A stretch of 32,428 bases of DNA, from contig JAGGUE010000057.1 in the NCBI GenBank assembly GCA_021158665.1, positions 1-32,428 on the forward strand, written 5' to 3'. The position numbers were made by a program, and so were the translations under genes. Below are positions 1 through 32,428 of this stretch, piece after piece (position 1 is the first letter of the stretch; each line of letters begins with the position of its first letter). The DNA comes from Candidatus Aenigmatarchaeota archaeon (GTDB taxonomy: Archaea > Aenigmatarchaeota > Aenigmatarchaeia > GW2011-AR5 > JAHLMP01). The notes beneath the pieces are model-generated. The model worked only from the letters and a program-made list of their open reading frames with translations, was not told the DNA's origin and made no database searches.

Positions 1-34
1 ATAACATTTTTTTCATCTTAAATACCTCAATGGA

Positions 35-56
35 GCTTCATGCGAAAGCTGGGAGC
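35..56. promoter_or_regulatory. GC-clamped tetraloop hairpin (GCTTC-AT-GC-GAAA-GC-T-GGGAGC) about 60 nt upstream of aRF1
   Basis: Read directly from the sequence. It has the same architecture as the hairpins at 17073-17091 and 20048-20067: an outer CTYCC/GGGAG stem, an inner GC/GC stem and a tetraloop. Confidence 0.35.
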
Positions 57-113
57 TGAATTGGGATATTGGCATAATCGAAGAAACCATGGCGCGCATT
101 TGCAGAGGATTAA

Positions 114-1316
114 GTGGTTGGCATGGAAGCGAAATACAAACTGAGAAAACTGCTGAAGCATTTGAGAAGCATAAGAGGCAGGCACACCGAGCTTGTGACG
201 GTTTATGTGCCGAGCGGCTATTCCATAAACGAAATCATCAATCAATTGAAGCAGGAACAGGGAACGGCCGATAATATTAAGTCAAAGCAGGTCAGAAAAA
301 ACGTCACGACCGCTCTGGAAAAAATCACGCGTCATCTTCAATTGTATAAAAGGACGCCCGAAAACGGGTTGGCCATATTCTGCGGGAATGTATCCGAGAA
401 AGAGGGCGTGCCAGACATAGAGTTAAAGGCCATAGAACCCCCGGAGCCAATAAAAGTAAAACTTTACTGGTGCGACCAGATTTTCAGGCTGGAGCCCCTG
501 GAAGAACTTATAAAAGAAAAGGAAGTTTACGGGCTAATCTGCATGGACAAGAGCGAGGCCGACATAGCGGTTTTGAGGGGAAAGAAAATACAGCCCGTCA
601 CTCATATGGAATCCATTGTCCCGGGAAAGACGCGTGCCGGAGGGCAAAGTGCTATGAGGTTCTCAAGGGTTCGCGAGGGCTTAAAGAACGACTGGTTCAA
701 GCAAGTGGGCGAAATCGTTAACAAAACATTCGGCGGCGGGGAAAAAGAAGTTCGCGGAATTATACTGAGCGGTCCGGGCCCGATAAAAGAGGAGTTTCTA
801 AAGGGCGATTATGTTCAGACCGACATTAAGAAAAAGATAATTGGCATCGTTGATACAAGTTATACCGGGGAGTTTGGGCTCCATGAAACAGTTGAAAGGG
901 GAAAGGACATGATCAAAGAGTCGGAAATAATAAAGGAGAAAAAAATTGTTCAGGATTTCCTTTCAGAACTTCAAAAGGGCGGACTCGTTGTATACGGCAT
1001 GAAAGAAACTCTCCGGGCATTGCGAAGCGGTGCCGTGAGCACCCTGCTGCTCAGCGAGGATTTGGAGCGCGAAGAAATAACGTATGAGTGCGCGTGCGGC
1101 GAGGGAAGAACAACCGTGAAAAAAGGCGAAACAATTACGTGCAAAAAATGCGGGCAACGGGTAAAGGTAATTGACAGGAAAGAGTTGATAGACGTTCTTG
1201 AAGAAGAGTGCGAGAAATTCGGCACGAAACTCGAGCTCATATCAGATGATACGCGTGAAGGAAAGCAGTTCAAGCAACTCGGAGGGATTGGCGGTATGTT
1301 GAGATATTTGGTGTAA
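114..1316 (+). CDS. prf1: peptide chain release factor aRF1
   Basis: 400-aa ORF with the NIKS decoding motif (TADNIKSKQ) and the GGQ motif (RAGGQSAMRF). The C-terminal domain carries a Cys-rich zinc-ribbon insert (YECACGEG...CKKCGQ). The Met at 123 is an alternative start. Confidence 0.9.
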   Translation: MVGMEAKYKLRKLLKHLRSIRGRHTELVTVYVPSGYSINEIINQLKQEQGTADNIKSKQVRKNVTTALEKITRHLQLYKRTPENGLAIFCGNVSEKEGVPDIELKAIEPPEPIKVKLYWCDQIFRLEPLEELIKEKEVYGLICMDKSEADIAVLRGKKIQPVTHMESIVPGKTRAGGQSAMRFSRVREGLKNDWFKQVGEIVNKTFGGGEKEVRGIILSGPGPIKEEFLKGDYVQTDIKKKIIGIVDTSYTGEFGLHETVERGKDMIKESEIIKEKKIVQDFLSELQKGGLVVYGMKETLRALRSGAVSTLLLSEDLEREEITYECACGEGRTTVKKGETITCKKCGQRVKVIDRKELIDVLEEECEKFGTKLELISDDTREGKQFKQLGGIGGMLRYLV

Positions 1317-1411
1317 ATATTTTTGCAACAATAATTCTTTAGTGTGATTATATGGCAAAGTTCAGAAAATTCAAACGATACAGAAAAAGGGAGTTGAAAT
1401 AAAGGATTGAT

Positions 1412-2170
1412 TTAAATCTTAACGGGCAATCCGAAAAACCTCGCCGCGTTTTCTCCGCACGTTTTCCACACCTTTTCAAAATCCAATTTCCTGATATCTG
1501 CAATTTTTTCCGCAACCGATTTTATCGACAACGGGTCATTCCTCTTGCCGAACCCAAACCATGGCGAATCGGTTTCCAGTAAAATATTTTCAATCGGCAT
1601 GTCTCTCGCGATTTTCCTATGCGCTTTTGACGTTTTTATTATCGGTCCAATGGATATGCGCCATCCGTTTTCCATAACTCTTTGCAAAAGATTTTTTGAC
1701 CCAAACATATGCATTTGCACGTTTCTGGCATCGCATTTTTCAAGAATTTTTATAGCGTCTTCAACCGCGTCTCTCGCGTGAATAACCAGCGGGAGCTTCA
1801 GATCTTTGGCGAGGTTTATAAACTCAATAAAAAGTTCTTTTTGCTTCTCTCTCAATGTTTCATCTTTAACCCAGAAATAATCAAGGCCGCATTCCCCGAT
1901 CCCGACAATGCTGCTTTTATTCTCCTTTATCCTTCCCATAAATTCATCTTTCTCTTTTTCCCGAATTTCCTTGATGAATTCCGGGTGAATGCCAAACGTG
2001 GCAAAAACAAAGTTTTTATATTTGTTTGTCATTTTAATTGTCAAATCAAAATCACTCGGATGAGCGCAGCATGTTATCACAGCTTTCAGCTCTTTTTTAC
2101 ATTTTTCTATAATTTCATCCCTATCTGCGTCGAAATCCCTTTGCTCCAGATGACAGTGAGAATCTATCAT
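1412..2170 (-). CDS. TatD-family metal-dependent hydrolase/DNase
   Basis: 252-aa ORF. The N-terminal MIDSHCHL motif, later conserved His/Asp residues (VIHARDA, ETDSPW) and the length are typical of TatD. Confidence 0.85.
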   Translation of the reverse strand: MIDSHCHLEQRDFDADRDEIIEKCKKELKAVITCCAHPSDFDLTIKMTNKYKNFVFATFGIHPEFIKEIREKEKDEFMGRIKENKSSIVGIGECGLDYFWVKDETLREKQKELFIEFINLAKDLKLPLVIHARDAVEDAIKILEKCDARNVQMHMFGSKNLLQRVMENGWRISIGPIIKTSKAHRKIARDMPIENILLETDSPWFGFGKRNDPLSIKSVAEKIADIRKLDFEKVWKTCGENAARFFGLPVKI

Positions 2171-2311
2171 GCCAACCCCTTTTAATCTTAAAACCGGGCA
2201 AAACTTCGCTTGCGTATCAATTTATTATTTAACAGCATAAACCTTTTCCAATCTGACAACTTTCTATCGATTAATTTTAATGCATATATAGATTGCGAAC
2301 AAATAAAAAAT

Positions 2312-2587
2312 ATGCTTGGTGAAATTTCACAACTAATATATCATATAATTTTTACCATCGTATATAATACCGCATCTACTTTGGTAATCGTACTAAACGA
2401 CATGCTTCTTATTTTCAAAATCGCATTTACATCCCCGAACACGCTTCTCGGGGTTCTGATAACAAGCGTTGTTCTATCAGCCGTTATTATAGGCCTGTTT
2501 AAGTTTGGCCTCAGCTCTGTGAAAATAATTTTTATAGGATTGGCGCTGCTGTTCGTCATGATTCTTATGCTATTAGTTTTTTTGTAA
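2312..2587 (+). CDS. small hydrophobic membrane protein (hypothetical)
   Basis: The ORF-track entry 2210-2587 starts at a TTG. The first ATG is at 2312 and gives about 91 aa with 2-3 predicted TM segments. I recognise no homology. Confidence 0.3.
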   Translation: MLGEISQLIYHIIFTIVYNTASTLVIVLNDMLLIFKIAFTSPNTLLGVLITSVVLSAVIIGLFKFGLSSVKIIFIGLALLFVMILMLLVFL

Positions 2588-2614
2588 GATCATTTCCAAT
2601 GCTTGAAGAAATAT

Positions 2615-2995
2615 TCACTTCTCGCCGAGCAAAACGGCATTTATAATTCCGTGCTGCCCCGGGCGGGACGTCACCCTGGCTTTGCCCAATTCCGTCTCTA
2701 TGATACACCCCTTTGTAATTACGTTTTGCCTTGTTAAATGCGGGTTTGCATAATTTTCGATGACGGACAAAATCTTAGCTCTTTTGGTCTCTTTGCCAAC
2801 GGTTATATTTGCAAAATTTTCCGATAATAGAGAAATTTTAACATTACCGCCGGTTACTCGTATCTTTCTGATTTTCCTTTTTTCAATTTTAGTTGGGACG
2901 AAATCCCTGCCCCTTTCTCTCTTTTTCTTTTTTGCGTTTTTTTTCAGCCGACCTCCAGTCAATTTTCTTTTTGATTTTCTTTGCCATAATGTCAT
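2615..2995 (-). CDS. rps8e: 30S ribosomal protein S8e
   Basis: 126 aa. The N-terminus MTLWQRKSKRKLTGGR and the basic KKKKRERG segment are typical of S8e. Confidence 0.9.
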   Translation of the reverse strand: MTLWQRKSKRKLTGGRLKKNAKKKKRERGRDFVPTKIEKRKIRKIRVTGGNVKISLLSENFANITVGKETKRAKILSVIENYANPHLTRQNVITKGCIIETELGKARVTSRPGQHGIINAVLLGEK

Positions 2996-3103
2996 AAATC
3001 ATCAACCGATTAAAGATAAATTATTTTAAATCATTGAATATCTAATGATTTAAATACTTATCTATTTAAAATTTATTACAAATTTAAGTTAAGGTGTTTT
3101 GAT

Positions 3104-3319
3104 TTGGAAAGACCTATCGATGTATTGAATAGCGCAAAAGGAAAGCGAGTGTTGATAAGATTAAAGAATGGCATAGAAATTTCAGGAATATTGCAAGCGA
3201 TGGACCTACACTTAAACATGTGGTTAAATGAAGCCGAACAGTTAACGAACAGCGAAAAAACGAAGCTCGGCACGGTTTTGGTGAGGGGAGATAACATTCT
3301 TTTCGTATCTCCGGAGTAG
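3104..3319 (+). CDS. Sm-like (LSm/SmAP) RNA-binding protein
   Basis: 71 aa with Sm1/Sm2 motifs (KRVLIRLKNGIEISGILQAMDLHLNMWL ... VLVRGDNILFVSP). It has a TTG start and lies upstream of L37e, the conserved archaeal LSm-L37e pairing. Confidence 0.85.
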   Translation: MERPIDVLNSAKGKRVLIRLKNGIEISGILQAMDLHLNMWLNEAEQLTNSEKTKLGTVLVRGDNILFVSPE

Positions 3320-3494
3320 CTCACTTGCCTTTTATTTCATAGTTTCAAATACCAGTTAAAGCGAAGATAAATAGACAGTTGAAGTTCGAAAAACTTTAAC
3401 TTAATGTGCGTTAAGTTAATTTTCAAAACTTTCTGATTTGTCTCGGTAAAGATAAATATCTCATTTGTTTTAATGAGCCGCGAGGTAATTTTAT

Positions 3495-3680
3495 ATGACA
3501 AAAGGAACGCCGTCTTTTGGCAAGCATAACAAAATAATTCATATAAGATGCAGGCGCTGTGGCAGGCATTCATATAACATAAAAACCAGTATCTGCTCCG
3601 CTTGCGGATTTGGCAAATCAAAAAAACTGAAAAACGAAGCGTGGAAATGGAAAAGTGTTAACAGAAACAGAAAATACTGA
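3495..3680 (+). CDS. rpl37e: 50S ribosomal protein L37e
   Basis: 61 aa: [29 protein letters not shown], the zinc-ribbon signature of L37e. A GAGGT Shine-Dalgarno sequence lies 8 nt upstream. Confidence 0.9.
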
Positions 3681-3800
3681 TTCTCATTTAAGATTTTAAT
3701 TTATTTAAGTAAGGTATATAAATAACATGGGCCTGTAGCTCAGTCTGGTAGAGCGTTCGAATTTATGGCGATGCTCTTAACCGAACGGTCGCGGGTTCGA

Positions 3801-4308
3801 AATACCTTTCTCTCTTAAAAAGAGAGAAAGACTATCGGAAAGAGAGAAATTCGGGCGAAAAATCAAAAGATTTTTCGCATATATTATTGAGAGAAAGACC
3901 ATTGGAAAATCGCAGGAGGAGTTCAACAAAAGAAGATAAAATAATTGAACTCCGACGAGAAGAGAGCAGGAGGTTTTTGCTAAATAGAAAATAAAATAAC
4001 AGAAACCGACGAGAAGAGAGCAGGAAGAGTTCGCCAATTACAAATAATATAAAAGTGAACTCCGACGAGAATCGCAGGAGGTTTTCGCCAATTTATAAAT
4101 AATATAAAAGCCGAAAACCGACGAGAACGGAGAAAAAATTCGGGCGAAAAATCAAAAGATTTTTCGCACATAATTAAGAAAAAGACCAAAGGAAAAAAAT
4201 ATCTTGTTATAATTAATAAAAAAATAATATATGCGAATGAAATGAGCCAAAGTCTTTCTTTTTCCGCAAGTCTTTTTCTTTCTCTGAAAGAAAAAGGTTG
4301 AACGAGAA
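3801..4308 (+). other. giant modular T-loop intron/insert of tRNA-Lys (family shared with tRNA-Val)
   Basis: The 5' 47 nt (ATACCTTTCTCTCTTAAAAAGAGAGAAAGACTATCGGAAAGAGAGAA) are identical to the start of the insert in tRNA-Val. About 110 nt at the 3' end are near-identical. The interior contains 2 A-modules and 4 B-modules. Terminal hairpins lie at 3805-3829 (11 bp) and 4272-4296 (10 bp). Confidence 0.7.
3905..4126 (+). repeat. tandem array of four 54-56-nt hairpin modules (B-modules) inside the tRNA-Lys insert
   Basis: CCGACGAGAA recurs at 3951, 4005, 4061 and 4117, and GCAGGAG/GCAGGAA at 3911, 3965, 4019 and 4073. Each unit is GCAGGA + 8-9-bp stem + AT-rich 18-20-nt loop + stem + CCGACGAGAA. 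The stem sequences differ between units but stay complementary. Confidence 0.8.
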
Positions 4309-4349
4309 TCCCGTCGGGCCCACTTATTTTCTAAACCAGAGGGACTTGC

Positions 4350-5258
4350 ATGTTAATGGATTCTGAAAATCTCAGAGAGCTTATTAATATTGTGAGCAAA
4401 CGGTCTAAACATAAATCAAAGATATTATTGCAGATACCCGAAGGGCTAAAATGCAATGTCATTGAAATAATAGATAACCTGAAAAGGTTGGGGCATGACG
4501 TGGTTTTGTCAGCCGAGCCATGCTACGGAGCTTGTGATATAAGGGACTATGAAGCAAAAAAAATGGGTTGCGATCTTATTCTTCATCTCGGGCATAGGAA
4601 ATTCTATAAGAAATTTAAGACAATTGTTCCAGTAATCTACTTCCCAATAAAATTGAGTGTAAAATATAATCCGGTTGAACTTAAAAAAATTTCATACAAA
4701 AAAATAGGCCTTATATCCACGGTCCATCATGTTGAAACGTTAAAAGACATTTCGAGGGATTTGAAAAATATTGGCAAGAGCTCTGTAATCGGCGGTGAGA
4801 TACTTGGCTGCTACACAAAAAACGCGTCTAAAATAGAAAAAAACGTCGACTGTTTTCTATTTGTTGGTAGCGGGGAGTTCCATGCGTCTGGACTTGTAAC
4901 GGAAAAGCCCGTTTATATTTTTGATTTGGAAAAAAATAAAGTTAGGTTAATAAATAAAATGAAAAGATTGAAAATATTGCATGCCAATTTGGCAAAATTA
5001 GATGATGCAAAAAAAATTGGAATCTTGATTTCAACAAAAAAAGGTCAATTCTTTGATTTAAATAGAATTGAAAAATTAAAAAATAAGTTGAAAAAAATGA
5101 ATAAAAAAGCATACGTCTTAGTTATGGACAACATAACAAATGAAAAACTAACCGGGCTAAAGATTGACTATTTTATAAATACGGCATGCCCGAGAATAGT
5201 TGAAGACGGGTTTGACAAGCCAGTTATAAACGCGCGCGACCTTTTCGGGAGTATATAG
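4350..5258 (+). CDS. dph2: diphthamide synthesis enzyme Dph2 (2-(3-amino-3-carboxypropyl)histidine synthase)
   Basis: 302 aa. The LQIPEGLK motif, conserved Cys residues (EPCYGACD, TACPR) and the length are typical of archaeal Dph2. Confidence 0.8.
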   Translation: MLMDSENLRELINIVSKRSKHKSKILLQIPEGLKCNVIEIIDNLKRLGHDVVLSAEPCYGACDIRDYEAKKMGCDLILHLGHRKFYKKFKTIVPVIYFPIKLSVKYNPVELKKISYKKIGLISTVHHVETLKDISRDLKNIGKSSVIGGEILGCYTKNASKIEKNVDCFLFVGSGEFHASGLVTEKPVYIFDLEKNKVRLINKMKRLKILHANLAKLDDAKKIGILISTKKGQFFDLNRIEKLKNKLKKMNKKAYVLVMDNITNEKLTGLKIDYFINTACPRIVEDGFDKPVINARDLFGSI

Positions 5259-5378
5259 CTGTCTTGACATATATGAATAAGGTCCATGGACATTAGCGTT
5301 ATTTATGGCGACCGACCCGTTAATTTTGCAATGCCTATATACAATTCACAAAAAATAAAAAGAAAAAAAAGAAAAAAA

Positions 5379-5612
5379 TTACTCTTGTTTTTCTTCCGAG
5401 CCCCCTTCTGTTGCTTCTTCTGTCTTCTCTTCTTCTGGCTGTTCCTCCTTTTTCTCTTCCGTTACCTCTTCCTTTGGTTGCTCTTCTGTTTCTTCTTTCT
5501 TCTCTTCTTCTGGCTGTTCCTCTCCTGACTGTTCTTCTGACACTTCCTCTTGTTTCTCTTCTTCCTTAGGCTGTTCTTCTATTTTATTTTCTTCGTCAGT
5601 CATTTTTTTCAC
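5379..5612 (-). CDS. small, extremely acidic low-complexity protein (E/K/Q/P repeats)
   Basis: 77 aa with repeated EEQPEEEK / EEQPKEE units. It has an ATG start preceded by AGGTGA 7 nt upstream. I recognise no family. Confidence 0.45.
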   Translation of the reverse strand: MKKMTDEENKIEEQPKEEEKQEEVSEEQSGEEQPEEEKKEETEEQPKEEVTEEKKEEQPEEEKTEEATEGGSEEKQE

Positions 5613-5624
5613 CTTTAATGGATG

Positions 5625-5704
5625 AACAAACTGGCATTTGCCGTATTCACAACTTCTTGTTAAAGGCGATGAAAAGGGAAAGAAGTTGTGAATTACCAGT
5701 TGTT
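5625..5704. repeat. 80-nt imperfect hairpin containing a perfect 14-bp inverted repeat
   Basis: ATTCACAACTTCTT (5645-5658) pairs with AAGAAGTTGTGAAT (5680-5693) around a 21-nt loop. An outer stem AACAAACTGG (5625-5634) / CCAGTTGTT (5696-5704) extends it. It lies between the start of the acidic-protein gene and tRNA-Gly. Confidence 0.6.
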
Positions 5705-5804
5705 ATAAGAATAATACTTAGAGTAAAACTTTAAATTATTTTATTTTTCGTATTATTAACAACATGAAAAATAAAAAAATAATTAATAAACATATATTTT
5801 AGAC

Positions 5805-5875
5805 GCATCAATGATCTAACGGTATGATATCAGCTTCCCAAGCTGATTATGCGGGTTCGACTCCCGCTTGATGCA
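5805..5875 (+). tRNA. tRNA-Gly(CCC), no intron
   Basis: Acceptor GCATCAA/TTGATGC+A, anticodon arm TCAGC TTCCCAA GCTGA, T-arm GCGGG TTCGACT CCCGC. Length 71 nt. Confidence 0.9.
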
Positions 5876-5876
5876 T
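5865..5876 (+). repeat. direct repeat, left copy (CGCTTGATGCAT; 3' end of tRNA-Gly)
   Basis: The exact 12-mer recurs at 7255-7266. Degenerate partial copies are at 5887-5900 (GTTCGATGCATGGG) and 5921-5932. Confidence 0.7.
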
Positions 5877-6008
5877 AGGTCAGAAAGTTCGATGCATGGG
5901 CATGGTTAATAAGCCATCCGGTGCATGGTGCTTTTATGTCTGATATACACAATTACAGATTAAAACTTGAACGAGGGATGAAATTAGTAAAAAAAGGGTT
6001 CTAACATC

Positions 6009-6212
6009 TCAAAGAAAAACGGGCAAGACGAGCGCGTATTTCGGTTTTCTTGTTCTCAGATACAGATAGCCCATAACCCAGATTGTTGTCAGAATAGCAA
6101 TAATAGGATAGCCAACCTCTGGATTTGCGAGGCAGAAACGCATGAGCGGGTTGCCCTCTATCTCCGGACCCTTTCTTTCTCTCCCTTCTTGACTGCTGGT
6201 CACTTTAAGCAT
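6009..6212 (-). CDS. hypothetical small membrane protein
   Basis: 67-aa ORF with an ATG start and one C-terminal TM segment. It overlaps the end of the NYN ORF by 13 nt. I recognise no homology. Confidence 0.2.
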   Translation of the reverse strand: MLKVTSSQEGRERKGPEIEGNPLMRFCLANPEVGYPIIAILTTIWVMGYLYLRTRKPKYALVLPVFL

Positions 6213-6855
6213 TCTCTTATCAATAAATTTGCACTTAAAACAAAAAACTTTACTCTTTGCCTGAGTTCATACGCATAGCCTCTGGTTAAAAAGGCACTAA
6301 ATACTTTCTTTCCATTCTTTTTTATCAAATCTAATACGGGAATAAAATCTGCGTCACCGGAAATTAAAATACAGCAATCGCATTTATTCTGAACTACACT
6401 TAAATTAAGCATATCTATTGCTATCATTACATCTATACCTTTCTCTCTCTTTTTGATATTACCTATACAATCAAAACACATACTCTCAACTATTGGTTTG
6501 CATTTATCGCACAAATCTAAAGTAGATAATATTTCTTTCTTTTCCTGCAAAACCTCATGAGTAGAACTTCTTTGTAGTTTTCTTGTCTTAACATCAAATT
6601 TTGGCAATCTCTCAATTTCATTCAAGAATTTCATATGAGAATGATACATTCCTTTTCCATCTTCAATGCTTGGAACAGAGTTGTAATATATAGATTTTTT
6701 ATGAACACAATTAAAATGGAAGCATACTCACTTAATTTATAGAAATCTATATAACTTGGTTTTATTTTCATAAGTTTTACATTGTGATAAAAGTTATTTC
6801 CATCTATAAACACAAATGCCTTTGTTGGCCTAACTTCAGCTGGCATATTATTCAC
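6200..6855 (-). pseudogene. NYN/LabA-like (DUF88) domain gene interrupted by a single-base frameshift
   Basis: ORF 6631-6855 encodes the NYN N-terminus (AFVFIDGNNFYHN...KLSEYAS). The rest continues in another frame (..HFNCVHKKSIYYNSVPSIEDGKGMYHSH.. EKGIDVMIAIDML .. ILISGDADFIPVLDLIKKNGKKV), which opens just after a TGA near 6722. The frame change maps to about 6710-6725. Confidence 0.7.
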
Positions 6856-7254
6856 TTATTAATTAATAGAAGTAGAAACAATAAAAATCAAAATTAATTA
6901 TAAGAAAACCCAGCATTCCTCTGCCGAGCAGAGTCATACTGGGGACTTAATAATTTGTTATTGGCAGAGAAACTATTTAAAAATTTTTATTCATTTACTT
7001 TAATATATATTTTAAATTCTATTTCTAAAAACGGTTACAGTTGCCAGAAATCAGACGCAGACCTTAGCAAAAGAAAATCTGGCAAAGGTTTCGGAAATTG
7101 CAAGAGAGAGCATGATACGGGGACTAACCCTGTTAAAAGAAATTAACAATGAGAGCGATAAAAGACTGAAAGAAAAAATGGAAAAAGCCAAAAAAGAAAT
7201 AAAAAGTTTAAGAAAATAGTATAAATAGATGCATTGCATTTTCTCTACGTTGCA

Positions 7255-7266
7255 CGCTTGATGCAT
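7255..7266 (+). repeat. direct repeat, right copy (CGCTTGATGCAT)
   Basis: Exact 12-nt match to 5865-5876. A further 2 of the 3 nt immediately upstream also match (cAcgctt versus cCcgctt). Confidence 0.7.
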
Positions 7267-7299
7267 TTTAATCACAAAATTGATTGCAATAAAATAATT

Positions 7300-8592
7300 C
7301 TATAAAACCTTTTTGTGATCAACCGCAACTTCTCCGAGTTCGTAAATTAAGAACCCGATGATAACGAGAGCGACGCCATACGCCAAAACCTCAATTTCAA
7401 TATTGGCAAGCATAAACAAACATGTTATTATTCCCAACGCGGGCAAAACGGGCATCTTGCCGATGGATAATGGCGTTGTGAAGCCTCTTTTTTTATCGGG
7501 CTTTTTGTACCTCATCCATATCACGGCCGCGTTGACGAAAATAAATGTCATGAAAATGGCAAAGTTCGTGAGATTTGCAACTATTTTTATATTTCCAAAA
7601 AATAAGACAAAAAACATTCCAAAAAGCGTTGTCGTTACTATCGCGACCCATGGCGTGTGCGTCTTTCTTGAAATGGATAAGAACACCCGCGGAAGTATTC
7701 TAAATTCGGCAATGCCGTATATCAGTCTCGATGCCCCGAGCATTACAACCAAAACCGTGTTGAATGTTGAAAATAATGCTATAACGGACAAGACGAGAAA
7801 CGCCCTGTCTCCAAATAAATGAGAAGCAACGAATGCGAGAGGTGCGGACGAAGATGATAAACCATTCCATCCCAAGACAGAAACCGCTGAAATCGCAACT
7901 AACACATATATTATTGTTGTGATGGCTATAGACAACAAAACCGCTTTCGGTATAATCTTAGATGGATTTTTCGTTTCTTCGGCAAGCCTTGTGATGGATT
8001 CAAATCCTATATATGCAAAAAATACCAGAGACGATGCCCTGAAAATTCCAGATAAACCGCTTGCCAGCTCGAGGTAATTCACTGAGCCGATATGAGGCAA
8101 TCCGATAAAAATTATTATTGCCAGCCCGATCAACTCTATGCACGTGCATAAAATCGTTAAGAATGCCGACTCCTTAATTCCAGCGATCAAAATAACGCCG
8201 CACAGCAGAATTGCGGTCAAAGCTGTTAAAATTATCGGAGTGCCGAACAGAGACGAAAAATAATTGGCAAACCCTATTGATACGGCCGATGAACTGATAA
8301 TTGAACTGATTATTATCAGCCATCCAACAATCCACGCCAATTTCTTTCCCAGCGTCTTGTCGATGTAAACATATTCGGCTCCGGCTCTTGGAAAAACAGA
8401 AGAAAGCTCGGCATAGGATAATCCGGTGAATGCGGCAACGATGGCTGCGAGTATAAAAGAGAGCCAGACGGCATTGCCGGCCATACCGGCTGCCTCGCCT
8501 ATAAGCACATATATACCGGCGCCAACTATTATGCCGACGCCAATGAGCGTTATCTGCCATAAACTTAGCTCTCTTTTTAGTTTTGGTTTCAT
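7300..8592 (-). CDS. amino acid permease (APC superfamily)
   Basis: 430 aa with about 12 TM segments. The N-terminal LSLWQITLIGVGIIVGAGIYVLIGEAA motif is typical of APC transporters. Confidence 0.85.
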   Translation of the reverse strand: MKPKLKRELSLWQITLIGVGIIVGAGIYVLIGEAAGMAGNAVWLSFILAAIVAAFTGLSYAELSSVFPRAGAEYVYIDKTLGKKLAWIVGWLIIISSIISSSAVSIGFANYFSSLFGTPIILTALTAILLCGVILIAGIKESAFLTILCTCIELIGLAIIIFIGLPHIGSVNYLELASGLSGIFRASSLVFFAYIGFESITRLAEETKNPSKIIPKAVLLSIAITTIIYVLVAISAVSVLGWNGLSSSSAPLAFVASHLFGDRAFLVLSVIALFSTFNTVLVVMLGASRLIYGIAEFRILPRVFLSISRKTHTPWVAIVTTTLFGMFFVLFFGNIKIVANLTNFAIFMTFIFVNAAVIWMRYKKPDKKRGFTTPLSIGKMPVLPALGIITCLFMLANIEIEVLAYGVALVIIGFLIYELGEVAVDHKKVL

Positions 8593-8611
8593 ACCAAAAA
8601 CCCGTGATAAA

Positions 8612-9101
8612 TGGGTCCGGGGAGATTTCCGTTCAACCTTTTTCTTTCAGAGAAAGAAAAAGACTCTGGTTCATTTCATTCGCATATATTTATTTATATT
8701 GTAATTATAACAAGACTTTTTTTCCTTTGGTCTTTTTCTTACCGTTCTCGTTGGAGTTCACTTTTTATATTATTTATAATTGGTGAACTCTTCCTGCGAT
8801 TCCGATAGTCTTTTTCTTTTCTTTTTAATATATGCGAAACGAAGTTTCGCCCGAATTTCTCTCTTTCCGATAGTCTTTCTCTCAATAATATATGCGAAAA
8901 ATCTTTTGATTTTTCGCCCAATTTTTTTCTTTTTCCTTTGGTCTTTCTTTTTAATACTTTTTAATAATATATGCGAAACGAAGTTTCGCCTGAACTTCTC
9001 TCTTTCCGATAGTCTTTCTCTCTTTTTAAGAGAGAAAGGTATTTCGAACTCCCGACCTTTGCCACGTCAAGGCAACGTCATAGCCACTAGACCACGGACC
9101 C
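8612..9101 (-). tRNA. tRNA-Val(GAC) with an approximately 417-nt insertion/intron in the T-loop (about 59/60)
   Basis: Minus-strand reading: acceptor GGGTCCG/CGGACCC+A, anticodon arm TTGCC TTGACGT GGCAA, variable AGGTC. The T-stem is GGGAG (9053-9049) / CTCCC (8624-8620). The T-loop is TTCGAA (9048-9043) plus T (8625). Confidence 0.8.
8626..9042 (-). other. giant modular T-loop intron/insert of tRNA-Val (same family as in tRNA-Lys)
   Basis: It has the same 47-nt 5' end and the same 3' segment as the tRNA-Lys insert. The interior has 3 A-modules (hairpins 8834-8850, 8894-8917, 8973-8989) and 1 B-module (8744-8803). The 5' terminal hairpin is at 9014-9038. Confidence 0.7.
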
Positions 9102-9291
9102 AATCGGCCAAATGCACAACGGTGAACGACGAAGCGAATCTTGGCACATAACCATTTGGCGCACCGCTCCGTTAATCTATTATCCTTTAATTTTAATTAT
9201 AGACGCCAGCAAATTTAAAAATCTTCTAATCCGGTTTTTCAAAAATCGCATCGCAGTTGAAAATTGCCGACCTTCTCAATGTCCGCAATAC

Positions 9292-10389
9292 TTATATAAT
9301 TTTCACCGCTTCCAGTATTTTTTCGGCTTCCGCTCTCGTAATGTTTATTTCGTTTAAGACCGTATATCTTTCCCTGACTCGTTTTGCGTTTACCAGGGCA
9401 TCTATTAAAATATCTTCTTTTATTCCTATCTCTTTTGAATTCGTCGGCAACCCGAGCCTTATCATCATGTCCCTGACTTTTTGCCATACATCGCCACGCA
9501 AATCGCGAACCGGCGTTGGTCCGTTCCGTTTCTCGCCTTCAGTAGTCTTGCACGCCTTTCGTTGACCTTGCAAATAAGTCATGACAATAGTCCCAAGCGC
9601 GCACTGCTCGCCGTGCAGGGCATTTGCGCCGAGCGAGTCGAGTGCGTGGGAAAAGTTGTGTTCGCTTCCGGAGCATGGCCTGGAAGAGCCGTATATGTTC
9701 ATTGCAAAACCGGAGCATATCAAACTCCAGAGCAAAATTTCCAGGCCGTGATAATTCTTTTCTCTTATGTCATCTATATGGTTTATCACTCCCCTGCTTG
9801 ACAACAACGCCAACTCCGCCATTAATGTATGATACTTTTCCTTTCCCTTCTCTGCCGCGAGTTTCCAGTCCTCCACCGCCGAGATATTGGAAATCAGATC
9901 TCCGGCTCCGGACGCTATCAGTCTGTAAGGCGCCTTTTTTATCGTGTCCAAATCGCCTATTATTGCTATCGGCTCTGTTGCATCGACAGAAGTCCTGAAC
10001 CCGTTTGAAGTTATGCTCGCGCGCGAAGAGACGACGCCGTCATGGGACAACGCCGTCGGAAATGCTATCCACGGCTTTTTCGCCAGAAACGACGAATACT
10101 TTGCCACGTCAATGCTCCTCCCGCCGCCGAGCCCGATCGTGAAATCAAATTGTTTTATTTTTTCCGACAATCGTTCCAGATATTTTTTTTCTATTGATTC
10201 CGGCTTTATGATTTCCACGTCAAATGAGTTTGAAAGAATATCTTTGATTTTAAAACCGATCACCCTTCCGACGTTTTCATTGCAAATCATCGCAATTTTT
10301 TTGCCGAGTCTCATTTCTTTTAATAAGGCTTCTATCTCACCCTCCACCGACCTCTCGATCAGAATTTTATATGGGAAGTTTATTATCAT
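9292..10389 (-). CDS. egsA: glycerol-1-phosphate dehydrogenase [NAD(P)+]
   Basis: 365 aa with the iron-ADH/DHQS-like fold motifs GLGGGRSIDVAKY, PTALSHDG and SGSEHNFSHALD, which match G1PDH. There is an apparent insertion of about 20 aa (RKACKTTEGEKRNGPTPVRDLR) before the C-terminal helices. Confidence 0.75.
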   Translation of the reverse strand: MIINFPYKILIERSVEGEIEALLKEMRLGKKIAMICNENVGRVIGFKIKDILSNSFDVEIIKPESIEKKYLERLSEKIKQFDFTIGLGGGRSIDVAKYSSFLAKKPWIAFPTALSHDGVVSSRASITSNGFRTSVDATEPIAIIGDLDTIKKAPYRLIASGAGDLISNISAVEDWKLAAEKGKEKYHTLMAELALLSSRGVINHIDDIREKNYHGLEILLWSLICSGFAMNIYGSSRPCSGSEHNFSHALDSLGANALHGEQCALGTIVMTYLQGQRKACKTTEGEKRNGPTPVRDLRGDVWQKVRDMMIRLGLPTNSKEIGIKEDILIDALVNAKRVRERYTVLNEINITRAEAEKILEAVKII

Positions 10390-10538
10390 ATTTTATCATC
10401 TGTTTGATTGATCGGAAGACGATCGCATAAAATATTTATCTTCTTTGCAACCATTTTCAAATGTTTATCGGTTGTATATAATTTAAGTTTAAATCTTTCT
10501 CCAATAGCTAATATAAAACAATCAACAACTGATTTCAT
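10386..10538 (-). CDS. 50-aa hypothetical ORF, translationally coupled to egsA (ATGA overlap)
   Basis: Hand translation gives MKSVVDCFILAIGERFKLKLYTTDKHLKMVAKKINILCDRLPINQTDDKI. The TGA stop overlaps the egsA ATG. It starts 8 nt after the peptidase stop and is too short for the ORF track. Confidence 0.35.
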   Translation of the reverse strand: MKSVVDCFILAIGERFKLKLYTTDKHLKMVAKKINILCDRLPINQTDDKI

Positions 10539-10545
10539 AAATGTC

Positions 10546-11346
10546 TCATACAAACAAAAATAAAAGATTCCCGCATAGCAAAGTAATAATCAAAGAAAGG
10601 AAGAACACGGGCCCGAACCTGACGCCCTCTTTTATTGTCACCCGCTTTCTTTTTTTCTTTATTTCCCTGACCTGCTCTTCTGTCAAGCCGTCCCATGTTT
10701 TTGAATCAAGGATAACATCGCCGACCCTTAGCTTTGACGCCGGAATCGTTTTTTTGAATACATGATTTTCAATGACCCTCCCATACCTGTAAAACAATAC
10801 CAGAAACAGGATTATGAGAAATGAATATAACAAAAGCATCGGTTGCATGTGGCCAAGATAGCGCATGAATCCGAAGAAAGACGCGAGAAACAATAACGGA
10901 ACGCCAAGCACCGTTTTCAGGTTTTTTCTCAAATCATTTAAAAAGAGCTTTGGAACCCTGCGATTCAGGCCAAGTATTAGTGCGTAGACGAAAATATACG
11001 CGGCTCCGACAAAGAATATGTTGACAAAAAAAGCGAACTGAAAGAAAATAACCCCCGGCAGATACGGGATTAAATATCCGACTGCCGCCATGAGCTTCGC
11101 GTCACCTCCTCCCCACTGCCCAAGCTTGTACATCGACCAACCGAAAGCCAGATATATCGTGCCGGCGGCCAACGACAATAAAAGCGGGAAATAACTTCCG
11201 GTCGTGAGCATGAAAAGAAACCATGCGAATATTCCAATGGCCGCCATTAATGTCGGTATCTCGTCGGGTATTTCCGTGGTTTTCAAATCCCACAGTCCGG
11301 CAACCAATGAACCGGCCAGCGCCACGACAAGCGCGAATTCGATCAT
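10546..11346 (-). CDS. A24-family prepilin/preflagellin (archaellin) signal peptidase
   Basis: 266 aa, polytopic. It has the two catalytic Asp motifs (WDLKTTEIPDE and GGGDAKLMAAVG, of GxGD type). Confidence 0.8.
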   Translation of the reverse strand: MIEFALVVALAGSLVAGLWDLKTTEIPDEIPTLMAAIGIFAWFLFMLTTGSYFPLLLSLAAGTIYLAFGWSMYKLGQWGGGDAKLMAAVGYLIPYLPGVIFFQFAFFVNIFFVGAAYIFVYALILGLNRRVPKLFLNDLRKNLKTVLGVPLLFLASFFGFMRYLGHMQPMLLLYSFLIILFLVLFYRYGRVIENHVFKKTIPASKLRVGDVILDSKTWDGLTEEQVREIKKKRKRVTIKEGVRFGPVFFLSLIITLLCGNLLFLFV

Positions 11347-11403
11347 ATAAACCCTCGTGATTTTTCCGCTGATTCTCTTTATAGCTTTTTGCAGACAGAT
11401 TAT

Positions 11404-12147
11404 CTATAGACCGGCGGTGACATCATTCAGATCCATTTCGGTGTATTTGCTTCTAAGGGCATTTTTTTGTTCGGCATGTATCTTTTTGCAACCGTCTATG
11501 GCCATGGCAACCGCTTTTTTAAAATCTTCTTTTGACATTATTCCGTCCATTTGCAGGAGCGTTACAAAATCTTTTCTTGGATAATACGCCACCGGTATGT
11601 CCACCTCTCCATTTTCGTCTTCCTTGCCAGCGATGTCTATCGCGATCTGCCCGTCTATCTTGCCAACTGAGCAACTCGCTATCAAATCTCTCATTGGAAT
11701 GCCGGCGTCGGCAAGCGCGAGCGAAACCGCGTTTATTGCCGCGCACCTTGTGGATGCATTTGCCTCCAAAATCTCAACATAAATTTCTATCATGGTCTTT
11801 GGAAACTCCTCCAAAAACAAGACGGATTCAAACGCTTTCTTTATGACCAACGATATTTCCGTTCCCCTCCTGCTTATTCCCGGCCTTACCCTGGTTGTCG
11901 TGGAGAACGGAGCCATGCTGTAGATAACTCTCAATATCGCCTTTTCCTGCTCTTCTTTAAATCTCGGGTAGACGGGATTTGGTCCGTACACTCCGGCGAT
12001 AGCCGATGTGGAGCCGAATGAAAAATATCCCGAACCCCCTGCTTTTTTAAGTATGCCAGCTCTCGCGACTATCGGTCTCATGTCTTCCGGTCTCCTCCCA
12101 TCCAGCCTTTTTCCATCGACTATAAGCTTTAACTCGTTCATAATCAT
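11404..12147 (-). CDS. rrp41: exosome complex exonuclease Rrp41 (RNase PH fold)
   Basis: 247 aa. The motifs RLDGRRPEDMRPI, GSGYFSFGSTSAIAGVYGP and SRRGTEISLVIKKA match Rrp41. The start overlaps the rrp4 stop. Confidence 0.85.
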   Translation of the reverse strand: MIMNELKLIVDGKRLDGRRPEDMRPIVARAGILKKAGGSGYFSFGSTSAIAGVYGPNPVYPRFKEEQEKAILRVIYSMAPFSTTTRVRPGISRRGTEISLVIKKAFESVLFLEEFPKTMIEIYVEILEANASTRCAAINAVSLALADAGIPMRDLIASCSVGKIDGQIAIDIAGKEDENGEVDIPVAYYPRKDFVTLLQMDGIMSKEDFKKAVAMAIDGCKKIHAEQKNALRSKYTEMDLNDVTAGL

Positions 12148-12962
12148 TCGCCGGCAAATTTAACATTTTCTGTTTTATTTTCAAAACTTTCAATTTTTTC
12201 TTTTGTTTCGGTACTCAAAAGCTCTTCTATCTTGTTTGTCAGCCCGACCGCGTGAGCGTATTCCTCGATCTTCAAAATTGCCTCGATGGCAAGCTCCTTT
12301 TTATCTCCCCTTACCCATATAAGACCGTTCTGGCCGATGACGATCTGGCACCCGGTCTTTTTCTTTATCAATTCTACCATGGACCCGTTTTTTCCGATTA
12401 CTCTGGGGACCTTTGACGGCGTGATTTTTACGATTCTTCCTCCGTACAGCTTTCTGCACCTCTTGTCTCTCATGGATAGGTCTATCTTTTTTGATTTTGT
12501 AACGCTTGAAATCTTTGCAAAAATAATGTCGCCGTAATTAAAATATTTTGTCAAGTCGTTTTTTGTAAGGTCAACGTATTCTTCAACCGCCTCGCTCAGA
12601 GACAAAGAGGCGGGATAAGGGGAACTTATGTCAACCGTCCATCTCGATATGTTGATGTCCGTTATCACGCCTATAACACCGTCACCTTTCTTTGGATTGT
12701 AGACGCCGTTTAACGGAATTACAAAGTGCACGCCGTTTTTGCTGTCCGCCAAGCCGACGACCTTTGACACTATCTTTCCGCGGTCAATGTACGTTCCGCT
12801 TCCGGCTCTGCCGGTGCCAACCTCTTCACCCGGCAATACAAGCCTTCTCGTCCTCGCGTGCTCTTCGTATTCCTTTATCCTCTTTATTTTATCTTCCTCC
12901 GTTTCAACATGGGTTTTAACTTCCCGCATTTCTTCTTTTACATTTTCTTCCATTTCATTCAC
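12144..12962 (-). CDS. rrp4: exosome RNA-binding subunit Rrp4 (S1 + KH)
   Basis: 272 aa. An S1-like region (GDGVIGVITDINISRWTVDI) and a KH region (PRVIGKNGSMVELIKKKTGCQIVIGQNGLIWV) are present, with an acidic N-terminal extension. It has 4-nt overlaps with both neighbours. Confidence 0.85.
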   Translation of the reverse strand: MNEMEENVKEEMREVKTHVETEEDKIKRIKEYEEHARTRRLVLPGEEVGTGRAGSGTYIDRGKIVSKVVGLADSKNGVHFVIPLNGVYNPKKGDGVIGVITDINISRWTVDISSPYPASLSLSEAVEEYVDLTKNDLTKYFNYGDIIFAKISSVTKSKKIDLSMRDKRCRKLYGGRIVKITPSKVPRVIGKNGSMVELIKKKTGCQIVIGQNGLIWVRGDKKELAIEAILKIEEYAHAVGLTNKIEELLSTETKEKIESFENKTENVKFAGE

Positions 12963-13645
12963 TTTTCGCTTATCTTAACTTCGCCACGAGTTATGTTGTT
13001 AAGCTTATTAAAAATATCCTGCTTAAGTCCCGGGGAGATTTCCATGCTCGCTGACAATGAGCCGTCTTTCATCCATTGCGGTTCTGTCCCAAATGACTTG
13101 ATAACTCCGTAACACTTTCCAGCCCATTTGGGCGGAACCTTTATATCGAGCCTGATTTTCTCAAATGATATCGGTATAACTTCCCTTATTGCTTTTATGA
13201 CATCATTTATCTGCTCGTTTACGTTTTTGAAAACATCAACATGAACCTTTGCCCGATCCATGGCGTTGAGTATTCTCTGCTGCGGATGCGGTTTTTTGGT
13301 TTTTGGGTCCAACACGTTTTTTGAAATGAAATCCGCGATCTGTTTTTTCTTTTCTTCGAGCTTTTTTTTCCTGAACTCTGTCGTTAGCTGAATGTCGCCC
13401 TTTTTCAGGATTTCCTTTGCCACATCTTCTATGTTATCCGTTCCGAAACAATCGATAACATCCCGCCTTGCTGCCGGCATGCCCTTCTTGCTGTCTTTGA
13501 ACACATCATCAACGGCGAGCATATTTGCTATGCTAACCGCTTTGCCGTCCCTGAAAGCGTAAGCGAGTTCTGGATCAACTAATATTTCAAAGATTTTTCC
13601 GTTTTTTTCAATTTTAGCGATAACCGCCTTGTCAACGGTAACCAT
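12959..13645 (-). CDS. SBDS/Sdo1 ribosome maturation protein
   Basis: 228 aa. The N-terminal FYSH-domain pattern (IAKIEKNGKIFEILVDPELAYAFRDGK) and its position upstream of rrp4-rrp41 match the conserved archaeal exosome superoperon. Confidence 0.85.
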   Translation of the reverse strand: MVTVDKAVIAKIEKNGKIFEILVDPELAYAFRDGKAVSIANMLAVDDVFKDSKKGMPAARRDVIDCFGTDNIEDVAKEILKKGDIQLTTEFRKKKLEEKKKQIADFISKNVLDPKTKKPHPQQRILNAMDRAKVHVDVFKNVNEQINDVIKAIREVIPISFEKIRLDIKVPPKWAGKCYGVIKSFGTEPQWMKDGSLSASMEISPGLKQDIFNKLNNITRGEVKISEK

Positions 13646-13893
13646 GGCATTTACCCGTACAACAAGAATCGTGATTATTTCTAACTTATCGTGCGAAAAC
13701 TTTTAAATGTTTTCAAGAGCACCGGATTCTTCGACTTTATAGCTCGGCGGTTCACGGCGAATTTCGCAGCGCGCGCTCGGCTGGCCGACAGCGGTTTAAG
13801 TATCCCGTAAAAAATGGCGATCCGGATTTCCGCACATATTTCAAATTGCGATGCCCGACGACGATCTCCGCGCACGCAGAACTTGCGTATCGA

Positions 13894-14076
13894 TTAATAT
13901 CCAAGAAATTCTTTTTCGCACTCCTCGCAACTGTATACGCTTAGCTCAAAGACACCCTTTCTGACATTTTTTGCGCGCCCATTACAAAAGGGGCAATTAT
14001 ATAATTCATCGGCTTCCATCAAGATAAAAGAACGCGGAATATTTAAATAGTTTTCGGTTTTTGTTTCTAAAATCAA
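13894..14076 (-). CDS. small zinc-ribbon protein (hypothetical)
   Basis: 60 aa from a TTG start, or 41 aa from the internal ATG. It has CPFC...CEEC, two CxxC pairs. Confidence 0.4.
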   Translation of the reverse strand: MILETKTENYLNIPRSFILMEADELYNCPFCNGRAKNVRKGVFELSVYSCEECEKEFLGY

Positions 14077-14106
14077 CGCGTTGTTAACGAGGCGGTTGTT
14101 TTTGAA

Positions 14107-14862
14107 TTATTCGACGTTCGCGTGCCTTTTTTTCATTTTCTCTTCCATCTCGCCCAGCGTGTCTGACAGATGATGTATCGTTATGTCGGCAAAAACGGCG
14201 ACCTTTCTTTCAAACACCGTTCCCATAAGGTCTAATGTTGTTGAACACCTGTCTTTTATTTGGTCAATGTAATAATCTCTTATCTCGCCCATTCGCTCCC
14301 TTCCGCCTATTTCTATGCAATAACTGCAATCCCTTTTTGCTATTTCTGGATATGACGTCACGCCAACGACGACCGCGCCCTTTGCTTTCGCCGCTCCCGC
14401 GTAATTGGTGGTGCTCAATGTTTCCCAGCTGCCGGAAAATAGGATCGCGAGGTCATCGGGTTTTACAGGCCTTGCCAGCTTCGTGCCGAACTCTGAAACG
14501 GAAAAACCAAGATGACCCAACCTCATTGCAAAACTCTCCTCTTCCAGCCCGGACCTCCCGGCACCGTAGAGGTGTATGGTCGGGTTTTCTATCGTCAATT
14601 CGGGCGTTCTTATATCATCGTGGATTACGCGCCCGATTAATTCGGTTTCATCGTATTTTACGGCAATTTCATCATCTAACGCATCCGACTTGCAATCTTT
14701 CGGCAGTTTCAGCGTGATGTGCGGCCTTCTGTCTATGATGTCCCGAAGAAGCCTTTGATAATTTGGCTGTGCTCTTAGCTCTTTCTCTAAAGTGTCTAGC
14801 TGAGCTTTCATGTAATCGATGTCGGCGCGCGTAATTTCTGGGTCATAATATATTGATTTCAT
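14107..14862 (-). CDS. SIS-domain sugar-phosphate isomerase, 6-phospho-3-hexuloisomerase-like
   Basis: The motifs IHLYGAGRSGLEEESFAMRLGHLGF, ILFSGSWET and MGTVFERKVAVFADI match the PHI/SIS pattern. I place the start at the ATG at 14862 (MKSIYYDPE), which has GGAG upstream. The ORF-track start at 15015 adds an implausible leader. Confidence 0.65.
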   Translation of the reverse strand: MKSIYYDPEITRADIDYMKAQLDTLEKELRAQPNYQRLLRDIIDRRPHITLKLPKDCKSDALDDEIAVKYDETELIGRVIHDDIRTPELTIENPTIHLYGAGRSGLEEESFAMRLGHLGFSVSEFGTKLARPVKPDDLAILFSGSWETLSTTNYAGAAKAKGAVVVGVTSYPEIAKRDCSYCIEIGGRERMGEIRDYYIDQIKDRCSTTLDLMGTVFERKVAVFADITIHHLSDTLGEMEEKMKKRHANVE

Positions 14863-15043
14863 ATTCGGTCTCCGTGTCATCGCCGCCACAAACGGTCGCC
14901 CATTCCAATGAGTTGGTAGAAATGAGGCGTTGTTCACGCTCTTTCTCGTTTGCGGCAAACACCCAACTCGTTTAGTGACAGTTGACTTCGCAAACAATCT
15001 CAAATAATAATTCATTAAAGTTTTGAAAATTTTAAAATATTTC

Positions 15044-16276
15044 TCACGGTTGGTTCCATTCTATTTCATAATATTTATTTCTCGAGCCCGGCAGGTCTAT
15101 TCGCTTTGCAACATAGTATGTTACCGATGTTTCGCGGTCAGAAATTCCGATCATCAATCTCAGCCCGAGTTCGTCGGCCTTGCTCAATGCAGATGCCAGC
15201 TCCTTTCCACCGAGCTTTTCATCCTCTGTAAACGAGATTATGGCAAATTTCGGGTTGCTTTCGCCCGGCTTTTCAAGCCCGATTTTCTTTCTATGGTAAC
15301 CGATAAAATCTATGAGTTTTCCCTCTTTGATGTAATCGGACTCTTTCATGCCGGGGATTGCCATGATAAATGTCTTGCGGACGGAATGCGCAACTCGAAC
15401 AACCCGCGCCCACTCGCTCATAATCATGCTCACGTTTTTTGGAAAAACATGGATCACGTGCTTGGAGTGAATCCACTTCGACTTTTCACGATTTGGAGAG
15501 GCGCCCGGAAAATACAGCCTGAAATGGGTGCCGAACTTAAAACCCGTCTTTATGATATAACCCCTTGCCCTCCAGTCCTCATAAACATCGAACAATGCAT
15601 TAACATTTTTTTGATATTCTTTTATCAAGTCCATGAGCTCTTCAAAGCCCATGATTTTTTCATTCTTATTATTTTTAACGGCAAATCCGTTTTTTGCCAA
15701 TAAAAGCGTTTCCATGAAGTCGAATTTAAGGATATTGTCGCGGTGTTGTTGTTTGTATACGCCCAACTGGCCGAGCCAAAATCTTTCAAACAATTGTTTT
15801 GTTCTCTCATCGCATCTCGCTATCGAAACCATATCTTCTGGCAAATAGAGCAGCTCGGTATCCAATGGCGGCAACGCAAACTTCCCGGAAGGATATTTAA
15901 CAACCGGGCTCCTGCCGAAATTTTTAAGCTCCATTCTTTCTGGAAATTGCGGAATAAGTCCCCTGTCCCGCCAGTCGCGATATAAGTTGTATCTCGCAAA
16001 TATTCTCGACTCGCCTGAAAAAATATTTATTAAATCAGAAAAAACAATATTTTTGCCCTGTTGCGCGCACGGGCACTTTCTTATGTTGACGAGATACAGC
16101 GCCTCGATCGGGCTCAATTTTAGTTTTCCGTTTTCTCTTTCTCCATAAAATCCCTGCTCAAGAGCGCTTATGCTGTTTGAGTCGTTTGCCACGACAACGC
16201 CGTTCTCCAAAAACAAAGATGGCTTCGGTTTTCGAATAGCGGGCTGTTGTATTTGTTTCTCTTTTTTTCCTTTCAT
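15044..16276 (-). CDS. endA: tRNA-splicing endonuclease EndA, long multi-unit form
   Basis: 410 aa, versus roughly 180 aa for a single archaeal EndA unit. The catalytic unit is in the middle (GYIIKTGFKFGTHFRLY ... HSKHVIHV ... SVRKTFIMA), which supplies the Tyr/His/Lys triad. An N-terminal EndA-like unit and an extra C-terminal unit (FAIISFTEDE...LRLMIGISDRETSVTYYVAKRI) flank it. Confidence 0.8.
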   Translation of the reverse strand: MKGKKEKQIQQPAIRKPKPSLFLENGVVVANDSNSISALEQGFYGERENGKLKLSPIEALYLVNIRKCPCAQQGKNIVFSDLINIFSGESRIFARYNLYRDWRDRGLIPQFPERMELKNFGRSPVVKYPSGKFALPPLDTELLYLPEDMVSIARCDERTKQLFERFWLGQLGVYKQQHRDNILKFDFMETLLLAKNGFAVKNNKNEKIMGFEELMDLIKEYQKNVNALFDVYEDWRARGYIIKTGFKFGTHFRLYFPGASPNREKSKWIHSKHVIHVFPKNVSMIMSEWARVVRVAHSVRKTFIMAIPGMKESDYIKEGKLIDFIGYHRKKIGLEKPGESNPKFAIISFTEDEKLGGKELASALSKADELGLRLMIGISDRETSVTYYVAKRIDLPGSRNKYYEIEWNQP

Positions 16277-16369
16277 ATTATAAAAAGTCGTATGAAAAAT
16301 TTAAAAAAGATTACCGAGAGAAGTGAGCAAAGCGCCGGCATCGAATCTTGTTTGTCGGCAGTTTGACAA

Positions 16370-17062
16370 TTAGATGGCAACCAGTTCAGCCTTTCTAATT
16401 TCCAGCCATCCGGATTGCGTTTTAACATCCCAATGTTTAATGTTGTCTAAAATTTCAATCTTTTTTTTAAACATCGGGCAGTTAAGAACAAATGTTTCGA
16501 ATTCCCCGCCCTCGCCCAAAATGTTGATTCCATACTTTTTATTCAGCTCTATCAAATCGTTTACGCACTTATTATCCATTTTCCTGCCGAGCCACGCCTC
16601 ATCTAACGGCGGTGCTCCGACGGAAGTCATGATGATTTCAAATCCATCTTTTATCATATTTCTTAATATTTCAACCGGATCTTTGTGCCATAGCGGCGCC
16701 ATGTGCTTCAGTCCAAGGTCTTTGCATATTTTGTCTATTCTCGATTTTTGGTAATTGCTCATCGCCCCTCCGGACACGACGCCCTCTATGCCTTCTGCTT
16801 TCAATTCTTTCAGGACATTCTTTAGGTCATTAAGTTCAACTTCTTTCATTCCATTTGTTTTTCTGGTAACCAAGGGGATCTGCATCGCGTTTGCCTGTAA
16901 TTTTGTCAAACTGATATTGGAAGTGTGGAACATGTAACTTTCTGGATTTTCGCTGATTATCGTGACTAAAAAACTGATTTTATGTCGCATTGAAGACAAA
17001 TAAGTCGCAAATGCCGAATCCTTTGCACCAGAAAAGAGAGACGCGATATTCATCTTAAACAC
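16370..17062 (-). CDS. PP-loop ATP pyrophosphatase of the MJ0570/Dph6 (diphthine-ammonia ligase) family
   Basis: 230 aa. A PP-loop-like motif SLFSGAKDS (variant of SGGKDS), the motif EGGEFETFVL, and the overall pattern and length match the family. Confidence 0.75.
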   Translation of the reverse strand: MFKMNIASLFSGAKDSAFATYLSSMRHKISFLVTIISENPESYMFHTSNISLTKLQANAMQIPLVTRKTNGMKEVELNDLKNVLKELKAEGIEGVVSGGAMSNYQKSRIDKICKDLGLKHMAPLWHKDPVEILRNMIKDGFEIIMTSVGAPPLDEAWLGRKMDNKCVNDLIELNKKYGINILGEGGEFETFVLNCPMFKKKIEILDNIKHWDVKTQSGWLEIRKAELVAI

Positions 17063-17072
17063 CTCGAGGAGA

Positions 17073-17091
17073 CTCCCTGCGAAAGCGGGAG
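17073..17091. promoter_or_regulatory. tetraloop hairpin CTCCC-T-GC-GAAA-GC-GGGAG, 11-29 nt upstream of the Dph6-like gene
   Basis: Read directly from the sequence. It belongs to the same hairpin family as 35-56 and 20048-20067. Confidence 0.35.
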
Positions 17092-17179
17092 CAGTTTACA
17101 TAACAAAATAATAATCGGACAGGTCGCGCTAACAATTAAATAATCAAAAGAAAAATAAAAAAAATAAAAACATAGAAAT

Positions 17180-17824
17180 TTATTTAAGATACTTTGATTT
17201 CTGGAGATACTTTTTTGTAATCGTTTCCACGGGCCCTTTTAAACCAAGACCGATTGCTATTGCCACTCCCAGTCCAAGCGAACCTATTATCACAAGTAGA
17301 ATACTGTTCACCAGCGCAGCCGATATTCCCAACACGGGCAATGCCATCGCAACTGCTACATAGACGACGAAGAACATTGTTATTTTACCCACTATGCTGC
17401 CGTAAACCGTTCCCGTTTTCTTTATCTGGTCGTTTATGAATTCACCGAGTATGTAACCGACTATAATTATCAACGCCGCTCCCACAACATTTGGTATGAA
17501 ACCCACTATGGAGTTCATCCAGTTTGCTATCGTTGGAACACCGAGTATGTCTTCTGACAATGCCGCCGCAATAAATGCAAGATAAATCCACCATCTCGCT
17601 ATTATTGCAAATATGTTGCTTATGCTTATCACTTGTTTTTTACCTTCTGTGACATATTGGTCAATTTTTAATTTGACCAAAACCTCTTTTACGATTTTGC
17701 CAACCACTTTGCCCACTATAAGGCCTATCACCAGCAAAATTATCGCGCTCACTACGTTCGGTATATAGTTCACCACTGACATCCCAAAGTTCTCCAACAC
17801 GGTTGCTATAGGAAATGCTACCAT
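17180..17824 (-). CDS. membrane protein with conserved-TM-helix repeats
   Basis: 214 aa with two internal repeats (NYIPNVVSAIILLVIGLIVGKVVGK / GFIPNVVGAALIIIVGYILGEFI). These resemble the conserved TM helix repeat found in mechanosensitive-channel-associated proteins. Confidence 0.65.
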   Translation of the reverse strand: MVAFPIATVLENFGMSVVNYIPNVVSAIILLVIGLIVGKVVGKIVKEVLVKLKIDQYVTEGKKQVISISNIFAIIARWWIYLAFIAAALSEDILGVPTIANWMNSIVGFIPNVVGAALIIIVGYILGEFINDQIKKTGTVYGSIVGKITMFFVVYVAVAMALPVLGISAALVNSILLVIIGSLGLGVAIAIGLGLKGPVETITKKYLQKSKYLK

Positions 17825-18090
17825 CTTAACACCTGAAGTTACTATTACTTATATATGAAAGAACCATTTATAAAGTTTTTGTTGGCCGATTTTTCGTAAA
17901 TTAAGATTAAAAATCCGTTTTTCATCCTCGCCATCGCCTAACGGCGGATAAAAGGCTTCGCCACGCCTCCAAATCGCCTTCGGCAGCTTTATTCGGAGCC
18001 GACGCCTTTTAAGGCATACGTCGCGCAAACAATAGATTAACAGAATTGAACGGCTTTAACCTTTTTAATTTTTCAAAATAATTCAATTAT

Positions 18091-19860
18091 ATGATTTTTA
18101 ACCTGAAGGACGTAGACAGAAGCACGCCGTGTGTCGGCGTCAAGGCGCGATATCTCGGTCAGTTGACCAAATTCGGTTTTTCTGTGCCAACCGGTTTTGT
18201 CATCGCATCGAATATTTTTGAGGATTTTTTAAGCAACGTCAAAAATGAAAATCTAACGGATGATATAAATGAAACGTCTTCAAAAATTCAGAATTCAATT
18301 TTTAATTCAAAATTTTCTGAACAGACAAACAATGAAATAATAAAAAACTACAACTCGATGGAATCCATTTCGGAGATTCCGAGAGAGACGGCAAGATTTC
18401 TGATGGCCGGGAGTGATAAATCAAATGTTATCGTAAGGGTATCCACCGAAGCGGAAATCCCAACCGTTTTCGGGTCATTTAACATACGCGGAAACAGACA
18501 GTTAATGTTTGCGATAAAAAAAGCGATAGCAAGATTGTTTTCTTCGTATACGCTATTATATAAAAAGCATATGAAATTGCCAGATGATATTTTGTTCAAG
18601 CCGTCGATCATAGTCCAGAAGTTTATAAATGCCGAAAAGTTCGGCACGATATCCCCGTTTTCAGGTGACTGGCTCGTCGAATCCTCGTATCAGAACGAGA
18701 ACTGGTTTAACACGTTGGTGTTCGGGCACGACATACCGCATCAGTTGATAATAGACAAATATTCGAAAAACATAAAGAGCTCCGTCAATTCAAACATACT
18801 TGGAAAATACGAAATCGATAAAATTGTAAGTTCCGCCGAAAGAGTTGGAGAATATTTTAGCGAGAAACTTCTGATTGAATGGTGCATACTGAGAGACAGG
18901 CTGTACATACTCGGTGCAAAACCATTGAAACAACTCAAGAATAGTTTTGAGGGATATGTGAAAAAGCACGACGAAAAAGAGCCGGCAAAACGAAGCGTGC
19001 TACTGATAAAAAACGGCCAGGCGAATATTTTGCCGTTTCTTGACAAGATATCCGGAGTCGTTGCAAATAAGTGTTCGTACTCTTCAAGGATAGCGTTTCT
19101 CTGCAGGGAGACGGGCATGCCGTTTATTATTTCCAACGATGCGGTGCTGGATGAGAATCAATTCATATCCGTTGAGAACGGGAAGATATCTGTGGGAGAA
19201 TCTTTCGAGAGTATGCGGGACGAAAACATTAGAATCACTAAAATAAGTTCGGTTGTATATTCTGTAAACGAACTCGAAGAAGTAGACTCGGATGAAATAA
19301 TAATTTCAGAAAAAGATTTGATCGACAAAATACCCGAAACATTCCAAAAACCGGTATTTTATATAGCAAGAAACGAACACTTTGAAATCCCGGAAGGTTT
19401 AAATCAACGGCGAAAGATTTGCTTATTGTTCGAAGAAATTAACACAGAAAAAATAAAAACACTGAAACAGAACAGCACGAAAACCGGCATTATAATAAAA
19501 ACCCCTTATGATATGCTGAGAATTGAAGAATTTTATCCGAATGCCGATGTTATATTCTTTGATATCGCCAATATAGCGAGGTTGATGACAAATGCCGAGC
19601 ATGCGAGAATAGACAACACAATTTTAAGACAGGTTTATCGCACGATAAGAAAGTGCAAAAATTACGGTTTAAGAGTGTATTGCAGCAATTTTATTTCAAA
19701 GGGGATTCCCTTGGAAGATGTGGTAGAAAAACTTATACTCTCCGGGACAGACGGCCTGGTTGTCAAAAGCAGCATGACGCAAAATTTCAATAATCTCGTG
19801 CTAAGAATTGAGAAAAAAATTTTACTCGACCTCGCGCGAAAGAAATACAAGCCAAGTTGA
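18091..19860 (+). CDS. divergent PEP-utilising enzyme homologue (PEP synthase/PPDK-like)
   Basis: 589 aa. The N-terminal nucleotide-binding domain has VGVKARYLGQLTKFGFSVPTGFVI. The mobile-domain motif reads ISGVVANKCSYSSRIAFLCRETGMPFII, where TSH of the canonical GGxTSHAAIxARE is SSR. Confidence 0.6.
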   Translation: MIFNLKDVDRSTPCVGVKARYLGQLTKFGFSVPTGFVIASNIFEDFLSNVKNENLTDDINETSSKIQNSIFNSKFSEQTNNEIIKNYNSMESISEIPRETARFLMAGSDKSNVIVRVSTEAEIPTVFGSFNIRGNRQLMFAIKKAIARLFSSYTLLYKKHMKLPDDILFKPSIIVQKFINAEKFGTISPFSGDWLVESSYQNENWFNTLVFGHDIPHQLIIDKYSKNIKSSVNSNILGKYEIDKIVSSAERVGEYFSEKLLIEWCILRDRLYILGAKPLKQLKNSFEGYVKKHDEKEPAKRSVLLIKNGQANILPFLDKISGVVANKCSYSSRIAFLCRETGMPFIISNDAVLDENQFISVENGKISVGESFESMRDENIRITKISSVVYSVNELEEVDSDEIIISEKDLIDKIPETFQKPVFYIARNEHFEIPEGLNQRRKICLLFEEINTEKIKTLKQNSTKTGIIIKTPYDMLRIEEFYPNADVIFFDIANIARLMTNAEHARIDNTILRQVYRTIRKCKNYGLRVYCSNFISKGIPLEDVVEKLILSGTDGLVVKSSMTQNFNNLVLRIEKKILLDLARKKYKPS

Positions 19861-19863
19861 TCC

Positions 19864-19947
19864 GGGCCGGTAGTCGAACGGCAAGACGCTGCCTTCGCAT
19901 TTTTCCGAAACAGGCAGAGATTCCGAGTTCGATTCTCGGCCGGTCCA
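19864..19947 (+). tRNA. tRNA-Ala(CGC) with a canonical 12-nt intron at 37/38 (19900-19911)
   Basis: The acceptor GGGCCGG/CCGGTCC+A gives the G3:U70 Ala identity pair. Anticodon arm CTGCC TTCGCA[tttttccgaaac]A GGCAG, T-arm CCGAG TTCGATT CTCGG. Confidence 0.9.
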
Positions 19948-20047
19948 TTTTAACTTCGTCGCCGGGAAGTTTCCTTCCTAAAGAGCGAAGATGAGAGGCG
20001 ACTAACAGAAAAAGTATACCCACAAGTTCGGTCGTTGAAATGGAAAG

Positions 20048-20067
20048 CTCCCCGCGTTGGCCGGGAG
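20048..20067. promoter_or_regulatory. tetraloop hairpin CTCCC-C-GC-GTTG-GC-C-GGGAG, 34 nt upstream of NAD kinase
   Basis: Read directly from the sequence. It is the third member of the CTCCC/GGGAG hairpin family. Confidence 0.35.
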
Positions 20068-20100
20068 TTGTTCACTTAAAAGAACACCTGAGATGATGAT

Positions 20101-20868
20101 ATGAAAATCCTCATCGCTTCAAAACAAAACAAAAAATGCCTGAACTATGCAGACGGGCTTTCAAAGAAACTGAGAAAACATGAAATCGTGTTTGATATCC
20201 AGACGGGAAAAGCACTGAGCAAAACCTCGGAAGAAATAGAAAGGTTTGACGGCGATATTGCCATAACGATCGGGGGTGACGGAACATTTCTTAGAGTTGC
20301 GCATCAAACGCACGTGCCGATCCTGCCAATAAGGGCGGAAGGGGTCGGGTATTTATGTTCAACAAGCTTTGATGAATTTGTTAAAAAAAATATAAAAAAA
20401 TTTGACGATTACGAGATTACAAAAGTAAGCACGCTTTCTATAAAAAACGGCATCAAGGCGCCGAGAGCGATAAACGAAATCTTCATAGCAAACGACAGAA
20501 AAATCACGGACATAAGATTTACCATTGACGAAACAGAGTTTGGATTCATTGGCGATGGGATAATCTTTTCAACGCCGCTTGGCTCAACCGGTCATGCCAT
20601 GTCGCTCGGCGGGCCATTCATTGGCTGGGATGCGGATGTTATCTGCATCGTTCCCGTGGCGCCGTTCAACTCAAAAATAAGGCCGATGATAGTCCCGAGC
20701 GACAAAAAGATTGCCGTCAAGGTAAGTTCCGGGGTTGTTATTGTGGACGGTTTCTGGAAAAAGCCGTTTGCCGGCAGAAACTTCGTAATTGAGAAAGGAG
20801 AGCCGGTAAAAATTATAACACTTGAGGACGATTGCTACAAAAAATTCAGGGAAAAGTTTTTGGATTGA
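20101..20868 (+). CDS. nadK: NAD kinase
   Basis: 255 aa with the GGDGTFLR motif, the NEIFI motif and GDGIIFSTPLGSTGHAMSLGGP. Confidence 0.9.
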   Translation: MKILIASKQNKKCLNYADGLSKKLRKHEIVFDIQTGKALSKTSEEIERFDGDIAITIGGDGTFLRVAHQTHVPILPIRAEGVGYLCSTSFDEFVKKNIKKFDDYEITKVSTLSIKNGIKAPRAINEIFIANDRKITDIRFTIDETEFGFIGDGIIFSTPLGSTGHAMSLGGPFIGWDADVICIVPVAPFNSKIRPMIVPSDKKIAVKVSSGVVIVDGFWKKPFAGRNFVIEKGEPVKIITLEDDCYKKFREKFLD

Positions 20869-20957
20869 TGGGCGAGGGGAGATTTGAACTCCCGACCTCT
20901 CGGTATCTGATATTTAAATTATCAGCCGAGCGCTCCACCAGGCTAAGCTACCCGCCC
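20869..20957 (-). tRNA. tRNA-Ile(GAU) with a canonical 15-nt intron at 37/38 (20905-20919)
   Basis: Minus-strand reading: acceptor GGGCGGG/CTCGCCC+A, anticodon arm CTCGG CTGATA[atttaaatatcagat]A CCGAG, T-arm GGGAG TTCAAAT CTCCC. Its 3' end abuts the nadK stop. Confidence 0.9.
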
Positions 20958-21276
20958 TTTTTGAATATTAGCAGTTGGTCATGCGCGAACCGCCCCGGCT
21001 TTCGCAAAGAGCTCCGTGCCTTCGTCGTGCTTGGAACTCTGACAAAGGTCGTTCACCGCAGCCCACGGTCTTCGAGGCCGTGGCATCAAAGATATCCCAC
21101 CAAAAAAAGCCTCATTGCCAGAAACCTTCCGACTAAGCATAATAAGTTTACAAAAAAATATTTTAAATGTTTAACTCAATTCCTCTCCACCTTTCGGATG
21201 GCGTCTCATTGAGGTTGGTTAAGATGAAAGATTTTTAAATCTGTCAGTGCTAATAACTTATTTATAGAAATGCCCG

Positions 21277-22446
21277 GTGCTTCGTTGTATGGATGAGTTT
21301 TTTGGATGGTTAATAGTCGGATTGTGCATCATTGCAGCGGCATTGTTCTTTTTTGGTCAACCCCTTCAATTTCCAACCGACACTGGAAATGCGACAACCA
21401 CGACTACAACGATTCCGGCGATTCCCGAGCAGCATGTATTTTTCGTGGGGCCACGGGACATCACAATATGGAGAAGCGTTGAGGTAGGAGAATTGAATGT
21501 GAGTTATGCGTCTGATGAGGTAAAAGAGAGCGTGGCGGAGAAACACCTGTTCAACGGTCTCATGTTCGGCTCAAACAAACTTGAGATAAGTTCCGATGTT
21601 GACACAAAAAATCTCGTTGGGTGTTACATAAGCTTCGATGTTGAGAAGACAAACAATTACGGGGCGCTCGGCATAAAACTTAACGGAAACTTGATCAATG
21701 TCAGCAGGTTTTCAACGGGCAGACATAAGATGCTCGTGAACAAATCGCTTGTAAAAAGAAGCAACAAAATAGAGTTCATTCCGGCGTCGTCTTCGTGGAA
21801 GATATGGGCGCCGACGGTTTACGACCTGAAAGATGTCGAATTTGTTTGTCAGGGTCTTCATTCCAAATCAAGCAAGTTCTCCTTCACTATATACGAAAAC
21901 GAATTCAATAATTTGGCCGGAAACCAAGGAAGGCTCGTTCTTGACTTGACAGAGCATAAGGGAGAACTCAGAATAAATCTCAACGGGCATGAGATATTCC
22001 ACGGGCCGACAAAAGCTTATGACACCATTCATTTTGATCAGCGCTACCTGAAGACGGGAGACAACGCGATTGAATTCGTATCAGAAGTCGATTCTCTTTT
22101 CCAAGGTGACGCTAGGCTTATTTTCTATTACAACACGACGCGTGAAAATGTTGCGGAGAAGGCATTTTCGTTGAGCAACGATGAGTACGACGCTCTGGAA
22201 AATGAGCCGGCAAGCGTTACATTCAATATAACAAACATTTTGACAGGCGGCGGATTTTCTTTGACAATTCAAGATGCCGAAGGAGTTGTTCACCAACTGG
22301 TTTACGATGCAATAAGAGAAGGGAATCTCACATATTCATTTAACAACACGCACTGCACGCCCGGCTATAACATAGTAAGAATAAAGTCGGTTGATGATGG
22401 CGCATTTTACTTAAAGGATTTTGAAGTGAAGATAAAGAACGTTTGA
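21277..22446 (+). CDS. membrane-anchored extracellular protein, hypothetical
   Basis: 389 aa from the GTG at 21277; the ATG at 21290 (MDEFFGW) is more likely. It has an N-terminal TM anchor (LIVGLCIIAAALFFFG), a poly-Thr linker (NATTTTTTIP), a beta-rich body and many NxS/T sequons. Confidence 0.6.
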   Translation: MLRCMDEFFGWLIVGLCIIAAALFFFGQPLQFPTDTGNATTTTTTIPAIPEQHVFFVGPRDITIWRSVEVGELNVSYASDEVKESVAEKHLFNGLMFGSNKLEISSDVDTKNLVGCYISFDVEKTNNYGALGIKLNGNLINVSRFSTGRHKMLVNKSLVKRSNKIEFIPASSSWKIWAPTVYDLKDVEFVCQGLHSKSSKFSFTIYENEFNNLAGNQGRLVLDLTEHKGELRINLNGHEIFHGPTKAYDTIHFDQRYLKTGDNAIEFVSEVDSLFQGDARLIFYYNTTRENVAEKAFSLSNDEYDALENEPASVTFNITNILTGGGFSLTIQDAEGVVHQLVYDAIREGNLTYSFNNTHCTPGYNIVRIKSVDDGAFYLKDFEVKIKNV

Positions 22447-22515
22447 TTTCTCAACAAGATGTGGCGCCCCAAAAAATAAATCGGTAAACTCTCTATATAT
22501 TTGGAGCGATAATCG

Positions 22516-22533
22516 CCAGTTTCGCGAAACTGG
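22516..22533. repeat. perfect 18-nt palindrome CCAGTTTCGCGAAACTGG between convergent genes
   Basis: Read directly from the sequence. It is flanked by GCGAT-A-ATCGC (22506-22516) and the hairpin GTTGC-CAAA-GCGAC. Confidence 0.6.
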
Positions 22534-22583
22534 AATCAGAGCAGGGACGGTTGCCAAAGCGACAATTCTTTTGGAAAGGATTA

Positions 22584-23012
22584 TTACAATTTCTTATTGC
22601 TAAGTTCCAAGATTCTGTCCTCTGATTTTTTCGCCTCTTCGGTGTATTGCAATATATTCTGGCTTAATTGTTGATAAAGAGCCTTCAGCCCGTCCATCTT
22701 TTTATTCAAAAATTCTTTCGCCTCTTCAATATTTTTTTCTATCAATGCTCCGGCGCCAACATCTACTATCACTTTGTCCGGGGTTTTCATGCTCGTTAAA
22801 ACAAATACGCCGGAGCCTATGGACGCCCACATGTCTGCGCCCCGCTTCATATTCTTTACGCCATCTATCGTTTCAATGGTTTCTGAGACTTCATTCATTT
22901 TTGACTCGATAATTTTTTTCTGCACGACGAGTTCATTCAACTGGTTTTTCATCGCATTCAGTTTAACGTATTCTTTCTCCAGTTCTTTTTTTATTTCATC
23001 CATAAATCTCAC
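22584..23012 (-). CDS. pfdA: prefoldin alpha subunit
   Basis: 142 aa. Coiled-coil arms flank the beta-hairpin core (MWASIGSGVFVLTSM...VIVDVGAGALIEKNIEEAKEFL), the alpha-type pattern. Confidence 0.85.
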   Translation of the reverse strand: MRFMDEIKKELEKEYVKLNAMKNQLNELVVQKKIIESKMNEVSETIETIDGVKNMKRGADMWASIGSGVFVLTSMKTPDKVIVDVGAGALIEKNIEEAKEFLNKKMDGLKALYQQLSQNILQYTEEAKKSEDRILELSNKKL

Positions 23013-23023
23013 TAAATTTGAAG

Positions 23024-23695
23024 TTATTTAATCTTATTGCCAAAAAGCGTCTCCTCTATTCTCGCCACCTCCACGCCGGTTGCCCGATTTGAAACGAGCA
23101 ACCCGTATGAGTTTGCAATAAGACATGAGCCGACGAACATGGAACCGAAATTCGCAGTCCCTATGTCAACTTTCACTTTCAACGCCCTCTCAATCTCCTT
23201 TGCGTAGTTTTCTTTTATTTCCGGATAAACGAGGCATCCCCTATTCGTGGCGATTGCCAACGAGCCTATTACATTTAATTTTAAATTTGAAATCGCGCAA
23301 TCCAATCCAAAAAACCTTTCTATCCTATTTTTCTCTTTCTTTATAAGTTTTGAAATAATGCAACCGTAATCGTTCATTAAAACAAGATTTCCGATGGCCG
23401 TGTATCTCGTATCGAGCACGAGCACGTTCACTTTTTCCTTCAGTTTTTCTATTTCGTAATCGCTCAGCATGTCAGCAACTATAATCCCGTCGGAGTTTCC
23501 TGTTGAAAAGACCCCGGTCAAATCGGTGCCGAGCATCGATGATTTTATTATCGGCACTTTCAACGCTTCCTTAACCTTTTTCGGGTTTTTTGGGCTCGCC
23601 CCCACGACGCAATATCTATCCGTTGCGAAGCCGAACAATCCGAGATTCGCGTCGCCCATAAAGCTTGTTGTGATAGTTTTTGCCATACTACTCAA
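23024..23695 (-). CDS. eif6: translation initiation factor 6 (aIF6)
   Basis: 223 aa with the pentein repeat pattern (GDANLGLFGFATDRYCVVG ... IGSLAIATNRGCLV ... VGSCLIANSYGLLV). Confidence 0.9.
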   Translation of the reverse strand: MSSMAKTITTSFMGDANLGLFGFATDRYCVVGASPKNPKKVKEALKVPIIKSSMLGTDLTGVFSTGNSDGIIVADMLSDYEIEKLKEKVNVLVLDTRYTAIGNLVLMNDYGCIISKLIKKEKNRIERFFGLDCAISNLKLNVIGSLAIATNRGCLVYPEIKENYAKEIERALKVKVDIGTANFGSMFVGSCLIANSYGLLVSNRATGVEVARIEETLFGNKIK

Positions 23696-24119
23696 TAAAT
23701 GTTCAATAATAAAAGCATTAATCTAGCTTAGATGCGCGCATATTTAAAAATCTTTCAAGCCGATTTTTAATGATTACGCCAAGTGCTTGCTCTTCCTTAC
23801 GAAAATCGCCCGTGAAGTTTGTCGGAGTTCCAATTGCGAATTAAGTAATCGGCGGTGCAATTTGAAAAACTCACAACGCATTAATTCGCCGAAAATCATT
23901 GCCAAAAATTCAATAATCTGTTTTCAATGCTCGCACCTACCCTCCATTATCTTTTCCCGATTTTCGCGATATTTTCTTCTGGTATCCGGGAACGCATCGA
24001 GTTCGGATTTCGCGTGGCGAATGGCGAGCAACGATTGTTCGCAAATTATTTAAGTTATATATGTTATAAATAATTCATATATATGTAAAATTATGTTCAT
24101 ATTATTATGGTGATTGAAC

Positions 24120-25532
24120 ATGGAAGATAAAGGGATGGGAACGACAACCGCGATTCAGATTTTGAAATCTGCGATTGGAAATCCCGTTGCGAGAGAGTTG
24201 ATTTCTTCGGTTTCCAATTGGTGCGAGAAAGACCAAAAGAATAGACTGGAGGTTGCACTGGAATTGTGGGCCGAACAAAGGAAGGACGCCTGCTGGAAAT
24301 GCAAAGCGGCTGAAAAAGGATTGGCTAAAATCCTTAAATTTGGGGGAAAGGCATTTGGAGTTTCTGAGGAAGAAATGCGAAAAAAATTCAGTGACCATTC
24401 GTGGAGGAAGGGACTGGCAAATGTTTTGCGAGGAATAGCCAAATTCGGAATTCAGCGCCCGTTCGTTCCGGGTGCCCCGTTTTTGATTGTGTGGGACATT
24501 ACCTATGCCTGCAATTTGAAATGTAAGCATTGCTATGCCACGGCTGGAAAATCGTTGCCGAACGAACTCACCACCGAAGAAGCGAAAAAAGCGATAGATA
24601 AGTTGGATAAAGCCGGGGTGCCGATAATCGCTTTTTCTGGAGGGGAGCCTTTGGTCAGGCCGGACATATTCGAATTATCCAGATATGCGGCAGATAAAGG
24701 AATTTACGTTGCAATGGCTACAAACGGGACTTTGATAACGAAAGAAATGGCTGAAAAAATGAAAGAAGCGGGAATGCAATTCGTTCAAATCTCTTTAGAT
24801 GGCGCAGACGCAAAAACCCATGACGGATTTAGGGGCGTTACAGGAGCGTTTGAGAGAACAATTAAAGGGATAAAAAACTGCGTGGAACGGGATTTTTTTG
24901 TAAATATTTCGACAACGGTCACGCATTACAATTACGGGCAAATTCCAAAAATAATAGACCTTTGCGAGGAATTGGGAGTGAATTGGTTCATGGCATATAA
25001 TTTTGTTCCGGTTGGAAGGGGTGACTTCATCAAAAAAAGCGACTTGACTCCGGAAGAAAGAGAAGAACTGCTGAAGATGTTGTGGGAAAAATTGAAGAGC
25101 AACAAGGTTAATGTTTTAACGACGGCTCCGCAATTCTCCAGGGTCGCCCTGCAAAGAGAATTTGGAGACGAGAAGATTGTTCCAACGCACTTTTATACGC
25201 TAAAACTGAAGGGGAAACTAATAAATTTGGCAGAGTTCATTGGCGGATGCGGCGCAGGGAGATTCTACTGCGCGATAAGGCCGCAGGGAAATATAGAGCC
25301 GTGCGTGTTCTTTCCTTTGACTGTCGGGAACATTAAAAATGACGATTTTGAAGAGTTGTGGAACAACAATAAAATTTTCAAGGACTTGAGAAATAAAGAT
25401 TTGTTGAAGCCGAACTGCGGAAAATGCGATTATCGCTATTACTGCGGGGGCTGCAGGGCAAGAGCTTACAATTACTTTGGAGACTACTTGGCTCCTGACC
25501 CCGGCTGCATAAAAAACAAGGTGAAAAAATGA
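24120..25532 (+). CDS. radical SAM protein with C-terminal SPASM domain and an approximately 110-aa N-terminal extension
   Basis: The CNLKCKHC (CxxxCxxC) cluster motif and the SPASM cysteines (CGAGRFYCAIRPQGNIEPCVF ... CGKCDYRYYCGGCRARAY) are present. The N-terminal helical extension carries a CWKC pair. The ATG at 24120 lies 7 nt after GGTGA; the track start at 24114 is a TTG. Confidence 0.85.
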   Translation: MEDKGMGTTTAIQILKSAIGNPVARELISSVSNWCEKDQKNRLEVALELWAEQRKDACWKCKAAEKGLAKILKFGGKAFGVSEEEMRKKFSDHSWRKGLANVLRGIAKFGIQRPFVPGAPFLIVWDITYACNLKCKHCYATAGKSLPNELTTEEAKKAIDKLDKAGVPIIAFSGGEPLVRPDIFELSRYAADKGIYVAMATNGTLITKEMAEKMKEAGMQFVQISLDGADAKTHDGFRGVTGAFERTIKGIKNCVERDFFVNISTTVTHYNYGQIPKIIDLCEELGVNWFMAYNFVPVGRGDFIKKSDLTPEEREELLKMLWEKLKSNKVNVLTTAPQFSRVALQREFGDEKIVPTHFYTLKLKGKLINLAEFIGGCGAGRFYCAIRPQGNIEPCVFFPLTVGNIKNDDFEELWNNNKIFKDLRNKDLLKPNCGKCDYRYYCGGCRARAYNYFGDYLAPDPGCIKNKVKK

Positions 25533-25626
25533 GGTATAAATTTTTAAGCGGCGGTTATCGCCCGCTTTTCTGGACATGGCCTGTATGGTATTATTTACTT
25601 ATACGACTGGTGGAAAGGTGGTTAAA

Positions 25627-27465
25627 ATGTCATTCAGAAGAGTTTTATTGGTAAAACCAAAGGGAAGGAAAGGCTTGGGCTTTTCATCAGATGTAATTCC
25701 TATAAGCTTGGAGTATATCGCAGCATCAATAGAAAAAGAAGTTGATAAAGTTTGGATAATTGATATGGAATTTGAAAGGCGTCCGTTCCAACACTTTCTC
25801 GACACACTTCATCCGGATTTGGTTGGAATTACAATGTCGGCAACGGATCATAATGAAGGTTTGCGTCTTGCTAAAATCGCCAAAGATAATGGCATTATGA
25901 CCGTATTGGGCGGTTATCATCCAACTGCTATACCAGACGAATTGCTTTCATATCCACAAATTGATATCATTGTTAGAGGTGAGGGGGAACTCACAATGAA
26001 AGAATTTGTAAAAAAAGGTTCGCCTGAAAATATTCTCGGAGTTTCATTCAAAAGCGGCGGGAAAATAATTCACAACCCTGACCGACCATTGATAGAAGAT
26101 TTGGATTCCCTGCCTTTTCCGGCAAGACATCTCAGAAGACACAAATACAAAGACCATATGAACAACAATGGCAAAGAATTGGATGTGATTACAATGTCAC
26201 GCGGTTGCTGGGGAAGATGTAGTTTTTGTTGCGAACCTTACATGAGCAAGAGCCGAATGCGATTTAGGTCACCTGAAAACATAATGAAAGAATTGTTCGA
26301 AATCGTATCTTTTCATAAAGGAAAACCGCTGCAAATTCTTGTAACAGACCCGCATTTCATGGGCGATCCTAAGAGAATAGATCGATTATGTGATTTGTTG
26401 CAAAAACATAAATTAGATATAACATTTTCTGTTATGACAAGAGTTGACAGCATTGTTAGATATCCCGAACTCGTCAAGAAAATGTGCGATAGCGGCATTC
26501 TTAGTTATGAGTTGGGCTTTGAAAGCCCAAATCAGAAAGATTTGAATAATGTTAAGAAAGGTATAACTCTCGGGATGCAGGAAAAAGCTGTGAAAATATT
26601 AAGGGATAATTGTGCGAACGTCTCCGGGACTTTTGTTATTGGTTTACCCGGTCAAAGCGAAGAGGAGATAAAGCAATTTCCATCATATGCCAAAAAAATT
26701 GGTCTGATGAACTGCGCATTTGGTATTGCAACTCCATTTCCTGGGACAGAATTTTATGAAAAGTTGGAGAAAAATAATCTAATCTTTGAGCGTGATTGGA
26801 CAAAATATGATGAGATGCACTCCGTGTTTAAGTTAAATCCTTTGAGTTCGGATAAACTGGAAGAATTAGAAAGTTATTGCATGGCAAGATTTTGGACATT
26901 GAATACCCTGCTGGACAGGAACGGGGTTTCACAAAAAAGGACTGGCAAAAAATTATCGTTAAAAGATTTCATATATGAGATGATCGCAAAAGTGAAATTT
27001 GCCAGAAATGCTGGTTATGATTTGAGGGGCGGTAAAATAAAAAAACACGCTAAGGTTGTTTTACATGCGATCAAAGATGCTGAAATAGAAGAAAATGAAA
27101 GAAAAATATTCATGCATGACATTATAGAAATGTCGAGATTTTTAAAGATTTTAGGGTCGCAAATCATACAAATCACTTTGATATGTGACGGTCAAAAAGT
27201 GAGTTATATTATAAAAACTACGAGCAAAAATGTGGAATATGTAAAAACTATTTCTGGAAAGCAGAGCGATGCAACTATAGATATTGATATTGATTTGGGC
27301 GAGATTATTGATTCGTTTAATGGTTATTCGCCACTTAACCTATTGAATTATATCTCTTTATTGAAACGTGCACGGAATATTAAAGGTGTTTTGAATGTGC
27401 TTAGATTGTGTTTTGCGTTGACAACTGATTTGACTTTTTCTTATCTGGAAAATAAACTGGTGTGA
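25627..27465 (+). CDS. class B (cobalamin-binding domain) radical SAM enzyme with an SCP2-like C-terminal extension
   Basis: The N-terminal B12-binding-type Rossmann segment (RVLLVKPKG...VGITMSATDH...VLGGYHPT) and the cluster motif CWGRCSFC are present. About 170 aa extra at the C-terminus fit the SCP2 sterol-carrier pattern. The start at 25627 follows AAGGTGG. Confidence 0.8.
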   Translation: MSFRRVLLVKPKGRKGLGFSSDVIPISLEYIAASIEKEVDKVWIIDMEFERRPFQHFLDTLHPDLVGITMSATDHNEGLRLAKIAKDNGIMTVLGGYHPTAIPDELLSYPQIDIIVRGEGELTMKEFVKKGSPENILGVSFKSGGKIIHNPDRPLIEDLDSLPFPARHLRRHKYKDHMNNNGKELDVITMSRGCWGRCSFCCEPYMSKSRMRFRSPENIMKELFEIVSFHKGKPLQILVTDPHFMGDPKRIDRLCDLLQKHKLDITFSVMTRVDSIVRYPELVKKMCDSGILSYELGFESPNQKDLNNVKKGITLGMQEKAVKILRDNCANVSGTFVIGLPGQSEEEIKQFPSYAKKIGLMNCAFGIATPFPGTEFYEKLEKNNLIFERDWTKYDEMHSVFKLNPLSSDKLEELESYCMARFWTLNTLLDRNGVSQKRTGKKLSLKDFIYEMIAKVKFARNAGYDLRGGKIKKHAKVVLHAIKDAEIEENERKIFMHDIIEMSRFLKILGSQIIQITLICDGQKVSYIIKTTSKNVEYVKTISGKQSDATIDIDIDLGEIIDSFNGYSPLNLLNYISLLKRARNIKGVLNVLRLCFALTTDLTFSYLENKLV

Positions 27466-27471
27466 TTTAAA

Positions 27472-28494
27472 ATGGTGTTTTATAAGATTTGGCGAATCTG
27501 GAGGACATACGGTCTTATGCGGAAACTATCTTCTATAAATGGTTCAAATGCAAGCAAAACATTGTTGGACCGTGTCATGTACAAATTTGAGAGTTTGCCG
27601 CCTTTAGGAAAGGAATACTGGTGGTTTCTTTTCTTTGGCAGAAACGGAAAAAGACCGGTGCAACTTATGTTGCTTATCTTCAGAAAGCATGGAAAGAAAA
27701 TGTTATTTAATGATAAAGAAATGGTACTTAGAGAAGTGGAGAAAAATAAACTCCGGGCCGTTACTAGCGGTTGGATATATGACGGAAAAAAACTCTGTAA
27801 CTTGGGGGATACAAATGCTATTGTAGAAATTCCGGGCAAAAAGATTGTTTCCGAGATTTCTGGTCAAAAAATGACGCTTGGCGGAGGTTTTCCAAATTAT
27901 GAATTGACTGTTGGAAATTTGATTAATTTGAAAATAACAAAGGGGGATTGTCTTGAAGACAATGCCGCAAGTGGCGTATTTTTGCCACCATTTGGTATGT
28001 CGTGGATCGATATTTTTTCAAGCGTTGAAGGTATTGTACTAGGAAAAAAATTTAAAGGAACTGGACACTTGCAGAAAGTTTTTGGGGTTACGATATTCGG
28101 ACCGTTTCATTGGGGAAGACTTGTTTTTCAAAACGGTTCTTCAACTTCATTTTTCTGCCTTAAAACAGGCAGAAATTCAAAAACATATTTTCGCAGATCT
28201 TTAATCTTTCACGACATTGAAAATAAGAGAATTATCAGATTTGATAATCCAAAATTGGAAATATTAAAAATGGGAAATAACTGGATTGTTGAGGGTAGCG
28301 ACATCGACAAAACTCTTAAAATGGTTCTGGAAACTTATGCAACAAAGCGATATGTTATGAAAGGTGGCGGTTCGCAGGTTTACATTGAATACGCGGTTAT
28401 ACCCAAAGAATTCAAGCTGAGAACCAAAGACAAAATAATTACCTTAGATGACACGGGCAAGGGGGTCGGAACTTTGGAAGATGCATATTGGTAA
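27472..28494 (+). CDS. hypothetical beta-rich protein, possibly CrtC/AttH-like
   Basis: 340 aa, 6 nt downstream of the B12-rSAM gene. The motif GKEYWWFLFFGRNGKRPVQLMLLIF resembles the EWWY..G....Q.tffr signature of CrtC/AttH-like lipocalin-fold proteins. This is weak and based on motif memory only. Confidence 0.55.
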   Translation: MVFYKIWRIWRTYGLMRKLSSINGSNASKTLLDRVMYKFESLPPLGKEYWWFLFFGRNGKRPVQLMLLIFRKHGKKMLFNDKEMVLREVEKNKLRAVTSGWIYDGKKLCNLGDTNAIVEIPGKKIVSEISGQKMTLGGGFPNYELTVGNLINLKITKGDCLEDNAASGVFLPPFGMSWIDIFSSVEGIVLGKKFKGTGHLQKVFGVTIFGPFHWGRLVFQNGSSTSFFCLKTGRNSKTYFRRSLIFHDIENKRIIRFDNPKLEILKMGNNWIVEGSDIDKTLKMVLETYATKRYVMKGGGSQVYIEYAVIPKEFKLRTKDKIITLDDTGKGVGTLEDAYW

Positions 28495-28495
28495 T

Positions 28496-28876
28496 CTAAA
28501 AAAACATAGCTTTCCTCTCCAAGGTTTTAGTGATTTCTTCTAAAATTTTCTGTATTTTATTTCTAACATTTTTCCATGCTTCCCGAATCGGAACGGCATT
28601 ATAAATATACTTAAGCCTTTTTCCCTGCTCAACTCTTTTATTTATGAATTCTTCTTGTTCCAGTCTTTTAATATATTTTCGTATTGTTCGCTCTGAAAGG
28701 TTTAGTTGCTTTTCCATCTGTTTTATGGTCAACGAAGATTTCAATAAGATGTTGTAAATTTTAATTTCTATTGGTTTGAAGTTGAGAAATCCAAGTATAA
28801 CATTTAATAGTTCTATTGGTTTTTTTCTTCCTTTAAGTATCCTTTCTATATCCACAATGTAGTTTCTTTTAGCCAT
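28496..28876 (-). CDS. winged-helix transcriptional regulator (TrmB/MarR-like)
   Basis: The HTH region is IKIYNILLKSSLTIKQMEKQLNLSERTIRKYIKRLEQEEFINKR. I chose the Met at 28876 (MAKRNY). The track start at 28972 would add an AT-rich, unlikely leader. Confidence 0.6.
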   Translation of the reverse strand: MAKRNYIVDIERILKGRKKPIELLNVILGFLNFKPIEIKIYNILLKSSLTIKQMEKQLNLSERTIRKYIKRLEQEEFINKRVEQGKRLKYIYNAVPIREAWKNVRNKIQKILEEITKTLERKAMFF

Positions 28877-28989
28877 GATTATTGATATGAACATAATGAT
28901 ATATAAATTTTCATACGTATGAACCATCTTATAGAAACAACGCGACATATAGCATTTATAGAATTTGCGCATTTCTGCCTAAAATATTT

Positions 28990-30159
28990 TCATTTTCTAA
29001 AATAATTCCTAAAAACAATGAACAAAACAACCGAAATAATGCTAACTGCCGCGCCATAGACAAAGGGCATGCTTGAATTAATTTGCCATAGAAACCCTGC
29101 TATTAAACTTGCCGGCAGCGCCATTAAACCCATTGCGGTATGAAATGTTCCCAATGCCGTAGCCCTCAATTCTTCCGAAGACAAATCAGAAACATAAGCC
29201 CTTTGATTACCGTCCACTATGGCATAAACTATGCCGTAAAGAGCGAATAAAACTATAAAAGCCGTCAATGAGTTGAAAAATGCAAATCCAAGGGAGGTTA
29301 ACGAAAATAGTAGATAACCAAAGGTGATAACTTTTTTCCTCCCTATTTTATCGGAGAGTTCACCGAAGGGAACAGCAAACACGGCATAGAAAGCATTGAA
29401 GAGAATATACAAAAGGATTGGCGCCCCAACCGATAATTTACCCGTAAAGAGCTCTTGCGCTCTGAGGATAAAAAACATATAACTGAAATTTGCCAAAGCA
29501 AATATCCCAGAAACCAAGATAAATAATTTAAGCGGTCGTGAAAGAGTTTTCAAACCGATTTTTAAATTTATATCCTGCGGTTCTCTTTTTCTCTCCTTTA
29601 CAAAATATAAAGGAATTAAAGAAAGAAACGCTAAAATTGCTGCTATGAATATAATTGACTTGAAATTATATCCGAAAAACCAAATCAAAAGAAAAACAAT
29701 AATCGACCCTCCAATTGCTCCTGAAGTATCCATTGCCCTATGAATTCCGAACCCCTTGCCTTTCTCTTTGGGCATAGAATCTGCAATAATGGCATCCCGG
29801 GCTGCCGTCCTCAACCCTTTGCCAATCCGTTCCAAACCAGCGAAAATTAAAACATGTTGCCATATTTTAGAAAACGCCAAAAATAATTTGAAAAGTGCTG
29901 AAGTCAGATAGCCGGAGAAAACAAAAATTTTCCTTTTTCCAGATTTATCTGACCAATAACCTGCAAAAACTTTTAGAATACTTGAAATACTGTCTCTCAA
30001 TCCCCCAATCAATCCAACAACTAAACCAGCACCGCCTAATGCTGTAATGAACATTGGCAAAATCGGCATTATCATCTCACTGCTCAAATCATTCAGAAAA
30101 CTGACAATGCCCAGTAAAAGTATATTTACCTTAGCTCCCATTAGATATTTACTATTCAT
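28990..30159 (-). CDS. MFS transporter
   Basis: 389 aa with about 12 TM segments. The loop 2-3 motif GYWSDKSGKRK and the second-half motif GELSDKIGRKK are typical of MFS. Confidence 0.85.
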   Translation of the reverse strand: MNSKYLMGAKVNILLLGIVSFLNDLSSEMIMPILPMFITALGGAGLVVGLIGGLRDSISSILKVFAGYWSDKSGKRKIFVFSGYLTSALFKLFLAFSKIWQHVLIFAGLERIGKGLRTAARDAIIADSMPKEKGKGFGIHRAMDTSGAIGGSIIVFLLIWFFGYNFKSIIFIAAILAFLSLIPLYFVKERKREPQDINLKIGLKTLSRPLKLFILVSGIFALANFSYMFFILRAQELFTGKLSVGAPILLYILFNAFYAVFAVPFGELSDKIGRKKVITFGYLLFSLTSLGFAFFNSLTAFIVLFALYGIVYAIVDGNQRAYVSDLSSEELRATALGTFHTAMGLMALPASLIAGFLWQINSSMPFVYGAAVSIISVVLFIVFRNYFRK

Positions 30160-30164
30160 AATTA

Positions 30165-31889
30165 TTACTCTTCACGGTTATTTTTTAGTTTTTGTTTAAA
30201 TTTCTCATTAATAACTAATACGGAAGGTACTACGGTAATCGCTGCAATAAAGCAAAACAAAACACCAAAAGACATCATATTTCCCAAATCTGCTAACAAG
30301 GTCAGTTGCCCTAAAGACATGGCTCTGAAACCTATCAAAGCTGCCAATGTTGTTATAAGCATCGGTACAAATACCTTTGAAAGTGTTATTTTCATCGCTT
30401 TTTCTATTTTATGTTTTTTTATTTCCTGTCTGAATCTGTTTACAACCTGAATTCCGAAATCTATTCCTATGCCCATAATCATTGACATGCCGCCGGACAT
30501 CGTGGGGTTTATGTATATTCCAAATAAACCCAAGGCTCCGTAAACCCATATCATTCCAAATCCGATTGCAAGCAAAGAAATTATACCATATCTCAAAGAA
30601 AGGAAAAGCAAACACACGACTATAAAAATCCCTATTAAAGAAAACATTGAAGTCGTCTGCATAGTTGGCATGATCTGGTTTTTCAACTCTTCAGATACTA
30701 TCGGATCTCCGGTTAGCCCGATATTCAATCCAGCGGGTTTTTCTGTCTCGCCGATTATATGTTTAAGTTCATCAATAAAATCATCCTTTTTTTCTTCATT
30801 CATTTCTGCCAAGTTTATTCTTATAGTACTTGTTGTACAATCATCGCTTACATAGTATTTGAACCGGTTTAATTTCACCGGTTCATCATTCTTCTCTTCA
30901 CCTTCATACAACTCCAGATATTTGCTGATGTCATCTAAACCAGAACTTATTCCAGAAACACCCTCTTTCATGTTGGAAGTGAGATTTTCGAGCAACAAAC
31001 TTGCATTTTTCATTTTTTCAAGTCCGGAAGAGATATTTTCAAGAGCATTTGCCATTCCATTTAACGATATTGATAATTGTTGCATCCCTTCCCGCGCTTC
31101 CGTTGTTTGAGCAATCATTGTATTCAGACCCTGCTTTAGTCCTTCCAAATAACCAATTATTTCCATTTTTTCAGATTCTGTAGCATTTGATTGCTGCACT
31201 AATGTTTCTGTTTGGTTAATTAGAGAAACAGTCTGAATTATCTTGCTTAAATCCTGTTCCTGATTCATACCTTCTGCTATTGAGGAAAGAGCATATTGGA
31301 TTTGCTTCAAAGCAAACGATGAACCATTCAGGCCATAAGTTATACCATCTATAATTTGCCCCTCCGCTGTCATACCTTCTTCTATGCCTTCCAATCCTTC
31401 AGAGAATTGAGATAGCGTTCCCGGCAGATTCAAAGAAGATTTATTTATGACAATTTCTTTATTCATGAGTTCAATGATTTTTGATTTTGTTTTCGGCAAA
31501 TGTCCAGAGTTCATCTCCTTCAGAATATCAGAAACCCCTGTTATAGAAGAGATACCTTGCATTTTTCTTATTTTTTGTTCTAAAATATCAAGATACTCAA
31601 TAACTTCTGGGTTTCGAATGTCTCTTACCTCGTTGGAATTTGCGTATTTCGGATTTATTTCAGCAATAATCATTACCGATTCTCCCGAAGTCCCGAATTC
31701 ATCACCAATATAATAGATTGCATTTATCTCATCTATATTCTTAGGAACCATATCTCTATACGACATGCTTTCCGTTTTACTAAAACTCACTCCCACAAAT
31801 GAAATCAGGGTAAATACTATTACGACTCCAAAAATTATCTGAGGTTTTTTTGCCACGAATCCAGCATACCTTTCAATTGTTTTTTTCAT
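30165..31889 (-). CDS. half-size MMPL/RND-superfamily exporter with a large coiled-coil extracytoplasmic loop
   Basis: 574 aa: one N-terminal TM, a loop of about 380 aa rich in helical repeats (GLEGIEEGM.., GLKQGLNTM.., SGLEKMKN.., GVSGISSGLDD), then 5 TM with an MMPL-like pattern. Confidence 0.75.
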   Translation of the reverse strand: MKKTIERYAGFVAKKPQIIFGVVIVFTLISFVGVSFSKTESMSYRDMVPKNIDEINAIYYIGDEFGTSGESVMIIAEINPKYANSNEVRDIRNPEVIEYLDILEQKIRKMQGISSITGVSDILKEMNSGHLPKTKSKIIELMNKEIVINKSSLNLPGTLSQFSEGLEGIEEGMTAEGQIIDGITYGLNGSSFALKQIQYALSSIAEGMNQEQDLSKIIQTVSLINQTETLVQQSNATESEKMEIIGYLEGLKQGLNTMIAQTTEAREGMQQLSISLNGMANALENISSGLEKMKNASLLLENLTSNMKEGVSGISSGLDDISKYLELYEGEEKNDEPVKLNRFKYYVSDDCTTSTIRINLAEMNEEKKDDFIDELKHIIGETEKPAGLNIGLTGDPIVSEELKNQIMPTMQTTSMFSLIGIFIVVCLLFLSLRYGIISLLAIGFGMIWVYGALGLFGIYINPTMSGGMSMIMGIGIDFGIQVVNRFRQEIKKHKIEKAMKITLSKVFVPMLITTLAALIGFRAMSLGQLTLLADLGNMMSFGVLFCFIAAITVVPSVLVINEKFKQKLKNNREE

Positions 31890-32428
31890 GCTTCAAACCT
31901 CTTCCAAGAAAATTTAATTCAAGTTTTTCTACTTTTTCAATAAATCTTTCCTCAAGCAATATAAGAGCTGGAGATATGACTATAGTCGCGAATAAAATGC
32001 AGAAAATTCCCAGAGCAAGAGTTTCCCCAAGATGCTGAATCATCGGCATGGAGGATGTCAATAAGGCAAGAAAACCAACTACGGTAGTTGTTCCAGAACC
32101 CACAATCCCCGAACCAACAGAAGGTAATGCCAAAATTAATGCTTCTCTTTGATTTTTACCTTTTTCTCTTTCTTCCTCATATCTTTCCACCAAGAAAATT
32201 CCATATTCTGTACCCAACCCCAAAATCATCGCTCCTATGCCAACCGTTGCTACTGACAATGGAATGTTAAACCACCCCATAAGCCCAAAGGTCCATGTAA
32301 GACCTAAAATCAAAGGGGTGAAGACGAGAATACCTCTTGTAATAGATCTTTTTATTAAAATAAGCAATAACAAAATTATAATTGCTGCAATACCAGATGT
32401 AAAAACCATGTCATGTTCAAGCATATTC
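31873..32428 (-). CDS. half-size MMPL/RND-superfamily exporter, N-terminally truncated by the window edge
   Basis: The TM bundle has GIGAMILGLGTEYGIFLVERYEEE (MMPL/SSD-like). The frame stays open to the window end. Its 3' end overlaps the next MMPL gene by 17 nt. Confidence 0.7.
   Translation of the reverse strand, partial: NMLEHDMVFTSGIAAIIILLLLILIKRSITRGILVFTPLILGLTWTFGLMGWFNIPLSVATVGIGAMILGLGTEYGIFLVERYEEEREKGKNQREALILALPSVGSGIVGSGTTTVVGFLALLTSSMPMIQHLGETLALGIFCILFATIVISPALILLEERFIEKVEKLELNFLGRGLKHEKNN

Follow-up and report, generated by a model that had tools for sequence, protein, structure and literature searches.

The stretch of DNA analysed, hereafter the window (32,428 nucleotides; contig JAGGUE010000057.1 of Candidatus Aenigmatarchaeota archaeon), carries on its forward strand an interrupted gene for tRNA-Lys(CUU) at 3729–4322. 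Exon 1 is located at 3729–3759 (tRNA positions 1–30), a 13-nt intron at position 30/31 at 3760–3772, exon 2 at 3773–3801 (positions 31–59, terminating in the T-loop sequence TTCGAA), a 507-nt T-loop insert at position 59/60 at 3802–4308, and exon 3 at 4309–4322 (positions 60–73: T, CCCGT, CGGGCCC, and A). An AT-rich promoter-like box lies approximately 25 nt upstream of the gene, and a T-rich tract follows A73. In the first-pass annotation, the split gene had been placed at 3728–4322 with an insert of approximately 508 nt; the gene itself, its right-side coordinates, and the placement of the insert between TTCGAA and T are retained here, whereas the left-side coordinates were 1 nt low (the 5' end is G3729) and the insert measures 507 nt.

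No tRNA was called in the raw sequence by Rfam at gathering threshold, nor by ARAGORN, one of the programs that had been proposed for this region. After removal of the insert in silico, ARAGORN reports tRNA-Lys(ctt), and deletion of both introns yields a canonical tRNA-Lys cloverleaf. Relatives were reached through homologues of the Dph2 encoded in the window. The final 29 nt of the spliced tRNA-Lys, which run across the junction, are identical to those of uninterrupted orthologues upstream of Dph2 (L006 and L003), and the T-loop insert is absent from tRNA-Lys of relatives with 64–66% Dph2 identity.

The smaller intron, previously annotated at 30/31 and confirmed at 3760–3772, forms a relaxed bulge-helix-bulge (BHB) motif with outer helix GAG/CUC, central helix CGUU/GGCG, and a 3' bulge AUG divided between U and G; its 5' splice site lies inside a loop. 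Its sequence is unchanged in the Lys orthologue of L009. The tRNA-Lys of L006 has a 13-nt intron of other sequence at the identical site, the central helix being CGAC/GUCG there versus CGUU/GGCG here, that is, covarying.

The 507-nt insert is modular, with 33% GC and 64% purine, and non-coding; in line with the earlier statement that it holds no normal ORF, the sole candidate is an 86-aa TTG ORF on the opposite strand, composed of repeats and not credible. Its modules, all on the forward strand, are the 5' terminal module, ACC plus hairpin CUUUCUCUCUU-AAA-AAGAGAGAAAG (3804–3830; the same in the tRNA-Val copy described below); two copies of a hairpin module GCGAAAAAUC-AAAA-GAUUUUUCGC (copy 1, 3855–3878; copy 2, 4144–4167); four tandem hairpin units of 50–54 nt at a spacing of 54–56 nt (3912–4127; GCAGGARG, stem, AT-rich loop, stem, CCGACGAGAA); and the 3' terminal hairpin CUUUUUCUUUC-UCU-GAAAGAAAAAG plus GGU (4272–4298). 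The stems of the tandem units covary from unit to unit, and the arrays contain tandem G-A motifs and GGAGG-rich linkers. Four units are present in the window and one in the L009 orthologue, a count of four that is less certain than the junctions because short-read assemblies break at, and may scramble, repeats. The ends of the insert are inverted over 53 nt with 72% complementarity in the window Lys copy and perfectly over 31 nt in L009; the L009 and L002 copies terminate in a perfect reverse complement of the 5' terminal module. Five U5 tracts occur in the Lys insert, none of them longer than 5, a density of approximately 10 per kb as against 2.4 per kb for coding sequence; at these tracts, archaeal RNA polymerase could in some cases terminate prematurely.

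Known RNA families offered no match for these modules. A CRISPR-like reading of the 54–56-nt tandem units was rejected, the "spacers" themselves being conserved hairpins; so were C/D box, H/ACA, and K-turn readings, inspected by eye (no RUGAUGA/CUGA pair with a terminal stem; at the hairpin bases, a G-A/G-A motif without the 3-nt bulge plus C-stem of a K-turn). No fitting Rfam family emerged, either at gathering threshold or at E ≤ 10; the weak matches to CRISPR-DR54, PyrR, and ylbH, on hairpins, are regarded as chance. A group I or II (self-splicing) intron, an intron with a ribozyme, or what is left of an integrase-mediated insertion in the tRNA 3' half would suit the size of 0.2–0.5 kb, which falls in the group I range, and the location, tRNA 3' halves being classic integration sites, but is scarcely credible: no Rfam intron or ribozyme family is detected in 3650–4400 even at E ≤ 10; the last intron nucleotide is A in all copies (G/A if the ambiguous junction is shifted), with no conserved G; the intron ends do not fit the terminal G or GUGYG...AY of group I/II; and neither an att-type direct repeat of the tRNA 3' part nor an integrase is found. 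The element is likewise absent from viral, phage, and plasmid collections (IMG/VR searched with three patterns; INPHARED phages; PLSDB plasmids).

A second interrupted gene, for tRNA-Val(GAC), is present on the reverse strand of the window at 8612–9101 (exon, 9101–9043; 417-nt T-loop intron, 9042–8626; exon, 8625–8612). Its intron is homologous to the Lys insert (segments at 94% and 88%) and occupies the same T-loop position, with central helix UUCG/CGGA and bulge AAU. Neither this second copy nor the repetitive, mobile-element nature of the insert had been recognized in the first-pass annotation.

Further copies of 167–323 nt are found at 59/60 in sister strains, in genes for tRNA-Ala(UGC), Gly(GCC), Gly(UCC), Arg(UCG), Pro(CGG), Val(UAC), and a Leu-type tRNA, in addition to the Lys orthologue, so that the insert family occupies this site in at least nine different tRNA genes. 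Upon in silico splicing, ARAGORN reported a tRNA for seven of eight constructs and later for Pro as well (Lys, two orthologues; Val; Ala; Gly, two genes; Arg; Pro); for the Leu-type and Val(UAC) genes, the 5' halves carry the identical junction. Of the copies or fragments seen, 14 altogether, 12 occupy tRNA T-loops; the other two are partial, one located past the 3' end of 23S and one intergenic. In L007, the ends of the element were considered as a processing stem for 23S; this was rejected, because the copy upstream belongs to an interrupted tRNA-Ala gene on the opposite strand and the real stem is formed by a separate 14-nt pair. An ORF within the L007 23S insertion has no Pfam match. In a small sample of relatives, L024 and L026 (70–76% EndA identity) together with L006, no partial tRNA matches suggestive of T-loop inserts were obtained, and a junction 20-mer searched against contigs of GTDB representatives gave only a chance match, in a Cyclobacteriaceae MAG.

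Misplacement of a repeat into a tRNA gene during assembly is extremely unlikely. The element is repetitive, four related contigs end inside it, and, downstream of tRNA-Lys, the window and L009 differ in synteny, all as an artefact would have it; yet both the 5' and the 3' junctions recur in independent assemblies from differing samples and pipelines (L002, ENA; L009, JGI Ga0190306; L017–L020, two further JGI samples), and the gene order L37e, tRNA-Lys, Dph2 in the window is that of distant relatives.

The junction of the Lys insert has a BHB-like motif. UUCG at 3796–3799 (tRNA positions 54–57) pairs with CGAG at 4303–4306, which is followed by a 3-nt bulge AAU (4307–4309) with a predicted 3' cut after A4308. 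For the 595-nt Lys precursor, both the MFE and the centroid fold contain the acceptor stem, the T-stem, the AAU bulge, and this 4-bp helix (z-score –8.2; 0 of 100 shuffles equally good), and an inner helix ACCUUU/AAAGGU (3804–3809 with 4293–4298) is predicted as well; both helices had been proposed on first reading. Three-nucleotide bulges had also been proposed on both strands: AAU stands, whereas the supposed AAA bulge is one side of a 4 × 4 internal loop (AAAU/UGAA) in which the 5' splice site is situated (2 × 2 in sister copies). Because an internal loop, and not a clean bulge, surrounds the 5' site, the motif is classified as relaxed BHB (hBH type), not as strict 3-4-3 BHB; all eight complete copies have the relaxed form, and none the strict hBHBh' form.

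The succession of T-stem, 3-nt AAU bulge, and 4-bp helix between T-loop UUCR and the intron 3' end is kept in 8/8 complete copies. In the alignment of these eight junctions, the central helix is 100% paired, including one double compensatory change (G57:C to A57:U; one copy with UUCA and UGAA); 98.3% of cells pair, versus 89% in shuffles (0/500 shuffles reach 98.3%), and pairing falls to 38–67% when the partners are slid. For seven of the eight copies, the central helix is predicted with a probability of 0.5–0.97, which exceeds that of shuffled-interior controls. Less regular are the Arg copy, with low predicted probability (T-stem, 0.09; central helix, 0.21); the Val precursor, with an MFE fold that omits the junction motif (fold z-score –7.9); and the L014 copy, entirely without the inner helix. 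The same architecture in eight complete copies, together with the junction pairing statistics, excludes a chance origin. A target-site duplication flanking the insert was looked for and not found, the flanks TTCGAA and T being without duplicated bases; the apparent CGAA repeat at the junction tracks pairing and not duplication, as seen in the TTCA/TGAA copy, which is the single case in which the two predictions separate and which agrees with pairing.

Terminal inverted repeats, the lack of an ORF, many dispersed copies, partial non-tRNA copies, and assembly breaks would also fit pseudogenes, that is, tRNA genes inactivated without splicing by a MITE-like transposon with a preference for T-loop sequence. 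This is very unlikely, since the interruptions affect at least nine isoacceptors in a small DPANN genome, Val(GAC), Ala(UGC), and Gly(GCC) among them; the exons are still intact and cloverleaf-competent; a target-site duplication is lacking; T-loop position 57 and the 3' end of the intron covary, and the helix keeps a length of exactly 4 bp beside a 3-nt bulge, which is sensible only under selection for recognition by the tRNA splicing endonuclease (EndA); and a matching broad-specificity EndA is encoded. The earlier preference for a relaxed-BHB intron of EndA type over a dead gene is thus upheld by the canonical spliced tRNA, the recurrence of the family, the compensatory pairing, the type of EndA, and the return of the 13-nt intron at its site in L006, all of which point to splicing.

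The EndA gene, correctly identified before at 15044–16276 (reverse strand), encodes an epsilon2-type, three-unit enzyme of broad specificity (4fz2, E = 6e-107), the presumed excision enzyme, and aligns full-length to the EndA of ARMAN-2 (4fz2, residues 30–410). The epsilon2 type is widespread across Aenigmatarchaeota and Micrarchaeota. RtcB adjoins EndA in relatives; it is not encoded within the window. In vitro, the ARMAN-2 enzyme cleaves a 13-nt intron that has a relaxed hBH motif and sits at 59/60 (PMC3239211). BHBs spanning 1.6–3 kb of rRNA are also cut by EndA (PMC7714728), so the length of the insert is no obstacle. The 507-nt insert is in all likelihood a member of a lineage-specific family of very long, protein-spliced (BHB type) tRNA introns, located at T-loop position 59/60 of many tRNA genes in one Aenigmatarchaeota (DPANN) lineage. 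Judged from sequence and predicted structure, the T-loop introns are apparently removed by the broad-specificity EndA of the host.

We infer transcription through the insert, cleavage and ligation, and circularisation, in the following manner. Transcription would run from the promoter-like box approximately 25 nt upstream through the insert to the T-tract after A73. The T-stem would form, and U54–R57 of the T-loop would pair with the four nucleotides of the intron that immediately precede the AAU bulge, the complementary intron ends and the hairpins keeping both splice sites together. The epsilon2 EndA of the window would cut 3' of A59 and 3' of the second bulge A, and an RtcB-type ligase would join the exons, by which UUCGAAU would be restored; the intron would probably be circularised.

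The split tRNA genes of Nanoarchaeum equitans and Caldivirga are trans-spliced through a BHB, flanking complementary sequences forming the motif that EndA cuts. By analogy with Nanoarchaeum, transcription could stop within the U-tract-rich insert and the 3' part be transcribed from a promoter in its AT-rich 3' region, the two RNAs then pairing through the inverted repeats for trans-splicing by EndA and a ligase. Consistent with such a course are the five U5 tracts of the Lys insert (approximately fourfold enriched over coding sequence), the complementarity of the insert ends over approximately 53 nt (perfect in L009), AT-rich TATA-like stretches 60–100 nt upstream of the 3' exon, and L011, in which a Val(UAC) 5' half is coupled to the 3' exon of another tRNA. 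Trans-splicing is nevertheless improbable: at eight complete loci, the halves adjoin each other in the correct order on one strand, U5 tracts are common within genes of this genome, an internal promoter cannot be demonstrated, and L011, a contig of 1.9 kb, may be chimeric owing to repeats. Nanoarchaeum equitans is likewise a DPANN host, but the Aenigmatarchaeota halves are adjacent and co-oriented, and one transcript is the simpler reading.

The T-loop introns also vary in length and arrangement. The Lys intron measures 260 nt versus 507 nt in orthologues with 97% identical flanks, and the Val intron occurs in three module arrangements among strains whose EndA is 100% identical. The intron behaves as MITE-like repeat DNA/RNA, selfish and mobile: it lacks an ORF, its ends are inverted repeats, and its hairpin modules duplicate and recombine fast. 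It would spread to the same conserved T-loop site of further tRNA genes without target-site duplication, and its removal by splicing would make it tolerable to the host. In approximately 190 kb of related DNA, no transposase flanked by matching ends was found. An unlikely though conceivable extension is that the excised introns are stable, rod-like, viroid-sized circles made by EndA and RtcB and act as a mobile element at the RNA level, through reverse splicing into T-loops and subsequent DNA fixation by reverse transcription or recombination, a route that would account for a site specificity of a single nucleotide and for the lack of target duplication; instead or as well, the hairpin arrays might give the circles a cellular role, e.g., protein or ribosome sequestration.

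Among known systems, the intron of pre-tRNA-Cys(GCA) of ARMAN-2 (Ca. Micrarchaeum acidiphilum) resembles those of the window in its position at 59/60, relaxed hBH motif, epsilon2 EndA, and DPANN host (Fujishima et al. 2011, PMC3239211). It is a single case of 13 nt; the Aenigmatarchaeota introns are 167–507 nt long, homologous, multi-copy, and present in at least nine tRNA genes, and, unlike that of ARMAN-2, have hairpin modules inside, inverted repeats at their ends, and lengths that vary between strains. In Thermoproteales, homologous BHB introns are reportedly found in different tRNA genes, which is said to indicate gain by transposition in hosts with a broad-specificity EndA; these introns are reportedly tens of nt long, at many positions, in Crenarchaeota with (alpha-beta)2 EndA. 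They are not known to have the modular or inverted-repeat architecture, both of which are seen in the Aenigmatarchaeota introns. For the transposed non-canonical tRNA introns of Thermoproteales, PMC3239211 and PMC4033280 cite Sugahara 2008 and Fujishima 2010. Haloferax tRNA introns are 31–103 nt long, that of tRNA-Trp being 103 nt (PMC7714728); the latter is excised by EndA, released as circular RNA, and able to carry structured RNA, which makes it similar to the Aenigmatarchaeota introns, but it is a single-copy intron of the anticodon loop, its BHB is strict, and it codes for a C/D box sRNA, of which no signature was seen by eye here. MITEs share with the Aenigmatarchaeota introns a short, non-coding sequence, terminal inverted repeats, dispersed and partial copies, and assembly breaks; the Aenigmatarchaeota introns differ in the lack of target-site duplication, in their location, nearly all at one exact tRNA nucleotide position, in ends that would form an EndA substrate with the host exon, and in the absence of an autonomous partner from the related DNA searched.

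In the literature on long tRNA introns in Aenigmatarchaeota or DPANN and on MITE-like archaeal tRNA introns, no description of such elements was found. They would represent, as far as sequence comparison indicates, a mobile, unusually long variety of BHB tRNA intron not described before; the first-pass annotation had considered both site and length unusual, which holds for the length, 59/60 being an already known intron site. At 167–507 nt, they would be several-fold above the usual tens to approximately 100 nt of archaeal tRNA introns, and in the T-loop instead of the anticodon loop, and they would likely extend the substrate range of the epsilon2 endonuclease. Incomplete tRNA sets have been reported for DPANN genomes (PMC5829648). 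ARAGORN and Rfam (gathering threshold) miss the interrupted genes and assemblies break there, which may be one concrete cause of such sets; as an annotation fix, tRNA halves joined over a T-loop BHB should be looked for. Present in one lineage, missing in relatives, and varying between near-identical strains, the family would be a clear example of a BHB intron that acts as a mobile element, multi-copy and recently active, and the origin and spread of BHB introns and the relation of intron and transposon would be directly testable in this Aenigmatarchaeota system.

The tRNA-Lys(CUU) gene (3729-4322, + strand) is made up of a 5' part from G3729 (GGGCCTG TA GCTC AGTCTGGTA GAGC G TTCG), a 13-nt insert directly after the terminal TTCG (direct reading of 3500-4600), a middle part (G CTCTTAA CCGAA CGGTC GCGGG TTCGAA), a 507-nt insert (3802-4308), and a 3' part at 4309-4322 (T CCCGT CGGGCCC A), all on the + strand. 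Right-hand coordinates in the first-pass annotation were correct; left-hand ones were 1 nt low, the 5' end being G3729. Its assertion that the pieces join into a cloverleaf was borne out: after in silico removal of the 507 nt, ARAGORN returned tRNA-Lys(ctt), its cloverleaf regular and its T-loop reading TTCGAAT. In the raw sequence of the locus no tRNA was called by ARAGORN or by Rfam at the gathering threshold; at a permissive threshold the match of the Rfam tRNA model was limited to 3729-3799 (18.6 bits). The insert had been said to lack a normal ORF, and its sole ORF of at least 80 aa is indeed an 86-aa TTG ORF on the opposite strand, built of repeats.

A repeat scan of the window revealed a second interrupted gene, tRNA-Val(GAC) (9101-8612, - strand), detected by no tRNA finder, with a homologous 417-nt insert at the identical T-loop position, 59/60. 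Identity between the two inserts is 94% in the initial 77 nt and 88% in the final 59 nt, and with this second copy a singleton became a family. Scanning metagenomes with the terminal hairpin as query gave nine real loci, mostly on four large contigs of JGI sample Ga0190306; L009, from this sample, shares 97% identity with the window across 1.35 kb. There the element is located at TTCRAA/A (slash, insertion point) in Ala(UGC), Gly(GCC), Gly(UCC), Arg(UCG), and Pro(CGG) genes, and also in a Leu-type tRNA, Val(UAC), and the orthologous Lys(CUU). T-loop intron lengths across copies are 167-507 nt. In silico splicing yielded an ARAGORN tRNA in seven of eight complete copies, plus the Pro gene. The exception, on the 1.9-kb contig L011 and next to an IS element, joins a Val(UAC) 5' half to the 3' exon of a different tRNA, by either chimerism or rearrangement. 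At L011 1423-1810 (- strand) this 5' half has an extra intron of ~18 nt, followed by the element and the non-matching 3' exon (TCCGGCCCTCTGCA); immediately downstream lies an IS-like unit (440-1410) bounded by inverted repeats GGGTTTGTCCAATAA. That the inserts as such are an assembly artefact is highly implausible. They are probably introns spliced by EndA and RtcB, with splicing as a prediction, and belong to a mobile, MITE-like repeat family that has colonized many tRNA genes of one Aenigmatarchaeota lineage at their conserved 59/60 site.

Both MFE and centroid folds of the 595-nt Lys precursor (fold z-score -8.2) contain the acceptor stem, the T-stem GCGGG/CCCGU, a 4-bp helix of UUCG (54-57; 3796-3799) with CGAG (4303-4306), a 3-nt bulge AAU at 4307-4309 and, past a 4x4 internal loop (AAAU/UGAA), a helix ACCUUU/AAAGGU. 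UUCGAAU is restored if the precursor is cut, as predicted, 3' of A59 and 3' of the second A in the bulge. Of the bulge-helix-bulge (BHB) originally drawn here, the helix, the AAU bulge, and the restoring cuts were recovered; the 5' site lies in an internal loop, not a 3-nt bulge. As modelled, the junction motif is of the relaxed hBH type. EndA requires a 4-bp helix next to a 3-nt bulge in its substrate. When the junctions of 8 complete copies were aligned, this helix was paired in all of them (UUCG with CGAG, CGGA, or CGAA); 98.3% of cells were paired vs 89% in column shuffles, of which 0/500 reached the observed level, and pairing fell to 38-67% with partners slid by 1-3 columns. TTCGAA being palindromic, duplication and pairing are indistinguishable in most copies; the TTCA/TGAA copy agrees with pairing, not duplication, and the Pro gene (T-loop UUCAAAU, intron end UGAA-AAU) carries a compensatory change from G:C to A:U. 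In the aligned copies the helix strand is preceded on its 5' side by AA, never UU, so that the helix is held at exactly 4 bp beside the 3-nt bulge. Its partition-function probability is 0.5-0.97 in 7/8 copies and exceeds that in shuffled-interior controls. Exons intact in at least nine isoacceptors, together with the covarying EndA motif, make it very unlikely that these are dead tRNA genes. Separate transcription of the halves followed by trans-splicing, in favor of which U5 tracts are enriched 4-fold, is an unlikely alternative to splicing of one precursor.

The ORF at 15044-16276 (- strand) has tRNA-intron endonuclease N-terminal and catalytic domains; residues 30-410 align with the three-unit epsilon2 EndA of ARMAN-2 (PDB 4fz2, E=6e-107). 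According to Fujishima et al. 2011 (PMC3239211), the ARMAN-2 enzyme cuts a strict BHB and also a 13-nt 59/60 intron whose motif is of the relaxed hBH type; some ARMAN-2 tRNAs carry one or two T-loop introns. Position and enzyme thus each have a direct precedent. Since EndA processes BHBs enclosing entire 16S and 23S rRNAs (PMC7714728), half a kilobase between the strands is mechanistically unproblematic. Homologues of the window EndA number 1299 in the database at E<=1e-30, the named ones from Aenigmatarchaeota and Micrarchaeota; papers of 2011-2018 describe three-unit epsilon2 EndA as restricted to Micrarchaeum and Mancarchaeum. The EndA-SBDS-exosome-RtcB gene cluster is kept in relatives; RtcB is absent from this window.

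Homologues of Dph2 assign the window to Aenigmatarchaeota, and the gene order L37e, tRNA-Lys(CUU), Dph2 is conserved. Two more distant relatives, L006 (an NCBI MAG) and L003 (Dph2 identity 64-66%), have the same tRNA-Lys with the T-loop intact, their last 29 nt (GGTCGCGGGTTCGAATCCCGTCGGGCCCA) equalling the spliced window sequence. Because these T-loops are uninterrupted, the T-loop intron in tRNA-Lys is a recent gain. The 13-nt intron is older. L006 has a 13-nt intron of other sequence at the identical site that nonetheless makes the central helix (CGAC/GUCG vs CGUU/GGCG in the window); L003 has no 30/31 intron but a 35-nt intron at 37/38. Synteny between L009 (1380-1500, - strand) and the window (4323-4350) breaks exactly at the tRNA-Lys 3' end, beyond which Dph2 follows in the window, L002 (a related ENA contig), L003, and L006, and unrelated sequence in Ga0190306_1000031; either recombination between dispersed intron copies or chimeric assembly accounts for the break.

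The Lys insert (33% GC, 64% purine) is modular, with terminal hairpins ACC-[CUUUCUCUCUU...AAGAGAGAAAG]-GAC, two copies of the hairpin GCGAAAAAUC-AAAA-GAUUUUUCGC, and four tandem 50-54-nt hairpin units (GCAGGARG, stem, AT-rich loop, stem, CCGACGAGAA) with stems that covary from unit to unit. The L009 and L002 copies have 3' ends that, when reverse-complemented, match their 5' ends perfectly for 31 nt or more; such ends are terminal inverted repeats that, as RNA, would form a long stem apposing the splice sites. The orthologous Lys intron has 260 nt and one unit in L009 vs 507 nt and four units in the window. Four contigs from two further JGI samples (L017-L020; 3300017593, 3300016457) share a 100% identical EndA, and 4/4 terminate within the Val intron (~17176 to contig ends), which occurs in three arrangements among them. 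This pattern points to assembly breaks caused by the repeats and to hypervariability between strains. The modules turn over rapidly, which speaks for filler, selfish or neutral, and against a constrained RNA; inspection by eye showed neither a C/D or H/ACA signature nor a K-turn in them. The insert matched no Rfam family, and the element nothing in viral, phage, and plasmid collections. Target-site duplications were sought at element insertions and were absent; a self-splicing intron or integration scar is most improbable.

Outside tRNA genes there are two partial copies, one right after the 23S 3' end in the rRNA spacer and one intergenic. In L007 (4318-9849, - strand), ~100 nt of the element 5' module abut the 23S 3' end (CCCTCAAAT/ATACC...; slash, boundary) within the processing stem, with RNase P RNA ~160 nt beyond; this 23S gene spans 4988 nt vs a 2987-nt model, with ~2 kb of insertions that include a 291-aa ORF without Pfam match. 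The intergenic copy (L013 13030-13167, + strand) comprises terminal hairpin, one hairpin unit, and GC hairpin, with a direct repeat (A/T)TGCATCAC on either side; two occurrences of the motif TTTTTCAAAATGCATCACC lie a short way upstream.

Introns occur in 4/5 window tRNA genes. By inspection, 'tRNA-??? (tttt)' of ARAGORN (19864-19947, + strand) is tRNA-Ala(CGC) with G3:U70 and a ~12-nt anticodon-loop intron, and tRNA-Ile(GAU) (20869-20957, - strand) has a ~15-nt intron; tRNA-Gly(CCC) (5805-5875) alone has none. A CT-rich low-complexity tandem repeat at 5407-5556 (+ strand; periods 9-36 nt), overlapping ORF 5286-5528, probably encodes, on the opposite strand, a repetitive acidic/lysine-rich segment.

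Position 59/60, the relaxed type of motif, and this class of enzyme were known before. Apparently undescribed are the size of these introns (0.17-0.5 kb), their occurrence as a homologous multi-copy family, their architecture of inverted repeats and hairpin arrays, and their strain-level dynamics; full-text literature searches gave nothing comparable to long multi-copy T-loop tRNA introns. Incomplete tRNA sets have been noted for DPANN genomes, and disrupted genes so far unidentified have been suspected (Kaneta et al. 2018, PMC5829648); the T-loop intron family is a concrete example of such genes.

Follow-up and report, generated by a model that had tools for sequence, protein, structure and literature searches.

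Inside a tRNA gene of an Aenigmatarchaeote lie four head-to-tail hairpins whose stems differ from one another and remain complementary, which raises the question of whether such an array is a conserved functional RNA, a repeat generated in the DNA or a changeable part of the insert that carries it. The stretch analysed, here called the window, comprises 32,428 nucleotides from this DPANN archaeon, which has a gene for a three-unit (epsilon2-type) splicing endonuclease. A sequence-only reading of the window had taken the variation of the stems as a signature of selection at the RNA level and had tentatively seen a kink-turn at their base. With a probability of about 55%, the units are self-folding stem-loop modules that make up the changeable centre of introns that are very long, non-coding and specific to this lineage; the family would be young, recombining and probably mobile or selfish, and the units would not be a conserved functional RNA.

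An intron family in the T-loop of tRNA genes

The array lies in a bulge-helix-bulge-type intron of tRNA-Lys(CUU) (Table 1), in keeping with the original placement of the hairpin modules within a tRNA insert. This intron is assembled from hairpin modules, and its ends form inverted repeats with arms of about 53 nt that are 72% complementary. Judged from the splice motif, the cuts would fall after 3801 and after 4308, a geometry that obeys the rule of cleavage between the second and third bulge nucleotides and restores the 7-nt T-loop TTCGAAT. The outer helix of the motif is the T-stem, and the inner helix ACCTTT/AAAGGT is offset, with 3-4 unpaired nucleotides on its 3' strand, which makes this a relaxed bulge-helix-bulge form. 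Neither ARAGORN nor the Rfam tRNA model calls the unspliced gene, and upon removal of both its introns in silico ARAGORN calls tRNA-Lys(ctt); the 5' exon was also found in the independent assemblies L033 and L034. A homologous intron interrupts tRNA-Val(GAC) at the same position, and its removal in silico likewise yields a call, tRNA-Val(gac). The endonuclease of the window matches the ARMAN-2 epsilon2 EndA (PDB 4FZ2) over its full length (E = 6e-107). Enzymes of this type have a broad substrate specificity (PMC5829648, PMC3239211) and accept relaxed motifs lacking one outer helix (PMC5829648), and the enzyme encoded here is the expected remover of these non-canonical introns.

Besides the two introns of the window, a sister genome with flanks about 95-96% identical contains ten further tRNA genes with an intron of this family, each holding 0-4 units. 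The 12 complete introns measure 182-541 nt, all sit at 59/60 and are co-oriented with their host tRNAs, which read as Lys, Val, Pro, Leu, Ala and Gly, among others; removal in silico gives an ARAGORN tRNA in 11 of the 12. In every one of them the central helix of the splice motif covaries with the T-loop of the host: TTCG hosts pair with CGAG, CGAA or CGGA (eight introns, G57 with C), and TTCA hosts with TGAA or TGGA (four introns, A57 with T). More distant relatives (64-66% Dph2 identity) have a tRNA-Lys without T-loop intron, which suggests that the intron was acquired recently in this lineage. Among Dph2 homologues in the protein database there is a gap between 96% and 66% identity, with no intermediate relatives. 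A search of a 185,579-species genome collection with a terminal-hairpin word and a gapped pattern for the module H1 (Table 1) returned two chance bacterial matches only, so that the lineage is not among the species representatives, and viral contigs scanned with the inter-unit junction gave no match. Rfam has no matching family for the units or the intron, whether gathering scores or a limit of E = 10 are applied, and the papers searched gave no match either.

Table 1. Positions of the tRNA genes, introns, hairpin modules and endonuclease gene; numbers refer to the window except for the two solo half-elements, which lie in L013 and L017.
Feature	Positions	Strand	Basis or remark
tRNA-Lys(CUU) 5' exon, positions 1-59	3729..3801	+	direct reading
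Second intron in tRNA-Lys(CUU) 5' exon, ~13 nt	~3760-3772		anticodon stem
Splice motif 5' half	3796..3802	+	central-helix strand TTCG (T54-G57) and 3-nt bulge AAA
Bulge-helix-bulge-type intron of tRNA-Lys(CUU), 507 nt	3802..4308	+	tRNA position 59/60 (T-loop)
5'-terminal hairpin	3806..3830	+	CTTTCTCTCTT-AAA-AAGAGAGAAAG; inverted-repeat analysis
Hairpin module H1, copy 1	3855..3878	+	GCGAAAAATC-AAAA-GATTTTTCGC
Unit 1 (subtype alpha)	3912..3961	+	stem GGAGTTCAA/TTGAACTCC; TC at 3910-3911 completes TCG
Unit 2 (subtype beta)	3966..4015	+	stem GGTTTTTG/CAGAAACC, one U.G; without TCG partner
Unit 3 (subtype gamma)	4020..4071	+	stem GAGTTCGC/GTGAACTC, one G.U; without TCG partner
Unit 4 (subtype delta)	4074..4127	+	stem GGTTTTCG/CGAAAACC; TC at 4072-4073 completes TCG
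Hairpin module H1, copy 2	4144..4167	+	
3'-terminal hairpin	4272..4296	+	CTTTTTCTTTC-TCT-GAAAGAAAAAG
Splice motif 3' half	4303..4309	+	central-helix strand CGAG and 3-nt bulge AAT
tRNA-Lys 3' exon, T60 to discriminator A73	4309..4322	+	TCCCGTCGGGCCCA
Homologous intron of tRNA-Val(GAC), 417 nt	8626..9042	-	tRNA position 59/60
tRNA-Val(GAC) exons	~9043-9101 and 8612-8625	-	
Single Val-intron unit (gamma)	8745..8797	-	stem GAGTTCAC/GTGAACTC
Three-unit (epsilon2-type) tRNA splicing endonuclease	15044..16276	-	Pfam tRNA_int_endo N- and C-terminal domains
Solo half-element	L013 4759-4857		just after 23S rRNA
Solo half-element	L017 5158-5248		flanked by 7-nt direct repeat (possible duplication)

The hairpin units and the covariation of their stems

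The four units of the Lys intron, 50-54 nt each, occupy 3912-4127 between the invariant frames GCAGGA...GACGAGAA, their starts 54 nt apart and their ends 54, 56 and 56 nt. Tandem Repeats Finder assigns the array a period of 56 (score 155), and the exact word CGACGAGAA occurs four times in the window, every time inside the array. In each unit an 8-9-bp stem carries an A/U-rich loop of 18-25 nt, and the unit is closed by a G:C pair together with a tandem G.A/A.G step. Direct reading bears out what the sequence-only reading had described, namely tandem units with a shared frame and differing complementary stems, the stem sequences themselves with one G-U each in units 2 and 3, and the Val stem as that of unit 3 with its G-U turned into A-U. 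The Val unit has the 3' frame AACGAGAA instead of GACGAGAA. The layout TCG-CAG-GA...GA-CGA was likewise rightly reported for units 1 and 4 and as absent from units 2 and 3, and the Val unit has it as well. In addition to the units, other hairpins of the intron vary in sequence: the 5'-terminal hairpin has at least three variants in other intron copies, all perfectly complementary, and H1 is present again in other introns with compensated variants. The beta loop (3985-3994) is complementary to the tRNA-Lys trailer (4324-4333) over 10 nt, which was set aside as chance, the match being AT-rich and absent for other hosts.

The copy numbers of four and one given for the two introns of the window are correct, and related assemblies widen the range, which supports the proposed expansion and contraction, since introns hold 0-4 units and orthologous loci differ in content. 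The Lys intron has alpha-beta-gamma-delta in the window versus beta-gamma and half a delta in L022, where the flanks are 95-96% identical, the Val intron has gamma versus alpha, gamma, delta, beta, and a contig with a 99.85% identical flank has delta and alpha. Beta copies identical to unit 2 occur in six sister-genome introns, with one variant copy in L024. As the L023 intron has no unit at all, the units are dispensable for splicing. Some contigs join the 5' exon of one tRNA via the intron to the 3' exon of another, and part of the variation among assemblies may be an artefact of short-read assembly, given that some contigs, L020 and L028 among them, are chimeric. The four-unit array of the window is not spanned by any independent assembly, as related contigs break inside the intron; in a search by neighbouring proteins the Dph2 protein was not on record, and the contigs reached through the L37e and permease genes break within the intron or are chimeric. 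The adjacencies alpha-beta, beta-gamma and gamma-delta are each present in long contigs of the sister genome.

Compared with dinucleotide shuffles, every unit folds as a hairpin (z from -2.3 to -4.8); for the whole intron RNA z is -7.9. The complementary strand of the units folds about equally well, and with such similar z-scores thermodynamics does not pick the functional strand. The matches of a covariance model of the unit, a kind of model that the sequence-only reading had proposed, are confined to these introns (182 kb searched), and all 26 units are in host-tRNA orientation. Pairing in the 9-bp stem reaches 94% over the 26 units, with changes on both sides in six of the nine pairs, compared with 31-46% in slid-register controls, and RNAalifold recovers the identical stem independently. 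Between subtype consensuses, alpha and delta show three compensated differences and alpha and gamma two, with no uncompensated ones; the alpha and delta stems have five identical pairs beside their three fully compensated differences.

The complementarity of the stems stands, whereas selection specifically at the RNA level is not established by the compensatory variation. The copies of a subtype are near-identical within a genome, so that the covariation comes down to few independent events: about five compensated substitutions among four subtypes, each near-clonal. The unit stems show G.U versus A.C in about six events versus two and the inverted-repeat arms of the introns 42 versus 45, the latter free of RNA-strand bias, and as a test of strand bias this comparison gives no information on RNA-level selection. 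Broken stems exist as well, with a C.A mismatch in L027, an A.C at the stem base of both gamma units of the window, several half-units without the 3' strand and a hybrid unit with a broken stem in L020, and within subtypes the substitutions are evenly spread across stem, loop and frame. Part of the covariation could go back to two or three founder palindromes. Carried to its end, this thought would turn the array into a neutral minisatellite of junk tandem duplicates, its apparent covariation stemming from two unrelated founder palindromes in one frame. Such an origin is extremely improbable: it would accommodate the even spread of substitutions, the near-clonal copies, the persistence of half-units and hybrids and the dispensability of the units for splicing, but not the compensated differences that link alpha to delta and alpha to gamma, nor the other hairpin modules of the intron, which vary in like manner.

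Possible alternatives: kink-turn, splice-site mimic or DNA repeat

By the published definition (PMC5061560), a kink-turn consists of a bulge of 3 nt, G.A and A.G pairs directly on the 3' side of it and a C helix of Watson-Crick pairs on its 5' side. The layout CAG-GA opposite GA matches this definition at the level of sequence only, with the 5' GA in all 26 units and the 3' GA in 25, and the C helix TCG/CGA, 3 bp long, is present in 21 of the 26, absent from five and free of covariation. What had been proposed as a kink-turn keeps its formal match and is a formal possibility only. Its fullest version would be a ribonucleoprotein with TCG/CGA as C helix, CAG as bulge, the G.A and A.G pairs and the stem as NC helix bound by L7Ae, so that the excised intron, probably circularised, or the pre-tRNA would carry an L7Ae array, with stabilisation, help in folding or titration of L7Ae as possible purposes. 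The agreement of 21 units with the simple k-turn layout (PMC5061560), the GA dinucleotides of both strands, unvarying in 25 of 26 units, and a 5+2 asymmetric loop that is improbable by chance in a fixed register all suit this idea. So does the 3b:3n position, which is Watson-Crick or wobble (G:C, A:U, G.U) and, by a published rule (PMC4382518), predicts folding with protein only and not with Mg2+ alone, as in box C/D k-turns. K-turn RNAs within archaeal tRNA introns have a precedent in the tRNA-Trp intron with its box C/D RNA (cited in PMC4090602). We nevertheless consider an L7Ae-bound kink-turn unlikely. The C helix shows no covariation, and in 5/26 units non-pairing GAG or AGA stands in its place. 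An alternative register, in which G12:C65 closes a 2x2 GA/GA loop and no bulge adjoins the G.A pairs, is equally good, fits all 26 units and is the one preferred by RNAalifold. The core itself varies, at -1b from G to A (ACAGGA, L024) and at 2n from G to A (AACGAGAA, Val unit of the window), and with 0 to 4 units per intron no fixed stoichiometry is required. The units have neither box C/D nor H/ACA elements, and a guide sRNA was rejected for lack of a C box RUGAUGA, a D box CUGA, an ACA box or an Rfam match.

The conservation of the frames has another possible explanation in their resemblance to splice-junction half-sites. They might be copies of bulge-helix-bulge half-sites (helix TCG/CGA(G), 5' bulge CAG, 3' bulge AAN) at which the epsilon2 enzyme would dice the intron to hairpins of about 54 nt, circularisable by RtcB ligase, or else relics of nested or duplicated splice junctions. 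The 3' frame of the units, read as GACGAGAA before the cut and TC after it, is identical to the true 3' splice strand of the L022a Lys intron (GGTATGACGAGAA, then TCCCG), and CGAG-AA before the cut with T after it is common to the frame and the Lys intron of the window. Furthermore, the junction ACGAGA(A)TCGCAGGAG also stands at the 3' junction of a small anticodon-loop intron of tRNA-Ala in L013, its one occurrence outside units in 186 kb versus about 0.07 expected. In shuffle tests p lies between 0.001 and 0.04. Mimicry also accounts for the GAA that invariably follows CGA, which a kink-turn does not achieve, and, as mentioned above, epsilon2 enzymes cut motifs without one outer helix (PMC5829648). 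Even so, splice-site mimicry is very doubtful, because the helix has 3 bp and not 4 and is absent altogether in five units, the outer helix is missing beyond the 3' bulge, known splice motifs have no G.A/A.G step like the one that separates stem and bulge here, and the similarity statistics are modest and post hoc. That the units are autonomous RNA modules expressed from tRNA introns and not stuffer, be it as protein-dependent kink-turns or as relaxed splice-site mimics, is distinctly unlikely; the excised intron would then be a multivalent L7Ae-binding, probably circular RNA or would be diced by the epsilon2 endonuclease to hairpin or circular RNAs of about 54 nt. If true, tRNA genes of this DPANN lineage would double as the expression platform of a new small-RNA class whose dosage is set by a fast-evolving tandem array.

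The modules might instead belong to the DNA, as palindromic parts of a miniature transposable element (MITE-, REP- or PATE-like) that are recognised or generated there and tolerated in the transcript because they land where they can be spliced. The introns do end in inverted repeats of about 50-90 nt, near-perfect in L001 and L010, whose mismatches lack RNA-strand bias as mentioned above, the units fold equally on both strands, and solo half-elements are found outside tRNA genes in either orientation (Table 1). This origin is nonetheless held to be very unlikely as the explanation of the array. Without exception the 26 units and the 12 complete introns follow the orientation of the host tRNA, the introns lie exactly at 59/60, the units occur in direct orientation only, and no transposase gene was seen adjoining any copy. 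Target-site duplication is absent at the 12 tRNA sites: the 3' strand of the intron is complementary to the host T-loop instead of being a direct copy of it and covaries with it, including the non-palindromic TTCA/TGAA, so that duplication was rejected for these sites. Of the marks of a MITE, the complete copies show terminal inverted repeats, whereas target-site duplication and insertion at many sites in two orientations are not found for them. Moreover, no known DNA process preserves the complementarity of 8-9-bp arms across a 20-nt loop through substitutions. A CRISPR array was also rejected, the 'spacers' being four recurrent hairpin types reused at many loci, and a match to CRISPR-DR54 is weak, below threshold, on the opposite strand and on the terminal hairpin.

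Proposed maintenance of the array and comparison with known systems

For the preferred reading, that of self-folding modules in a recombining intron family, the following course is proposed. The units always run in the direction of the host tRNA, so that transcription of the pre-tRNA would include them. The epsilon2-type endonuclease would excise the whole intron, probably by cuts at a 4-bp helix (T54-R57 with the YGRR strand of the intron) between two 3-nt bulges, a step for which units, at 0 to 4 per intron, are not required. The pattern of variation suggests two routes by which the array grows, shrinks and reshuffles: recombination or slippage, acting at the frames ...GACGAGAA-N2-4-GCAGGA..., and exchange among the introns of different tRNA genes. 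Stem complementarity would be kept since each module must fold locally, and such folding would make the insert of 0.2-0.5 kb compact, spare the splice helix and the tRNA body its competition and allow the splice sites to meet. A role of the modules in structural insulation may be envisaged and fits the data, although the strict invariance of the frames, including the GAA beyond the helix, exceeds what local folding alone explains.

Archaeal tRNA introns have been described as 'less than 100 nt' (PMC4033280). The introns reported here are 2-5 times longer and visibly modular, and they share one T-loop position, which they occupy in no fewer than 12 tRNA genes. 'Intron transposition', proposed together with the non-canonical tRNA introns of Thermoproteales and ARMAN/Micrarchaeota (Sugahara 2008; Fujishima 2010, reviewed in PMC4033280 and PMC4090602), was so far inferred from sequence similarity only, and this family catches the process close to real time. 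It also offers concrete substrates for studying intron movement and recombination, the acceptance range of epsilon2 enzymes, and L7Ae binding or further processing of hairpin arrays. As standard tRNA finders miss these intron-bearing genes, apparent tRNA deficits of DPANN archaea may partly be annotation gaps.

Among known systems, the kink-turns Kt-7, of the U4 snRNA 5' stem-loop and of box C/D RNAs resemble the units in the 3-nt bulge, the G.A/A.G pairs, the short 5' Watson-Crick helix and the Watson-Crick 3b:3n pair. Such a 3b:3n pair is also found in U4 snRNA and box C/D k-turns. The units differ in a C helix of 3 bp that does not covary and is missing in about a fifth of them and in having no tertiary or guide context, and the likeness is read from sequence alone. 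With the box C/D sRNA of the tRNA-Trp intron of Euryarchaeota the units have in common that a structured k-turn RNA would form part of an archaeal tRNA intron and be set free from it, whereas they lack C/D boxes, guide and Rfam match, are tandem and variable in number, and reside in the T-loop and not in the anticodon loop. MITEs and REP/BIME clusters are likewise dispersed families of non-coding modular hairpins with variable copy number per locus and concerted evolution within a genome, and the whole intron also has terminal inverted repeats. In contrast to these, complete copies occupy one tRNA nucleotide position in one orientation with a host-matched splice helix, show no target-site duplication at the tRNA sites and have no transposase seen alongside, and their units are direct repeats.

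Archaeal non-canonical tRNA introns are similarly protein-spliced, lie outside the anticodon loop, have related sequences across the tRNA species of one lineage, and combine a relaxed splice motif with a co-occurring endonuclease of broad specificity, here of the epsilon2 type. The family described here is set apart from them by its length of 182-541 nt, its single site at 59/60, its construction from repeated hairpin modules, the long inverted repeats at its termini, the tandem array inside it, and a module content that varies among strains whose flanks are 95-100% identical.

Long introns in the T-loop of tRNA genes

The hairpin units make up the variable centre of a hitherto undescribed type of archaeal tRNA intron. 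In the window, the units lie in an intron of a tRNA-Lys(CUU) gene, which was missed by both ARAGORN and Rfam in its unspliced form, while removal of the insert in silico leads to recognition of a tRNA-Lys by ARAGORN. The splice site has a relaxed bulge-helix-bulge geometry, in which T54-G57 of the host (TTCG, 3796-3799) pair with CGAG (4303-4306) to form the central helix, with 3-nt bulges, AAA and AAT, on either side. Cuts between bulge nucleotides 2 and 3 restore the T-loop TTCGAAT and thus place the intron at position 59/60.

Features of the tRNA-Lys and tRNA-Val loci and the splicing endonuclease gene
Feature	Position	Strand	Remark
tRNA-Lys(CUU) 5' exon	3729-3801	+	Contains a second, small intron
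Second intron, ~13 nt (aatttatggcgat)	~3760-3772	+	Inside anticodon stem; confirmed in independent contigs L033 and L034
Long intron in tRNA-Lys(CUU)	3802-4308	+	507 nt
5'-terminal hairpin	3806-3830	+	
H1 hairpin, two copies	3855-3878 and 4144-4167	+	
Central array	3912-4127	+	Units under study
3'-terminal hairpin	4272-4296	+	
tRNA-Lys 3' exon	4309-4322	+	
Homologous intron in tRNA-Val(GAC)	8626-9042	-	417 nt; same position as in Lys
tRNA splicing endonuclease	15044-16276	-	410 aa; full-length match to three-unit epsilon2 enzyme of ARMAN-2 (PDB 4FZ2), E = 6e-107

Besides its hairpin modules, which follow one another as a chain, the Lys intron contains purine-rich linkers and an A/T-rich stretch between the array and the 3'-terminal hairpin. 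The outer ~50-90 nt at either intron end are inverted repeats, 72% complementary in the window and near-perfect in two contigs from related assemblies (L001, L010), and the RNA fold of the whole intron has z = -7.9. Two other tRNA calls in the window are odd, namely an ARAGORN "tRNA-???" of 84 nt with a 4-nt anticodon (tttt) at 19864-19947 (+) and, nearby at 20869-20957 (-), an 89-nt tRNA reported by Rfam with no ARAGORN call; both are probably further intron-containing tRNA genes.

Nothing related to the intron was found in the species-representative genome collection, and no description of comparable introns in the literature searched. A gapped pattern from another intron module matched long contigs from a JGI metagenome, Ga0190306; these represent a sister genome with coding flanks 95-96% identical to the window. 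Ten more of its tRNA genes carry such an intron exactly at 59/60; the ARAGORN calls for these genes once spliced in silico include Pro(TGG), Pro(CGG), Leu, Ala(TGC), Gly(TCC), Lys(UUU) and Val(GAC). Across the complete introns (n = 12, 182-541 nt), the eight TTCG hosts are paired with an intron strand CGAG, CGAA or CGGA and the four TTCA hosts with TGAA or TGGA, a covariation of central helix and host that strongly supports the predicted splicing model. Relatives with 64-66% Dph2 identity have a syntenic tRNA-Lys that lacks the T-loop intron, indicating that the invasion is recent.

Unit subtypes and covariation of the stems

The four head-to-tail units described in the sequence-only reading (3905-4126) are present, with GCAGGA starting at 3912, 3966, 4020 and 4074 and GACGAGAA closing the units at 3961, 4015, 4071 and 4127. 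Tandem Repeats Finder gives the array a period of 56 and a score of 155, and CGACGAGAA has four copies in the 32-kb window, every one within the array. The stems quoted in that reading, including two G.U pairs, proved correct, as did the single Val unit (8745-8797, minus strand), and the hairpin fold stated there beats shuffled sequence for every unit (z = -2.3 to -4.8).

In total, 26 complete units were collected, with four more in L028 and L029, all co-oriented with the host tRNA; the covariance model that the sequence-only reading had proposed, once built, retrieved further copies solely inside these introns in the 182 kb searched. The units fall into the subtypes alpha (stem GGAGTTCAA/TTGAACTCC), beta (GGTTTTTG/CAGAAACC), gamma (AGAGTTCAC/GTGAACTCT) and delta (GGTTTTCG/CGAAAACC). 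Alpha and beta have one loop family in common and gamma and delta another, so that stem kinship (alpha-gamma, beta-delta) cuts across loop kinship.

Pairing in the 9-bp stem amounts to 94% across the aligned units, compared to 31-46% when the partner strand is slid by 1-3 columns; six of nine pairs show two-sided changes, and RNAalifold independently returns the same stem. Copies of a subtype are nearly identical within one genome, and between subtype consensus sequences there are about five compensated substitutions (three for alpha versus delta, two for alpha versus gamma) and none uncompensated. Counted by events, the covariation is thinner than the pairing percentages imply, yet it is hard to obtain without a pairing constraint. 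The terminal and H1 hairpins behave like the unit stems, with at least three perfectly complementary sequence variants of the former and three of the latter (window and L008-L027 introns); one H1 variant, GCTCGCTTCGCTCGC (L001, L013), is not a hairpin.

The compensatory variation had been taken as a signature of selection at the RNA level. The stems indeed differ and stay complementary, but the constraint may act on RNA or on DNA, as G.U outnumbers A.C in the unit stems by only ~6 events to 2 and the complementary strand of the units folds about equally well. The long inverted-repeat arms (G.U 42 versus A.C 45) resemble an inverted duplication of DNA more than an RNA helix that has been maintained.

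Two smaller observations concern the hairpin loops. There is complementarity between the loop of the beta unit (3985-3994, TAGAAAATAA) and the 10 nt immediately past the tRNA-Lys 3' end (4324-4333), probably by chance, given that the match is AT-rich and other hosts lack it. In L022, a sister-genome contig collinear with the window, the 5'-terminal hairpin loop of the minus-strand Val intron contains a ~60-nt extra insertion with two small hairpins (~5090-5150).

Kink-turn and splice half-site readings of the units

That the units are kink-turns binding L7Ae is a legitimate but unproven hypothesis. The layout TCG-CAG-GA...GA-CGA fits the published definition, which requires G.A and A.G pairs directly 3' of a 3-nt bulge and a Watson-Crick C helix 5' of it (PMC5061560), and at 3b:3n the units have G:C, A:U or G.U, for which protein-dependent folding would be predicted (PMC4382518). 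However, the C helix comprises just 3 bp without covariation, and 5 of 26 units lack it (the ones with a GAGA or GGA linker to the preceding unit), whereas the register preferred by RNAalifold, with G12:C65 as the closing pair of a symmetric GA/GA loop, fits all 26. Furthermore, natural variants are few, and two of them affect core positions (ACAGGA in L024 and, in the Val unit of the window, AACGAGAA), and the kink-turn leaves the invariant GAA without explanation.

The invariant GAA would be accounted for if the unit frames, as may be the case, were left over from splice half-sites or imitated them, with a 3-nt bulge between two helix strands. The 3' frame GACGAGAA↓TC exactly matches the true 3' splice strand of the sister-genome Lys intron (GGTATGACGAGAA↓TCCCG) and has CGAG-AA↓T in common with the window Lys intron. 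With a single deletion, the junction between units, ACGAGAATCGCAGGAG, is found again where a small anticodon-loop intron in tRNA-Ala(TGC) of L013 (~10262-10300) meets its 3' exon; this intron ends ...TTACGAGAT↓CGCAGGAGATT and nearly equals the tandem-unit junction CGACGAGAAT↓CGCAGGAGGTT; GCAGG is an anticodon-stem strand of this tRNA. Outside the units the junction occurs once in 186 kb versus ~0.07 expected, and shuffle tests on the similarity gave p = 0.001-0.04, but this evidence was gathered post hoc and must be taken as suggestive. Single units may be bound by L7Ae or processed by the endonuclease.

Turnover, mobility and the splicing endonuclease

The difference in copy number (4 versus 1) noted between the two host tRNAs extends to orthologous loci with 95-96% identical flanks. 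The Lys intron contains alpha-beta-gamma-delta in the window and beta-gamma plus half a delta in L022, while the Val intron contains gamma in the window, alpha, gamma, delta and beta in L022, and delta and alpha in a contig that matches the window at 99.85% identity in its flank. The 182-nt intron of L023 has zero units, so they are dispensable for splicing. Elsewhere, ~1.4 kb of the window (5876-7255) has no counterpart in the otherwise collinear L022 and thus represents an indel between close relatives.

At the Lys locus, which lies upstream of Dph2, the window, L033 and L034 have a CUU 5' exon, and L022 (~1358-1417) and L028 (~1379-1440) a UUU one. The window and L022 have identical 3' exons, L028 has a tRNA-Val 3' exon, and L033 and L034 break off within the intron. 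This pattern looks like 5' exon exchange via the common intron. Through the intron, L020 (1478-1810) joins a Val-TAC 5' exon to a Leu 3' exon and L028 (1379-1860) Lys-UUU to Val-GAC, and the stem is broken in a delta/gamma hybrid unit of L020; these joins are either repeat-caused assembly chimeras or genuine products of recombination or inversion between copies of the intron. Several contigs end within the intron and part of the variation may be short-read assembly error; the long Ga0190306 contigs, however, already differ from the window and independently show every adjacency of its array.

Against a DNA-level reading, every complete copy occupies a single nucleotide position in a single orientation with a host-matched splice helix, and no target-site duplication was found at the tRNA sites. 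In favour of it, solo half-elements occur outside tRNA genes. One in L013 (4759-4857; terminal hairpin, linker and H1 variant GCAAAAAATC/GATTTTTTGC) lies directly past the 23S rRNA 3' end, before RNase P RNA; this 23S gene (4862-9849) spans ~5 kb versus a 2,987-nt model and hence carries ~2 kb of inserts. Another, in inverted orientation, occupies the intergenic stretch between two RNA polymerase subunit genes (L017, 5158-5248; 5151-5255 with its flanks) and is flanked by a 7-nt direct repeat GGTGATG, a possible target-site duplication.

Taken together, the units are best read as self-folding hairpin modules of a young, recombining and probably mobile intron family, in which stem complementarity would be kept because each module needs local folding, conserved frames would drive array expansion and contraction, and an epsilon2 endonuclease would remove the intron at 59/60. 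The window is archaeal and encodes eRF1, Dph2 and this enzyme, and Dph2 homologues bearing names are from Aenigmatarchaeota (DPANN lineage). Epsilon2-type endonucleases cleave non-canonical, relaxed motifs (PMC5829648, PMC3239211) and were stated in 2018 to be known from Micrarchaeota only (PMC5829648), whereas here the enzyme is found in an Aenigmatarchaeote with many non-canonical introns. Archaeal tRNA introns are "less than 100 nt" according to a review (PMC4033280), in contrast to the 182-541 nt of the present family.

Follow-up and report, generated by a model that had tools for sequence, protein, structure and literature searches.

A 417-nt insert in the T loop of an archaeal tRNA-Val(GAC) gene probably belongs to an expanded family of protein-spliced introns at position 59/60

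In the window (the whole stretch of DNA analysed, 32,428 nt), a tRNA-Val(GAC) gene was found to be interrupted in its T loop by a 417-nt insert, which is probably a protein-spliced tRNA intron at position 59/60 and one of at least ten paralogous copies. One family of such inserts, 167-507 nt in length, occupies position 59/60 of at least ten tRNA genes in the lineage, a DPANN archaeon related to Aenigmatarchaeota and not to Micrarchaeota. In our best reading, the family consists of endonuclease-spliced tRNA introns that have greatly expanded and recently spread; we infer that the introns are spliced, become circular and move, and that each gene is transcribed into one precursor. The features concerned are listed in Table 1.

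Table 1. Features of the interrupted tRNA genes, the predicted splice-junction structure and the presumed splicing enzyme, in coordinates of the window
Feature	Position	Strand	Remark
tRNA-Val(GAC), interrupted gene	9101..8612	-	
tRNA-Val(GAC) exon 1, nucleotides 1-59	9043..9101	-	ARAGORN on joined exons; 3' end ...GGGAGUUCGAA
417-nt probable intron in tRNA-Val(GAC), T-loop position 59/60	8626..9042	-	non-coding, built from hairpin modules
tRNA-Val(GAC) exon 2, nucleotides 60-73, UCUCCCCGGACCCA	8612..8625	-	same junction in contigs L046-L050
Exon UUCG (nucleotides 54-57), 5' strand of central 4-bp helix	9045..9048	-	
Intron CGGA (8631-8628) pairing with UUCG, plus bulge A-A/U (8627, 8626/8625)	8625..8631	-	consensus fold
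5' arm: ACCU (partner of AGGU in the 3' arm), then 9-bp hairpin UUUCUCUCU/AGAGAGAAA (window form)	9016..9040	-	
3' arm: local hairpin UUUUCUUUC/GAAAGAAAA, then AGGU	8636..8660	-	
tRNA-Lys(CUU) with paralogous 507-nt probable intron (3802-4308) at position 59/60	3729..4322	+	
410-aa tRNA-splicing endonuclease, three-unit epsilon2 type, presumed splicing enzyme	15044..16276	-	phmmer

Exon 1 of tRNA-Val(GAC) comprises the acceptor, the D arm, the anticodon arm, the 5' strand of the T stem and the T-loop sequence UUCGAA. When the insert was removed, ARAGORN called the joined exons as tRNA-Val(gac) with four of four stems intact, in agreement with a preliminary description of this DNA, which had reported a T-loop insert of about 417 nt and intact stems upon its removal. 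The interrupted gene itself was called neither by ARAGORN nor by Rfam at the gathering threshold; the Rfam tRNA model still matched its 5' part (9030-9094, 27.5 bits). The GC-rich leader upstream of the gene showed no unusual structure. Downstream, the start codon of a permease gene lies 20 nt away, with a T5 run in between.

The insert in tRNA-Lys(CUU) lies at the identical place, between T-loop nucleotides 59 and 60. This gene also has a 13-nt intron near 3760-3773, and its joined exons were called as tRNA-Lys(ctt) by ARAGORN. Sequence comparison bore out the homology claimed earlier for the two inserts: their opening 47 nt are identical, shared blocks are 88-100% identical, and the final 110 nt or so are near-identical, differing by an 18-nt indel and a few substitutions. 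Facing exon UUCG, Val has the four nucleotides CGGA and Lys has CGAG, in line with the earlier description. Furthermore, the window contains two copies of the 19-nt junction word TTCGAAATACCTTTCTCTC, compared with zero expected from 100 shuffles. A dph2-like ORF adjoins tRNA-Lys, for which a look-up returned no record.

Beyond these two genes, removal of the intron also restored tRNAs for Val(UAC), Ser(GCU), Gly(GCC), Ala(GGC), Arg(UCG) and Gly(UCC), and the total of ten genes includes a tRNA-Lys(UUU) represented by exon 1 only and one exon 2 without an assigned isotype; the isotype calls in contigs L009 and L011 were made after a second small intron had also been removed. Intron sequence is thus highly similar between tRNA genes of unrelated identity (Val and Lys), and modules are common to the ten genes. 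A pattern search with the 3' terminus, a check proposed in the preliminary description, retrieved eight real copies, all of them (8/8) at position 59/60 of tRNA genes and none elsewhere, and within about 95 kb of the lineage the module clusters are confined to the 59/60 introns. The T loop reads TTCGAAT in 9/9 occupied genes whose loop is known, compared with 1/7 unoccupied genes (Fisher p ~0.001). Empty sites, which the preliminary description had proposed to look for in relatives, were found both within the lineage, in tRNA-Arg(GCG) of contig L020, and in a relative, L042, in which the empty T arm of tRNA-Lys(UUU) is identical in sequence to the T arm of tRNA-Lys(CUU) in the window. The suggestion that a T-loop-specific element had moved between tRNA genes is supported by the outcome of these checks; the route of spread, by RNA or by DNA, is conjectural. 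Among 185,579 species representatives, the 3'-end pattern gave only eight chance matches, all in bacterial genomes, and the family, at least with this 3' end, is absent from them. In tRNA-Ile (20200-20957), an apparent T-loop intron of 669 nt proved to be a false pairing and was rejected, the gene being intact.

The predicted splice junctions lie in a relaxed bulge-helix-bulge fold that is retained by every copy. In the exon, UUCG is followed by A58, A59 and the first intron A, where the 5' splice site is predicted, and the 3-nt bulge A-A/U60, which holds the predicted 3' splice site, adjoins the T stem; an unpaired UGAA (8632-8635) lies opposite the 5' splice site. The central helix UUCG:CGRR is paired in 28/28 cells, its intron strand occurring as CGAG, CGAA or CGGA, so that the only variation is A or G opposite U (A-U versus G-U), an exchange that has meaning only in RNA of the sense strand. 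The earlier argument for selection on the junction helix agrees with this pattern. A fold composed of the T stem, the AAU bulge, UUCG:CGRR, the internal loop and the paired intron ends is the minimum-energy structure in six of eight T-arm-plus-intron constructs, and for Val the constrained and free folds are isoenergetic (-101.0 versus -101.1 kcal/mol). In the consensus fold 93% of cells are paired, a level reached by 0/500 shuffles, compared with 50-68% when the partners are slid. The 5' hairpin is 100% paired; at four positions the two end types differ in both strands of the hairpin, which represents a single compensatory event between these types. The fold departs from the strict hBHBh' form in that the 5' site lies in an A-rich internal loop, varying from 2x2 to 4x4 between copies, which precedes the ACCU:AGGU helix and matches the relaxed hBH/bulge-helix-loop forms known from ARMAN-2 and Crenarchaeota; at the 3' site, the required 3-nt bulge is present between the outer helix and the 4-bp central helix.

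Conservation is limited to the two arms, which span about 45 nt (5') and about 60 nt (3'); the interior of the intron is a mosaic of hairpin modules 51-59 nt in length. Between strains whose flanking DNA is 99.1-99.8% identical, both the end type of the intron and its set of modules vary. The Val intron folds with a z-score of -5.7 as the sense strand and -7.4 as the antisense strand; since the antisense strand is no less well folded and the DNA is palindromic, the hairpins alone do not prove selection at the RNA level, and the strand of function cannot be read from the folding energy.

A candidate enzyme for the removal of these introns is encoded in the same window. The product of the endonuclease ORF matched the EndA of ARMAN-2 (PDB 4fz2) over residues 30-410 with E = 6e-107 in phmmer, and carries the Pfam domains tRNA_int_endo_N and tRNA_int_endo. 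The epsilon2-type endonuclease cuts relaxed motifs, including 59/60 introns in ARMAN-2 (PMC3239211), and by analogy with that activity the host enzyme is predicted to be able to cut relaxed motifs as well. Through the neighbourhood of the endonuclease gene, tRNA sites were also reached in relatives: L044 has a 21-nt intron at 59/60 with the same junction words (TTCGAA/A...ACGAAAA/T), and L042 has a 50-nt intron at 59/60. A synteny test for an empty site beside a G1P-dehydrogenase-like gene failed, because the relatives (≤67% identity) have no tRNA-Val there.

We consider it unlikely that the family instead represents a non-autonomous DNA transposon (a MITE, a palindrome-associated element or an 'introner'-like element) inserted into the palindromic TTCGAA by a transposase encoded elsewhere. 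Such an element would persist since its transcript is a substrate of the splicing endonuclease, and this explanation concerns how the family spread, not whether it is spliced. It is consistent with ends that form imperfect inverted repeats, each also a local hairpin, with the folding of both strands far better than shuffles, with quick module turnover and mosaic copies, with a target that is a fixed 6-bp palindrome, and with the two-base AA repeat that flanks every copy. However, in the sequence covered no copy lies outside tRNA T loops, the inverted repeats are sub-terminal (beginning 2-3 nt in from the left end and 8-9 nt in from the right end), and CGRR keeps its pairing with UUCG through G-U rather than through sequence identity. 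No consistent target-site duplication was found at the copies beyond the two A residues, which a symmetric bulge-helix-bulge itself requires; a generic MITE with target-site duplications, which the preliminary description had named as the contrary case, is thus disfavoured. Moreover, the 21- and 50-nt introns of the relatives at 59/60 are too small for a transposon, Pfam revealed no transposase among 20 ORFs scanned in the window, and the intron had no blastn match in plasmid and phage collections. A viral or plasmid source was also rejected, the viral contigs scanned having given only chance matches inside phage genes.

Splicing in cis is questioned by two further explanations. Adjacent split tRNA genes joined in trans, as in Nanoarchaeum equitans, would have exon 1 and most of the insert transcribed up to the T runs, and exon 2 transcribed from an AT-rich promoter-like box in the insert. 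The two arms are indeed complementary, in every copy T5-T8 runs, which could terminate archaeal transcription, precede exon 2 by 35-52 nt, and TATA-like words (TTATAAATAAA, AATAATATATG) precede it by 60-95 nt. We nevertheless regard this arrangement as having only a slim chance of being correct: in every copy the two halves lie side by side in the same orientation, the TATA-like words abound in a 40% GC genome and hence carry little weight, the T5 run before the permease start codon must be read through because the short gap leaves no room for a separate promoter, and the relatives' 21- and 50-nt introns at 59/60 are spliceable only in cis. That the interrupted genes are dead, as inactivated pseudogenes, or that the inserts are assembly artefacts, is scarcely credible. 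Standard tRNA finders do leave these genes uncalled, and several contigs (L005, L019 and L046) are chimeric across the element. Death, however, would mean the joint loss of ten tRNA species, with both isoacceptors for Lys and two species each for Val and Gly among them; the exons are undecayed and form perfect cloverleaves, and the junction helix is conserved. Uninterrupted copies of the occupied tRNAs were absent from 454 kb of sequence (about 95 kb of it from the lineage), which covers parts of the genome only, so that intact duplicates are possible. The Val 5' junction was found in eight other contigs (JGI, ENA and Logan assemblies) and the 3' junction in five further contigs, and this recurrence of both junctions in independent assemblies, drawn from six or more datasets, argues against the chimeric assembly about which the preliminary description had cautioned. 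No other contig covers the entire Val gene, as contigs built from short reads stop or are wrongly joined within the insert.

For the protein-spliced intron, we propose the following mechanism. In the precursor, the T stem, the bulge A-A/U60 and the helix U54-G57:CGRR would form the well-defined half of a bulge-helix-bulge, while the 5' cut (A59/A) would fall in the small A-rich internal loop closed by pairing of the two ends of the intron. This relaxed hBH geometry would place 59/60 in the T arm exactly where the canonical 37/38 sits in the anticodon arm: in both arms a 7-nt loop tops a 5-bp stem, and the site follows the sixth loop nucleotide. Cleavage at both sites would be the work of the epsilon2-type endonuclease; RtcB would ligate the exons and probably close the intron into a circle. 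The interior is probably dispensable, its hairpin modules forming a rapidly changing array that grows, shrinks and recombines among the copies, and the family has probably moved among tRNA genes with a UUCGAAU T loop. It is conceivable, at long odds, that the excised introns, 167-507 nt long, are stable circles of extensively base-paired RNA that spread at the RNA level. By pairing with the UUCGAA in the T loop of another tRNA, the CGRR-AA end of such an RNA could build a bulge-helix-bulge in trans; the intron could be spliced in by the endonuclease and ligase of the host, and the product could be copied back into DNA. If so, the family would be a selfish, viroid-shaped RNA using the tRNA-splicing machinery for both exit and entry.

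Several known systems resemble this family in part. MITEs, palindrome-associated elements and eukaryotic 'introner' elements are short, non-coding, multi-copy and hairpin-forming. Like them, the family has inverted-repeat-like ends, and its insertion would be tolerated as the transcript is spliced; unlike them, it resides at one tRNA position, with repeats that are not terminal and no clear target-site duplication, and so lacks the scattered contexts, terminal inverted repeats and target-site duplications by which MITEs are defined. The tRNA-Trp intron of Haloferax and other euryarchaea, about 100 nt long, is a single-copy intron at 37/38 that encodes a box C/D guide RNA. It is likewise a comparatively long archaeal tRNA intron, and its internal structured RNA is released, often as a circle; it has recognisable C and D boxes, whereas no convincing C/D boxes occur in the family described here. 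Split tRNA genes were reportedly described in Nanoarchaeum equitans and Caldivirga (Randau et al. 2005; see also PMC4033280). There, as here, complementary flanks draw the two splice sites together so that the splicing endonuclease can act, but split tRNAs come from separate loci with their own promoters and are mostly divided at 37/38, whereas the pieces here lie 167-507 nt apart on one strand and are divided at 59/60.

Closest in position are the non-canonical 59/60 introns of Candidatus Micrarchaeum acidiphilum (ARMAN-2), which are cut by the epsilon2 endonuclease (Fujishima et al. 2011, PMC3239211). The two systems share the T-loop position, the three-unit endonuclease type and the relaxed hBH geometry (in ARMAN-2, that of pre-tRNA-Cys). 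Different from ARMAN-2, a member of the Micrarchaeota with single introns in individual genes, the host described here is related to Aenigmatarchaeota, and its introns are 167-507 nt long, modular and homologous across at least ten genes. Archaeal tRNA introns are generally shorter than 100 nt (PMC4033280). In Thermoproteales, according to 2010 work as relayed by PMC4090602 and PMC4033280, near-identical introns occur in tRNA genes of different identity. As summarised there, these likewise imply recent gain in hosts with broad-specificity endonucleases, but they are short and found at many positions, whereas the family here is long, repeat-structured and population-polymorphic, and keeps to one position and one loop (UUCGAAU).

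How endonuclease-spliced introns enter new tRNA genes is a question raised by the scattered similar introns of Thermoproteales. The present family suits it in being young (47 identical 5' nucleotides between Val and Lys) and bound to one site and one loop sequence, with empty sites available in the lineage and a relative, and variation between strains about 99% identical. The accepted size of protein-spliced tRNA introns would also rise from less than 100 nt to about 500 nt; an intron seems to require no more than its two arms. Furthermore, about one quarter of the tRNA genes (assuming a set of 40-46) would escape ARAGORN, Rfam and probably tRNAscan-SE, and the repeats of the element fragment or chimerise short-read assemblies. 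Hidden genes and broken assemblies together may lead to false 'missing tRNA' calls in DPANN genomes.

For coding capacity, only spurious overlapping ORFs were present, and the module lengths are not multiples of three. No Rfam family was significant in the introns, where only chance-level hits occurred (for instance, CRISPR-DR54 at 22.9 bits versus a gathering score of 39), and a group I or II self-splicing intron was rejected as no Rfam intron family was detected in 3600-9300, either at the gathering threshold or with E-values up to 10. Reading the internal module as a K-turn (UCG/CAG bulge/tandem GA) fits about two thirds of the modules and competes with simpler pairing, and is a lead only. 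One type of 3' arm carries a C-box-like AUGAAAUGA and a conserved CUGA 38 nt apart; a box C/D RNA was rejected, there being no internal C'/D' boxes and the other type of 3' arm lacking the C-box/CUGA motif. Across the family, the introns are 61% purine on the tRNA-sense strand.

Removal of the 417-nt insert from the interrupted tRNA-Val(GAC) gene left exons that, once joined, were recognized by ARAGORN as tRNA-Val(gac) with every stem intact, and the bounds of the insert proposed in the preliminary description are thus borne out exactly. The interrupted gene was missed by ARAGORN and by Rfam at the gathering threshold; the Rfam tRNA model aligned 9030-9094 of it at 27.5 bits. The insert lies between T-loop nucleotides 59 and 60 (59/60), as does that of tRNA-Lys(CUU), and the homology claimed for the two also holds: their 5'-terminal nucleotides are identical (47/47), their 3' ends are near-identical except for an 18-nt indel, and they have common blocks of 39-77 nt with 88-100% identity. 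The window has two occurrences of a 19-nt junction word that none of 100 shuffles contains. The anticodon stem/loop of tRNA-Lys(CUU) holds a further 13-nt intron (window ~3760-3773, plus strand), so that two splicing events would be needed for this gene.

Features of the window and of related contigs (positions refer to the window unless a contig is named)
Feature	Location	Strand	Remarks
tRNA-Lys(CUU)	3729-4322	plus	507-nt insert 3802-4308 at 59/60
tRNA-Val(GAC) exon 1, nt 1-59	9101-9043	minus	ends GGGAGUUCGAA
tRNA-Val(GAC) insert, 417 nt	8626-9042	minus	removed piece
tRNA-Val(GAC) exon 2	8625-8612	minus	reads UCUCCCCGGACCCA
Splicing endonuclease, 410 aa	15044-16276	minus	full-length alignment to ARMAN-2 three-unit epsilon2 enzyme
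Unoccupied Gly(CCC)			T loop UUCGACU
Unoccupied Ala(CGC)	19864-19947	plus	T loop UUCGAUU, intact; ~12-nt intron
Unoccupied Ile(GAU)	20869-20957	minus	T loop UUCAAAU, intact; 15-nt intron
Unoccupied Arg(CCG)	L009 4625-4713	minus	T loop UUCAAAU
Unoccupied Met			T loop UUCAAAU
Unoccupied Asp(GUC)	L046 1140-1376		T loop UUCAAAU, intact; 164-nt intron beside anticodon
Unoccupied Arg(GCG)			T loop UUCGAAU
Chimeric contig L005	L005 7030-7290		Val(GAC) exon 1 + Gly(UCC) exon 2
Chimeric contig L019			Val(UAC) exon 1 + exon 2 of unassigned identity
Chimeric contig L046	L046 1380-1868		Lys(UUU) exon 1 + Val(GAC) exon 2

Metagenomes were scanned for a degenerate 21-nt pattern taken from the insert's 3' end, a kind of search which the preliminary description had proposed together with a look for empty sites in relatives. 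This gave 18 matches, 10 of them chance matches in coding DNA. The remaining eight all lie directly 5' of U60 in a tRNA gene and none elsewhere; seven are on three long contigs of a single assembly (Ga0190306). Insert removal, in some cases with removal of a second small intron, yielded Val(UAC), Ser(GCU), Gly(GCC), Ala(GGC), Arg(UCG) and Gly(UCC). Together with one exon 2 of unassigned identity, Val(GAC), Lys(CUU) and Lys(UUU), the occupied genes total 10, and the eight complete non-chimeric introns measure 167-507 nt. Clusters of their internal motifs are confined to these giant introns in ~95 kb of lineage sequence, no intact copy of any occupied tRNA gene was found in the 454 kb examined, and the 3'-end pattern had no genuine match in 185,579 species-representative genomes. 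The tRNA-Arg(CCG) gene begins 1 nt 3' of the tRNA-Val(UAC) gene, itself intron-bearing, and forms a tightly packed pair with it.

The tRNA-Val(GAC) junctions recur in other assemblies. The gene adjoining exon 1 led to eight contigs (JGI, ENA and Logan assemblies) that continue from it through exon 1 into the insert, and the permease adjoining exon 2 led to five more that cross exon 2 between insert and permease; the majority end within the insert. Three contigs join exons of different tRNAs, as expected of short-read assemblers on a dispersed repeat. These joins and the contig breaks are most likely assembly chimeras and breaks, genuine recombination between intron copies being the less likely alternative.

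In a 7-nt loop capping a 5-bp stem, position 59/60 comes after nucleotide six and is the structural counterpart of the canonical anticodon-arm position 37/38. Every intron copy ends in ...AACGRRAA|U, in which CGRR (CGAG, CGAA or CGGA) pairs with exon UUCG (nt 54-57) and the following A-A|U forms a 3-nt bulge adjoining the T stem. This arrangement appears in 6 of 8 minimum-energy folds of the T arm with the full intron; in those six, the intron ends pair mutually beyond a small A-rich internal loop that contains the 5' cut. For Val, a fold held to this arrangement is isoenergetic with the free fold (-101.0 versus -101.1 kcal/mol). The consensus fold of seven end-to-end mini-constructs comprises the T stem, the bulge, the 4-bp helix, the internal loop and a 4-bp ACCU:AGGU helix, followed by a junction and one local hairpin per end; 93% of its cells are paired versus 50-68% with slid partners, and none of 500 shuffles attained the observed level. 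The four-pair, G-U-tolerant junction helix first described for Val and Lys holds across the mini-constructs, UUCG:CGRR being paired in 28/28 cells and varying only between A-U and G-U. Since such variation would give C-A mismatches on the opposite strand, it supports an RNA of tRNA sense. In the 5' hairpin, four positions are changed on both sides, which all go back to one difference separating two end types. A strict 3-nt bulge is absent at the 5' splice site, and the motif is therefore of the relaxed bulge-helix-bulge (hBH) kind.

The window also encodes a splicing endonuclease matching the epsilon2 enzyme of ARMAN-2 (PDB 4fz2, E = 6e-107), which cuts motifs of the strict and the relaxed form alike; among the 59/60 introns of ARMAN-2 is one of hBH type, in tRNA-Cys (PMC3239211). 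In 2018 this three-unit type was listed only for Micrarchaeum and Mancarchaeum (PMC5829648), whereas here it is present in an Aenigmatarchaeota-related genome, and many MAGs of Aenigmatarchaeota and Micrarchaeota encode homologues of 376-442 aa. Disrupted tRNA genes escaping detection were considered probable in DPANN genomes (PMC5829648). Archaeal housekeeping functions (eRF1, exosome subunits, SBDS, diphthamide synthesis) are encoded by the neighbouring genes. For two window proteins, the best named homologues are from genomes of Aenigmatarchaeota, with identities not above 67% and 76%.

The endonuclease has its nearest homologue (76% identity) on L042, a contig of a relative with two tRNA genes nearby. 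Its tRNA-Asp has a 50-nt intron at 59/60 and ~14 nt beside the anticodon, and the T arm and acceptor 3' strand of its tRNA-Lys(UUU) (GCGGGUUCGAAUCCCGUCGGGCCCA) run without interruption and match the window Lys(CUU) exons exactly, an empty site of the kind sought. The Asp-Lys(UUU) pair is adjacent in the window population too, where Lys(UUU) bears a giant T-loop intron. The 164-nt intron of tRNA-Asp(GUC) in that population is not related to the giant family, so the T-loop family does not account for every long intron of this organism. In a 70%-identity relative (L044), tRNA-Ser(GGA) has a 21-nt intron, AUUUUAUAAAUUUUACGAAAA, at 59/60, with junction words matching those of the giant family. Introns at 59/60 are thus common in the clade, the long modular form having been seen so far in the window lineage only. 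L044 also contains a 1.2-kb very AT-rich stretch (2873-4067) without called genes.

Internally, the giant introns are mosaics. Arms of two 5' and two 3' types come in varying combinations; further components are a hairpin with AUAUAUUA after it, a recurring AAGACNNNGGAA word and a 51-59-nt unit present one to four times. This unit consists of an 8-9-bp stem, an AT-rich loop of 18-26 nt and flanks GCAGGAGG and CGACGAGAA; its stems are of several sequence types with pairing kept. Module hairpins, e.g. at 3910-4125 (plus) and 8745-8800 (minus), have UCG / CAG / GA as 5' flank and GA / CGA as 3' flank; possibly these form a kink-turn (3-nt bulge and tandem G-A pairs), a putative L7Ae site, inconsistently across modules. 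Purines make up 61% of the sense strand. Folding of either strand is far better than that of shuffles (z = -5.7 and -7.4), so the element is also a palindrome in its DNA. The same tRNA-Val intron has other end types and module sets in contigs that match the window at 99.1-99.8% identity over 7-11 kb, and the smallest copy, in Gly(GCC) (167 nt), is barely more than both arms. We infer that the arms are the part needed in cis, and that the interior can freely gain or lose length and recombine.

Occupancy follows the T loop. All nine occupied genes with known exon 1 have UUCGAAU, compared with one of the seven unoccupied genes seen in the window lineage (9/0 versus 1/6, Fisher p ~0.001); that one, Arg(GCG), is the sole empty site with an occupied-type loop among them. 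The unoccupied tRNA-Ala(CGC) was missed by Rfam at the gathering threshold.

Several lines of evidence agree that the giant-family members are probably functional introns spliced by the endonuclease: their anatomy, conserved pairing at the junction, an enzyme of the matching type, short 59/60 introns in relatives, and which and how many genes are affected. Near-identical copies in unrelated tRNAs, the one-loop restriction and the empty sites indicate that the introns probably spread between tRNA genes, at the DNA or the RNA level, resembling the intron transposition inferred for Thermoproteales, the mechanism of which is unknown (PMC4090602). That the element is a DNA transposon spreading at the DNA level is unlikely: its ends are inverted-repeat-like and the target TTCGAA is palindromic, but the repeats are sub-terminal, a true target duplication is absent, the junction helix keeps G-U pairs, no copies were seen outside tRNAs and no transposase was found within the window.

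Trans-splicing of separate tRNA pieces, to which T5-T8 runs and AT-rich boxes upstream of exon 2 could point, is more improbable still, because the pieces are adjacent in every case, the short introns of relatives are necessarily spliced in cis, and expression of the permease, starting 20 nt past tRNA-Val, requires readthrough of a T5 run. For the giant family, the position, splicing motif and enzyme type are already known; what is new is how large, modular and numerous its introns are, their specificity for a single site and their turnover at the population level. Reviews put protein-spliced archaeal and eukaryotic tRNA introns at <100 nt (PMC4033280), and a full-text literature search brought up no account of T-loop introns that are long and repeated.

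Downstream of both interrupted window genes, an ORF starts on the same strand, that for diphthamide synthesis 27 nt past tRNA-Lys (4323-4352) and that for the permease past tRNA-Val (8590-8612). These distances have no space for a separate promoter, which suggests transcription together with the upstream tRNA or from a promoter within the intron. A GC-rich stretch of ~70 nt (9102-9175, minus) between an AT-rich region and the tRNA-Val 5' end is not unusual in structure (z = 0.5). Between the diphthamide-synthesis gene and tRNA-Gly(CCC) lies a CT-rich imperfect tandem repeat (5407-5556) with 75-nt units that are 61-75% alike.

What the first reader, a model, noticed from the sequence alone, without database searches (positions are those of the whole stretch)
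24120..28494. Three-gene radical-SAM cluster, a candidate membrane-lipid tailoring system
Three co-directional, tightly spaced genes make up the cluster, with gaps of about 94 and 6 nt. (1) A SPASM radical SAM enzyme has an unusual approximately 110-aa N-terminal extension carrying a CxxC pair. That is a general architecture reminiscent of the archaeal tetraether synthase (Tes/GDGT-MAS) rather than of short AhbD/NirJ-type proteins. (2) A cobalamin-type radical SAM enzyme is fused to an SCP2-like lipid-carrier domain. (3) An uncharacterised beta-rich protein carries an EWWY-like motif. The cluster is flanked by a convergent wHTH regulator, an MFS transporter and two MMPL-type (lipid/large-substrate) exporter halves, and the window also encodes G1P dehydrogenase. 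The family assignments of genes 1 and 3 rest on motif memory only. A RiPP-type or cofactor-maturation role is an alternative, although I found no obvious short precursor ORF.
Basis: inference. Interest (0 to 1): 0.62.

Follow-up and report, generated by a model that had tools for sequence, protein, structure and literature searches.

The report
Tetraether lipid-tailoring genes: Gms, Ted, Hgs
The three genes are close relatives of three recently characterised archaeal enzymes that cross-link, desaturate and hydroxylate membrane-spanning tetraether lipids, so this is a known system; what is new is that it sits in a tiny DPANN archaeon, with all three genes side by side.

Summary
The three genes are real and lie at the stated coordinates.

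- **Gene 1** is an AhbD-like SPASM radical SAM enzyme with a roughly 120-aa N-terminal domain. That is the defining architecture of GMGT synthase (Gms; PMC11214058, PMC11186832). It is not Tes. The genome's real Tes lies on another contig.
- **Gene 2** (true start 25627) is 78% identical, without gaps, to DRO69_02625. This is the experimentally characterised B12-radical-SAM tetraether desaturase Ted of Ca. Bathyarchaeota B1_G15 (bioRxiv 10.1101/2025.10.20.683597).
- **Gene 3** is 71% identical to the adjacent B1_G15 gene DRO69_02630. That gene is the B1_G15 counterpart of the tested AttH-like hydratase Hgs (hydroxy-GDGT synthase). The gene 3 model has an AttH fold (top hit 2ICH).
- **The convergent TrmB-like regulator** is 75% identical to the one in B1_G15.

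The lipid-tailoring reading is therefore right. The Tes analogy is wrong, and the SCP2-like tail has only weak support.

The conserved unit is ted-hgs-regulator, seen across many archaeal phyla. The gms linkage is local to this lineage. The gms|ted spacer holds different cassettes in close relatives.

This is a new member of known families. The DPANN host, the three-way combination and the modular island are modest additions.

The parts
24120..25532 (+). gms: GMGT synthase homologue. It has an AhbD-like radical SAM/SPASM core (residues about 121-470) and an N-terminal domain of about 120 aa. Alternative starts are TTG 24114 and ATG 24135 (the 465-aa product that gene callers give).
   Evidence: Pfam Radical_SAM and SPASM. 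AhbD scores 341.6 bits, below the 500-bit cut-off. Full-length matches (query residues 4-469, 41-47% identity, E 1e-112 to 1e-133) to Thermococci proteins that carry the same N-terminal domain, some followed by a Gmm-like B12 radical SAM gene. Architecture as published in PMC11214058 and PMC11186832. A GGTGA ribosome-binding site lies 6 nt before ATG 24120.
25533..25626 (+). gms|ted spacer. It contains a small GC hairpin followed by a T-run (25550-25562 plus CGCTTTTCTG) and an AAGGTGG ribosome-binding site before ATG 25627. It is the junction of two modules and a place where close relatives carry different cassettes.
   Evidence: Sequence and terminator-like hit. Nucleotide homology to relatives that lack ted stops at 25534. 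Homology to ted-hgs blocks of other phyla starts at 25614-25621. The 96-97% identical relative L129 carries 2.3 kb of extra genes between window positions 25519 and 25619.
25627..27465 (+). ted: B12-binding radical SAM tetraether desaturase homologue (612 aa). In numbering of the 629-aa maximal ORF: B12-binding domain 38-144, radical SAM core 206-368 with CX3CX2C at 211-218, C-terminal tail 448-629.
   Evidence: 78% identity over 612 aa with no gaps to L115:6080-7924, which is DRO69_02625, the Ted of Ca. Bathyarchaeota B1_G15. It lies inside the Hgs-linked clade (100/100 support) and apart from Gms-linked Gmm-like proteins, which are 31-32% identical. Pfam domains.
26917..27465 (+). C-terminal tail of Ted, possibly an SCP2-like lipid-binding domain.
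   Evidence: Conserved in all Ted-clade proteins. No Pfam hit at E up to 10. AlphaFold2 model pLDDT 61. Best Foldseek hits are SCP2-type proteins: TT1886 at E 9e-3, UbiJ-SCP2 at 1.3e-2, TM-scores 0.3-0.4. The result is inconclusive.
27472..28494 (+). hgs: AttH-like hydratase, a hydroxy-GDGT synthase homologue (340 aa).
   Evidence: 71% identity to P0281, which is RLI46640.1 / DRO69_02630, the gene next to Ted in B1_G15. AlphaFold2 model pLDDT 89. Foldseek top hit is 2ICH, a putative AttH, at E 1e-8, followed by the Fsa2/CghA fold. A 73%-identical ANME-1 relative is named 'AttH domain-containing protein' by UniRef. Residues T12, Y13 and L15 are invariant, which supports the 27472 start over the 325-aa gene call.
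28496..28972 (-). Convergent TrmB/Lrs14-like winged-helix regulator. The likely start is M33, giving 126 aa (28496-28876).
   Evidence: Pfam TrmB. 75% identity to the convergent regulator next to hgs in B1_G15. Present directly downstream of hgs at 56-89% identity in at least 17 loci from several phyla.
28990..30159 (-). MFS transporter. It is a neighbour, and its role in the system is unproven.
   Evidence: MFS_1 152.6 bits. Conserved in position in the DPANN relatives L019, L129 and L132.
30165..32428 (-). Two MMPL/HAE3-type RND transporter ORFs (30165-31889, and 31873 to the window end, where it is cut). They are neighbours, and their role is unproven.
   Evidence: MMPL 95.9 and 98.3 bits; HAE3 TIGR00921 182.5 bits. 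Homologous MMPL genes lie beside the ted/hgs/regulator block in the ANME-1 and Hadesarchaea loci L022, L023, L049, L052 and L074.

Best explanation
The region holds two lipid-tailoring modules for glycerol dibiphytanyl glycerol tetraethers (GDGTs) placed back to back.

Module 1 is gms. Its product is a SPASM radical SAM enzyme. [quoted passage not shown]

Module 2 is ted-hgs with a convergent TrmB-like regulator. Ted is a B12-binding radical SAM enzyme that anaerobically removes two hydrogens from a saturated chain, leaving a double bond at a tertiary carbon. Hgs is an AttH/CrtC-type hydratase that adds water across that bond to give a tertiary alcohol (OH-GDGT or 2OH-GDGT).

The substrate GDGT can be made by the genome's own Tes.

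Shown here: orthology to the characterised proteins, domain and fold content, conserved gene linkage, and the presence of Tes, GGGP synthase and geranylgeranyl reductase homologues in the genome.

Inferred: that the enzymes have the same activities in this organism, that the three act on one lipid pool, and that the regulator and the transporters belong to the same response.
For: Gene 2 is 78% identical over 612 aa, ungapped, to DRO69_02625, the Ted tested in M. acetivorans.

Gene 3 is 71% identical to DRO69_02630, the AttH-like gene overlapping ted in B1_G15. Its model (pLDDT 89) has 2ICH, a putative AttH, as top Foldseek hit at E 1e-8.

The regulator is 75% identical to the B1_G15 one.

Nucleotide-level colinearity over ted-hgs-regulator: 75.7% to B1_G15 over 3329 nt and 81% to a Hadesarchaea MAG over 2992 nt.

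A ted homologue lies directly upstream of an hgs homologue in 29 loci (Bathyarchaeia, Methanofastidiosum, ANME-1, Hadesarchaea, Methanomethylicus, Methanoregula, Aenigmatarchaeota). Gene 2 falls inside that clade with 100/100 support, apart from Gmm-like proteins.

Gene 1: AhbD is the best profile but scores below its cut-off (341.6 vs 500 bits). Full-length matches that include the N-terminal domain reach E 1e-112 to 1e-133 against Thermococci proteins. Short paralogues of about 400 aa align only from residue 121 onwards. Some of the Thermococci genes are followed by a B12 radical SAM gene, like gms-gmm in T. guaymasensis. The published Gms architecture and the paper's count of 39 DPANN homologues agree.

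Substrate supply: Tes NF045702 745.8 bits against a 450-bit cut-off, and 7TOL E 2e-152; GGGP synthase; two geranylgeranyl reductase family genes.

Tes or Grs-like genes neighbour hgs homologues in many other loci.
Against: No activity was measured for these proteins.

The Hgs that was tested came from a Guaymas Basin metagenome scaffold, not from B1_G15. Its identity to gene 3 is therefore known only indirectly.

I could not obtain a named sequence of an experimentally verified Gms. The tree separates proteins with the N-terminal domain from the short paralogues only weakly (65/53).

The CxxC pair of the N-terminal domain is not conserved in the Thermococci proteins.

A hairpin with a T-run lies between gms and ted, and gms is not linked to ted-hgs outside this lineage. 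The three genes may therefore not be one operon.

A UbiA-type DGGGP synthase was not found in this 87%-complete genome.
Confidence: 0.87

Rival explanations
1. The enzymes work as described, but mainly on tetraether lipids taken from a host cell rather than on self-made lipids. DPANN archaea are usually host-dependent, and the adjacent MMPL/HAE3 and MFS transporters would then move lipids.
For: The genome is only 738 kb and DPANN-like. No UbiA-type DGGGP synthase was found. MMPL/HAE3 genes sit beside the cluster here and in ANME-1 and Hadesarchaea loci. The preprint argues that Ted and Hgs remodel existing lipids.
Against: The genome encodes Tes, GGGP synthase, geranylgeranyl reductase homologues and a glycerol-1-phosphate dehydrogenase-like gene. 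An earlier, unchecked note reports a mevalonate operon. The UbiA gap may simply reflect 87% completeness.
Confidence: 0.15
2. Gene 2 is a lipid methylase of the Gmm/Cgm/Pgm type that acts on the GMGT made by gene 1, as in the gms-gmm pairs of Thermococcales. On this reading it is not a desaturase.
For: It lies directly downstream of gms, the position gmm holds in T. guaymasensis. Ted and Gmm are homologous B12 radical SAM enzymes.
Against: Gene 2 is only 31-32% identical to the Gms-linked B12 radical SAM proteins of Thermococci, against 78% to the characterised Ted. The two clades separate with 100/100 support. Gmm-like proteins are 460-530 aa and lack the C-terminal tail. The adjacency to gms is a recent, local junction.
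Confidence: 0.04
3. Gene 1 is a tetrapyrrole enzyme of the AhbD/NirJ type (heme b or heme d1 pathway) and only happens to lie next to the lipid genes.
For: The best NCBIfam profiles are AhbD (341.6 bits) and NirJ2 (314.3 bits).
Against: Both scores are well below the curated cut-offs of 500 bits. The 120-aa N-terminal domain is absent from the AhbD-type short paralogues and is shared with the Gms-type proteins of Thermococci. Both published studies derive Gms from exactly this AhbD-like subgroup.
Confidence: 0.03
4. The cluster matures a RiPP peptide or a cofactor.
For: SPASM and B12 radical SAM enzymes are common in RiPP clusters, and weak profile hits to such maturases exist.
Against: All such hits fall far below their cut-offs. 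Genes 2 and 3 have close orthology to lipid enzymes with measured activity. Related loci contain Tes and Grs-like genes, not precursor peptides.
Confidence: 0.01

Closest known systems
Tetraether desaturase Ted (DRO69_02625, Ca. Bathyarchaeota B1_G15; bioRxiv 10.1101/2025.10.20.683597)
   Same: 78% identity over the whole 612 aa. Same B12-binding, radical SAM and C-terminal tail architecture. Same position directly upstream of the AttH-like gene, with the same convergent TrmB-like regulator.
   Different: A 6-nt gap to hgs instead of an 8-nt overlap. No grs gene upstream in this window; gms sits there instead. The host is a DPANN archaeon, a group the preprint's text does not mention (0 occurrences).
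Hydroxy-GDGT synthase Hgs (AttH-like hydratase; tested protein from a Guaymas Basin scaffold, B1_G15 counterpart DRO69_02630)
   Same: 71% identity to DRO69_02630, AttH-like fold, gene order ted then hgs.
   Different: The sequence of the tested protein itself was not available. Relatives of this DPANN lineage keep hgs without ted and pair it with a distant AttH paralogue.
GMGT synthase Gms (T. guaymasensis X802_RS00105, P. furiosus PF0647, M. okinawensis METOK_RS04425; PMC11214058, PMC11186832)
   Same: AhbD-like radical SAM plus SPASM core preceded by an N-terminal domain of about 100-120 aa. Length over 420 aa. 41-47% identity over the full length to the Thermococci proteins of this type.
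   Different: Followed here by ted, not by the methylase gmm. The C37 and CxxC cysteines of the N-terminal domain are lineage-specific.
GMGT methylase Gmm and the GDGT methylases Cgm and Pgm (B12 radical SAM)
   Same: Same superfamily and domain order as gene 2. Often found next to gms and next to MFS or HAE3 transporters and wHTH regulators.
   Different: Only 31-32% identical to gene 2, shorter (460-530 aa), a separate clade, and a different reaction.
Tetraether synthase Tes / GDGT-MAS (MJ0619, PDB 7TOL)
   Same: A radical SAM lipid enzyme with an N-terminal extension. It supplies the substrate for this system.
   Different: Gene 1 matches it only over the radical SAM core (66.8 bits). The genome's real Tes is a different gene on contig C4.
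AttH / CrtC / kievitone hydratase fold (PDB 2ICH; Diels-Alderases Fsa2 and CghA share it)
   Same: Double beta-barrel fold. The Foldseek top hit is 2ICH at E 1e-8.
   Different: Sequence identity is about 12%, and no Pfam AttH or CrtC model detects gene 3 or 19 relatives.

Membership tests
Ted (tetraether desaturase) | B12-binding domain plus radical SAM core with CX3CX2C; at least 500 aa | tested here: met
   PF02310 63 bits and PF04055 66.8 bits. CWGRCSFC at residues 211-218. 612 aa.
Ted (tetraether desaturase) | Close homology to the characterised DRO69_02625 (the paper's search threshold was E 1e-100) | tested here: met
   78% identity, 996 bits, E 0.0, no gaps. The identity of locus L115 rests on the locus tag DRO69_02630 of its neighbour gene.
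Ted (tetraether desaturase) | Separate from the Gmm methylase clade | tested here: met
   100/100 split in the tree. 31-32% identity to Gms-linked B12 radical SAM proteins. The Gmm references were defined by gene context in unnamed Thermococci genomes.
Ted (tetraether desaturase) | Desaturation of GDGT chains | not testable with these tools
   Needs heterologous expression and LC-MS.
Hgs (hydroxy-GDGT synthase) | AttH-like fold | tested here: met
   Model pLDDT 89.3. Foldseek: 2ICH at E 1e-8, probability 1.00, TM-score 0.48-0.50.
Hgs (hydroxy-GDGT synthase) | Homology to the ted-linked AttH-like protein (paper threshold E 1e-80, at least 300 aa) and position directly downstream of ted | tested here: met
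   71% identity, 496 bits, to DRO69_02630. 6-nt gap after ted.
Hgs (hydroxy-GDGT synthase) | Hydration of Ted-made double bonds | not testable with these tools
   Needs co-expression and lipidomics.
Gms (GMGT synthase) | Radical SAM core plus SPASM domain with two auxiliary clusters | tested here: met
   PF04055 113.3 bits and PF13186 38.7 bits. Cysteines at 379, 386, 397, 435, 438, 444, 447 and 465.
Gms (GMGT synthase) | N-terminal domain of about 100 aa (COG4001) that is absent from AhbD | tested here: met
   Residues 1-120 align with the N-terminal domains of full-length Thermococci homologues; the conserved block is RKGL..VLrGIAkfG. The 400-aa paralogues lack this domain. The COG4001 model itself was not available.
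Gms (GMGT synthase) | Clade with verified Gms, separate from AhbD | tested here: inconclusive
   E 1e-112 to 1e-133 to Thermococci proteins whose names are hidden. The split from short paralogues has only 65/53 support. The AhbD equivalog cut-off is not reached.
Tes / GDGT-MAS | Full-length match to NF045702 or to 7TOL | tested here: not met
   Gene 1 scores 66.8 bits on 7TOL, core only, and Tes is not among its 25 best NCBIfam profiles. The C4 gene scores 745.8 bits.
AhbD / NirJ | Score above the curated equivalog cut-off | tested here: not met
   341.6 vs 500 bits for AhbD; 314.3 vs 500 for NirJ2; 242.2 vs 515 for NirJ.
SCP2 domain (tail of gene 2) | SCP2 sequence profile or SCP2 fold | tested here: inconclusive
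   No PF02036 hit in 19 tails at E up to 10. The low-confidence model (pLDDT 61) has SCP2-type proteins as its best Foldseek hits, at E 0.009-0.1.

The most novel reading that the evidence does not exclude
The locus is a modular, horizontally exchanged tetraether-tailoring island. Cassettes (gms; a Grs-like gene plus a GT2 glycosyltransferase; ted; a second AttH paralogue) are swapped at one spacer between close DPANN strains. The ted-hgs-regulator block moves between archaeal phyla. With gms, ted and hgs together the cell would make hydroxylated or unsaturated GMGTs, a lipid class that no paper in the searched library mentions. It might do so on lipids obtained from a host, with the conserved TrmB-like regulator and the MMPL/HAE3 pair forming one membrane-stress response.
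Probability: 0.3. Interest if true: 0.6.

Novelty: new member of a known kind. Interest (0 to 1): 0.36.

Why it matters
Hydroxy-GDGTs, unsaturated GDGTs and GMGTs are used as environmental and palaeoclimate biomarkers, so it matters which organisms can make them. This locus adds small-genome DPANN archaea (Aenigmatarchaeota and, among the related loci, Iainarchaeota, Parvarchaeota and Micrarchaeota) to the possible sources of OH-GDGTs. It shows that the ted-hgs pair travels with a dedicated regulator. It also offers a natural set of strain variants (with ted, without ted, with an extra Grs-like gene plus GT2) for testing how the modifications combine. For annotation, it shows that 'hypothetical protein' and 'AhbD-like radical SAM' labels hide known lipid enzymes.

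Tried and rejected
- **Tes identity for gene 1:** rejected.
- **AhbD/NirJ membership:** rejected, below the cut-offs.
- **Pfam and NCBIfam on gene 3 and 19 relatives:** nothing found, even at E up to 10. The PDB sequence search also found nothing. Only the fold search worked.
- **Pfam on the Ted tails:** no SCP2 hit.
- **Supplementary tables of the Gms paper:** not held, so I could not check the Aenigmatarchaeota accessions RLI99486.1, RLJ08486.1 and RLJ05276.1 against its Gms list.
- **Named verified Gms sequences:** not obtainable. Thermococci genomes reached through the genome search carry no names. One complete 1.92-Mb genome has gms at 16.8 kb followed by a Gmm-like gene. This would fit the low locus-tag numbers X802_RS00105 and X802_RS00110, but that is only a guess.
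- **RiPP reading:** rejected, because of orthology to lipid enzymes and because related loci show no precursor-like conservation.
- **Sigma-70 promoter scan:** not informative for an archaeon.

Full report
**Observation**

The window is contig C50 of a 738-kb archaeal genome that is 87% complete. Proteins at 90% identity or more to gene 1 are deposited as Candidatus Aenigmatarchaeota. This agrees with earlier notes of this scan that call the genome a DPANN archaeon.

Three co-directional ORFs occupy 24114/24120-25532, 25576-27465 and 27472-28494.

- Gene 1 has Radical_SAM (113 bits) and SPASM (38.7 bits) domains from residue 129 onwards, with CX3CX2C at 133-140. The 120 residues before the core match no profile. 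They contain C37 and a C60-x-x-C63 pair.
- Gene 2 has a B12-binding domain (63 bits) and a radical SAM core (66.8 bits), followed by about 180 further residues.
- Gene 3 has no Pfam, NCBIfam or PDB sequence match.

Downstream, on the other strand, lie a TrmB-like winged-helix regulator, an MFS transporter and two MMPL/HAE3 ORFs.

**Gene 3 led to the answer**

Its family is strongly conserved: 249 clusters, 57-60% identity in Bathyarchaeota and Methanofastidiosum, and 67 invariant columns among 20 sequences. In a Methanofastidiosum contig and a Bathyarchaeota contig it follows a B12 radical SAM gene that is 62-65% identical to gene 2. In both it is followed by a convergent TrmB-like gene, and there is no gene 1.

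A literature search found a preprint (bioRxiv 10.1101/2025.10.20.683597) that describes exactly this pair.

- A B12 radical SAM enzyme from Ca. Bathyarchaeota B1_G15 (locus tag DRO69_02625) introduces one to four hydrogenation-sensitive double bonds into GDGTs when expressed in M. acetivorans. It was named tetraether desaturase, Ted.
- The overlapping downstream AttH-like gene, tested from a closely related Guaymas Basin scaffold, makes OH-GDGT and 2OH-GDGT when co-expressed with Ted in T. kodakarensis. It was named hydroxy-GDGT synthase, Hgs.

**Direct link to the characterised genes**

One 90%-identity cluster of gene 3 relatives contains RLI46640.1, 'hypothetical protein DRO69_02630'. Its contig, GCA_003662715.1 QMYO01000027.1, carries in order:

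- a 568-aa radical SAM gene (the grs of the preprint),
- a 614-aa B12 radical SAM gene (by position DRO69_02625),
- the 344-aa protein,
- a convergent TrmB-like gene.

Gene 2 is 78% identical to that 614-aa protein over 612 residues without a gap, starting at its M18. Gene 3 is 71% identical to DRO69_02630. The regulator is 75% identical from its M33.

At the DNA level, window 25614-28923 aligns with the B1_G15 contig at 75.7%. Window 25621-28609 aligns with a Hadesarchaea MAG at 81%.

**Fold of gene 3**

An AlphaFold2 model built on the family alignment has pLDDT 89.3. Its best PDB match is 2ICH, a putative AttH, at E 1e-8, followed by the Fsa2 and CghA proteins that share this fold. UniRef names a 73%-identical ANME-1 relative 'AttH domain-containing protein'. 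Sequence profiles do not see this relationship.

**Ted or the methylase Gmm?**

Gene 2 sits after gene 1, the place gmm holds in T. guaymasensis. In the class Thermococci, genes like gene 1 are in some genomes followed by a B12 radical SAM gene of 460-530 aa. That gene is only 31-32% identical to gene 2, which is the same distance the preprint reports between Ted and Gmm.

In a maximum-likelihood tree, gene 2 lies within the 28 Hgs-linked proteins. A 100/100 branch separates them from the Gms-linked ones. Its nearest relatives are from Hadesarchaea and ANME-1, not from the other Aenigmatarchaeota in the tree.

**Gene 1**

Its best curated profiles are AhbD (341.6 bits, cut-off 500) and NirJ2 (314.3 bits, cut-off 500). 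GDGT-MAS (7TOL) matches only the radical SAM core (66.8 bits).

Two papers describe GMGT synthase (Gms) as just such an AhbD-like SPASM enzyme with an added N-terminal domain of about 100 aa (COG4001; six helices) that is thought to hold the lipid. Both report homologues in DPANN (PMC11214058; PMC11186832).

Gene 1 relatives at 66-70% identity cover 98% of its length in Thermoplasmatota, Hydrothermarchaeota and Methanomassiliicoccales. In 64 of 121 Thermococci genomes there is a match. The full-length matches (residues 4-469, 41-47% identity, E 1e-112 to 1e-133) carry the N-terminal domain. A second set of proteins of about 400 aa aligns only from residue 121.

The N-terminal alignment shows shared blocks, but the CxxC pair is not conserved. 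Tree support for separating the two sets is weak (65/53), and I had no named verified Gms sequence. Membership therefore rests on architecture, scores and gene context.

**Substrate supply**

The genome has a real Tes on contig C4: NF045702 at 745.8 bits against a cut-off of 450, and 7TOL at E 2e-152 over the full length. It also has a GGGP synthase and two geranylgeranyl reductase family genes. The window carries a glycerol-1-phosphate dehydrogenase-like gene.

A UbiA-type prenyltransferase was not found, which may reflect incompleteness. No Grs-like gene was found. A second B12 radical SAM gene of unknown role lies on C12.

**Linkage**

The ted-hgs pair is found in 29 of the fetched loci. 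The convergent regulator is found in at least 17, across Bathyarchaeia, Methanofastidiosia, ANME-1, Hadesarchaea, Methanomethylicus, Methanoregula and DPANN lineages. Tes or Grs-like genes are frequent neighbours.

By contrast, gms is next to hgs only in this DPANN lineage. There the content between gms and hgs varies.

- The window and contigs from several samples, 99.4% identical in nucleotides, have gms|ted-hgs.
- Relatives at 96-97% identity carry an extra Grs-like radical SAM gene and a GT2 glycosyltransferase between window positions 25519 and 25619.
- Relatives at 85-88% identity have a distant AttH paralogue in place of ted. No Ted-type gene was found in either genome searched (G149, G186); G149 has only a 32%-identical B12 radical SAM gene on another contig.

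The spacer also holds a hairpin with a T-run. The three genes are thus two modules joined at a variable spacer, not a conserved three-gene operon.

**The tail of Ted**

The last 180 residues or so are conserved in the whole clade and have no Pfam match. A model of the tail alone is of low confidence (pLDDT 61). Its best Foldseek hits are nevertheless SCP2-type proteins: TT1886, UbiJ-SCP2, AF1534 and T. thermophilus SCP2, at E 0.009-0.1 and TM-scores 0.3-0.4.

**Neighbours**

The preprint reports that lipid methylase genes often sit beside MFS and HAE3 transporters and wHTH regulators, and it links methylation to amphiphile stress. The same kinds of neighbours flank ted-hgs here and in ANME-1 and Hadesarchaea loci. 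The preprint's text does not mention a TrmB-like regulator, DPANN or SCP2.

**Verdict**

Genes 2 and 3 are orthologues of Ted and Hgs. Gene 1 is very probably a Gms. The finding is a new member of known families.

What goes beyond the literature I could read is the DPANN host, the side-by-side gms-ted-hgs arrangement, the cassette variation at one spacer, and the conserved regulator. That arrangement predicts hydroxylated or unsaturated GMGTs, which no paper in the searched library mentions.

Noticed in passing
window 25519-25619; L129:4794-6978; L019:5590-6672: The gms|ted spacer differs between close relatives. Strains at 96-97% identity carry a Grs-like 490-aa radical SAM gene plus a GT2 glycosyltransferase there. 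Relatives at 85-88% identity carry a distant AttH paralogue (23% identity to gene 3) instead of ted.
   Followed up: partly
L053:8424-12162; L056:367-6685; L058; L059: Tandem pairs of an hgs homologue and the second AttH paralogue occur without ted in other archaeal MAGs. In L053 and L056 they lie next to Tes. This may be a ted-independent route to hydroxylated lipids.
   Followed up: no
window 28496-28972 (-); L115:8956-9336: A TrmB/Lrs14-like regulator is the convergent neighbour of hgs at 56-89% identity in at least 17 loci from several phyla. The Ted/Hgs preprint's text does not mention it.
   Followed up: partly
window 30165-32428 (-); L022, L023, L049, L052, L074: A split MMPL/HAE3 transporter pair sits beside the ted/hgs/regulator block in this DPANN lineage and, at 40-46% identity, in ANME-1 and Hadesarchaea loci.
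   Followed up: no
G000:C12:279-1634 (L107): The genome holds a second B12-binding radical SAM gene (451 aa; weak HpnJ/BchE-like hits; 32-35% identity to gene 2). It sits on a very long branch and its role is unknown.
   Followed up: partly
G000 whole genome: Tes, GGGP synthase and two geranylgeranyl reductase family genes are present. No UbiA-type prenyltransferase (DGGGP synthase) was found in this 87%-complete genome.
   Followed up: partly
L031, L048, L058: hgs homologues lie on contigs of MAGs labelled Parcubacteria, Saccharibacteria and Chloroflexota. These are probably archaeal contigs binned wrongly, or else transfers to bacteria.
   Followed up: no
window 9292-10389 (-): The glycerol-1-phosphate dehydrogenase-like protein matches NF002022 in two stretches and scores 342 bits, below the 413-bit cut-off. 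This suggests an insertion or divergence near the C-terminus.
   Followed up: no
tallies: None of the five genomes of the window's own family that were searched has a gene 3 homologue. The closest copies (85% identity) are in another family of the same class, so the cluster is patchy and was probably transferred among DPANN lineages.
   Followed up: no
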